This document shows positions 1 through 32,000 of a stretch of 32,000 nucleotides of DNA, piece by piece. How positions within the stretch are numbered: the first letter of the stretch is position 1; each line of letters opens with the position of its first letter. The notes under the pieces were generated by a model. It was not told the origin of the DNA, made no database searches, and was given only the letters and a program-made list of their open reading frames with translations. This DNA is from Eggerthellaceae bacterium (lineage in GTDB: Bacteria > Actinomycetota > Coriobacteriia > Coriobacteriales > Eggerthellaceae), in the NCBI GenBank assembly GCA_050951005.1, contig JBMNIP010000001.1, positions 96,102-128,101 on the forward strand, read 5' to 3'. The translations under genes and the position numbers were made by a program.

Positions 1-282
1 AGCGTTGCAAGCCATTATGTGGTCTTTGCGCTTGCGGTAGTGGTAGGCTTCTACGTCATCACCAACGTAACGCATACTCTCCATACACCGCTGATGTCTG
101 AAACGAATGCCATTTCAGGCATCATCATCGTGGGCGCCATCCTGCTCATTGGCTCCGACAACCTCGTGGTCATGGTGCTGTCCTTTATTGCCATGGCTAT
201 CGCGGCCATCAACATCTTCGGCGGCTTCCTGGTCACGCATCGCATGTTGAAGATGTTCGAGAGGAGCTCTGAGGACCGATGA
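1..282 (+). CDS. pntA: NAD(P) transhydrogenase alpha subunit, small membrane part (PntA2/PntAB type), 5'-truncated by the window edge
   Basis: The frame is open from base 1, with no stop before GTG 19, so the start lies upstream of the window. The translation ...[22 protein letters not shown]...[14 protein letters not shown] matches the ~100-aa membrane alpha-2 subunit of split transhydrogenases. Its stop overlaps the pntB start (ATGA at 279-282). Confidence 0.85.
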
Positions 283-1769
283 GCACTGGAACGATTCTCG
301 ATATGGGCTTTTCCGTATCGGCCGCGGTGCTCGACGGGCTTTCCCGGTTCGAGACCATGGCATACATCATGGCGGCCCTGCTCTTCATCTTGGCGCTGGC
401 CAATCTCTCGCAGCAGAAGACCGCCCTGAAGGGCAACATCTTCGGCATCGTCGGCATGGCGCTTGCGCTGGTCGCGGTCATCGTGGTCGCTGTGGCATCC
501 GATGAGCGGGCAGCCTATCTTGCCATCGTGCTCATGGTGCTTGCCTTGGCCATCGGTGCCGCCATCGGCATCTGGAAAGCGCGGCATGTGCAGATGACGG
601 AGATGCCCCAGCTGGTTGCCCAGCTGCACTCGTTTGTGGGTGCTTCTGCGGTGCTGGTGGGATACAACTCGTTCCTTACGGTGCCGGGGTTGGTGCTTGC
701 CGACCCGGTGGCGGCTTCGGAAAACGCCTTCCATCTGGGCGAAGTCGGTATCGCCGTCTTCATCGGCGCCGTGACCTTCACCGGTTCGATCATCGCCTAC
801 CTGAAGTTGGCGGGAAAGATCTCCGGCAAGCCGCTGACGCTTCCCGGGCGCAACTTCCTGAACCTTGCCATGCTGGTGGTGATCATCGGCTGCATCGCTT
901 GGCTGGTGAACACGCGCGGTGTGGATGCGGGATTGGTGCCGCTTGGCATTATCACCGTGGTCTCACTGGTGCTCGGTCTGCATTTGGTCATGGCCATCGG
1001 GGGCGGCGATATGCCGGTGGTGGTATCCATGCTGAACTCCTATTCCGGTTGGGCTGCAGCTATGGCGGGCTTCACCTTGGGAAACGACCTTCTGATTATT
1101 GCCGGCGCACTCGTCGGTTCCTCCGGCGCATACTTGAGCTACATCATGTGCCAGGGCATGAACCGCAGCTTCATGTCCGTGATCCTGGGCGGGTTCGGTT
1201 CTGATACCCAGGCATCTTCCTCTGCGTCGGCTGCGGATCTGGGTTCCTATACCACGACGACGCCCGAAGCGGTAGCCGATTTGCTCAAAGCGGCGAACCG
1301 CGTGGTCATCACCCCCGGCTACGGCATGGCGGTGGCACAAGCGCAGTTCCCCGTGGCGACCCTTACCCAGAAGCTGCTCGATCGCGGCATCGACGTGAAG
1401 TTCGGTATCCATCCGGTGGCTGGGCGTATGCCCGGGCACATGAACGTGCTGCTGGCCGAGGCAAAGGTTCCCTACGATGCGGTCTACGACCTGGACGACA
1501 TCAACGACCAGTTTGCCGACACGGATGTCGTACTGGTTATCGGGGCGAACGATACGGTCAACCCATCGGCGCTTACGGACCCCAATGGGCCCATTGCCGG
1601 CATGCCGGTGCTCCATGTGTGGGAGGCGCGCAAGGTCATCGCCTTCAAACGCAAGATGGGAAACGCCGGATATTCGGGTGTGGTGAATCCGCTGTTCTAT
1701 AACGAGAATACCGACATGCTGCTCGGCGATGCGAAAGAGTCGGTCGACGCCATAGTAGCAGCGCTCTAG
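279..1769 (+). CDS. pntB: NAD(P) transhydrogenase beta subunit
   Basis: The 496-aa product has a multi-TM N-terminal half and a C-terminal NADP(H)-binding domain ([44 protein letters not shown]). It is translationally coupled to the preceding pntA fragment. Confidence 0.95.
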
Positions 1770-1843
1770 AAGGGATGCCTTGCCGCTCGGTGCACTATAA
1801 TGTGAGCCGAGCCGACATCCGTTCGGAGAGAGGCGTTGTCCGC

Positions 1844-2746
1844 ATGAACCTATCTCATCTACGGTACTTCAAGAAGCTTGCCGAGGTAGAGCATTTCACC
1901 CGTGCAGCCGAAGAGCTCTACATTGCGCAGCCCACCCTTTCGATTGCCATCAACCGTCTGGAAGAAGAACTCGGCGCGCCGCTTTTCGAGCGCTCTCATG
2001 GCAAGGTGCAGTTGACCGAATGCGGCCGGCAGTTCTATCAGTTCGTGTCCACGGGCCTGGCGAACATCGACCGGGGCGTGCAGATCGTGCACGAATATGC
2101 GGACGACATGAACAGCGTCATCAACCTCGGGTCGCTCTATGCCATCCAAGGCAAGGACTGGTCGCAGGCCCTGTACCAATTCCGTCAGACTTGCGGTCTG
2201 AACCCGAAGATCAATGTGAAGCAGGGCTATTCGGTCGATCTGATCCGCGACTTGGCCCGCGGGGATTTGGATGTGGTGTTCGCCAGCCGTACCGCCGATA
2301 CCGACACGAACCAATTCAATCTGCTCCAATGCTGGTCCCAGCAGCTGGTGGTGTGCGTGAACATCGTCCACCCGCTCGCGAAGCTTGCGAAGGTGCGCTT
2401 GGACCAGCTGGTGGATTACCGGGTGCTTACTTATCAGCCGGAAAGCCCGTGCTATGCCGCGGTGATGGCGCTGGTAAAGGGTAAGGGCCTTACGGTCGAC
2501 GCGAACTACGATGACGAGATCACCATGTCCTCGCTTCTGGAATCCGACCCGCACAATGTGGGGCTGTTCTGCTATTCATACATGGTACGTGCCTATGACG
2601 ACCTGGTGTTTCTGCCGGTCGTGGATGTGCCGCTCGATTTCCACAAGGTATACCTGATCTCCCGGCGCGAGCCGCATCCGCGGGTGCTTGCCGAATTCAT
2701 CGATTTCATGTCGTCGCATCGGTTCCCTTCGGTAGTCGTTCAGTAG
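1844..2746 (+). CDS. LysR-family transcriptional regulator
   Basis: The N-terminal HTH is MNLSHLRYFKKLAEVEHFTRAAEELYIAQPTLSIAINRLEEELGAPLFER, followed by a LysR substrate-binding-type C-terminus. I chose the start at ATG 1844 (GGAGAGAGG about 12 nt upstream). The ORF-track start at 1775 adds 23 unlikely residues. Confidence 0.9.
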   Translation: MNLSHLRYFKKLAEVEHFTRAAEELYIAQPTLSIAINRLEEELGAPLFERSHGKVQLTECGRQFYQFVSTGLANIDRGVQIVHEYADDMNSVINLGSLYAIQGKDWSQALYQFRQTCGLNPKINVKQGYSVDLIRDLARGDLDVVFASRTADTDTNQFNLLQCWSQQLVVCVNIVHPLAKLAKVRLDQLVDYRVLTYQPESPCYAAVMALVKGKGLTVDANYDDEITMSSLLESDPHNVGLFCYSYMVRAYDDLVFLPVVDVPLDFHKVYLISRREPHPRVLAEFIDFMSSHRFPSVVVQ

Positions 2747-2813
2747 GTAGGGGCCGGTTGTGGGGAAACGGCGGAGTGCGCAGCGCACCGTTCTGCCGAA
2801 CGGCAAATTCATC

Positions 2814-2842
2814 TTGACCGCAGGCGGATATCCGATTATTAT
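2814..2842 (+). promoter_or_regulatory. Sigma70-like promoter for tRNA-Phe (TTGACC - 17 nt - TATTAT)
   Basis: The -35 TTGACC is at 2814..2819 and the -10 TATTAT at 2837..2842, with an exact 17-nt spacer. It lies about 30 nt upstream of the mature tRNA 5' end. Confidence 0.5.
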
Positions 2843-2872
2843 TCAGACTTGCGTTTATAAGAATGCACTTCT

Positions 2873-2948
2873 GGTCAGGTAGCTCAGTTGGTAGAGCAGG
2901 GGACTGAAAATCCCCGTGTCAGGGGTTCAAGTCCCTTCCTGACCACCA
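2873..2948 (+). tRNA. tRNA-Phe (anticodon GAA), CCA encoded
   Basis: A manual cloverleaf fits: acceptor GGTCAGG/CCTGACC, D-arm GCTC-AGTTGGTA-GAGC, anticodon arm GGGGA-CTGAAAA-TCCCC (GAA), T-arm AGGGG-TTCAAGT-CCCTT, discriminator A, then CCA. Length is 76 nt. Confidence 0.95.
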
Positions 2949-2958
2949 TGAAATGGCA

Positions 2959-2989
2959 GGTCAGCGGCTTACGACCGCTGGCCTTTTTT
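2959..2989 (+). terminator. Rho-independent terminator after tRNA-Phe
   Basis: A 9-bp stem GGTCAGCGG/CCGCTGGCC (one G-U pair) with a 7-nt loop CTTACGA is followed by T6 (2984..2989). Confidence 0.7.
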
Positions 2990-3009
2990 GTTGGGGAGGA
3001 TCGGTAGCC

Positions 3010-4416
3010 GTGGCAAGCGAGGAACGCGAGCATTTCAACTCGCGCTTTGGCTTCATCCTGGTCGCCGCGGGATGCGCCATAGGATTGGGAAACGTCTGGC
3101 GCTTCCCGTTTATCACCGGAGAATATGGCGGAGCTGTATTCATCATTATCTACCTGATTTTCCTGCTGATTTTGGGCTTGCCGATCATGGTCATGGAATA
3201 CGCCGTCGGCCGTGGCGCCCAGCGCTCCACAGCGCGGGCATTCCATGTCCTCCCTGCAAAGAAGAATTTCCGATGGTTCTCGTGGTTCGGTTTCTTCGGG
3301 CCCTTGTTGCTGATGATGTTCTATACCACGGTATGCGGGTGGATGCTCGCCTACATACCGCGCATGGCTTCGGGCATGTTCTCGGGCGCAAGTTCCGAGA
3401 TGTCCACCCAGGCCTTCCAGAGCCTGTGCTCCGATCCTGGCGAGCTTATCTTCTGGATGCTCGTATCGGTGGCTATCGGCGTGATTGCAACTGTCCTGGG
3501 ATTGCAGCGGGGCGTCGAGCGCCTTTCGAAGTTCATGATGAGCGCCCTGTTCGTAATCATGGTCGTGCTGGTGGTCCGTTCGGTTACCCTCGATGGCGCA
3601 GGCGCCGGCCTGCAGTTCTACCTGCAGCCCGACCTGAGCAAGCTGTTTGCGGGATCGACGCTTTCCGAGCAGCTGGGAACCTTCGGCGATGCGGTGTATG
3701 CAGCCATGGGCCAGGCGTTCTTCAGTTTGTCGGTGGGCATGGGCAGCATGGCCATCTTCGGCTCGCGGATCGGCAAGGACCACAGCCTTACCAGCGAGGC
3801 GCTGTGTACCACCGGACTCGACACCTTGGTCGCCATCATGGCCGGTTTGATTATCTTCCCGGCGTGCTTTGCATACGGCATCAGCCCGGATGCAGGACCC
3901 TCGCTTATCTTCGTCACGCTGCCGATGGTTTTCGGGGAGATGCCGCTAGGCAATGTCTGGGGTGCGCTGTTCTTCGTGTTCATGGGATTTGCCGCATTGT
4001 CGACGGTCGTTGCGGTGTTCGAGGGCTTGGTTACCTGGGTTGTTGACCGATGGCAGTTCGGCCGCAATCGGGCTGCGGTGTTCGTCGGCGTGCTGGTGGG
4101 TGTGCTCAGCATCCCCTGCTGCCTCGGCTTCAACGTGTGGAGCGGTGTTGCCATCCCGGGCATCGGCGACATCCAGTCGATAGAGGATTTCATCATCTCC
4201 GATAACATCCTTCCGCTCGGCGGTCTGGTATTCGCCCTGTTCTGCGCATCGAAATGGGGCTGGGGCTGGGATAATTTCATTGCCGAGGCGGATATGGGCC
4301 GTGGCGTGAAATTCCCCAAGGGCCTTCGCCGGTGGTGCGCATATGGCATTCCGGTGTTGCAGATCATCATCTTCATCATGGGCTATGCTCCCAAGATTGC
4401 CTCCTGGCTGGGTTAG
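3010..4416 (+). CDS. Sodium-dependent transporter, neurotransmitter:sodium symporter (NSS/SNF) family
   Basis: The N-terminus carries the NSS signature: FNSRFGFILVAAGCAIGLGNVWRFPFITGEYGGAVFIIIYLIFLLILGLPIMVMEYAVGR. About 11-12 hydrophobic segments follow. I chose the start at GTG 3010 (GGAGGA at 2995..3000, 9-nt spacer), because the ORF-track ATG 2953 would run through the tRNA terminator. Confidence 0.9.
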   Translation: MASEEREHFNSRFGFILVAAGCAIGLGNVWRFPFITGEYGGAVFIIIYLIFLLILGLPIMVMEYAVGRGAQRSTARAFHVLPAKKNFRWFSWFGFFGPLLLMMFYTTVCGWMLAYIPRMASGMFSGASSEMSTQAFQSLCSDPGELIFWMLVSVAIGVIATVLGLQRGVERLSKFMMSALFVIMVVLVVRSVTLDGAGAGLQFYLQPDLSKLFAGSTLSEQLGTFGDAVYAAMGQAFFSLSVGMGSMAIFGSRIGKDHSLTSEALCTTGLDTLVAIMAGLIIFPACFAYGISPDAGPSLIFVTLPMVFGEMPLGNVWGALFFVFMGFAALSTVVAVFEGLVTWVVDRWQFGRNRAAVFVGVLVGVLSIPCCLGFNVWSGVAIPGIGDIQSIEDFIISDNILPLGGLVFALFCASKWGWGWDNFIAEADMGRGVKFPKGLRRWCAYGIPVLQIIIFIMGYAPKIASWLG

Positions 4417-4562
4417 GCGGACGTTTTCTGCTGCTCCCTGTTTCGGGTTCGTTTCCGCTCTGCAACATCGCATGAATATCTCCGAAGCCCCTTTCGGGGC
4501 ACCGGTTCGGTTGTAGAATCGAAACCGACGATATCTCGCAACAGAAACAGAAGGAGTACGCG

Positions 4563-5027
4563 ATGAGCGAAGAAACCCCCTTGGTCGGAATCATCATGGG
4601 TTCGAAAAGCGATCTTCCCACCATGGAGCCCTGCATGAAGCAGCTCGAAGAATTCGGCATTCCCTACGAGGTGAAAGTGGCTTCGGCCCATCGGAAGCCG
4701 CTCGAGGTGCACGAATGGGCGTCCAGTGCCGTCGATCGTGGATTGCGCGTCATCATTGCCGCGGCAGGCAAGGCGGCGCACCTTGGCGGTGTCGTGGCGG
4801 CGTACACTCCCAACCCGGTGATCTGCGTTCCCATGAAGACCAGCGACCTGGGCGGTCTCGACTCGTTGCTCTCCATGGTGCAGATGCCCTCCGGGGTTCC
4901 GGTGGCGACGGTGGCCATCAACGGCGCGAAGAATGCGGCAATCCTGGCAGTGCAGATGCTTGGGACCGGCGACGACGCCATGCGTCAGAAGATAGTAAAG
5001 ATGAAAGAGGATATGGCCAACGCGTAA
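4563..5027 (+). CDS. purE: 5-(carboxyamino)imidazole ribonucleotide mutase (PurE)
   Basis: Motifs: VGIIMGSKSDLPTM, ASAHRKP, IIAAAGKAAHLGGVVAAYTPNPVICVP, VQMPSGVPVATVAINGAKNAA. AAGGAG RBS lies 6 nt upstream of the ATG. Confidence 0.93.
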   Translation: MSEETPLVGIIMGSKSDLPTMEPCMKQLEEFGIPYEVKVASAHRKPLEVHEWASSAVDRGLRVIIAAAGKAAHLGGVVAAYTPNPVICVPMKTSDLGGLDSLLSMVQMPSGVPVATVAINGAKNAAILAVQMLGTGDDAMRQKIVKMKEDMANA

Positions 5028-5081
5028 TGCTCTCGCAATTCTGCGTGAGAGCAGACGCAAACGGATGAAGGGGAGGCAACC

Positions 5082-5696
5082 ATGGGAACACCGGCATATC
5101 GGACCGGACGTGGCTTGACGTTCTCGCAGGAGAGTGCATCGATGGCGCTGCTCGTTATCGACATGCTCGGCAACCCGTATGCTTCCCCTGTCTCCGAATT
5201 GGCGGTTCCCGCCACGGAGAACGGGGCGCGTATCTGTACCGCGGCCCGCGAGAACGGTGTGCCGGTAATCTTCTGCGACGATGCGCATATCTCCGGACTC
5301 GACCGCGAATTGGAACTGTGGGGCGATCATGCCCTCATCGGCACCCCCGAAGCCCAGCCCAGTCCGCAGCTGGGTCTTTGCGATGACGATTTCATTATCG
5401 AGAAACGCCGATACAGCGCCTTCTTCCAAACGGGACTGCGGCTGCTGCTTCACGAGCTTGGCGTGGATACCGTCATTGCGATAGGCGCCGACACGAACAT
5501 CTGCGTGCGCCATACCGTGGCCGATGCCTTCTTCAACAATCTGAATTCGATTATCGTCACAGATGCTACGTGGACGTATCTGGTGGGGAATCAGGAAGAC
5601 GGCCTGGCGTACTGCCAGACATGCTACGGGTCGAAGCTGGTAGACACCGATGCCGCCGTATCGATGCTGAACGGGCTTTGCCGTCAGCGGGATTAA
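5082..5696 (+). CDS. Isochorismatase-family cysteine hydrolase (nicotinamidase-like)
   Basis: Motifs ALLVIDM, KRRYSAFFQTGLRLLLHELGVDTVIAIGADTNICVRHTVADA give the Asp/Lys/Cys triad context. GGGGAGG RBS lies 6 nt before ATG 5082. An alternative start is at 5142. Confidence 0.85.
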   Translation: MGTPAYRTGRGLTFSQESASMALLVIDMLGNPYASPVSELAVPATENGARICTAARENGVPVIFCDDAHISGLDRELELWGDHALIGTPEAQPSPQLGLCDDDFIIEKRRYSAFFQTGLRLLLHELGVDTVIAIGADTNICVRHTVADAFFNNLNSIIVTDATWTYLVGNQEDGLAYCQTCYGSKLVDTDAAVSMLNGLCRQRD

Positions 5697-6442
5697 GCGG
5701 AAACAATCCGAGGCAGGGGCTTGTCGAAATCCTCGCAGGGGACGGCGTCCACACGCTGCTCGGCATAGGCGATGCCCACGATAAAGGCATCCTGGCGGGT
5801 TTCGGCGAACAGCCGATCGTAATTCCCCCCGCCGTATCCGAGGCGATTGCCCTGCTCGTCGAATGCGACCAGGGGCGTTACGATGATATCAAGGTCAGCC
5901 GGTGCGATACGCGGGTAGTCGGCAAGCACCGGATCGTCGGCATCGAGGCCCTTAAGCGGATTCACGACGAATGGGCAGGTGGCGCGCTGGTCGAAGGAAA
6001 CCTTGCGGAACGTCATACGGAGCTTGCGCGTACCGTCCTGCTCGGCAGCGGGAATCCGCTCCATGCAGGGATAGCAGACATGTGCATGATGCATGTAGGC
6101 CATGGCGACGAAGCCGGTGATATCCGGTTCGCTTCCCATGGAGGCATACACCGCGACATTCAGCGCCGGTCCCCGGTCTTCTTCCAACAGGTTCTCAAGC
6201 AGGGAGAAATCGGCAGCCAGCGGGTTGCCGGATTGGGCTGGGGGCTGCTGCTCCGTCTGGACGGGTGCGCCTTCCGCCCATTGGCGCATCTCCTTCTTCT
6301 CCGCCAGCTCATCCCAATCCACCTCGCGCGCAAGCTGGGCGCAGATAAGCACGTTCTTGCCCTCGCGCTGGTCAGACGCAATTGCATCGCGCCGTGCCAG
6401 CACCTGCTGGCGCAGGGCTTTCTTCTCATCCGTTATCGCCAT
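5693..6442 (-). CDS. 5-formyltetrahydrofolate cyclo-ligase (MTHFS) family protein
   Basis: Starts MAITDEKKALRQQVLARRDAI and ends ...IIVTPLVAFDEQGNRLGYGGGNYDRLF, which is the conserved GxGxGYYD-type C-terminal motif. I chose ATG 6442 (GAAAGGAA upstream); the ORF-track start 6538 is unlikely. It carries a Gln/Pro-rich insertion compared with typical ~190-aa family members. Confidence 0.85.
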   Translation of the reverse strand: MAITDEKKALRQQVLARRDAIASDQREGKNVLICAQLAREVDWDELAEKKEMRQWAEGAPVQTEQQPPAQSGNPLAADFSLLENLLEEDRGPALNVAVYASMGSEPDITGFVAMAYMHHAHVCYPCMERIPAAEQDGTRKLRMTFRKVSFDQRATCPFVVNPLKGLDADDPVLADYPRIAPADLDIIVTPLVAFDEQGNRLGYGGGNYDRLFAETRQDAFIVGIAYAEQRVDAVPCEDFDKPLPRIVSA

Positions 6443-6468
6443 GCCGGTTCCTTTCTGTGGTCTGGTTG

Positions 6469-7863
6469 CTATAGCCCCATGACCTGCATTACCAACAGGA
6501 TACAGGTGAGCAATCCCACGATGCCGACCGTCGCCCACAGGGCTGCGGTGCCGAATTTCGATTGCACGTATTGTCCCATGATGCGCTTATCGGCGGAGAT
6601 GATGGCCATAAACGCCAACAAAATAGGCAGGATGACGCCGTTGACGAACTGCGCGGTCAGCATGATTCCCATCAGGTTGGCCCCGGGGATCATGTCGATG
6701 ATAGCGGAGAGCACGATGATGAAGGTGATAATGCCCTTGAACGTCGGCGCTTCCTTCCAGGAGAAGTCGACGCCTGCTTCCCAGCCGAAGGCCTCGCAGA
6801 TAACGAATGCAGTGGTAACCGGCAGGACGCAGGCAGCCAGGAAGCTCGCAGCGATAAGCCCGATGGCGAAGAGCATCTTCGCGTATTCCCCGGCGAAGGG
6901 CTCCAGCGCCGCCGCAGCAGCTTCGGCGCTGTCCACGGTAATGCCTTGCGGGAAGAGGGTCGCGCCGGTAGTGACGATGATGAACCACGCTACCAGGCAG
7001 GCGGCTACGGTGCCGGAGATCGAGTCGACTTTCTGGCCGGTGAAGTCCCCGACCCCGACGCCCTTTTCAACGACATTGCTCTGCTCGTAGAACATCATCC
7101 AAGGCGCGATGGTGGTGCCGATCATGGCGATAACCAACGAGATGAACCCGGTCCCGCCTGCAACGCTCGGTGTGACCGTGCTGGTGATGGCGGCGTTCCA
7201 GTCGGGCTGTGCCATGAAGGCGGCCACCACATAGGTGACGAACACGAACGAAAGCGCCATCAGCACGCCCTGCACCCGTTTGTAATTGCCGCCGACCAAC
7301 AGGAACCATACGGCTGCTGCGGCGACGGGGATGGAGATCCAGCGCGAGACCCCGAACATCTCCATGCCCGAAGCGATGCCGGCGAACTCGGAGAATGTCG
7401 TGGCGACATTGCCGATGAGCAAGGCCAACATGGCAAGCGTCGTCAGTCGGATGCCGAAGCGCTCGCGGATCAGAGCGGAAAAGCCCTTGCCAGTGACCGC
7501 GCCCATACGCGAGGCGGTGATTTGCACAATGGCCAGCAGGATGCACATGATGGGAATGACCCACAGCGTGCCGAAACCGTAACTTGCACCGGCAGTGGAG
7601 TACGTGGAAATGCCGCCGGCGTCATTTCCCGCCATGGCGGTGACGATGCCGGGACCCATGGCTGCCAGGATCAACAGCGCTTTCGGTTTCTTTTTCTCGG
7701 GAGTCTTTGCTGCGGCGGTGTCTTCGCCTTCGGCAACGTTGGTGTCTTGCAGCACACGGTCGTCGTCTGAGGCGGCCAGCGTGGACGGCTCCCCTCCGTT
7801 TTCAGGGCCTACATCCATTGCGGCGCCGGCGATGTCCCGCTTCGTGCGGTCGATAACCATCAT
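6469..7863 (-). CDS. NRAMP/SLC11-family transporter of the NRMT (NRAMP-related Mg2+ transporter) type
   Basis: This is an 11-12 TM protein. The TM1 region reads GPGIVTAMAGNDAGGISTY, so DAGG replaces the canonical DPGN. The TM6 region reads IGTTIAPWMMFYEQS, so the canonical MPH is absent. The start is ambiguous: ATG 7863 or 7860 lie just after the upstream stop, and GTG 7875 would overlap it by 7 nt. Confidence 0.9.
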   Translation of the reverse strand: MMVIDRTKRDIAGAAMDVGPENGGEPSTLAASDDDRVLQDTNVAEGEDTAAAKTPEKKKPKALLILAAMGPGIVTAMAGNDAGGISTYSTAGASYGFGTLWVIPIMCILLAIVQITASRMGAVTGKGFSALIRERFGIRLTTLAMLALLIGNVATTFSEFAGIASGMEMFGVSRWISIPVAAAAVWFLLVGGNYKRVQGVLMALSFVFVTYVVAAFMAQPDWNAAITSTVTPSVAGGTGFISLVIAMIGTTIAPWMMFYEQSNVVEKGVGVGDFTGQKVDSISGTVAACLVAWFIIVTTGATLFPQGITVDSAEAAAAALEPFAGEYAKMLFAIGLIAASFLAACVLPVTTAFVICEAFGWEAGVDFSWKEAPTFKGIITFIIVLSAIIDMIPGANLMGIMLTAQFVNGVILPILLAFMAIISADKRIMGQYVQSKFGTAALWATVGIVGLLTCILLVMQVMGL

Positions 7864-7868
7864 GGGTA

Positions 7869-9227
7869 TCACCACTGGTAGCCGATAACGCTCAGCAAGA
7901 TGGCGGTATAGGCAATCAGGAACAGGATGCCGAGTGCGGTGCCGCCGACAATCCAGGTCCAGCGGTGCCGCGTCTTGTCATCATCGGCTGCATCCTCCAT
8001 GACCTCGAAGGCGTCGTCGAACGTCACGATACCCAGCAGATGCTCGCGTTCGTCGACCACCGGCATGGCGGGGAGATCGTATTTGGAGATTTCCGCGGCC
8101 ACTTCCTCTTCGTCCATCTCGGGCGGACAGGTGATGACGTCGGTGAACATCAGGTCGCGCAGCAGCACTTCCGTGCTCCGGGCCAGTACCAACGTGCGCA
8201 GCGACAGTACGCCGATCAGCTTCTCGTCCTCATCGTCCAGCACATACAGGCAATGGACGCTGGGATGGTCTTCGTCCAGGTGGCGGAGCGCGTTGATAGT
8301 GTCTCCGACCGTCTCGCTTTCGTGCATGGCAACGTACTGCGTGGTCATGCGCGCGCCCGCCGTGCCGTTCTTGTAGCCCAGCAGCTCGCGGATGTCCTCG
8401 GCGTCCTCGACTCCCATCAGCTGCAGCAGGGTCTGTGCCTTTTCGTAGGGCAGCTCGTTGATGATGTCGGCGGCAACGTCGGGGTCCATGTCGGACAGGA
8501 GGCGGGAGGCGCGGTGCTCTTCCAGGTCATCGATTGCATCGGCTTGGAATTCGTCTTCCATTTCCTGGATGGCATCGCCGGCCCGCTCGTCGTCCAGATG
8601 CTGGAACACCGCGGCACGTTGTTGCGGGTCGAGCTGTTCCAGGATGTCGGCGACGTCGGCGGGATGGAGTTCGTCCAAGCGGGTATGCGATACGGATAGC
8701 TGCACCTTGGACAGGTCTCGGTCCAGCAGGTCCATATAGTTCCAGGCAATGATGTGCTCGTCGATGGGGCGTTTGACTGCTTCCGCCACCGAACAGACGG
8801 CTTTCTCCAGCCAGGGCGAAAGCCCACGCAAAATGCCGCGTAGGCCCACTTCGGCGCCAATCAGGCGCAATTGGCTGCCGGCATCCGAAAGCTTCAGGTC
8901 GTTCACGCGCACGAGCTTCTTGCCCTGCGTATCGACGATCTGGCGATCCATCAAGTCGCGCGCCAACAGCACCTCGGCCGGCTGCAGGTAGCTGAAACGG
9001 ATATCGGTAGCGTCCACCTTCAGCTGGATGCCCTCTTCTTCATCGAAATCGCCGACGTACTTTCGCCACGAAATCATGAAGGGCACCTTGCCGGGTCCTT
9101 TGAACGCCAAGCTGGTAACCCGCGGGAATACCTCGCCGGTCTGGATTGCAAGATCGGAGATCTTGCCCAATTCCTCGCCGTTGGTATCCATGACGGGAAG
9201 CCCGAGCATTTGAGATAGATAGAGCAT
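7869..9227 (-). CDS. PRC-barrel + MgtE N-terminal domain + CBS-pair protein with a single C-terminal TM helix (MgtE cytoplasmic module without the MgtE pore)
   Basis: The N-terminus has two PRC-barrel-like segments (LSQMLGLPVMDTNGEELGKISDLAI and ARDLMDRQIVDTQGKKLVRVNDLKL). An MgtE_N region follows (LHPADVADILEQLDPQQRAAVFQHL...DPDVAADIINELPYEKAQTLLQLM...LLGYKNGTAGARMTT), then a CBS pair. The protein ends with one hydrophobic helix, WTWIVGGTALGILFLIAYTAILLSVIGYQW. RBS GGGGGAAG precedes ATG 9227. Confidence 0.9.
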   Translation of the reverse strand: MLYLSQMLGLPVMDTNGEELGKISDLAIQTGEVFPRVTSLAFKGPGKVPFMISWRKYVGDFDEEEGIQLKVDATDIRFSYLQPAEVLLARDLMDRQIVDTQGKKLVRVNDLKLSDAGSQLRLIGAEVGLRGILRGLSPWLEKAVCSVAEAVKRPIDEHIIAWNYMDLLDRDLSKVQLSVSHTRLDELHPADVADILEQLDPQQRAAVFQHLDDERAGDAIQEMEDEFQADAIDDLEEHRASRLLSDMDPDVAADIINELPYEKAQTLLQLMGVEDAEDIRELLGYKNGTAGARMTTQYVAMHESETVGDTINALRHLDEDHPSVHCLYVLDDEDEKLIGVLSLRTLVLARSTEVLLRDLMFTDVITCPPEMDEEEVAAEISKYDLPAMPVVDEREHLLGIVTFDDAFEVMEDAADDDKTRHRWTWIVGGTALGILFLIAYTAILLSVIGYQW

Positions 9228-9508
9228 GCTTCCCCCTATTTTTCCGACGCCGACTTCTCATGCCATGCGAATTCGCATGTGCGAGATAAGTGCAAGCGTC
9301 GTTTTCACGGGTAGCCGATAAGACCTCGGCCACCTGCAAGAGGGAATGGCCGGGGGATCAGCTACTGTGAGGTTTCGATCTTCGAACCTTCACCGTGTTC
9401 CTTCCCTGAGACCTATAAAACCGCAGCACCTGATGAGTGCTGTGCTTGCGGGCTCGTTGCCTTTGGGACCGTAGCGAAAAGGCAACCAACCCGCAATTCC
9501 GTATTGTA
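9228..9508 (-). promoter_or_regulatory. Candidate promoter (-10 TACAAT, 9503..9508) plus a ~270-nt highly structured 5' leader of the MgtE_N/CBS-NRMT operon; RNA class unassigned
   Basis: The minus-strand RNA contains a 17-bp helix (9448..9494), a hairpin followed by UUUUAU (9415..9442), a bulged hairpin (9367..9394), crossing complementarities in 9311..9407, and a 16-bp perfect palindrome (9264..9279). Details are in the findings. Confidence 0.4.
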
Positions 9509-9533
9509 ATGGGGCGGGCCTCCTGCTGTGACG

Positions 9534-9586
9534 AAAAAGGCATCAGCGGTCGAGACGACTCCGATACCGAGCAATAAGCACATGCC
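9534..9586 (-). terminator. Possible terminator of the tRNA-Arg transcript (imperfect hairpin + T5)
   Basis: On the minus strand, GGCAU...AUGCC closes an imperfect ~48-nt hairpin and is followed by UUUUU (plus-strand A5 at 9534..9538). The stem is poorly paired internally, so the call is weak. Confidence 0.3.
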
Positions 9587-9610
9587 GCCATATACAAAAA
9601 GAGCTGCAAG

Positions 9611-9687
9611 TGGTGCGCCCTGTAGGATTCGAACCTACGACGTACTGATTCGTAGTCAGTCCCTCTATCCAGCTGAGGTAAGGGCGC
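9611..9687 (-). tRNA. tRNA-Arg (anticodon ACG), CCA encoded
   Basis: The reverse complement folds as acceptor GCGCCCT/AGGGCGC, D-arm CCTC-AGCTGGATA-GAGG, anticodon arm ACTGA-CTACGAA-TCAGT (ACG), variable ACGTC, T-arm GTAGG-TTCGAAT-CCTAC, discriminator A, then CCA. Length is 77 nt. Confidence 0.95.
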
Positions 9688-9707
9688 ACATAAATGCAGC
9701 ACTCGTT

Positions 9708-9736
9708 ATTATGCGCAGGGGGTTGGCAAGTGTCAA
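9708..9736 (-). promoter_or_regulatory. Near-consensus sigma70-type promoter for tRNA-Arg (TTGACA - 17 nt - CATAAT)
   Basis: On the minus strand, TTGACA is at 9731..9736 and CATAAT at 9708..9713, with a 17-nt spacer. It lies about 20 nt upstream of the tRNA 5' end. Confidence 0.6.
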
Positions 9737-9857
9737 GCGGAATCCCGAATTCAACTAATTTGCATAGTTTTCACCTGCAGCGACGGTCTGATTCCATCGG
9801 TCGTGGTTTCCCCGCGCAGGAACAGGCATTTTTTGGGAAAGCGGCTATCATAACCCC

Positions 9858-11705
9858 ATGAGTTTCCTCGACCGCACATCCAATAACCCTTCCGTTGGGA
9901 CGGCTTTCCAACAAGGGCAGCCATTGATCCTGAATCGCTACCGTCCCCTCGGCGTGGCCGGTACGGGCGGCTATGGCACGGTCCAGGTTGCCTGGGACAC
10001 GCGCATGCAGCGCCGGGTTGCAGTGAAGTGCATGGACATGCCCCAGGAATGGCGCGGCGGATTCCCGGATAGCGACGTGTTCAACGAGCTTTCTCCCTCT
10101 CAGATTCCCGGATTGGAAGAGGCGCGCACTGCGGCGATGCTGACGCATCCGAATATCGTGAGCGTCTACGATTTCGAGGTATCCCAAGGGGTTGCCTACC
10201 TGATCATGGAGTGGGTCGACGGAATGACGCTTGCCGACCTGTTGCGCGCCGTGGGCGATAACATCACGCTCGATATGGTGACGGCGGTCTATGCCGGTGT
10301 TGCCCGTGCTTTGGAATACGCACACGAGAACCAGGTGCTGCATCTGGACATCAAGCCGGCCAATATACTGATCAACCATGCGGGGCAGGTGCTGGTGACC
10401 GACTTCGGCCTGGCTCGTCTGTCCGACACCTGGGGCTATTCGGCGGCACGGGGCGGCACTATCGGCTACATGCCCCCCGAGCAGATGCGCCAAGAGCCCC
10501 TGGACGACCGCTGCGACGAATGGGCGCTGGCCAGCGTGCTCTACGAGATGATCTCGGGCAATAATCCATTTCTCGCGCGCGATATCCCTTCGGCTATCCA
10601 GGCTATCGAGGGCGCAGAGATCGTTCTGCCTTCGCTGTGCATGGAGGGTTTGCCGGGAGAAGCCGACGACATCATCTTCTATGCACTCGACCCCGACCGC
10701 AACGAGCGCTATGCTACCGTCCGCGATTTCGATGAGGAGATATCTCCCTGCCTGGGCGACGAGCAGCAAGGGCGCCAGCAGCTTCAGCAAGCCGTTTCCT
10801 CGTACCTTGCGGATGACGATTCGGCTGAAGATGCGTCGCCGGCAGAAGTGAGCACCGGGTTCTCCTTTTTGAAGCCGCAGTTCAGAGAGAAGATGAGCGG
10901 AAAGGTTTCAACGGTGTCGTTGCGCATCTGGGCCCTGTTGACCAGCATGGCTGCCGCATTGGCGGAGCTGCCGAGCTTCGATATGCTGGGCGGGTGGACC
11001 TCGCCGCTTTGCGCGCTGGCGTTTGCCGGCATGCTGGTACTGGCATTCGCCGTGCCGCGGGCGGGGGCGCTTGCCTCCCTTGCCGTATTGGTTGCCGCCC
11101 TTATCGTCCACGAGCTCTATATTCCGGCGGTGCTTATCGGTGCACTCGGATTGGCATGGTTCCTTCTGGTTGGCAACGACGGCGATGCGCAGGCCAATGC
11201 CGGCACACTGCCTTTCGTCGCGGGCGCTATCGGCTTAAACCAGATAATCCCGATGCTTTCGGGCTTCTTCTTGCCCATTGGCGATGCCCTGAAGAGCGTG
11301 GTATTCGCCTGGGTGCTCGCCGTGTTCTTGGCCTGCTTTGGGAGCGGGAGCCTGCTGGGATGGAACGTGAACCTGGGCACGCTTGATGCCGATGCCCTGC
11401 AGAAGAGCTTCGTCGCATTGGCCGGCGATCCCGGAACGTATATCGTGCTGGCATCCTGGCTCGCCTCTGCTGCGGTGGTGAGCGCTTTCGTGAGGCGGGG
11501 GAGCCGTGCTTCGGCTCTGGTCGGCGTACTGCTCGGCGGGGCGGTCCTTATTGTCGGTGCCATGCTGATGACGGCGGTGGGTTCCTCGTTCGCGAACTGG
11601 GTTCCCAACGTGAACTATCTGGTTCCCGCTATCATCTCGATGCTGCTGGTGGGATTGCTGGGTTGGGTGTACGCGCCCGAGCGCCCCGACATCTCCGGGG
11701 AATAG
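9858..11705 (+). CDS. Hanks-type Ser/Thr protein kinase with a polytopic membrane C-terminal domain
   Basis: Kinase motifs: GTGGYGTVQVAW (P-loop), VAVK, HPNIVSVYDF, LHLDIKPANILI, VTDFGLARL, GTIGYMPPEQ. The C-terminal ~270 aa contains about 8 hydrophobic helices and no PASTA or other domain I recognise. Confidence 0.9.
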   Translation: MSFLDRTSNNPSVGTAFQQGQPLILNRYRPLGVAGTGGYGTVQVAWDTRMQRRVAVKCMDMPQEWRGGFPDSDVFNELSPSQIPGLEEARTAAMLTHPNIVSVYDFEVSQGVAYLIMEWVDGMTLADLLRAVGDNITLDMVTAVYAGVARALEYAHENQVLHLDIKPANILINHAGQVLVTDFGLARLSDTWGYSAARGGTIGYMPPEQMRQEPLDDRCDEWALASVLYEMISGNNPFLARDIPSAIQAIEGAEIVLPSLCMEGLPGEADDIIFYALDPDRNERYATVRDFDEEISPCLGDEQQGRQQLQQAVSSYLADDDSAEDASPAEVSTGFSFLKPQFREKMSGKVSTVSLRIWALLTSMAAALAELPSFDMLGGWTSPLCALAFAGMLVLAFAVPRAGALASLAVLVAALIVHELYIPAVLIGALGLAWFLLVGNDGDAQANAGTLPFVAGAIGLNQIIPMLSGFFLPIGDALKSVVFAWVLAVFLACFGSGSLLGWNVNLGTLDADALQKSFVALAGDPGTYIVLASWLASAAVVSAFVRRGSRASALVGVLLGGAVLIVGAMLMTAVGSSFANWVPNVNYLVPAIISMLLVGLLGWVYAPERPDISGE

Positions 11706-11863
11706 CTTCCCCAGGGCAAAGGATAGCGAAACATCCTGGGTCTGCTTCCGGACAGCGGACGGGCTTCCCTTCGATTGCCGGGCCGGATGCTCCGGCAACA
11801 GGAAGGGCGGCCGCCGCAGCGACCGCCCGTGTTCTCGACTACTGGAAAGCCGATATCCGCAAG

Positions 11864-12724
11864 CTATTTCAGCAGTTCGGAGATTTCTCCCAGCAGCGGT
11901 TCGAAGCTGACGCCGCGGTTCTGGTAGTCCGGCTGATGGGCGGTGACCTTCATGGCATCCACAACGAAATTGCTGGCGAACTCCGTAGCGGTCAGCAGGT
12001 CCTTTCCTGCCATGATGGCGGCTAGCAGCGCGCTGGCGAACAGGTCGCCGGTACCGTGGAGCATATAAGGCAGCTTTTCGTTCTCCGTGCCCGCGAATTC
12101 CACTGACTCGCCGGCGATGAAGTTGCGGATCTTGCCGTCGCCGCGCTCGATGCCCTTCAGTACCACATTCTTGGCGCCGCGTTCCAGCAGGCCGTCGATC
12201 ATACGGCGGACGGTATCGTCGTCGATGTTCTGGCCCGGCCAGTCGATGCCCAGGATAATGGAGGCTTCGGTCAGATTCGGGGTCAGGATGTCAGCACCTT
12301 CGGCCAACGTGCCCATGGCAGCGCAAAGCTCGGGGGTGTAAGTGGGGTACACCTTGCCGTGATCTGCCATGACGGGATCGACCACGCGCAGGGCCTTGGG
12401 ATATTCGCGGTATAGGCGCTTGATGCTGTCCACCTGCTCCGGTGCGCCCAGGAAACCCGAATAGATGGCGTCGAGATCGATGCCCACCTCGCGCCAGGCA
12501 TCCAGATAGTCGTTCAGCATTTCGGTGGTGTCGTGCATGTAGAACGTGGGGAACGCGGTATGGCTGGAGAACAGCCCGGTGGGAACGGGACACACGTCGC
12601 AGCCTGCAGCGGACAGGACCGGGATGGCCACGCCCAGCGAGCATTTTCCGTAGCCGCACAGGTCATGGACGGCGGCGATGCGCGGAATGTATTGGTCGTT
12701 GCGGGTATAAAGCTTGTCAGCCAT
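11864..12724 (-). CDS. pdxK: Pyridoxal/pyridoxine/pyridoxamine kinase (ribokinase superfamily)
   Basis: Motifs: RIAAVHDLCGYGKCSLGVAIPVLSAAG, IYSGFLG, VVDPVMADHGKVY, ADILTPNLTEA, HGTGDLFASALLAA. GAAGGAAGG RBS lies upstream of ATG 12724. Confidence 0.88.
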   Translation of the reverse strand: MADKLYTRNDQYIPRIAAVHDLCGYGKCSLGVAIPVLSAAGCDVCPVPTGLFSSHTAFPTFYMHDTTEMLNDYLDAWREVGIDLDAIYSGFLGAPEQVDSIKRLYREYPKALRVVDPVMADHGKVYPTYTPELCAAMGTLAEGADILTPNLTEASIILGIDWPGQNIDDDTVRRMIDGLLERGAKNVVLKGIERGDGKIRNFIAGESVEFAGTENEKLPYMLHGTGDLFASALLAAIMAGKDLLTATEFASNFVVDAMKVTAHQPDYQNRGVSFEPLLGEISELLK

Positions 12725-12741
12725 GGGTAATGCCTTCCTTC

Positions 12742-12996
12742 TTATATGTCCTTGCGCTCGGCAGTATCGTCCGCCTCGTCCTTTTCGATCAGGTGGCCCT
12801 CTTCGTCGTACATGTCGTCATCGCCATCGAACAGGTCGAAATCGTTTTCACCCTTGGGACGGTCTTGGTACTTCTTGCGCGTGCGCTTCTCTGCGATGAA
12901 CGCGGCGAATACGCATATGACCAAGCAGATCAGAATGGAGATGCCGATGCCCTCATAGGTCTCGAAAACGAAATGGTACAGTGCGTCCCAATCCAT
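12742..12996 (-). CDS. Small single-TM membrane protein with an acidic C-terminal tail (hypothetical)
   Basis: An AGGAGG RBS sits 7 nt upstream of ATG 12996. There is one TM helix (GIGISILICLVICVFAAFIA) followed by a Lys/Asp/Glu-rich tail. The stop is 17 nt before pdxK, so the two are probably co-transcribed. I recognise no family. Confidence 0.6.
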   Translation of the reverse strand: MDWDALYHFVFETYEGIGISILICLVICVFAAFIAEKRTRKKYQDRPKGENDFDLFDGDDDMYDEEGHLIEKDEADDTAERKDI

Positions 12997-13197
12997 GATC
13001 TCGCCTCCTGAACGTTTGCTTGAAGGATTGCGATGTCTGTTTCAGACCATAGCTTTCCACAGGGTTGTTTGCGCCTGGAAACACGATGGTTTGCGTACAT
13101 CGGTAGAGTATACTGGTGTATTACGAGTTTACCTAATCGGAGCGCCGATAGCGGCTGATTACGGTAGCAAATGGTTATTCTTCAGAAAGGAAAAGCA

Positions 13198-14490
13198 ATG
13201 CTCGATTTACGCTTCGTACGCGAACATCAGCAAGAAGTTGCTGAAGCGATGAAGAACCGCAATGCCAAGTGGGATGGCTTGCGTTTCTCAAAGCTGGACG
13301 AGGAGCGTCGTTCAAGCATTGCCGAGGAAGAATCGCTGCAGGCAGAGCGCAACAGCCTTTCCAAGAAAATCGGCCAGCTGATGGGCCAGGGAAACAAGGA
13401 GGAAGCCGAGCGTGTAAAGAACCAGGTCCGCGCCATCAACGAGAAGCTGAGCGGCGCCACCGCCGCGCGCGAGAAAGCCGAGACCGCGCTGCGCGAGCTG
13501 CTGCTTGCCACTCCGAACATGCCCGATGCCACCACGCCGGTGGGCAAAGACGAGAACGATAATCCCGAGGTACGCCGCTGGGGTACCCCGCGCGACTTCG
13601 AGGCCGAGGGCATCGAGATGAAGCCGCACTGGGATCTGGGCCCGGAACTCGGCATCATCGATTTCGATCGCGCCGTCAAGCTGGCGGGCAGCCGTTTCAT
13701 CCTGCTGGGGGGCCTGGGTTCGCGCCTGGAGCGCGCCATCATCAACTTCATGGCGGACACGCATGTGTCCCGCGGGTATAAGGAATGGTGGTGCCCGGCG
13801 CTGGCGAACGCCGAGACGTTGACGGGTACCGGCCAACTGCCGAAGTTCGAAGACGACCTGTTCAAGACCCGCGAGGGCATGTACTTGATTCCGACAGCCG
13901 AGGTCCAGCTGACGAATATCCATGCCGGCGAGGTGCTGGATGCTGCCGATCTGCCGTTGAAGTACTGCGCCTACACCCCGTGCTTCCGGGAAGAGGCCGG
14001 GTCGGCCGGACGCGATACCCGCGGGCTGATTCGCGTGCACCAGTTCGACAAGGTCGAGATGGTCAAGTATGCCAAGCCCGAGGAGAGCTTCGACGATCTG
14101 GAGAGCATGGTGGCCGATGCCGAGAATATCCTCCAGTTGCTGGGCCTGCCGTACCGCGTGATCACGCTGTGCACCGGCGACATCGGATTCTCCGCTGCCA
14201 AGACCTACGATTTGGAGGTCTGGCTGCCAAGCTACAACAACTACAAGGAAATCAGCTCCTGCAGCTGCTGTACCGATTTCCAGGCGCGTCGTGCGAATAT
14301 CAAGTACCGCGACCCCGAGCACTTCAAGGGTACGCGCTACGTCCACACACTGAACGGCTCCGGGCTGGCGGTCGGCCGTACCATGGCTGCCATCATGGAG
14401 AACTACCAGCAGGCTGACGGCACCATCAAGGTTCCCGATGTGCTGGTTCCCTACATGGGCGGCATCGAAGTCATCGGTCCCGAGCAGTAA
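13198..14490 (+). CDS. serS: Seryl-tRNA synthetase
   Basis: Starts MLDLRFVREHQQEV, with an N-terminal coiled-coil arm. Class II motifs: TGTGQLPKFEDDLF, LIPTAEV, FREEAGSAGRDTRGLIRVHQFDKVE, GSGLAVGRT. I chose ATG 13198 rather than the ORF-track start 13171. Confidence 0.95.
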   Translation: MLDLRFVREHQQEVAEAMKNRNAKWDGLRFSKLDEERRSSIAEEESLQAERNSLSKKIGQLMGQGNKEEAERVKNQVRAINEKLSGATAAREKAETALRELLLATPNMPDATTPVGKDENDNPEVRRWGTPRDFEAEGIEMKPHWDLGPELGIIDFDRAVKLAGSRFILLGGLGSRLERAIINFMADTHVSRGYKEWWCPALANAETLTGTGQLPKFEDDLFKTREGMYLIPTAEVQLTNIHAGEVLDAADLPLKYCAYTPCFREEAGSAGRDTRGLIRVHQFDKVEMVKYAKPEESFDDLESMVADAENILQLLGLPYRVITLCTGDIGFSAAKTYDLEVWLPSYNNYKEISSCSCCTDFQARRANIKYRDPEHFKGTRYVHTLNGSGLAVGRTMAAIMENYQQADGTIKVPDVLVPYMGGIEVIGPEQ

Positions 14491-14528
14491 TAATGAAGCC
14501 TGCGCCGGCCCGCATGCCGGCGAACTGT

Positions 14529-14585
14529 GAAGCGGGGTGGGCCTTGCTGGGCGCCACCCCGCTTCGCGACTTTGGGGTTTTCTGC
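14529..14585 (+). terminator. Terminator after serS
   Basis: A perfect 12-bp stem GAAGCGGGGTGG (14529..14540) / CCACCCCGCTTC (14554..14565) has a 13-nt loop. The T-rich stretch TTTGGGGTTTTCT begins 5 nt downstream. Confidence 0.65.
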
Positions 14586-14715
14586 GTTGAGAGCCCAATC
14601 GGGCTGTTCAGCGGGTATCCTAGCTACCGATGATAATCGGCATACGGCGGGAAGGTTCCCAGGCGGTGCCGAAGAGGACGATCCTGCAATTCGGGAAACA
14701 CGGGAAGGGGTGCCG

Positions 14716-16188
14716 ATGGCCGACAAGCAGCACAAGAAGCCGACGCGGCGCAAGCGCCCTTCGCGTGGGCAATCGGCGCCTGCTCCCGCACGCCGTGAGC
14801 GCAGGGAAGCATCCCGGCCATCCCGCCAGGCCGGCAAGGACCATGCTTCGGTATCTCCCGAACAAGCTGCGGCACCCCGTCCGTCGGTGAAGGACCGCTC
14901 TCGGAGAACGGGGCGGATGCCGTCTGCCCGGCGCGAAGAACGGATCGAGCGGAAAGCACAGGTTCCCCATCGCCGTCGATCCCAGGACGCTTCGGAATCG
15001 CAGGCGAAGGTGCAAGCTGCACCGCCTTCCAAGTCGGCGTCGGCAACCGTCCAATCGGAGAACGGGAATGCTGCACCAGCAGCCGTAGCGGCTTCTGCAC
15101 CTTCGGATGCTCCGAAGGCAAGGGCCGCAGCTCCTGCCGCCGATGCCGACGGCCGCCCTCTTAACGGCATGCCTTCGGCAGTAGAGGTGGAGATGCCGGT
15201 GCTGTCCGGCGGGTCCTCTTCTGAGACCTTATCGGCTTCCGCCGGCGAAAGAACGGAATCGGTTGCATCGTTTGCCGCTTCGGGCGATGAGGCGCCGAAA
15301 GACGTAGATACCGCTCCGGTGTCGGGTGAAAACAACGGCTCATCCGATGCGGACGCAACAGAGGACGCCGCATCAGTCGGCGATCAGGCTTCAGGAATCT
15401 CGACTGCAGACGCTTCTGCCCATGCGGAGGCTGCTTCGGCCCATGAGGTTCCCATCGAATCGGAGGCTGCGGAATACGGATCAGCTTCGGAGGCTGAGGG
15501 CTCTTCGGACCGCGCTGCGGAAGGGCAAGACGATGCGACGCCTTCCCGCCCGAGCGTGTCAGGAAGACGCAAAGCTGTTCCGAAGCCGGATTCGCAGAAG
15601 AAGCCATCCCGACCCGGCTTCCCGAAGATCGTCGACCATCGCAAACTCGATGCCATTCGCAGCAAGCGCATCCGGAAATCGGTGAAGATCTTGCTTGCCG
15701 TGGTTGCAGTCATTGTGATTGTTGTCGCCCTGTTTGCCTGGCAGCGGTGGTACCGTTTCGACGATACGCAGGATATCCAGGGTACCTGGCAGCTTGCCGC
15801 CGATACCAGCCAAACCGTGGTCATCGATGGCAGCAACATCGACATCGTCAAGGGTGTTGCCTACCAGTACACGCTGGATACCGCCGATAAGACCATCACC
15901 TTCACCTTCTCCGACAAGAGCGGCCAGGCTTCCTATCATTTCAGCGGCGACCGGAAGACCCTGGTGATCAACGAAAGCGACAGCCAACCGAACATCCTGG
16001 TCCAGCTGGGCATTGTCGATGATCCCGCCATCGCCGACGATACGCTCGACGACGAGGTCACGGTGCTATACAAGGTCTCTGACGACACGTCGACGCACTA
16101 CGGCAGCTCCAAGAAATCCAAGAAGGGAAAAACGGAGAGCTCTTCCTCTTCGGCTTCCTCAACCTCTTCTTCCCAGGGCAATGGCTGA
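14716..16188 (+). CDS. Hypothetical bitopic membrane protein: ~330-aa disordered cytoplasmic N-terminus, one TM helix, small extracytoplasmic beta-rich domain, Ser-rich tail
   Basis: I chose ATG 14716 (GGGAAGGGG RBS), because the ORF-track start 14527 would overlap the serS terminator. The N-terminus runs basic (MADKQHKKPTRRKRPSRG), then Ala/Ser/Glu/Asp-rich, then basic. TM helix: ILLAVVAVIVIVVALFAW. I recognise no family. Confidence 0.7.
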   Translation: MADKQHKKPTRRKRPSRGQSAPAPARRERREASRPSRQAGKDHASVSPEQAAAPRPSVKDRSRRTGRMPSARREERIERKAQVPHRRRSQDASESQAKVQAAPPSKSASATVQSENGNAAPAAVAASAPSDAPKARAAAPAADADGRPLNGMPSAVEVEMPVLSGGSSSETLSASAGERTESVASFAASGDEAPKDVDTAPVSGENNGSSDADATEDAASVGDQASGISTADASAHAEAASAHEVPIESEAAEYGSASEAEGSSDRAAEGQDDATPSRPSVSGRRKAVPKPDSQKKPSRPGFPKIVDHRKLDAIRSKRIRKSVKILLAVVAVIVIVVALFAWQRWYRFDDTQDIQGTWQLAADTSQTVVIDGSNIDIVKGVAYQYTLDTADKTITFTFSDKSGQASYHFSGDRKTLVINESDSQPNILVQLGIVDDPAIADDTLDDEVTVLYKVSDDTSTHYGSSKKSKKGKTESSSSSASSTSSSQGNG

Positions 16189-16597
16189 TCCTCGGTTACC
16201 GCAGCGCATACGCATTCGCTCCCTGACTGTTTCGAGCGACCGCATCCTGGCAACCGTGCAGGTGGATCCGCAGCACCCGAACAGCACGCCTGCCATGGCG
16301 GCAGCCCTTGTGCAGGCCTTTCCCGACCTGCCCCGCCATGCCTGCGTCAATCCGAAGGGTGATTTCTTCGGCGATGTGATTGCCGGCACCTCGCTTCCGC
16401 ACGTGCTCGAGCATCTGGTCATCGATCTCCAAACGCAGGAGCATGCGGCAATCGACCCCGATTACGTTTTTACCGGGGTGACCCGGTGGGCGGACAAGGC
16501 GCAGGGAGTAGCGACCGTAGAGGTTTCTTATCGTGATGATTTGGTGGCGTTACGGGCATTTCGTGATGCTGCCGTGTACCTGAATAGCTTGCGGTAA
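16181..16597 (+). CDS. Small protein resembling the cyanophycin-synthetase N-terminal domain (stand-alone, 138 aa)
   Basis: ATG 16181 overlaps the upstream stop (ATGGCTGA). By manual comparison with the CphA N-domain, LVQAFPDLPRHACV resembles LIKVLPSLVEHFCS, GTSLPHVLEHLVIDLQ resembles GTYMGHIVEHVALELQ, and the C-terminal strand plus helix (VATVEVSYRDDLVALRAFRDAAVYL) resembles IYNVVFEYVDEQAGRYAGRAAVRL. Confidence 0.7.
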   Translation: MADPRLPQRIRIRSLTVSSDRILATVQVDPQHPNSTPAMAAALVQAFPDLPRHACVNPKGDFFGDVIAGTSLPHVLEHLVIDLQTQEHAAIDPDYVFTGVTRWADKAQGVATVEVSYRDDLVALRAFRDAAVYLNSLR

Positions 16598-16713
16598 GGT
16601 GAATTCATCCGAAAAGGCCGACGGGGTTTCCCGATGTGCCCAGGTGTTCGCACATCTCCCCGCTGGTCCCGAACGTGCCGCGCGAACGCGGCGCATGACA
16701 GGTAGGAGCAGCA

Positions 16714-17667
16714 ATGAAGGTTGCCGTACTGATGGGCGGAGCAGCTGCTACGCGTGAGCGGAGCCTGCGTAGCGGGAAGAACGTATGCAAGGCGTTGGCT
16801 GCCTCGGGGCACACGGTGCTGCCGTTGGATACCACGGTCAATCTCACCACCATTCTGTGCAACGAACATCCCGACATCGTATTCAATGCGCTGTACGGAT
16901 ACGAAGCAGAATGCGGTGCGGTCCAGGAGCTCCTGGAATTCTTGGACATTCCCTTTGTGGGCGCTTCGTCGTCCGTTTGCCGTGATGCATGCAACCGCGG
17001 TGCGCTGCCCAGTGTGCTGGAGGGTTATCAAGGCGCCCTCGGCGGTTCGATGACGGCTGCATGGCCTCACGGAATCGTCCTCTCGCGGATGGCGGTACAG
17101 GATATGGGCGCCTATTCCGCGCTCAACTTGGTGGCTGACAGGATTCCGGGCGGTTACCCGCTGTGCGTGAAATCGGTTCATGGCATGCCGGGTTTCGCAG
17201 CTTACCGGGTTGAAGATCACGATGAGCTTGCGGGCGCGCTGATCCAGGTACTCGCAGTGGACGATTCGGTGGTTATCCAGCAGTGGGTCGAAGGAATCAA
17301 CCTTTCTGCGTTCGTGCTGGGTTCTGGATACGAGGCGCTGGTTCTTCCGCCGGTGGAAATCGACCAGCAAGATGGTGAGCTCTACACGCCGGTTCGCCTT
17401 GAGTCGCTTGCACAGGATCAGGAGAATGCGCAGGCCATCCGCTCGGAGATAGAACGGGCGGCTATGGAGGCATATCTGGCATTCGGCATCCGGGATATCG
17501 GGCGTGTGGATTTGATCTGGGATGGTGCCCAGGCACGGATCCTGCGGGTACGGACCGTGGTGGATTACAGTGCGGATTCGCCGTTCCATCAAGCGCTGGC
17601 GGCAGCTTCGCTTACGTTCGAGGGCGTGGCCAATGCGCTGGTCGGAGGTCTGTCTCCGGAAGAGTGA
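16714..17667 (+). CDS. D-alanine--D-alanine ligase-like ATP-grasp protein with diverged active-site motifs
   Basis: The N-terminus MKVAVLMGGAAATRERSLRSGKNV...VFNALYG...LLEFLDIPFVGAS is clearly Ddl-like. The regions matching the ATP/Mg2+ motifs are substituted (see finding). GGTAGGAG RBS is present. Confidence 0.85.
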   Translation: MKVAVLMGGAAATRERSLRSGKNVCKALAASGHTVLPLDTTVNLTTILCNEHPDIVFNALYGYEAECGAVQELLEFLDIPFVGASSSVCRDACNRGALPSVLEGYQGALGGSMTAAWPHGIVLSRMAVQDMGAYSALNLVADRIPGGYPLCVKSVHGMPGFAAYRVEDHDELAGALIQVLAVDDSVVIQQWVEGINLSAFVLGSGYEALVLPPVEIDQQDGELYTPVRLESLAQDQENAQAIRSEIERAAMEAYLAFGIRDIGRVDLIWDGAQARILRVRTVVDYSADSPFHQALAAASLTFEGVANALVGGLSPEE

Positions 17668-17718
17668 TTACGGGCAGATGACCGTTGCAAACACGCAGGT
17701 GAAATGGTTCCCGCACGG

Positions 17719-17724
17719 TATAAT
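17719..17724 (+). promoter_or_regulatory. Perfect -10 hexamer TATAAT upstream of the ytxH-like gene
   Basis: TATAAT at 17719..17724 lies about 80 nt upstream of ATG 17803. There is no good -35. The stem-loop AAAGCGC-GACAG-GCGCTTT lies in the putative 5' UTR. Confidence 0.35.
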
Positions 17725-17802
17725 GCGACGTACGAGTGGTTATTGGCGGTTAAGGACGGGGCAAAGCGCGACAGGCGCTTTCACCGTGATAAGGAGGAAG
17801 CA

Positions 17803-18315
17803 ATGGGAAAATTCGGAGCTTTTGTTCTGGGCGGTATCGTCGGTGCGACAGCTGCACTGCTGACGGCGCCACGTCCCGGCGATGAGACGCGCGCGATCGT
17901 CACCGACTGGTGCAACAACACATTCAACGATGCAAACAACATTGCCGCCGGTGTGCAGGACCGCGCACGTCAGGCAGTTGACACCGCCGCGACGGCGGGC
18001 CAGCAGGCTTACAGCACGGCCTCTTCGCGCGTGCAGGAAGTCGGCAAGACCGTGGTCGGAGCCAATGCGGAAAGCAGCGATGAGCTGCGTGCCAAGATAG
18101 AGGAAGCACGTCAGCGCATTGCATCCCAGGTCGTGCAGAACGCCGATGGTGCCCGTCAGGCAATAAACGACACCATCCCGACGGTGACCGAGGCCATGAA
18201 GGCCAACGCCGAACGCGTACAGGAAGAGATGGGCCATGTGCCTGCCCATGCGCAGGATCCGGTCGACATCGAGGATGCACAGATTGAAGAGCCCGTCGAT
18301 GAGGATCGGCAGTAA
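17803..18315 (+). CDS. YtxH-domain protein
   Basis: AAGGAGG RBS precedes the start. The N-terminus MGKFGAFVLGGIVGATAALLTAPRPGDETR is the typical YtxH membrane-anchor motif. It is followed by an Ala/Gln/Glu-rich helical region. Confidence 0.8.
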   Translation: MGKFGAFVLGGIVGATAALLTAPRPGDETRAIVTDWCNNTFNDANNIAAGVQDRARQAVDTAATAGQQAYSTASSRVQEVGKTVVGANAESSDELRAKIEEARQRIASQVVQNADGARQAINDTIPTVTEAMKANAERVQEEMGHVPAHAQDPVDIEDAQIEEPVDEDRQ

Positions 18316-18360
18316 TCTGCATTCGGCATTGGTGGAACGTAAGAACGGAGCCGAAAGTAC

Positions 18361-19290
18361 ATGCTCACGGTTAGCCAGTTGATGAATGACAAGGTAATCG
18401 TGCCGCGCGGACGCAAGCAGAAAGAGCGGCGCATAGGAAAAGTGCGCCGCTTCGTGTTCCACCCGCGCGAGAAGCGTTGCATCGGCTTCATCATCAAGCG
18501 CCCCGATGCGGCGCTGATGTTCAAGCGCAAGGACCTGTTCGTCGCGTTGGACCGCATCAAGATCATCGATGACGAGATCCACGTCGACGGTGCCGAGGAC
18601 TCCATGGGAGGCCGGGCGGTCAAGCGCCTGGGCGTGAAGTGGGAAGAATGCGTGCTGTGGATGGGCATGCAGGTGGTTGCCGAGAACGGAGAAATCCTGG
18701 GAACGGTCGGCGATGTCGCCTTCGACGGGAAAACCGGACGCGTGGATTCCATCGAGTTGGACAACGGCGCCACGGCACGAGCCCTGTTGGGCAAAGCTAC
18801 CGTCCCTGCCAGCTACATCAAGGGCTTCCGTTTCGGGGTTGGCTCGCGGCTATCGGGGTATCAGGACGAAGTGGCCGATGACGAGGATGATGAAGACGCC
18901 GAGGAGCTGGAAGAGGAGGACCTCGGTGCCATCCTCGTTTCGAATGAGGCATTGGCGCTCGAGCCTGAGGGCGGCCTGGCCGAAAAGGCGGGCAGGGCAA
19001 GCGTTGTTGCCAAGGTAAAGGGCCGCGAAGCGGTAGAGAAGGCCAAGGTTGTGGGCGCCGATGTGGCCGAGAAGGCCCGCGCAAAGACGGCCGAGTCTGC
19101 TGCCAAGGCAAAAGACCAGGTCGAAGATGCAAAACCTCAGATGAAGGAGACGGGCAAGAAGGCAGAAGAGGCGCTAAACAAGGGTGCGTATTTCACTGGC
19201 GTCCAGATTGCCAAGTCCAAGAAGATGTTCGCCGGCTTCATGGACAACTACCGTAAAGCTGTAAATGGCGAAGATGAGGATGATAACTGA
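18361..19290 (+). CDS. PRC-barrel domain protein (two PRC-like segments) with acidic linker and Lys/Ala-rich helical C-terminus
   Basis: PRC-like segments: VSQLMNDKVIVPRGRKQKERRIGKVRRFVFHP and VLWMGMQVVAENGEILGTVGDVAFDGKTGRVDSIEL. They are followed by DEVADDEDDEDAEELEEED and an AEKA/AKAK-rich tail. Confidence 0.8.
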   Translation: MLTVSQLMNDKVIVPRGRKQKERRIGKVRRFVFHPREKRCIGFIIKRPDAALMFKRKDLFVALDRIKIIDDEIHVDGAEDSMGGRAVKRLGVKWEECVLWMGMQVVAENGEILGTVGDVAFDGKTGRVDSIELDNGATARALLGKATVPASYIKGFRFGVGSRLSGYQDEVADDEDDEDAEELEEEDLGAILVSNEALALEPEGGLAEKAGRASVVAKVKGREAVEKAKVVGADVAEKARAKTAESAAKAKDQVEDAKPQMKETGKKAEEALNKGAYFTGVQIAKSKKMFAGFMDNYRKAVNGEDEDDN

Positions 19291-19293
19291 TCT

Positions 19294-20340
19294 ATGCCCT
19301 CCGCCGATTCCTCCCACCATTCTGAAGAAGAGTCCGATCATCCGAATATGTCATCGGTATCCGAAGGGTCCGATGCATCAGACCAACGCGCGCCTTCTCC
19401 AATGGCGGATTTCGAGCCAGATAGCCTGGATAGCGATTCGGCAAATGCCGGCTATCAGGTGAAGCCCGAGGTACCGGGCTCGGATGCCGAGGTGCGTGCG
19501 GAACGCCGCGCCCTCCGCGAGAATCTGAAAGAGCGCCGTGAGGATATAGCGGCGCACGACTATCGTTTTACCGAGAAATCCAAAGAACGCATAGCGCAGG
19601 AACCGCCTTCGCAGCTGCAACGGGGCGACCGGCAGGTTGGCAAGCGCGGTCTTACCGTTGCCGATATCGTCAAGCTTGTCGGGCTTCTTGCCGTGCTGGT
19701 GCTTCTCGCCCTTATCGTGTGGGCGATGTGGCCAACGCTCTCCGGCCTTTTCGAGGAGGGCGGCGTCGAGGCGCTGGTCGAAAAAGTGCAGAATGCGGGC
19801 CCGATGGGTGTTGCCATGCTGCTTGGTCTGCAACTGTTGCAGGTCATCGTTGCATTCATCCCCGGCGAGGTCGTGCAAGTCGCAGCGGGCATGATGTACG
19901 GTGCCTGGTGGGGCGGCCTCATCGTAACGGTGGGCGCCTGCCTGGCAAGCGCTGCAGTATATTCATTGGTCCATTGGCTGGGCGCGCCGTTTGTTCGCGA
20001 CATGGTCTCCGATTCGTTTTCGGACAGATTCCGGCGATTCGAGGCATCGGGTCATTTGGACACCATCGTGTTCATCCTGTTTCTGATTCCCGGCATGCCG
20101 AAGGATGTATTCACCTATGTGGTTGCATTGACGGACATGAAGCTGGGATCCTTCCTGATATTGACGACCTTTGCGCGCATGCCCGGCATTTTCCTGAGCA
20201 CCTATGCCGCGTCGAGCCTGGCAAATGGGGACATGACGAAGAGCATCGTGATCTTCGTCATCCTGGTGGTGCTTGCGCTGGTGTGCATCGTGCTGCGCGA
20301 CCGCATCATCGAGCGCCTTGACGGTTTCCGCCGGAAGTAG
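19294..20340 (+). CDS. TVP38/TMEM64 (DedA-related) family membrane protein with a ~120-aa disordered N-terminal extension
   Basis: Core motifs: LLGLQLLQVIVAFIPGEVVQVAAGMMYGAWWG and FILFLIPGMPKDVFTYVVALTDM. The start is 4 nt after the upstream stop. Confidence 0.85.
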   Translation: MPSADSSHHSEEESDHPNMSSVSEGSDASDQRAPSPMADFEPDSLDSDSANAGYQVKPEVPGSDAEVRAERRALRENLKERREDIAAHDYRFTEKSKERIAQEPPSQLQRGDRQVGKRGLTVADIVKLVGLLAVLVLLALIVWAMWPTLSGLFEEGGVEALVEKVQNAGPMGVAMLLGLQLLQVIVAFIPGEVVQVAAGMMYGAWWGGLIVTVGACLASAAVYSLVHWLGAPFVRDMVSDSFSDRFRRFEASGHLDTIVFILFLIPGMPKDVFTYVVALTDMKLGSFLILTTFARMPGIFLSTYAASSLANGDMTKSIVIFVILVVLALVCIVLRDRIIERLDGFRRK

Positions 20341-20537
20341 CGCGAACGTACCGACAACGATATGTTCAGTCCGATAGGGCGTTCGAGAGGCATGCTCATT
20401 GCTGTCGCGATAGGCGCCGACTCCGATGTTTCCTCCGAATAATCGAACATTTTTGTCAGATTTGCCTTACGCCTTCGTTACGGCTGTTCCATCCCCAGGC
20501 CGAAAGGCCGTGCGCTCTACTAGAGTGTACGTGCTGA

Positions 20538-21152
20538 ATGAGAGAAGGAATGCCCGTGTCGCAAACGGATCGACAGCCGAATATCGATGAGCGCGTCGCC
20601 GACGCAGAAGCCGAGGTTGCCCGTGCCCAGGCGCACCTGGATGAGTTGCGTCGCGAATTGCAGCAGGGCTCGGATGCGGACACGGTAGCCGGAGCGTCCG
20701 AAGTTCCTGATACGTCGGCTCGCCACGCCGATGCACCACAGGCGGTCTTTAACGAAAGCGAACGGGCCGTCCATTCCGATGAGGTTTCGTCGCCCGATGC
20801 CATCGTGGATGCGATTGCCGCCGAATCGGCAGCCGAGGCCTCGGGTGCGCAGTCCGATGCCGTAATGACCGCAGCCTATGAAGATGCGCCCTTTGTGCCG
20901 GCCAAGGATCACGTTGCAGCTGGGTTGCTGGCCATCACCCTGGGGTGCCTGGGCATTCACAAATTCTATCTTGGCTATCTGACAAGCGGGTTTATCACAC
21001 TTGGTGTTTCCGTTGTCGGCGGAGTGCTGACACTTGGCATTGCGACGGTGGTTATGGCGGTAATCAGCATCGTCGAGGGAATCCTGTATCTTTCTGAATC
21101 CCAAAGCAAGTTCGAAAACACGCACGTCGTACGAGAGCGCGAATGGTTCTAG
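20538..21152 (+). CDS. TM2-domain membrane protein with coiled-coil/disordered N-terminus
   Basis: The C-terminus AAGLLAITLGCLGIHKFYLGYLTSGFITLGVSVVGGVLTLGI is TM2-domain-like. The start is uncertain: ATG 20538, ATG 20550, or GTG 20556 (the last has the best GAAGGA spacing). Confidence 0.8.
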   Translation: MREGMPVSQTDRQPNIDERVADAEAEVARAQAHLDELRRELQQGSDADTVAGASEVPDTSARHADAPQAVFNESERAVHSDEVSSPDAIVDAIAAESAAEASGAQSDAVMTAAYEDAPFVPAKDHVAAGLLAITLGCLGIHKFYLGYLTSGFITLGVSVVGGVLTLGIATVVMAVISIVEGILYLSESQSKFENTHVVREREWF

Positions 21153-21154
21153 CT

Positions 21155-21185
21155 CCGAAGCGCAGGTCTGCGTAGGCGGTTTTTC
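21155..21185 (+). terminator. Terminator after the TM2 gene
   Basis: The hairpin CCGAAGCGCAGGTCTGCGTAGGCGG has core CGCAG/CTGCG with flanking CCG/CGG. It is followed by TTTTT. Confidence 0.55.
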
Positions 21186-21350
21186 TCGCAGCCCGCGCTA
21201 TCGCATGTTGCCGATTCGTCCGTGTCGGCATTGCGCCAAAGGAGGGGACAACGCCTTCTGTAAAGAGAATATTACGCATGGAACGGGTGCTTCAGCTAGA
21301 ATAAACAAATACACAGGTACTGTATGCATTCGTTCCTAAGGAGGAAACCT

Positions 21351-22289
21351 ATGCCGACCATTTCGCATGATGACGTTCGCGTTCCCGCCGACGTGCTCCC
21401 TGAGGCACGTGAGGCATATATCGAGAATTATCTGAAGGCCACGCGCAATACCGGCCGCTTGATGCTGTTTGCCTGCGACCAGAAAGTCGAGCATCTCAAC
21501 AAGGATTTCTATGGCGAGGGTATCGACCCGTCCGATCTGGATCCGGAGCATCTGTTCAAAATCGCCGACCAGGGCGTTGTGGGCGTTATGGCTACGCAGC
21601 GCGGCTTGGTTGCCCAGTATGCGCTGGACTATCCCGAAATCAACTACCTGGTGAAGATGAACTCGAAGACCAACCTGGTCAAAACCGATCAGGACGATCC
21701 GTACTCTCCGCAACTGTACGAGCTGGACGCCGTGCTGGCCATGCGTGAGGCGGGCATCAACATCGTCGGCGTCGGCTACACCATCTACTTGGGTAGCGAA
21801 TACGAGTCCACGATGATGGCCGAGGCCGGCGAGCTGATTGCCGAGGCCCACGCCAACGGCCTGATTACCGTTCTGTGGATCTATCCGCGTGGCAAAGCGG
21901 TTGCCGACGAGAAGTCTGCCGAGACCATTGCAGGCGCTGCTGGCGTGGCATTGTGCCTGGGGTCCGATTTCGTGAAAGTCAATCCGCCGCATCCGAGCGA
22001 CGACAAGGACCAATTCCAGAACCTGGCCATTGCCTCTGCAGCTGCCGGTCGCACAGGCTTGGTTTGTGCGGGCGGCTCTACCGTCAAGGCGGAGGATTTC
22101 CTGGAGCAGCTGTACAACCAGATCCACGTGGGCGGCGCCGATGGCAACGCGACGGGCCGCAATATCCATCAGCGTGGAACCGAAGAGGCAGTGCGCCTGA
22201 CCAAGGCCATTTCTGCCATCACGCTGCGTGACGCGAGCGTCGATGAGGCGGTTGCCATTTACCGGGGCGAGAAGGACTTCACCCTGTAA
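21351..22289 (+). CDS. Class I aldolase of the DhnA/FbaB (DeoC/LacD superfamily) type
   Basis: AAGGAGG lies 6 nt before ATG 21351. Motifs: LMLFACDQKVEH, YLVKMNSKT, GVGYTIYLGSEYE, VLWIYPRG, GSDFVKV (putative Schiff-base Lys context), GGADGNATGRNIHQ. Confidence 0.85.
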   Translation: MPTISHDDVRVPADVLPEAREAYIENYLKATRNTGRLMLFACDQKVEHLNKDFYGEGIDPSDLDPEHLFKIADQGVVGVMATQRGLVAQYALDYPEINYLVKMNSKTNLVKTDQDDPYSPQLYELDAVLAMREAGINIVGVGYTIYLGSEYESTMMAEAGELIAEAHANGLITVLWIYPRGKAVADEKSAETIAGAAGVALCLGSDFVKVNPPHPSDDKDQFQNLAIASAAAGRTGLVCAGGSTVKAEDFLEQLYNQIHVGGADGNATGRNIHQRGTEEAVRLTKAISAITLRDASVDEAVAIYRGEKDFTL

Positions 22290-22358
22290 GCAGCTTCCGA
22301 CTGGTCCGCATTGCGGGGTGCCAGTTTCGCTGCGGATGCCGGACAGCATCGAATGCAA

Positions 22359-22395
22359 GGCCGCATGCCTTCGGGCATGCGGCCTCTTCTTTTAT
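22359..22395 (+). terminator. Rho-independent terminator after the aldolase gene
   Basis: A perfect 11-bp stem GGCCGCATGCC/GGCATGCGGCC has a TTCG loop. It is followed by the T-rich stretch TCTTCTTTTAT. Confidence 0.7.
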
Positions 22396-22609
22396 GTAAG
22401 TCCGGCTCGATTGGAATCGGTATACGGCAGCGTTTCGTGCGGCCGATTTCTTACGTTACATCGTTCGTTATTTATTTGAAATTAAGTAAACAGATTATGA
22501 ATATTGTTACGTAATACCACTATCTGGAGATTTGTGATTAGGAACTGTATTATGTGGCTAAATAACCCTCTTATCTGGGGAAACAGCTTCCGATAATGTC
22601 GTTAACGTT

Positions 22610-22657
22610 TCTACACTCGGGGTGAAATCAAGAGAAACGAATCCAACCGAGTGTAGA
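22610..22657 (+). repeat. 11-bp perfect inverted repeat (TCTACACTCGG ... CCGAGTGTAGA) in the 5' UTR of the CAP-domain gene
   Basis: The arms are at 22610..22620 and 22647..22657, with a 26-nt spacer. The right arm abuts or partly overlaps the GAGGGG RBS, 10 nt before ATG 22668. Confidence 0.6.
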
Positions 22658-22667
22658 GGGGTTTGCG

Positions 22668-24137
22668 ATGAACGGTTCGCGTATTTCAGAAAAGGGTACG
22701 CTGACGGAGCTCTGCCTTCTTTTTGCTGTAGCGCTTTGCGCTTTCTGCCTTATGTCATGGTCGTCCTGCGATACGGCATATGCCAGCTCGACCCAAACGG
22801 TTCATGTCCAAGTTACCTACAAGCAGTCCCAGGCACGTGGGATGCTCTCGAGCATCAATAATTTCCGCACTGGCAACAATGCTTGGTATTGGAACAGCAA
22901 CAACCGGTCAAAGACCAAGTGCAAGCACCTTCGCAAGCTGAAGTATGACTATAAGCTGGAAAAGGTCGCCATGCTGCGTGCAAAGGAGATCGCCCTCTCC
23001 TACAGCCACGTTCGTCCGAACGGTAAGAGCTGCTTCACGGCATACAAAGCGGCTGGTGCGAAATCCTATTCCGCAAAGGGCGAGAACATCGCTTTCGGCC
23101 AGACCAGTGCAAAAGAAGTGTTCACTGCTTGGCGTGAAGACAACGAGAACTATGCGGGCCAGGGTCATCGCCGCAACATGTTGGACAGCGACTTCAACGC
23201 AGTCGGTATCGCGCATGTGAAATATCAGGGCACGGATTACTGGGTGCAGGAGTTCGGCTACGTCAAGTCCCCGAAGACGAAGAAGACGGCTGCGAAGAAC
23301 TCCACTTCCGTCCAGAGTGTGAAGGTGCTCAGTCGCAACGTGAAGAAAGTATCGGTGAAGGTCAACACCTCCTCACTGTCGATGGCTAAGGGATCTACCC
23401 GCAAGGTTCCGAAAACTACCGTCAAGGCCAAGATCAAGAACTATCGTTCCAGCAAATGGCTGTCCACTTGCACGCTGGTTCCCGACTCGGTGAAGCGGTC
23501 CTCCAGCAACAAGCATGTTGCCAAGGTTGCCGGCTCCGTTGTCAAGGGCGTTTCCAATGGCAGCGCGAAGCTGACGATTACGACCAAGTGCAACAAGAAG
23601 AAGTACAAGAGCTCCATTCCCGTGAAGGTATCGGGCTCGGTATCGGATGCGACATTCACGCTGTCGAGCACGTCGTATGTCTATGATGGCTCTGCAAAGA
23701 AACCGACGATCAAGAAGGCGAAGCTGGGCAGCACGACCCTGACCAAAGGCAAGGATTACGTGGTCGTGGGTTACAAGAACAACGTGAACGCCGGCACGGC
23801 ATCGATTGTGATCAAGGGCAAGGGTTCCTACACGGGGACGAAGACCATTAACTACACCATCCACCGGGCATCTCTGAATTCGGGAAGCTGGCTGGTCGGC
23901 GGTATCTCCAACACCGTGACGCGGAAGTACAACGGCCAGGTCCAGACCGTGTATCCGACAATCTACAATCGCTATAACCGCTCGGTTCGCTTGACGCGGG
24001 ACAAGGATTTCAAGGTTGACTTCAACGGCAAATCGCCGAAGAACGTCGGTACCTACGTGTACGAGATCAAGGGCATTGGCAACTACTACGGCACTATGAA
24101 CCTCGGTACGCTGAAGCTGAAAATCGTGAATGCTTAA
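22668..24137 (+). CDS. Secreted CAP/SCP/PR-1-like domain protein with Ig-like (Big_2-like) and two MBG/YDG-type repeat domains
   Basis: The signal peptide is ...LCLLFAVALCAFCLMSWSSCDTAYA|SS. CAP-domain motifs: GENIAFGQTSAKEVFTAWREDNENYAGQGHRRNMLDSDFNAVGIAHV...YWVQEFG. An Ig-like segment follows (HVAKVAGSVVKGVSNGSAKLTITT). Then come two repeats of the pattern YDGSAKKPTI...LTKGKDYVVVGYKNNVNAGTASIVIKGKGSYTGTKTINYTI. The protein is Lys-rich and visibly lower in GC than its neighbours. Confidence 0.85.
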   Translation: MNGSRISEKGTLTELCLLFAVALCAFCLMSWSSCDTAYASSTQTVHVQVTYKQSQARGMLSSINNFRTGNNAWYWNSNNRSKTKCKHLRKLKYDYKLEKVAMLRAKEIALSYSHVRPNGKSCFTAYKAAGAKSYSAKGENIAFGQTSAKEVFTAWREDNENYAGQGHRRNMLDSDFNAVGIAHVKYQGTDYWVQEFGYVKSPKTKKTAAKNSTSVQSVKVLSRNVKKVSVKVNTSSLSMAKGSTRKVPKTTVKAKIKNYRSSKWLSTCTLVPDSVKRSSSNKHVAKVAGSVVKGVSNGSAKLTITTKCNKKKYKSSIPVKVSGSVSDATFTLSSTSYVYDGSAKKPTIKKAKLGSTTLTKGKDYVVVGYKNNVNAGTASIVIKGKGSYTGTKTINYTIHRASLNSGSWLVGGISNTVTRKYNGQVQTVYPTIYNRYNRSVRLTRDKDFKVDFNGKSPKNVGTYVYEIKGIGNYYGTMNLGTLKLKIVNA

Positions 24138-24169
24138 GCACGCATAGGGGGTTGCCTACCTGGCATGAA

Positions 24170-24208
24170 GGGGCGCCGATTCTAAAGGATCGGCGCCCCT
24201 TTCCATTT
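24170..24208 (+). terminator. Rho-independent terminator after the CAP-domain gene (may act bidirectionally)
   Basis: A perfect 11-bp stem GGGGCGCCGAT (24170..24180) / ATCGGCGCCCC (24189..24199) has an 8-nt loop. It is followed by TTTCCATTT. Confidence 0.75.
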
Positions 24209-24250
24209 GCATACGGGGCCATAATGGAAAGGCCGATGGGGCAGGCGGAG

Positions 24251-24583
24251 TCAGCCGGTACGCCGGTCGTGCAGGTGGCGCATGGCAAGAACGGGATGGA
24301 AGAAGATCATGCGCGGTCCTGACCATCGCATCACCTTACGGATGCGTTCCCTCATGGCAGGCTGGTAGCAGGGATGAGGGCACGAGCTGCAGAAAGTCTT
24401 CTCATATTCGCGCGGGCAGGCGCGAATGCGCGCCAAACTGTAATCAATCAGGTCGGCACAGTCGCTGCAGGGAGTCGATCCCCGATGGTGAAAACGGCAA
24501 TACAGCTCGACCATCGTAGTCAGCACCCGAGCCTCTTTATCGCGCTTTTCTGCAATCGCTCGGTCATCAACGAGGTTGGACAT
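24251..24583 (-). CDS. Nitrous-oxide-stimulated promoter family protein (YgbA-like, Cys-rich)
   Basis: This is the 110-aa tail of the 294-aa ORF. MVELYCRFHH...CSDCADLIDYSLARIRACPREYEKTFCSSCPHPCYQPAMRERIRKVMRWSGPRMIFFHPVLAMRHL resembles E. coli YgbA (CxxC...C...CxxCxxxCY, MRWAGPRM). I chose ATG 24583; the RBS is weak. Confidence 0.8.
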   Translation of the reverse strand: MSNLVDDRAIAEKRDKEARVLTTMVELYCRFHHRGSTPCSDCADLIDYSLARIRACPREYEKTFCSSCPHPCYQPAMRERIRKVMRWSGPRMIFFHPVLAMRHLHDRRTG

Positions 24584-24957
24584 GTGGGGAGCTCGCTTTC
24601 TGTTGGCCGGTCTGTTTGCGGAGGCTCTGTCGAACGCCCGAGATGCGACTGCTGCGGGCTGCGGTCGCCAGCATGACGAGAATAGCATGCTGCCCGAAGC
24701 CGCCGCCGGGATCTCCGAGGCTTGAAATGCATGCAATACCGTATTGTACGCGATGTGCGCTTCGCTTCCGAATGCCCCCTGAAACCCCCGTTGCACAGGG
24801 CATCGGCGGGAAAAATCGCTATCATGAAGGAAACGCAGCAATGCACAGGCCCAACGGGGCACCTCGAGTGCGTTAACCCGCCTGCATCGGCAACGGAAAT
24901 GCTGCAAGCTATTGTTGCCCGGATGGCGCAATGCAATCCAGAGGGGGGGAGCGGAAC

Positions 24958-26157
24958 ATGAATATCGATGATAGTCGGTATGTCGCATCGGGAGACGATA
25001 TGCGCCCCGACGCCTCCGGCCCGCCAAATGGGTTCGATTTGGATGCAGAAACCATTGACAGGACGGCCGATGCCCTGCGCGCGGCGTATGGCTTCGGTTT
25101 CGTGGGCGTTTCGGTGGTGTCCGGTGTCGAATCAAAAGTATTCAGATGGGATTTCGGCAGTGGTAGCCCGACCGGCAACTACCGGATGATTCGCCTCCCT
25201 GCAGGAGTCGGTGCCTTGGGAAAAGCCTACGAGCTGGGCTGTTGCCTGATTGCGGAAAACATTGCCGATGACATCCCGGAGACAGAGCGGTTTCAATATC
25301 CCATTGTAGCGGTCGAGGCGTTGAAGAGCTTCTTCACGTTCCCGCTGTATCGGGGCGATGATATCGTGCTGGTTTTGATCTGTGCATCTCGCTTCGTTCG
25401 CTATTTCGACGATGCGTTTGTGGGGGAGGTTCAGCAAAGGGCCGCCCAGCTGTTCGGTTTGGAGACCTCGCATCGCCCTATCATGCGTATTCATGGCAAG
25501 CAGAAGGGCTTTGCCTATGGCGAATTGCCACAGCGCATCCTGAATGCGCAGGAAGATGAGCGAAAACGTATTGCCAGAGAGCTGCATGACGGCCTTTCCC
25601 AGGAAGTGCTGGTCGCGCAGATGGGCCTGCGTCAGATGAAGTATCTTCCTAGCGAGCAGTGGCCGGATCAGGTCGAGGTTGTCAGCAGCCAGTTGCGCGA
25701 TGTCATATCCCACATCGGGGCAATGGCGAAATCATTGCGCCCTGCCAGTCTCGATGAGCTTGGTTTGGCGGTTGCCGCCCGAGAGCTCTGCCGTTCATGC
25801 GAATCGGCATTCGGCATCCCCATCGTTTGCTCCATTGAGGACAATCTTGCCATGGATGAGGCCAAAGAGCTGGTGGCGTATCGCGTTCTGCAGGAATCCT
25901 TGACGAATGCATGCAAGTATGCCGAGCCGACACGCATCGACGTGATAATGTCTAAGCAGGAGGGCGTGTTCCATCTTGCGGTTTGCGATAACGGAAAGGG
26001 GTTCGACACCGAGCGACCCGCTATCAAAGGGGGAGGTCTCGGACTGGAGGGTATGCGCGAACGGGCGTCTCTGATCGGCGCCGATTTTTTACTTACTTCG
26101 CAACTGGGGAAAGGCACCTGCGTGACCTTGAATGTGAAGTGCGGCGATGCCCGATGA
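24958..26157 (+). CDS. Soluble sensor histidine kinase: N-terminal GAF-like domain + HisKA_3 + HATPase_c (NarX/NreB-type transmitter)
   Basis: There are no TM segments. The GAF-like region is LGKAYELGCCLIAENI...FTFPLYRGDDIVLVLICASR. The H-box is EDERKRIARELHDGLSQ, and the ATPase motifs are LQESLTNACKYA, VCDNGKGFD, GGLGLEGMRERASLIGA. GGGGGGGAG RBS precedes ATG 24958. Confidence 0.88.
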   Translation: MNIDDSRYVASGDDMRPDASGPPNGFDLDAETIDRTADALRAAYGFGFVGVSVVSGVESKVFRWDFGSGSPTGNYRMIRLPAGVGALGKAYELGCCLIAENIADDIPETERFQYPIVAVEALKSFFTFPLYRGDDIVLVLICASRFVRYFDDAFVGEVQQRAAQLFGLETSHRPIMRIHGKQKGFAYGELPQRILNAQEDERKRIARELHDGLSQEVLVAQMGLRQMKYLPSEQWPDQVEVVSSQLRDVISHIGAMAKSLRPASLDELGLAVAARELCRSCESAFGIPIVCSIEDNLAMDEAKELVAYRVLQESLTNACKYAEPTRIDVIMSKQEGVFHLAVCDNGKGFDTERPAIKGGGLGLEGMRERASLIGADFLLTSQLGKGTCVTLNVKCGDAR

Positions 26158-26783
26158 TATCGATTCTCCTGGCAGACGACCATGCCATCGTGCGCAAGGG
26201 ATTCAAGATGATTCTGGAGCAGCAGCGCGATTTCGCCGTAGTGGGTGAAGCCGCTACGGTTCAAGAGGCAATGGACAAGTCAAGTGCACTGGTGCCAGAC
26301 GTTCTGGTGACCGATGTTTCTATGGACGCCGAGAAAAGCGGGCTCCTGCTTGTCGAGCGCATCCATCATGCCGGTTTGAGTACGCAAGTTGTGGTGCTGA
26401 CCATGCACGAGGAACGGGAGTACCTGTATCAAGCACTCGAACTGGGTGCGCTCGGGTATGTTCTGAAGAGCTCGTCCGACGATGAGCTGGTGAAAGCCAT
26501 TCGCCATGCTGCAGCGGGTGAGTTCTTCGTCTGCGAAAACATGACCGGTGCGCTGGTCAACCGAGCAATTGGCGGAACGCAGGAAACGGGGCTGACGCCA
26601 CGTGAAACAGAGATCGTCACCCTGTCCGTGAAGGGCCATTCGAACCAGGACATTGCCGATGCCCTTTCCATCTCGCCGAAAACGGTTGAGGGCCAAAAGA
26701 CCCGCATCATGCAGAAGCTCGGGCTGGCATCGAAGCCGGAGTTATTCGACTACGCGGCTACGCACGGGCTCCTGCATCTCTAG
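26154..26783 (+). CDS. NarL/FixJ-family response regulator (REC + LuxR-type HTH)
   Basis: MISILLADDHAIVRKGF...PDVLVTDVSMDAEKSG (phospho-acceptor Asp context)...LTPRETEIVTLSVKGHSNQDIADALSISPKTVEGQKTRIMQKLG. The start overlaps the kinase stop (ATGA at 26154..26157). Confidence 0.92.
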   Translation: MISILLADDHAIVRKGFKMILEQQRDFAVVGEAATVQEAMDKSSALVPDVLVTDVSMDAEKSGLLLVERIHHAGLSTQVVVLTMHEEREYLYQALELGALGYVLKSSSDDELVKAIRHAAAGEFFVCENMTGALVNRAIGGTQETGLTPRETEIVTLSVKGHSNQDIADALSISPKTVEGQKTRIMQKLGLASKPELFDYAATHGLLHL

Positions 26784-26884
26784 ACGGCAAGTGGCTTCTC
26801 GTTGCAGGCTAACGGCATCTGAGTTGTAAAGAGCAAGGAGCCTTCCTGCTCTGTGCCGTTTTTCCGGACAGCTCACCGAGAGGA

Positions 26885-26935
26885 GGGAATCTCCCCTACG
26901 GGGATAGGGGGATTCCCCGTTGTGCGCCGTACAAT
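26885..26935 (+). promoter_or_regulatory. G/C-run inverted-repeat cluster plus -10 TACAAT upstream of the reductase operon (candidate response-regulator operator and promoter)
   Basis: GGGAATCTCCCC (26885..26896) and GGGGGATTCCCC (26907..26918) are near-complementary. Nested within are CCCCTA-N6-TAGGGG and TCCCC-TAC-GGGGA. TACAAT lies at 26930..26935, with the repeat occupying the -35 position. Confidence 0.4.
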
Positions 26936-27005
26936 TGCCTCGTATCCTGGACGCAGTTGATTTTTCCGTTTGGAAATCATCTTATTGGGGACAGAGGAGA
27001 CAGGT

Positions 27006-29601
27006 ATGGCGAAATCCATTACGCGAAGGGGATTCGTGTCCATGGGAGCGGCAGTCGGTGCCGCTGCCGCCTTGGCGGGCACGTCTTCCTTCAACATTCC
27101 CGCCGCTCAAGCCCTGCAGGAGTCGACGGCTCCCGAGGGCGAATGGGTGCGTACCACCTGCGCGCCGAACTGCACTGGTTCATGTGGAATGAAGGCATTC
27201 GTGCAGGATGGTCAGATCAAGACTATCAAGCAGGCGGCAGACTATCCGTACGAAGGTTACAATCCGCGTGGATGCTTGAAAGGGCTTTCCATTAACACGC
27301 TCATCCATGGGCCGGACCGTATGACGGCGCCGATGGTCCGCAACGAGGATACGGGCGAGATGGAGGAGACCGACTGGGAGACCGCGCTTTCCACTGCCGC
27401 AGATAAGCTCAATGCGGTAGCGAAGAAATACGGTCCGGAATCCATCGGCGTCATCTGGCAGGTACAGGGTACCGGCCATGTTCAGAAGGGCTCGTTGGTG
27501 CGTCTGACCAACATGATGGGCTGGTCGGCTATCGGCGGATACGAGCTCAACGGCGACCTGCCCATGCTCTGGCCCGAGACTTTCGGTTGCCAGAGTGAGG
27601 AGTTGGAATCGTATTGTTGGGAGGATTCCCGCTATACGTTGATTTTCGGATCGAACCCCCATGGTCACGCGTCTTCCCGATTCCAAGTTCCTGAACAAAT
27701 CGCGCGAGAAGGGCGGTAAGGTCGTCTGCTTCGATCCCAACTATTCGGCGACGGCTGAGAAAGCTACCGAATGGGTGCGTTTGAAGCCCGATACCGATGC
27801 GGCATTCGTGCTGGGTATGTGCAAATACCTGGTGGACAACAAGCTCTACGATGCCAAGTTCATGAAGAACTACACCGACATGCCGATTCTGATTAATCCG
27901 AAGACCGGCAAACGCATCCTTGCCGATGAGGTCGAAGGGCTGACGGCGCCCTCTGGCCTTCCCGAATACCGCGCAAGCTACGTTGCCTACGACGAGGACA
28001 GCGACAGTCTGGTTGCTACCAACCCGAACAAAATCGGAAATACGCCGGGCTATGCCTTGACGGGTACTCGGAAGGTAACCCTGAAAAAGGGCGGTACGGT
28101 TGAGGCCCGTACGGGCTTCGATCTGCTGTGCGACGAATTGAAGGAATATTCGCCCGAGAAGGCCGCCAAGATCTGCGACGTGTCTGCCGATACCATCGAG
28201 CGCATCGCCAAGGAGTGCTCTTCGACAAAGCCGATGCACATCATCGTGGGCGGTTCTGCCATCCAATGGCATCACGGCGATCTGAAGGGCCGCTGCTGTG
28301 CCCTGCTGGCCTCGCTTACCGGTAACATCGGCCAGCTCGGCGGCGGTATCTCTACCTACGTCGGCCAATACAAGACCCGCTTCAACACGGCTTCATGGTT
28401 CGTTCCGCCACGCGTGAAAAAGAACTCGATGCCGTTCCACTATGCGGTGAACGGCCCCACGAAGACCATGAGCGCCCCATATCCGAAATCAGGGATGAAA
28501 GCGCTGGTCGTAGGCTGGGGCAATCCCTTCGAACAGCACAATGTTGCCAACTGGCTTCGTCAGGCCAAGGAATCCGGCGACTTGGAGTGCGTCATCTGCT
28601 TCGACTTCCAACATACCAAGACGGTCGATTACAGCGATGTCGCCTTCGCGGCGGCAAGCTGGTATGAGAAAACCGAGTTGGTCATCACCCCTCTGCATCC
28701 CTGGGTCCAGATCATGCAGCCGATGGTTGATCCCCCTGGAATCGCCCAGCCGGAGATCTGGATCTGCAAGGAGCTGGCCCGCCACCTGGATCCGTCGCTT
28801 GCGGATATGTGGCCTGAATTCGACCAGGACGGAGCAGAAAAGGCTGCCGAGGACGTATTGGCCATGTTGTTGAAGAACGGTGGGCCCACCATCGACCATC
28901 TGACCGTGAAGGACTTGAAGAAAGGCCCTGGCAAGCTGAGGCATGCCAACCCCGGCGAGAAGCACATCCCATTCTACGAGCAGATTCATGACGGCGAGCC
29001 TTTCCCAACCGTTTCCCGTCCTAATGACCTTGAGGTCACTGCCGGTTTCGTGAAAAGCGGCCGCATCGAGTTCTACAAGGACGAGGACATGTTCCTGAAG
29101 ATGAAGGAGCAGCTGCCTGTGTACAAGCCCGCCTTCGAGGAAACCGAATGGGCAGCCGATCCCGAAGCGAAAGACAAATATCCGTTCTCATACCTGACGC
29201 GCAATAGCGCCTACCGCGTGCATGCAACTTATTCGAACAACCCGATGATGATCGAGTTGCAGGACAGGACGCCGAAGGTCTTCATGAACCCCGATGATGC
29301 GGCGGCCAAAGGGCTCGAACAAGGCGATGTGGTCGAGGTGTTCAATAGCCGCGGGCAGATTAACGGTGCGTTGATCTGCGATCCCGGTATGTATCCCGGA
29401 CAGGTTATCTTCGACCAGGGCTGGTGGAGCCGCTATACCGGCGGCGAGAGCTATAACTCGCTCATTTGGCCGTGGATCAACCCGATTCATGAGATTTACT
29501 ACGTGTCAAGCGTATGGTCTCCGAATATGGCGTGGAACGAATGCGTCTGCGACGTACGCCTGCTGGAAAAGGGCGCGGCGAAGGATAAGGTGACATCATG
29601 A
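27006..29601 (+). pseudogene. Tat-dependent molybdopterin (bis-MGD) oxidoreductase catalytic subunit, DMSO-reductase family, interrupted by a +1-nt frameshift in a C5 run
   Basis: Two ORFs (27006..27719 and 27661..29601, in different frames) together encode about 864 aa. The first carries the Tat signal MAKSITRRGFVSMGAAVGAAAALAG and the FeS motif CAPNCTGSC...(29 aa)...C. Its sequence ...YTLIFGSNP continues as MVTRLPDSKFLNKSREKGGKVVCFDPNYSATAEKATEWVRLKPDTDAAF only if one C of 27656..27660 is skipped. GGAGGAGACAGGT precedes ATG 27006. Confidence 0.8.
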
Positions 29602-30284
29602 GATATGGAATGGTTGTAGACCTGAATCGGTGCATCGGCTGCCGGACGTGTGCCGTAGTCTGCAAAACCCACAATGCCGAACCGGAAGGAATCTGGTGGA
29701 ACCGCGTATTCGCCTCCGGTTCTCCCAGCTACGGTACCTCGGTGATTGTCGATGGCCAGCCGCGAATGGAATTCCTGCCAGTGAGCTGCCAGCATTGTGA
29801 GGATGCTCCCTGCGAAACCGCATGTCCCACAAAGGCTACCTATACCGACGAGGAAACGGGGACGGTGCTGATCGATTATGAGCGCTGCATCGGTTGCCGG
29901 TTCTGCATGAGTGCCTGCCCCTATGGTGTACGCCAGTTCAACTGGAGCAAGCCCAAGTATCCCGAAGCAACCGACGGGGGCGAATACCACTATGGGTATC
30001 CGCAGGAATACCGTTCAGACGGCCATCTGGTCTATACCCCGACCCGCCCCGAGGGAGTGGTGGAGAAGTGCACGTTCTGTGCGCAATACACAAGCCAGGG
30101 GATCGAGCCTGCCTGTTGCAGTGCTTGCCCGGCAAACGCGCGTATCTTCGGTGATTTGGACGACCCAGATTCCGAGATTTCGAAGTATCTCAAGGACCAC
30201 GAGACGTTTACGCTCGGGCAGGAATACAACACGCATCCGCGCGTGTTCTATGTCCCCTCGAAGCACGGCACGGAAGGAGCATAG
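29598..30284 (+). CDS. 4Fe-4S ferredoxin-type electron-transfer subunit (DmsB/PsrB/NrfC-like)
   Basis: There are four Cys clusters: CIGCRTCAVVC, CQHCEDAPCETACP, CIGCRFCMSACP, CTFCAQY...CCSACP. The start overlaps the catalytic-subunit stop (ATGA). Confidence 0.92.
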   Translation: MRYGMVVDLNRCIGCRTCAVVCKTHNAEPEGIWWNRVFASGSPSYGTSVIVDGQPRMEFLPVSCQHCEDAPCETACPTKATYTDEETGTVLIDYERCIGCRFCMSACPYGVRQFNWSKPKYPEATDGGEYHYGYPQEYRSDGHLVYTPTRPEGVVEKCTFCAQYTSQGIEPACCSACPANARIFGDLDDPDSEISKYLKDHETFTLGQEYNTHPRVFYVPSKHGTEGA

Positions 30285-30286
30285 GA

Positions 30287-31483
30287 ATGGGTGCTCAAAC
30301 GGCGCGCTCCGATAAAACGAAGCGCAACCTGCTTATTGCGGGCATTGCCTGCCTGGTTGTGGGCTTTGTCGCCTGGGCGATGATCCTCACTCAAGGCATG
30401 CTGGGAAACACCGGCTTGAATAACGGCTTCGTTTGGGGCTTGTTCATCGGCGTCTTCGCCTTCTTTGTCGGCTTTGGCGCCGGCTCCCAGCTGGTGTATT
30501 CGTATATCGTCCTGTCCGGCCGCAAGGAGCTGGCTCCGCTGGCGAAGGCGGCCATCGCCTTGACGCTGGGTTGCGGAGCCGCAGCGGGCGTTGCCATCAT
30601 GATCGACCTTGGCAATCTCGGGCATATCATGGCTATGCTCATTGGAACCAACATGGCTTCGCCTTTGGCCTGGGATATGTATGCGCTTTCCGCATTTCTG
30701 CTGGTTGCCCTCCTGGAGTACATCTCCATCGTTGCCGACTGGGGTGCGACCAAAGTGCTGGCAGGCATCGGCGTGGTGACTGCTATAGCCCTGCAGATTA
30801 TCGAAGGGCTGTTGTTCTCGCTGCAATCTGCTCATGCTTGGTGGGCGACGCCTATCATGCCAATCGATTTTCTGATGGTGGCATTCGTGTCCGGCTTCGC
30901 GTTGATCCTGCTGGTTGCTTGGGCGAAAGGCGTTGACGAGGCATTGCCGCGCTTGGGGAAGCTGCTGGCAGTATTCATTGCGATACACCTGGTGCTGGCG
31001 CTTTGCGAATTCGGCATGCTCTTCATTGAAGGTACGGCCGCAGCGGGTGCAATCCTGCAGGTACTCGGCTCCCTGTGGTGGCTTTACGGTGCCGAGCTGG
31101 TGCTGCCGTTGGTTGCAGCTATCTTGCTCTTCAGGGCAGGGAAGGACGTCACGCGCAAGACCGCGATCATCGCTTCCGCAATCACCATCGTGGGCCTGTT
31201 CGCACATCGCCTGATGCTGCTGTTCCCCGCGTATAATACCCCGTCGCTGTGGACAGGCATCTCCAATATGGATTCCGCCACATGGGGCTATCCGATTTCA
31301 ACAGGCATGTATGCAAACGGCGGCAATACCTTTGCCGTCACAGCGGGCTATGTTCCGGCTCCCATGGAATGGCTCGGTATCCTGTTGCCTCTGGGATGTG
31401 CGCTGATGATATTCGTCATTCTCTGGGCGATTGCCGACAAGGTGGCGGAGAAGAAAGGGCAGGCGAGCGAAATTGCCAACTAG
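30287..31483 (+). CDS. NrfD/PsrC-family polytopic membrane anchor (quinol-interacting) subunit
   Basis: The 398-aa product has about 10 TM segments. The N-terminal region VWGLFIGVFAFFVGFGAGSQL is typical of NrfD/PsrC. The start is 2 nt after the upstream stop, with GGAAGGAG RBS. Confidence 0.88.
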   Translation: MGAQTARSDKTKRNLLIAGIACLVVGFVAWAMILTQGMLGNTGLNNGFVWGLFIGVFAFFVGFGAGSQLVYSYIVLSGRKELAPLAKAAIALTLGCGAAAGVAIMIDLGNLGHIMAMLIGTNMASPLAWDMYALSAFLLVALLEYISIVADWGATKVLAGIGVVTAIALQIIEGLLFSLQSAHAWWATPIMPIDFLMVAFVSGFALILLVAWAKGVDEALPRLGKLLAVFIAIHLVLALCEFGMLFIEGTAAAGAILQVLGSLWWLYGAELVLPLVAAILLFRAGKDVTRKTAIIASAITIVGLFAHRLMLLFPAYNTPSLWTGISNMDSATWGYPISTGMYANGGNTFAVTAGYVPAPMEWLGILLPLGCALMIFVILWAIADKVAEKKGQASEIAN

Positions 31484-31509
31484 CTGCGCTATCTGTGTAA
31501 GTTAGAGAA

Positions 31510-31538
31510 GGGGCCGGCAGTCGATGGTTGCCGGCCCC
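31510..31538. terminator. GC-rich hairpin between convergent genes (possible bidirectional terminator)
   Basis: A perfect 10-bp stem GGGGCCGGCA/TGCCGGCCCC has a 9-nt loop. There is no strong U-tract on either strand. Confidence 0.45.
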
Positions 31539-31551
31539 TGCGCTATGCCGG

Positions 31552-32000
31552 TCAGGCGTGCGCGGCTCTTCCTTCGCTGACTGCCGATCGAGGCGACCTC
31601 GCGTTCATGGCACGGTATACCGGTTCCACGGTGCAGTCGATCAGGTTGCGCAGTGATACCTGGTGGGTGACGGAGATTGCGTGGAACATGCAGATGTCTG
31701 CGCAAAGATTGCAGCCCACGCAGTCTGTTGCCATGAAGTCGAGTCCTTTTCCAGCCTCGTCATCTGCCCGGTACAGAGCGCCGGTAGGGCAGAAAACCGC
31801 GCACATTTCGCAGCCCGTGCATAACTCGGCGTCAATGGAAACGTGGCCCCACAGCCGCAGATCGGTGATGCCTTCACGCGGTTTTCCAAGGGTATCCAGG
31901 TAGGAGAGCAACCGGTCGTTGCATGCCTTGCTTCGCTGTACCATGGTGCCGCCCACGGGGATGCGCAGCTTGTCAATCAGGCTCTCTTCCGTTTCCTGCT
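31552..32000 (-). CDS. 4Fe-4S dicluster domain protein, 5' end beyond the window
   Basis: Cys clusters are CTGCEMCAVFCP and CVGCNLCADICMF. The frame stays open through base 32000 (...ETEESLIDKLRIPVGGTMVQ...), so the ORF-track Met at 31956 is probably internal. Confidence 0.7.
   Translation of the reverse strand, partial: QETEESLIDKLRIPVGGTMVQRSKACNDRLLSYLDTLGKPREGITDLRLWGHVSIDAELCTGCEMCAVFCPTGALYRADDEAGKGLDFMATDCVGCNLCADICMFHAISVTHQVSLRNLIDCTVEPVYRAMNARSPRSAVSEGRAAHA

Follow-up and report, generated by a model that had tools for sequence, protein, structure and literature searches.

A two-gene magnesium-uptake operon of a gut Eggerthellaceae bacterium that joins an NRMT-type transporter to a pore-less, membrane-anchored MgtE-type protein

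NRAMP-related Mg2+ transporters (NRMTs) are uncoupled Mg2+ carriers that have no gate of their own, and this raises the question of how Mg2+ overload is avoided. The locus described here lies within a 32,000-nucleotide stretch of DNA (the window) from a gut Eggerthellaceae bacterium. It is a two-gene operon, assigned to Mg2+ uptake by homology, that consists of a transporter and a pore-less, membrane-anchored MgtE-type protein, here termed the partner. Both genes are on the minus strand, with the partner gene (7869..9227) upstream and the NRMT gene (6469..7863) downstream. All sequence items listed in a preliminary description of this DNA are present on that strand at the positions given there. 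The transporter has the following features.

6469..7863, minus strand: NRMT-type SLC11 Mg2+ transporter gene, 464 aa from the ATG, ortholog of EleNRMT
7612..7623, minus strand: TM1 site D81-A-G-G84, equivalent to EleNRMT D55..G58 (DPGN in canonical NRAMPs)
7099..7119, minus strand: TM6 site G-T250-T-I-A253-P-W255, T250 being EleNRMT T224 (A..MPH in canonical NRAMPs)

The open reading frame spans 6469..7875 from a GTG or 6469..7863 from an ATG, and public gene calls place the start at the ATG. The translated sequence, which includes AMAGNDAGGIS and GTTIAPWMMFYEQS, matches the Pfam Nramp family (PF01566) at 272 bits, with profile positions 1-356 of 357 covered, and displays 72.4% identity to EleNRMT (PDB 7QIA) over 427 residues (E 4e-197). 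HMMER alignments to solved structures, including EleNRMT, place DAGG opposite the DPGN and TIAPW opposite the VVMPH of canonical NRAMPs, and the two substitutions proposed earlier, DAGG for DPGN in TM1 and the loss of A..MPH with its soft-metal Met in TM6, are thereby confirmed. The TM1 segment GNDAGGIS is identical in EleNRMT; relative to DPGN, the Asp is kept and the Asn is replaced by Gly. In TM6, GTTIAPW stands opposite GAVVMPH, with Ala changed to Thr, the soft-metal Met to Ala and the first helix-6b His to Trp. The position of the second helix-6b His is occupied by Glu in the window transporter and by Asn in EleNRMT. Residues D81, G84, T250, A253 and Q405 correspond to EleNRMT D55, G58, T224, the Met-to-Ala position and Q379, whose roles in the binding site are taken from the work on EleNRMT (PMC8806188).

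The window transporter thus shares with EleNRMT (PDB 7QIA, 7QIC, 7QJI and 7QJJ; Ramanadane et al., 2022) the TM1 and TM6 site residues and the helix-10 Gln, although its N-terminus is longer (464 vs 438 aa). With this identity and all binding-site signature residues conserved, the earlier assignment to the NRMT-type Mg2+ transporters holds. Mg2+ transport by EleNRMT has been measured and is uncoupled from H+ (PMC8806188). Because of the close orthology and the identical site residues, the window protein is probably likewise an H+-uncoupled carrier of Mg2+ (and Mn2+). The upstream partner is not discussed in the eLife paper on EleNRMT. The locus comes from the same bacterial family as EleNRMT, and the structures, nanobodies and liposome assays available for that protein make the role of the partner directly testable.

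The two genes meet in a tight junction, and a further gene follows on the same strand.

7863..7875, minus strand: gene junction, TGA stop at 7871-7869, ATG at 7863, alternative GTG at 7875; tight spacing kept across phyla
5693..6442, minus strand: 5-formyltetrahydrofolate cyclo-ligase gene, 26 nt past the NRMT stop, same strand

The junction reads ...TAC CAG TGG TGA TAC CC ATG ATG..., and the coupled arrangement that had been described is found as such: the partner stop (7869..7871) is 5 nt from the ATG at 7863, and the alternative GTG at 7875 overlaps the stop as GTGA. The cyclo-ligase gene may be co-transcribed with the NRMT gene; synteny of these two genes is kept at two other loci, L086 and L209. 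A promoter and terminator scan of 5500-9750 gave match counts that are not above those of shuffled sequence, and the scan is thus uninformative.

Co-occurrence of the two gene families was surveyed starting from partner genes, with 78 informative loci. An Nramp-family gene is adjacent at 70 of these; the remaining eight partner genes have no adjacent NRMT. All 70 adjacent transporters carry the NRMT TM1 signature and none displays DPGN/MPH, TM6 being readable in 69. The linked loci span more than eight phyla and two archaeal lineages, and they include Coriobacteriia, Chloroflexota, Nitrospirota, Acidobacteriota, Desulfobacterota, Firmicutes, Armatimonadota and methanogens. Spacing of same-strand pairs is -4 to +25 nt in 41 of 61 cases, 17 of the 41 with a four-nucleotide overlap. 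Distances among partners co-vary with those among NRMTs (Mantel r 0.64, with none of 2000 permutations as high). The pairing is far beyond chance, since it recurs at 70 of 78 loci from many phyla, and the two-gene pair that had been postulated from the window is tight and widely conserved.

The pairing has been known since 2014, and the preliminary description was mistaken in regarding it as uncharacterised. Most NrmT genes adjoin a gene for an MgtE cytoplasmic domain, an arrangement termed 'mgtE-nramp operons', and the same idea of feedback regulation was put forward, a role as metal chaperone being the other possibility considered (Shin et al., 2014, PLoS Genet; PMC4072509). The published operons (C. 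acetobutylicum CA_C0685; A. capsulatum ACP_2976/2977) resemble that of the window in gene order and in the pair of families, but the published partner is small and cytoplasmic, whereas the window partner is anchored by a transmembrane helix. New here are the conservation of the Mg2+ clamp, the fusions of the module, the lineage-specific anchor and the operon leader. The partner is composed as follows.

7869..9227, minus strand: partner gene, PRC-PRC-MgtE_N-CBS-CBS-1TM, 452 aa, publicly annotated 'magnesium transporter'
9018..9227, minus strand: first PRC beta-barrel, residues 1-70; Pfam PF05239, 45 bits (residues 2-59); strands in the AF2 model
8727..8975, minus strand: second PRC-like beta-barrel, residues 85-167; AF2 pLDDT ~90, Pfam PRC below cutoff
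8367..8669, minus strand: MgtE_N helical domain, residues 187-287; PF03448, 101 bits; D218, D250, D254
7998..8351, minus strand: CBS pair, residues ~293-410; PF00571, 71 bits; D384, D405, E408
7878..7958, minus strand: single C-terminal TM helix, residues ~424-450, by hydropathy; continuous with a plug-like helix from residue 403

HMM domain calls bear out the MgtE N-domain and CBS pair that had been recognised in this protein. With regard to the two PRC segments, the first is established by Pfam; the second scores below the Pfam cutoff (18 bits against 21.2, E 0.003) and is seen in the AF2 model, which displays two beta-barrels, at residues 1-70 and 85-167, and one unbroken helix at 403-451 (pLDDT 91.5). 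Foldseek matches include 2OUX, 8GPV and 2YVY, and the MgtE_N and CBS regions superimpose on solved MgtE cytosolic domains with target-normalised TM-scores of 0.83-0.91 and an rmsd of 2.0-2.4 Å. Compared with MgtE of Thermus thermophilus (PDB 2YVX, 2YVY and 5X9G), the partner shares the fold of these regions (target-normalised TM-score ~0.85), and the long helix that leaves its CBS pair resembles the plug helix; it differs in having no five-helix pore and in carrying two additional PRC barrels.

No match to the pore domain PF01769 was found in the partner by Pfam search, and TIGR00400 (mgtE) aligns only over profile positions 16-258 of 450, at 188.9 against a cutoff of 232.75; this partial, sub-cutoff match likewise means that the MgtE pore is absent. 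Only one hydrophobic segment is present (residues ~424-452), and a single helix in place of the pore, as had been claimed, is found both by hydropathy and in the AF2 model. Without a five-helix pore the partner is not itself an MgtE transporter or channel, and the public label 'magnesium transporter' is a mis-annotation. The proposed membrane tethering applies to the window protein but does not extend to the family, most of whose members are soluble; the anchor is specific to the Eggerthellaceae lineage. Among Eggerthellaceae orthologs no part of the partner is less conserved than the TM helix, and a specific interaction helix is for this reason not favoured. The PRC barrels, the first in particular, form the most conserved region among these orthologs; they are found family-wide, although they are not mentioned by Shin et al. 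(2014).

Site definitions for MgtE were taken from PMC5882242, and conservation was scored over 40 diverse partners. Partner D218, D250 and D254 are the equivalents of TtMgtE E59 (Mg7), D91 (Mg4) and D95 (Mg6), and D384, D405 and E408 those of D226, D247 and D250. The acidic ligands of Mg4 (D91/D247), Mg6 (D95) and Mg7 (E59) are 95-100% conserved in the 40 partners. Residues that we take to form the CBS-TM interface sites Mg2/Mg3 of MgtE are not conserved in soluble members. The ATP-stacking F227 of TtMgtE is Leu385 in the window partner and Leu in 34 of the 40, and N203 is variable; in the window partner the changes in the ATP pocket relative to MgtE are F227 to L, N203 to F, D188 to T and Y170 to C. 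As the ATP-binding residues are not conserved, tuning of Mg2+ sensitivity by ATP, as in TtMgtE, is doubtful and is not favoured. The new observation is that acidic residues of the predicted Mg2+ clamp are near-invariant in the partner family but those of the ATP pocket are not. Sensing of Mg2+ by the partner, suggested previously, gains support from the conservation of the Mg4, Mg6 and Mg7 ligands.

The operon is preceded by a leader and a tRNA gene.

9228..9408, minus strand: structured 5' leader of the operon, conserved, with an invariant 25-nt motif at 9391-9367
~9344-9340 and ~9240-9235, minus strand: anti-SD CCCUC and SD AGGGGG, respectively, within the leader
9611..9687, minus strand: tRNA-Arg(ACG), immediately upstream of the leader

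The leader was analysed by per-sequence folding, spliced alignments and a duplex test of cognate against non-cognate pairings. A pyrimidine tract is predicted to pair with the ribosome-binding site; when short leaders are simply aligned with MAFFT, RNAalifold gives a weak consensus (-3.9 kcal/mol). The leader is a conserved, operon-specific and previously undescribed element predicted to sequester the SD, and operon expression appears to be controlled by it. A wider role of the motif as a regulon element was rejected: every copy of the extended motif lies ahead of a partner gene or at the end of a contig, and the other 51 motif matches are due to chance. The order tRNA, leader and partner gene recurs in several Eggerthellaceae loci.

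No M-box Mg2+ riboswitch (ykoK, RF00380) was detected in the window, whether at the Rfam gathering threshold or, on 9150-9720, at E<=10. Absence of the M-box and presence of another conserved leader instead set the window apart from the operons of Shin et al. (2014), many of which, though not all, have an M-box in front. In Firmicutes the gene pair is preceded by M-boxes, as it is at L009 and L083, two loci of Coriobacteriia; the loci at which they were found are L009, L037, L049, L053 and L083. The window leader shares ordered blocks with the region past the M-box aptamer of L083, and thus resembles an M-box expression platform, but its invariant 25-nt hairpin motif is absent from L083.

How might the partner act? 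We infer that it regulates the NRMT; the sequence does not give the direction, inhibition or activation. The model that we favour, a realistic one if not quite a probable one, is that the NRMT Mg2+ carrier would be under negative feedback by the adjacent Mg2+-sensing protein. The partner would be a dimeric, membrane-anchored copy of the intracellular Mg2+ sensor of MgtE, its own pore having been lost. With a rise in cytoplasmic Mg2+, the ion would bridge conserved acidic residues of the N-domain and CBS pair as at Mg4, Mg6 and Mg7, and the compacted partner would inhibit the adjacent NRMT. In CorA and MgtE the negative-feedback gate is part of the transporter itself, in cis; the partner would supply one in trans to an uncoupled carrier that lacks it. 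Docking would most likely involve the two highly conserved PRC barrels, and the TM helix, which is poorly conserved, would serve mainly to hold the sensor at the membrane; with a 5-nt or overlapping junction, the two proteins would tend to be made together. Against the model count the activity of NRMTs in the absence of the partner, the eight partner genes with no NRMT beside them and the only published co-expression test, in which co-expression of the A. capsulatum pair did not improve Mg2+ rescue; the test scored rescue, not overload (PMC4072509).

Alternatively, the partner may be a positive or structural subunit that stabilises, assembles, targets or activates the NRMT. Tight translational coupling and co-divergence fit any obligate complex, and the PRC barrels are the part under greatest conservation. 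Thermostabilising mutations were reportedly needed for the structural work on EleNRMT, which counts in the same direction. We nevertheless consider such a subunit unlikely: NRMTs are active without the partner, both in complementing Mg2+ auxotrophy in B. subtilis (PMC4072509) and in transport in proteoliposomes (PMC8806188), and a purely structural role leaves the near-invariant Mg2+-clamp residues unexplained.

The partner might instead sense another signal, such as Mn2+, another cation or a nucleotide bound by the CBS pair, or tune the selectivity of the transporter. The NRMT-group transporter of A. capsulatum rescued Mn2+ uptake and not Mg2+ uptake (PMC4072509), yet it has a partner; adenosine ligands are common in CBS pairs, and the window operon has no M-box. 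This is rather improbable in view of the degraded ATP pocket of the window protein, the M-boxes that precede the pair in several lineages and the Mg2+ transport by EleNRMT. More improbable again is that the partner takes over Mg2+ at the NRMT exit as a cytoplasmic acceptor, chaperone or buffer, the alternative role proposed by Shin et al. (2014; PMC4072509). Residues 171-420 (MgtE_N/CBS) are indeed very acidic, with 63 D+E against 19 K+R, but the conserved residues fall on the regulatory clamp sites of MgtE and not on a general acidic surface. Since free Mg2+ is in the millimolar range, there is no obvious need for a chaperone.

Feedback by a detached sensor, the reading preferred here, can be set beside the other contexts of the PRC-MgtE_N-CBS module, which occurs also in fusions with MgtE pores, with degenerating pores and with a P-type ATPase. 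These fusions in cis fit a portable regulatory module. In Coriobacteriia the loss of the pore is graded: scores for the Pfam MgtE domain (cutoff 27.6 bits) are 27.1 for L009 and 21.2 for the L083 protein, P0122 and P0123 have no match to it, and a single helix is left in the window protein. This series, together with full PRC-MgtE channels that also adjoin NRMT genes, might suggest that the partner is a mere relic of such a channel, beside the NRMT by descent only and with no current role, but this is barely credible for a pore-less form that is intact and strongly constrained across many phyla and Archaea, with 12 invariant columns at ~35% identity, low entropy among orthologs, maintained four-nucleotide overlaps and a confident AF2 model. 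Proteins of 749 aa of the P0133 type were considered as partner-NRMT fusions and rejected; their TM domain has no NRMT match by HMM and none in Pfam, and its own HMM matches only P0161, P0140 and the class-3 protein P0135.

Taken jointly, these observations allow a reading that we hold as possible but somewhat doubtful, in which the PRC-MgtE_N-CBS module is a portable Mg2+ gate and the Eggerthellaceae leader a replacement of the M-box. Bacteria and archaea may attach the module to transporters of three classes that are unrelated to each other, in cis as a fused part of MgtE pores and of a P-type ATPase, in trans beside SLC11 carriers, and the PRC barrels would be its docking element. In the leader, a small invariant hairpin may have replaced the ancestral M-box aptamer on a retained SD-sequestering platform; it may be a new class of cis-regulatory RNA and act as a minimal sensor of Mg2+ or as a binding element for protein. 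The leader RNA would then be a second control element of Mg2+ transporters besides the M-box and the mgtA leader. Should the gate prove portable, this would be the first case of a secondary carrier served by a detachable Mg2+ gate, and if the module works in trans, the cytoplasmic sensor of MgtE would be a transferable device that is not tied to one channel family.

The two genes lie on the minus strand at the positions given in the preliminary description, whose observations on the sequence were confirmed overall. The window is from an Eggerthellaceae MAG, the source given for an identical annotated protein.

Operon features (ORF calls and leader, window positions)
6469-7863, minus strand: transporter gene, 464 amino acids from ATG, or starting at GTG 7875
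7869-9227, minus strand: upstream partner gene, 452 amino acids
9228-9408, minus strand: 5′ leader of the operon

The junction in the window sequence reads ...TGG TGA TAC CC ATG..., and the alternative GTG overlaps the stop codon as GTGA. ATG is the transporter start in public gene calls on identical contigs.

The transporter has a full-length Pfam Nramp match (272 bits), and its NCBIfam MntH score of 125.6 is far below the cutoff of 430. The match to EleNRMT of Eggerthella lenta (PDB 7QIA) has an E value of 4e-197, with 72.4% identity over 427 residues. Site residues, defined after the EleNRMT paper (PMC8806188), align as follows.

Transporter sites aligned with EleNRMT
TM1 site: D81 and G84 correspond to EleNRMT D55 and G58
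TM6 site: T250 corresponds to EleNRMT T224; Ala replaces the metal-binding Met
First helix-6b His position: Trp in the transporter
Q405 corresponds to EleNRMT Q379

The NRMT-type TM1 and TM6 sites proposed earlier all agree with this alignment. From the EleNRMT match and the site residues, the transporter is by sequence a member of the NRMT clade. Function as an NRMT is nearly certain, and by homology it should carry Mg2+ and Mn2+ uncoupled from H+. At the second helix-6b His position, the window transporter has a protonatable Glu, E260 (464-residue numbering; ∼7084-7086, minus strand), whereas EleNRMT has Asn (APWMMFYEQS versus APWMMFFNQS).

The partner displays PRC, MgtE_N and two CBS domains in Pfam and one hydrophobic segment at ∼424-452. 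The TIGR00400 mgtE profile is matched below its cutoff and only at positions 16-258 of 450, the cytoplasmic part. This is the pore-less architecture that had been described; the second of its two PRC segments is sub-threshold in Pfam (18 bits) and appears as a beta-barrel in an AlphaFold2 model (40 homologs, pLDDT 91.5).

Partner features in the model (residues)
1-70 and 85-167: two beta-barrels
171-180: disordered linker, followed by the helical MgtE_N domain and the CBS pair
403-451: continuous helix ending in the membrane segment

The MgtE_N-CBS part superimposes on solved MgtE cytosolic domains with target-normalised TM-scores of 0.83-0.91 and rmsd of 2.0-2.4 Å. Conservation between the orthologs from Eggerthellaceae is highest in the PRC barrels (entropy 0.24-0.36) and lowest in the TM helix (1.3). 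Public NCBI/JGI records of this protein (P0001) and its relatives label the pore-less partner 'magnesium transporter' or 'Mg2+ transporter MgtE', a misannotation, as the pore domain is absent.

Is the gene pair conserved? GTDB species genomes scanned by pattern with a partner-family profile yielded 80 loci, from Coriobacteriia, Chloroflexota, Dormibacterota, Nitrospirota, Acidobacteriota, Desulfobacterota, Firmicutes, Armatimonadota and Saccharimonadales, and from the archaeal Methanobacteriaceae and Methanocella. Two are ended by a contig edge; in 70 of the other 78, an Nramp-family open reading frame carrying the NRMT signature adjoins the partner, which confirms the linkage of the two genes. 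TM1 is D-A-[G/S/A/T]-G or a near variant in 70/70 linked transporters, TM6 is G-T-T-x-[A/T/S]-P-[W/Y/F] in 68 of the 69 that are readable, and DPGN/MPH is found in none of the 70. A 4-nt overlap is seen in 17 of the 61 pairs encoded on one strand, and another 24 have a spacing of -1 to +25 nt. Partner and transporter distances are correlated (Mantel r 0.64; 0/2000 permutations as high). Neighbours of the eight unlinked partners are unrelated housekeeping genes. An M-box (Mg2+ riboswitch, RF00380) is found upstream of the pair in Pelosinus (in tandem), Desulfosporosinus, one more Firmicute and two Coriobacteriia loci, and this independently ties the operon to Mg2+.

Contrary to what had been supposed, the pair is not a novelty. 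Shin et al. (2014; PMC4072509) found a homologue of the MgtE N-terminal cytoplasmic domain next to most NrmT-group genes, named these mgtE-nramp operons, and offered two speculative roles, feedback regulation in the cytoplasm or that of a chaperone. When they co-expressed the A. capsulatum pair, Mg2+ rescue was no better, and the transporter of this pair rescued Mn2+ uptake. The partner is unmentioned in the EleNRMT paper (PMC8806188), and no later paper on the MgtE-like partner was found, so that the central proposal of the preliminary description is a hypothesis already published by Shin et al. It is in part supported, and is neither new nor proven.

What appears to be new is recognition of the whole PRC-PRC-MgtE_N-CBS unit as a conserved module in several architectures. 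An exhaustive HMMER search (11,198 matches) showed this unit to be what is conserved.

Architectures of the module
Soluble, ∼405-440 amino acids: majority of the family
One C-terminal TM helix: window partner, P0121, P0139
Bona fide MgtE pore: P0147, also followed by an NRMT gene in a complete genome
Divergent multi-TM forms, still upstream of NRMT genes: L009, L083, P0122/P0123
Module N-terminal to a complete P-type cation ATPase: P0126, 1314 amino acids (L083 1940-5884; L084 462-4406)

Against a Pfam MgtE cutoff of 27.6 bits, L009 scores 27.1 and L083 21.2, and P0122/P0123 have no match. The P0126 cluster, seen in two samples, consists of the fusion gene, a gene for a 621-amino-acid protein of module plus five TM helices, and the NRMT gene. 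As pore, divergent multi-TM and fused forms also precede NRMT, the PRC-bearing MgtE subfamily tracks NRMT with or without a pore. The pore seems to have decayed within Coriobacteriia, down to the single helix of the window protein. Of the indirect arguments for the module as a regulatory device, this modularity is the strongest. Three further proteins of 750-770 amino acids (P0133, P0140, P0161) join the module to an unassigned domain of 5-6 TM helices and an acidic tail rich in Trp and Asp. The TM domain of this type has only divergent class-3 TM domains as relatives (P0135, E 1e-9). The P0133 gene (L209 2782-5031) takes the syntenic place of the window pair, ahead of 5-FTHF cyclo-ligase and AIRC, without an NRMT gene.

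Published sites of Thermus thermophilus MgtE (TtMgtE; Mg4, Mg6 and Mg7 as defined in PMC5882242) were carried by HMMER alignment onto 40 partner-family sequences.

TtMgtE sites and window equivalents
Mg4: D91 = D250, D in 39/40; D247 = D405, D in 40/40
Mg6: D95 = D254, D in 38/40
Mg7: E59 = D218, D or E in 38/40
Mg5: D226/D250 = D384/E408, partly conserved
ATP pocket: F227 = L385, Leu in 34/40; N203 = F361, variable; D188/Y170 = T345/C326, not conserved in the window protein

A functional link between partner and transporter is very likely. The conserved clamp residues, the MgtE/CorA precedent and the uncoupled nature of EleNRMT are the basis of a tentative model, to which we give slightly less than even chances: Mg2+ would cause the partner to compact, and the compacted form would inhibit NRMT, with the PRC barrels as docking element on the transporter and the TM helix as membrane anchor. 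Less likely, the partner may be a structural or activating subunit, a chaperone (the other role raised by Shin et al.) or buffer, or a sensor of another ligand; that it is an evolutionary relic is improbable.

The leader contains an invariant 25-nt hairpin motif, GAAGGTTCGAAnAnnnAAnnnnCnC, at 9391-9367 (minus strand), which emerged from an alignment of partner-upstream sequences of nine Eggerthellaceae loci. The leader is also present in L003-L008, L081, L086 and ∼67 metagenome loci. A metagenome motif scan returned 120 stretches; in all loci collected, 78 motif copies (60 unique leaders) are on the same strand 85-342 nt upstream of the partner ATG, and the extended motif recurs in four further copies located at contig ends. 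The other 51 matches do not contain the extended motif and are due to chance. The Eggerthellaceae contigs L101 (motif at 4629, plus, and 2232, minus) and L148 (2029, plus, and 10611, minus) have two leader-partner copies on opposite strands, and the operon appears to be duplicated in such contigs.

The window leader folds more stably than shuffles (z = -3.8). In independent MFE folds, the Shine-Dalgarno (SD) core pairs with a pyrimidine tract 42-60 nt past the motif start in 52/60 leaders, whatever the insertion length, and this long-range anti-SD:SD helix persists with insertions of 0-250 nt. Cognate duplexes average -16.9 kcal/mol versus -13.3 for non-cognate ones (0/20,000 permutations reach the cognate mean), and compensatory changes reach into the flanks. 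In a 23-sequence alignment, the nested 5′ domain and hairpin are 90.8% paired versus 28-44% in slid controls, with compensatory changes in four of seven hairpin pairs; the inner stems are invariant and therefore uninformative. The window leader has no match in Rfam. Its covariance model (window 9272-9408, 63 bits, E 1e-16) finds only partner-upstream Eggerthellaceae sites, two of them outside the training set, except for a weak 14.8-bit match directly upstream of the cluster in L083, a related Coriobacteriia locus, where a genuine M-box aptamer (L083 1423-1666) precedes the match by ∼120 nt. This leader-like region (L083 1789-1917; L084 311-439) shares with the window leader the ordered blocks UGAAG / CUCACAGU / CCUUCGG / GUCGAAGGAAC hairpin. 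L083 has the aptamer and lacks the invariant hairpin, whereas the window leader has the hairpin and no aptamer. The shared blocks downstream of a true M-box suggest that the leader is an SD-sequestering descendant of an M-box expression platform whose aptamer was lost or replaced.

Directly upstream of the leader is tRNA-Arg(ACG) (9611-9687, minus strand), an arrangement kept in several Eggerthellaceae loci. Between this tRNA and the leader motif is a hairpin that resembles a terminator and has a T-run (9424-9442, minus strand); it may do no more than end tRNA transcription. A divergently oriented gene (9858-11705, plus strand), located just upstream of the tRNA, encodes a Ser/Thr protein kinase of 615 amino acids with a long, hydrophobic, multi-spanning C-terminal half; the gene is also present in identical public contigs.

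The operon type is known, and this locus represents a lineage-specific version of it in which the partner is TM-anchored and the leader is not an M-box. With it, a decade-old question on the accessory protein can be tested directly in the EleNRMT system; the locus also contributes a candidate cis-regulatory RNA.

Follow-up and report, generated by a model that had tools for sequence, protein, structure and literature searches.

Probable pseudo-ligase of the D-alanine–D-alanine ligase family beside a free-standing CphA1-N-domain-like protein in an Eggerthellaceae bacterium

Introduction

D-alanine–D-alanine ligase (Ddl) is both essential and a drug target (D-cycloserine, vancomycin resistance). 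A metallopeptidase site (Cx19HxxEH) in the N-terminal domain of the cyanophycin synthetase CphA1 was described in 2022 by Sharon et al. (PMC9262961). The catalytic activity demonstrated for this domain is hydrolytic, and residues H57, C59, F67, H79, E82, H83, and E87 of SuCphA1 are required for peptidase activity (PMC9262961).

Here, we analyze a locus of an Eggerthellaceae bacterium where a gene for a protein related to this domain (cphN) is followed by a gene for a Ddl-like protein (ddlL). The locus lies within a window of 32,000 nucleotides (assembly GCA_050951005.1, contig JBMNIP010000001.1, positions 96,102 to 128,101 of the forward strand), and all coordinates below refer to this window. 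A first-pass annotation of the same DNA knew of no description of such a pair; similarly, our literature search returned no published description of a cphN-like gene or of ddlL, and no described Ddl-derived pseudoenzyme.

Results

Organization of the locus

The following features were assigned:

14527..16188, + strand: bitopic membrane protein, 553-aa frame (open reading frame; no significant Pfam family)
16181..16597, + strand: cphN-like gene, 138 aa (PF18921 match, AF2 model, metal-site motif)
16598..16713, no strand: spacer of 116 nt, the slot of a ~1.3-kb class I/II aminotransferase gene in relatives (synteny tables)
16714..17667, + strand: ddlL, Ddl2 ortholog whose active site is dismantled, 317 aa (Pfam, alignments, AF2 model, tree, dN/dS)
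17704..18315, + strand: YtxH-like protein, conserved downstream neighbor (PF12732, 52.7 bits; syntenic class-wide)
18361..19290, + strand: PRC-barrel domain protein, conserved downstream neighbor (PF05239, 51.2 bits; syntenic class-wide)
19294..20340, + strand: VTT/DedA-type membrane protein, last gene of the Eggerthellaceae cluster (PF09335, 77.9 bits; syntenic within the family)

The first gene, whose true start is likely the ATG at 14716, codes for a protein with a long, disordered, basic N-terminus rich in Pro, Ala, and Ser, one transmembrane helix, and a C-terminal domain of ~100 aa. A Pfam search with this product gave no significant family and only weak lipocalin-like matches. At each of the 40 Eggerthellaceae loci sampled, the C-terminal part of the protein is conserved upstream of cphN (tblastn, 30–70% identity). 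The cphN ATG (16181) is located inside ATGGCTGA, and the cphN frame overlaps the stop codon of the membrane-protein gene by 8 nt, in agreement with the overlapping 138-aa frame reported in the first-pass annotation. At least 15 relatives show an overlap of 4 or 8 nt, and translation of cphN is probably coupled to that of the bitopic membrane protein. An AGGAG ribosome-binding site is present 7 nt upstream of the ddlL ATG. The cluster as a whole looks envelope-related, as had been supposed from the first reading.

The cphN product resembles the N-terminal domain of CphA1

The resemblance to the CphA N-terminal domain, which the first-pass annotation had recognized block by block, was substantiated by an HMM search: the 138-aa cphN product matched PF18921 (Cyanophycin_syn N-terminal domain) at 47.8 bits, the gathering cut-off being 27. 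Sequence matches in the PDB were CphA1 chains (7wac, 7lg5), and the best PDB fold match of the AF2 model (pLDDT 95.4) was the N domain of SuCphA1 (7lgq_A, TM 0.68, rmsd 2.8 Å). A metal site is predicted from the segments H53-A-C55 (nt 16337–16345) and H74-V-L-E77-H78 (nt 16400–16414). The second of these is the HVLEH helix noted earlier; that it constitutes the HxxEH motif of the metallopeptidase active site (PMC9262961) had been overlooked. In the alignment, cphN residues H53, C55, F63, H74, E77, H78, and D82 correspond to SuCphA1 H57, C59, F67, H79, E82, H83, and E87, respectively. By analogy, C55, H74, and H78 are the expected metal ligands and E77 the expected general base. We thus predict that cphN encodes a small cytoplasmic hydrolase that depends on a metal and belongs to the CphA1-N-domain type.

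The protein is encoded by a stand-alone 138-aa frame, fused to neither a G (ATP-grasp) nor an M (Mur-ligase) domain. It represents a free-standing version of a hydrolase type that is otherwise known only from cyanophycin synthetase, where it forms the N-terminal domain. cphN is one of the core genes of Coriobacteriia: it was present, always as a small open reading frame, in 192 of the 201 genomes of the class. The HxC-x18-HxxEH motif was found in all 63 cphN copies examined across Coriobacteriia (with x19 in one copy). Outside the class, PF18921 occurred in our phylum sample only within long open frames (mostly ~950–1300 aa) typical of full-length CphA. A PF18921 search of the bacterium's own genome revealed no CphA, the sole match being cphN, within a 209-aa open frame. 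The SuCphA1 residues that contact cyanophycin, R70, S60, and E90, are not kept in cphN, where V66, V56, and T85 are aligned with them. In view of these replacements and of the missing CphA, the substrate of the cphN product is presumably not cyanophycin.

ddlL encodes a Ddl-family protein with a dismantled active site

As the first-pass annotation had it, a Ddl-like ATP-grasp gene lies 116 nt downstream of cphN. The product of 16714–17667 exceeded the gathering cut-offs of Dala_Dala_lig_N (47.4 bits) and Dala_Dala_lig_C (41.9 bits), and fell below the Ddl cut-offs of NCBIfam (115.2 bits vs. 243 for NF002378, and 87.6 vs. 245.65 for TIGR01205). The AF2 model (pLDDT 92.7) matched Ddl structures in Foldseek with a TM of 0.8 and an E value of 2e-25.

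Active-site residues, numbered here as in E. coli DdlB, were assigned by aligning ddlL with Ddl structures and E. coli DdlB in HMMER and MAFFT. Of the Mg2+ ligands, D257 alone is retained; arginine takes the place of both E270 and N272, the LLEANT strand being changed to ILRVRT (nt 17539–17556). K144 is the only ATP contact kept; the others are lost through the substitutions K97R, E180Q (IEKW to IQQW), and E187N and, in the case of K215, through deletion of the omega-loop (Y210, K215, Y216). The segment KPSREGSSVG is replaced by KSVHGMPGFA, which removes two serines (S150P, S151G). The substrate triad is altered as well (E15T, S150P, and the deleted Y216), as is H63 (H63Y), R255 and S281 being kept, and G276 is replaced by aspartate, with the PGMT motif lost. 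The retained set therefore comprises K144, R255, D257 (within GRVD), and S281, while positions conserved throughout Ddl that are lost in ddlL include E15, H63, K97, S150, E180, E187, and E270, along with the motifs GEDG and PGMT. The same changes at E15T, H63Y/C, K97R, E180Q, E270R, N272R, and G276D, together with the omega-loop deletion, are found in ddlL and both of its closest relatives.

The alignments bore out every replacement proposed in the first-pass annotation from a manual alignment (GRVD kept; ILRVRT, KSVHGMPGFA, and IQQW; asparagine at E187; no omega-loop), and hence the loss of Mg2+/ATP ligands it had reported. E15T, H63Y, K97R, and G276D come in addition to the changes it had listed. 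That annotation had also raised the question of a canonical ddl elsewhere. Such a gene, with all of the above residues intact, lies ~45 kb upstream on the same contig and scores 184 bits with PF07478, compared to 42.6 bits for ddlL; ddlL is therefore not the sole ddl of the organism.

ddlL is a Ddl2 ortholog that has lost its aminotransferase neighbor

In an IQ-TREE phylogeny of 66 sequences, Ddl1 and Ddl2 clades were separated with 100/100 support, and ddlL was nested within Eggerthellaceae Ddl2. Ddl2, of which ddlL is the ortholog, is a second paralog of Ddl found across Coriobacteriia, where two ddl genes per genome are the ancestral state. Ddl2 is annotated as a "D-alanine--D-alanine ligase family protein" in Eggerthella, Gordonibacter, and Raoultibacter. 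According to the synteny tables, ddlL occupies the usual Ddl2 slot, between cphN and ytxH. Ddl2 is normally found directly behind a gene for a class I/II aminotransferase (430 aa), which in most relatives lies between cphN and Ddl2. In two genomes of a sister family (G285 and G226), the aminotransferase–Ddl2 pair is located away from cphN, the aminotransferase being the constant neighbor of Ddl2. No remnant of the aminotransferase gene was detectable in the 116-nt spacer (16598..16713), and no ortholog was found in G000, G094, G045, G131, G093, and G116, a set that includes the genome analyzed here, two genomes with an aminotransferase-less Ddl2, and two genomes of the same genus without a detected Ddl2. 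The aminotransferase has been lost in the genus of the window.

The first-pass annotation had interpreted the two genes as a split CphA-like arrangement, i.e., an N-domain protein and an ATP-grasp protein forming a peptide-polymerizing machine without a Mur-ligase domain. The genes are indeed adjacent in the window, and they belong to the same cluster across the class. However, ~11 of the 40 Eggerthellaceae loci sampled carry cphN without Ddl2, as do whole sister families, and in G285 and G226 the two are apart. Moreover, the ATP-grasp protein belongs to the Ddl family and not to the G domains of CphA: profile and PDB searches with ddlL gave no CphA or cya_phycin_syn match, and the 25 NCBIfam matches listed (of 32), as well as all 33 PDB matches, were Ddl or Van ligases. 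With an aminotransferase gene ancestrally located between the two, catalytic residues missing from ddlL, and a hydrolytic activity as the one demonstrated for the N domain (PMC9262961), we consider a split CphA highly improbable. The data argue instead for two adjoining but separable genes, which is a probable part of the explanation developed below.

The loss of ligands is likewise not a property of the pair but is specific to the genus of the window. All 29 aminotransferase-linked Eggerthellaceae Ddl2 proteins and all 11 Ddl2 proteins from environmental Coriobacteriia keep E15, S19, H63, E68, K97, K144, S150, R255, D257, E270, N/D272, G276, and S281. Other Ddl2 proteins without the aminotransferase carry different substitutions: R255C/T and D257N in G094-like sequences, R255Q, E270Q, and N272S/A in P0008-10, and R255C and N272V in G116. 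That different aminotransferase-less lineages lost different residues indicates that catalysis was no longer under selection in them. In G285 and G226, Ddl2 adjoins the aminotransferase and yet has E270G/D and N272K, so a cationic side chain in place of Mg2+ ligands may be compatible with function in these proteins. In the ligand-less clade, 38 of the 60 Ddl2-specific conserved positions survive, including helix 239–254.

ddlL is under purifying selection

Simple pairwise Nei–Gojobori estimates, with dS near saturation, gave dN/dS values of 0.07 (dS 1.07) for ddlL vs. P0003 and 0.17 for ddlL vs. P0004. Among ligand-less copies, the values ranged from 0.07 to 0.17 at dS of ~1, and the full range of ddlL estimates was 0.07–0.21 at dS of 1.0–1.4; the corresponding ranges were 0.03–0.27 for intact Ddl2 pairs and 0.04–0.2 for neighboring genes. 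The ddlL-type frame (317 codons) is uninterrupted in at least 10 diverged sequences, down to 60% identity. ddlL is thus under purifying selection and is not a pseudogene.

These results bear on the view that ddlL is a functionless relic, decaying after the loss of its aminotransferase partner and still awaiting deletion. Ddl2 is dispensable in many relatives: it is absent from the same ~11 of 40 Eggerthellaceae loci and from G045, which belongs to the genus of the window, as would fit a gene on its way out and speaks against a retained role. Active-site losses that differ between lineages, and the long branches that follow aminotransferase loss (0.46 for the stem of the window's genus and 1.33 for G116), point the same way. 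A decaying gene is, however, difficult to reconcile with dN/dS values no higher than those of intact Ddl2 or neighboring genes, a frame intact in every copy seen, a good ribosome-binding site, and a confident AF2 model, and we regard this view as unlikely.

Discussion

The explanation that we favor, and consider likely as a whole, combines a hydrolase-type cphN product with a ddlL product that would be a pseudo-ligase, catalytically dead and retained for a role other than catalysis, be it binding, scaffolding, or regulation. In the genus of the window, the aminotransferase was lost, and Ddl2 then lost two of three Mg2+ ligands, its contacts to the nucleotide and the γ-phosphate, the omega-loop lid, and the D-Ala1 triad. 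The protein is still predicted to fold as a Ddl and has been maintained by purifying selection since. Orthology, the residue losses, the loss of the aminotransferase, and purifying selection are shown by the comparisons, from which the catalytic death and the role are deduced: a lost catalytic apparatus, combined with a retained Ddl fold and purifying selection, is most readily accounted for by a dead pseudo-ligase.

ddlL could alternatively encode an enzyme with unusual chemistry, in which R270 and R272 stand in for two Mg2+ ions, their guanidinium groups neutralizing the phosphates of ATP or of an acyl-phosphate, with K144, R255, and D257 acting on a new substrate. Because K144, R255, D257, and S281 are kept, and all three ligand-less sequences share R270 and R272 even at a dS of ~1, some phosphate or nucleotide binding, or a metal-independent reaction, is conceivable; the strong purifying selection and the independent appearance of a cationic N272K in aminotransferase-linked Ddl2 of a sister family agree with this. 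The lid with K215 is nevertheless deleted, the Ser-rich loop (S150, S151) is replaced, and E15, H63, K97, E180, and E187 are all changed. In addition, aminotransferase-less sister lineages lost R255, D257, and E270 instead, which is expected if catalysis was already gone in the common ancestor, and we know of no ATP-grasp enzyme that works without Mg2+. We therefore find continued catalysis improbable.

If ddlL is a dead ligase, a more specific, and doubtful, proposal is that it serves as a non-catalytic sensor or regulator of the cphN hydrolase, of Ddl1, or of the envelope proteins of the membrane/YtxH/PRC group, binding a nucleotide or a D-Ala ligand in a metal-free manner through R270, R272, K144, and R255. 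More generally, cphN, the aminotransferase, and Ddl2 would form a van-like module of three genes that remodels the peptide of the peptidoglycan precursor in Coriobacteriia.

What is new here is a Ddl-family ligase, probably dead but still under selection, next to a predicted CphA-N-type hydrolase in a gut Eggerthellaceae bacterium. If the explanation is true, ddlL is a recent, datable pseudoenzyme that shows how bacterial pseudoenzymes can originate after loss of a pathway partner, and active Ddl2 orthologs in sister genera allow a direct comparison. Automatic pipelines call such genes "D-alanine--D-alanine ligase", inflating the apparent ddl copy number in gut Eggerthellaceae. The core gene cphN, nearly universal in Coriobacteriia and intact in its active site, poses a well-defined problem in the cell-envelope or peptide metabolism of a gut lineage of clinical relevance.

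Comparison with known systems

The three-domain ATP-grasp fold of E. coli DdlB (PDB 2DLN/1IOV) and Y. pestis Ddl (4ZQI/5C1O) is shared by ddlL (TM 0.8) at 22–28% identity. In contrast to them, ddlL has E15, H63, K97, S150/S151, E180, E187, E270, N272, and G276 replaced and the omega-loop deleted. With Ddl2 of Coriobacteriia, which is annotated and uncharacterized, ddlL shares orthology, the genomic slot, and the 38 of 60 Ddl2-specific positions; it differs in lacking both the partner aminotransferase and the catalytic residues that aminotransferase-linked members keep.

All of the C-H-H metal triad of the SuCphA1 N domain (PDB 7LG5, 7LGJ, 7LGQ) is present in cphN, as are its general base and its second shell; the Cys-His spacing in cphN is 18 residues rather than 19. 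Since the residues that contact cyanophycin are not conserved, the substrates of the two proteins must differ. Finally, the TTL-like domain of TTLL12 (PMC3520985) resembles ddlL in having an ATP-grasp fold that lost its catalytic residues and is evolutionarily maintained; unlike TTLL12, ddlL is bacterial, derived from Ddl, and recent, having arisen within one genus after the loss of a metabolic partner gene.

An Ortholog of Ddl2 Downstream of cphN

Two adjacent genes and the spacer between them were analyzed:

16181-16597 (+), cphN: 138-aa protein starting at the ATG of ATGGCTGA; overlaps by 8 nt the stop of the upstream reading frame, which codes for a 553-aa bitopic membrane protein
16598-16713: 116-nt spacer
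16714-17667 (+), ddlL: 317-aa ATP-grasp protein starting 116 nt past cphN, with an AGGAG ribosome-binding site in front

The first-pass annotation had proposed that the two products represent a split CphA-like arrangement, consisting of an N domain and an ATP-grasp protein. The ddlL protein matched both Ddl Pfam domains, but scored only 115 bits with the NCBIfam Ddl model (cut-off 243) and 42.6 bits with PF07478, compared to 184 bits for the canonical ddl. This canonical gene, ddl1, is located on the same contig of the 2.0 Mb source genome (of Eggerthellaceae type, going by homologue names), ~45 kb away, and retains the full residue set altered in ddlL; ddlL is thus not the sole ddl of the organism. 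Two high-scoring ddl genes per genome were also found in distant families, the non-syntenic ones at 187-196 bits and the syntenic ones at 164-183 bits. In a maximum-likelihood tree of 66 sequences, Ddl1 (the housekeeping ligase) and Ddl2 (a second paralog) formed separate clades with support of 100/100, and the window gene was nested inside Eggerthellaceae Ddl2. ddlL is therefore an ortholog of Ddl2, and no relative of the CphA G domain. The split-CphA model was dropped, being ruled out by family assignment and tree placement, by synteny and co-occurrence, and by aminotransferase–Ddl2 pairs found apart from cphN.

The Aminotransferase Partner of Ddl2 and Its Loss

The locus was compared in 40 genomes of Eggerthellaceae and in 20 from other families of Coriobacteriia. 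Homologues of cphN and ddlL were found across Eggerthellaceae. Ancestrally, the genes are arranged as cphN, class I/II aminotransferase (~430 aa), ddl, ytxH, and PRC-barrel; in Eggerthellaceae, serS and the membrane protein gene lie upstream of the cluster, and a VTT/DedA gene lies downstream. Of the 40 Eggerthellaceae loci, 29 have the aminotransferase beside Ddl2 and ~11 lack both genes, and in two sister-family genomes (G285 and G226) the pair stays together at a distance from cphN. The aminotransferase is the constant partner of Ddl2. At one locus (L036:5132-6386, genome G274), where Ddl2 is intact, the adjoining aminotransferase matches as two abutting pieces in different frames, the result of a frameshift or of an error in sequencing. 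In environmental Coriobacteriia (e.g., L033:7966-11762, genome G210), genes for UPF0182, a large membrane protein, and an RlpA-like DPBB protein of the lytic transglycosylase type precede the cluster, while a GNAT gene and a YbaK-type tRNA-editing-domain gene follow it; these neighbours support a cell-envelope context.

A different arrangement was observed in the window, in genome G094, and in metagenomic contig L056, where Ddl2 comes straight after cphN and the aminotransferase is gone. Its transfer to another genomic site was ruled out by ortholog searches: none is present elsewhere in the window's own genome (best match 25% identity), and none was found at E <= 1e-20 in G045, G094, G131, G093, and G116. 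In G045, which belongs to the same genus, Ddl2 is lost too, and ddl1 alone remains. No aminotransferase remnant was found in the 116-nt spacer. The spacer contains GC-rich hairpins and can be aligned with L056:5885-6000, from the closest relative on a long contig; by folding energy, its RNA is no more stable than shuffled sequence (z = 0.22). Promoter and terminator consensus scans revealed no matches inside or between cphN and ddlL, and matches overall did not exceed shuffled-sequence expectation.

Dismantling of the Ddl2 Active Site

When ddlL was aligned with solved structures of Ddl proteins and with E. coli DdlB (whose residue identities were verified by script), every active-site substitution listed in the first-pass annotation was upheld, and more came to light. 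The changes in ddlL, in DdlB numbering, are E15T, H63Y, K97R, S150P/S151G, E180Q, E187N, and G276D, along with E270R and N272R at the Mg2+-ligand positions (the strand reads ILRVRT) and deletion of the omega-loop (Y210, K215, Y216). K144, R255, D257, and S281 are kept. The functions of these residues in DdlB are those given by the established structural and mutagenesis literature. The R270/R272 state occurs in three sequences only (the window protein and homologues P0003 and P0004), in which the retained D257 could simply form a salt bridge with the new arginines, occupying the vacant metal site.

A residue table showed that the full catalytic set is present in all aminotransferase-linked Ddl2 proteins from Eggerthellaceae and environmental families, while every Ddl2 copy without an aminotransferase has lost part of it, in a lineage-specific manner.

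Catalytic residues lost in Ddl2 copies without an aminotransferase
Window, P0003, P0004: E15T, K97R, E270R, N272R
G094-like copies: R255C/T, D257N
P0008-10: R255Q, E270Q, N272S/A
G116: R255C, N272V
G093: mild changes only

The omega-loop deletion, E180Q, and loss of H63 are common to the whole genus clade; P0008-10 carry a variable low-complexity insert in place of the loop. Together, the shared and lineage-specific losses indicate that selection for catalysis ended at the base of the genus.

The Ddl2 proteins of G285 (L052:3605-4576) and G226 (L053:3953-4909) keep all substrate residues, but carry E270G/D and N272K. With the aminotransferase still there, N272K is a second, independent swap of a Mg2+ ligand for a cationic side chain. 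The omega-loop is non-canonical even in catalytically intact Ddl2 (environmental loci L023-L039; Eggerthellaceae loci L042 and L058-L097): most environmental families have Met ("SAMY") in place of K215, and two have Arg; the Eggerthellaceae proteins have Arg there, and mostly Met/Leu/Ile in place of Y216. In Ddl1 the loop has the canonical "KY". The non-canonical loop suggests that the substrate or kinetics of Ddl2 may be unlike those of a standard D-Ala-D-Ala ligase.

Selection on ddlL

Pairwise dN/dS values (Nei-Gojobori), which are near saturation, were 0.07 for ddlL and P0003 (86% amino acid identity, dS 1.07), 0.17 for P0004, and 0.20 for G094. Catalytically intact Ddl2 pairs gave 0.03-0.27, and neighbouring genes 0.04-0.2. 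The reading frame was unbroken in 10 of 10 diverged copies. Given these dN/dS values and intact frames, a plain pseudogene is quite improbable. A confident AF2 model of the ddlL protein (pLDDT 92.7, pTM 0.90) superimposed on Ddl structures with a TM of 0.8. Eggerthellaceae Ddl2 has 60 conserved positions that set it apart from Ddl1; the ligand-less clade retains 38 of them, among them a Ddl2-specific helix (residues 239-254). Every known catalytic residue and motif altered in ddlL is among the pan-Ddl positions that this protein has lost. The most economical reading of these sequence comparisons is that ddlL would encode a pseudoenzyme kept for a non-catalytic role. A literature search for a Ddl-derived pseudoenzyme, or for aminotransferase-linked Ddl2 in Coriobacteriia, found nothing relevant. 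What is new here is the genus-specific loss of the aminotransferase and the dismantled Ddl2 active site, with purifying selection persisting afterwards.

cphN as a Predicted Free-Standing Hydrolase

The other half of the original proposal, that cphN resembles the CphA N domain, was borne out by a match to Pfam PF18921 (cyanophycin synthase-like N-terminal domain; 47.8 bits, cut-off 27) and by sequence matches to CphA1 chains in the PDB. Of 201 Coriobacteriia genomes, 192 contain PF18921, each time in a small frame. Among 250 genomes sampled from the phylum, it occurred outside the class only in long open frames, mostly ~950-1300 aa, which are true CphA. A profile built from the cphN alignment yielded 699 matches among 1.84 billion representatives, the best 150 of the 699 all being 104-266 aa long. 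This shows that cphN-like proteins form a large stand-alone family. No relevant literature on a free-standing CphA N domain was found.

The genes most tightly linked to cphN are ytxH, the PRC-barrel gene, and the upstream membrane protein gene, which cphN overlaps by 4 or 8 nt in many loci; linkage of cphN to Ddl2 is not tight. The cphN-like proteins of two sister families have 257-284 aa (L029:7164-8018, L030:6977-7750, L031:6901-7734) and carry a C-terminal extension of ~150 aa that has no Pfam match. The upstream gene was checked in two of these loci, L029 and L031; in both it codes for a CNNM/CorC-type transporter in place of the bitopic membrane protein.

The AF2 model of cphN (pLDDT 95.4) matched the SuCphA1 N domain best, with a TM of 0.68. 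The next-best, weak fold matches were LuxS structures (TM ~0.25); LuxS is a small metalloenzyme that also has an HxxEH motif and a Cys ligand. HxC-x18-HxxEH was present in 63 of 63 copies extracted class-wide (x19 in one), and no CphA was found in the window's own genome. The N domain of CphA1 has been shown to be a cryptic Zn metallopeptidase with a Cx19HxxEH motif (C59, H79, E82, H83) and a second shell of H57, F67, and E87 (Sharon et al. 2022, PMC9262961). H53, C55, F63, H74, E77, H78, and D82 of cphN align exactly with the metal-site and second-shell positions of SuCphA1. SuCphA1 contacts cyanophycin through R70, S60, and E90, where cphN has V66, V56, and T85, respectively. The prediction from these findings is that cphN works as an active, free-standing hydrolase whose substrate is not cyanophycin.
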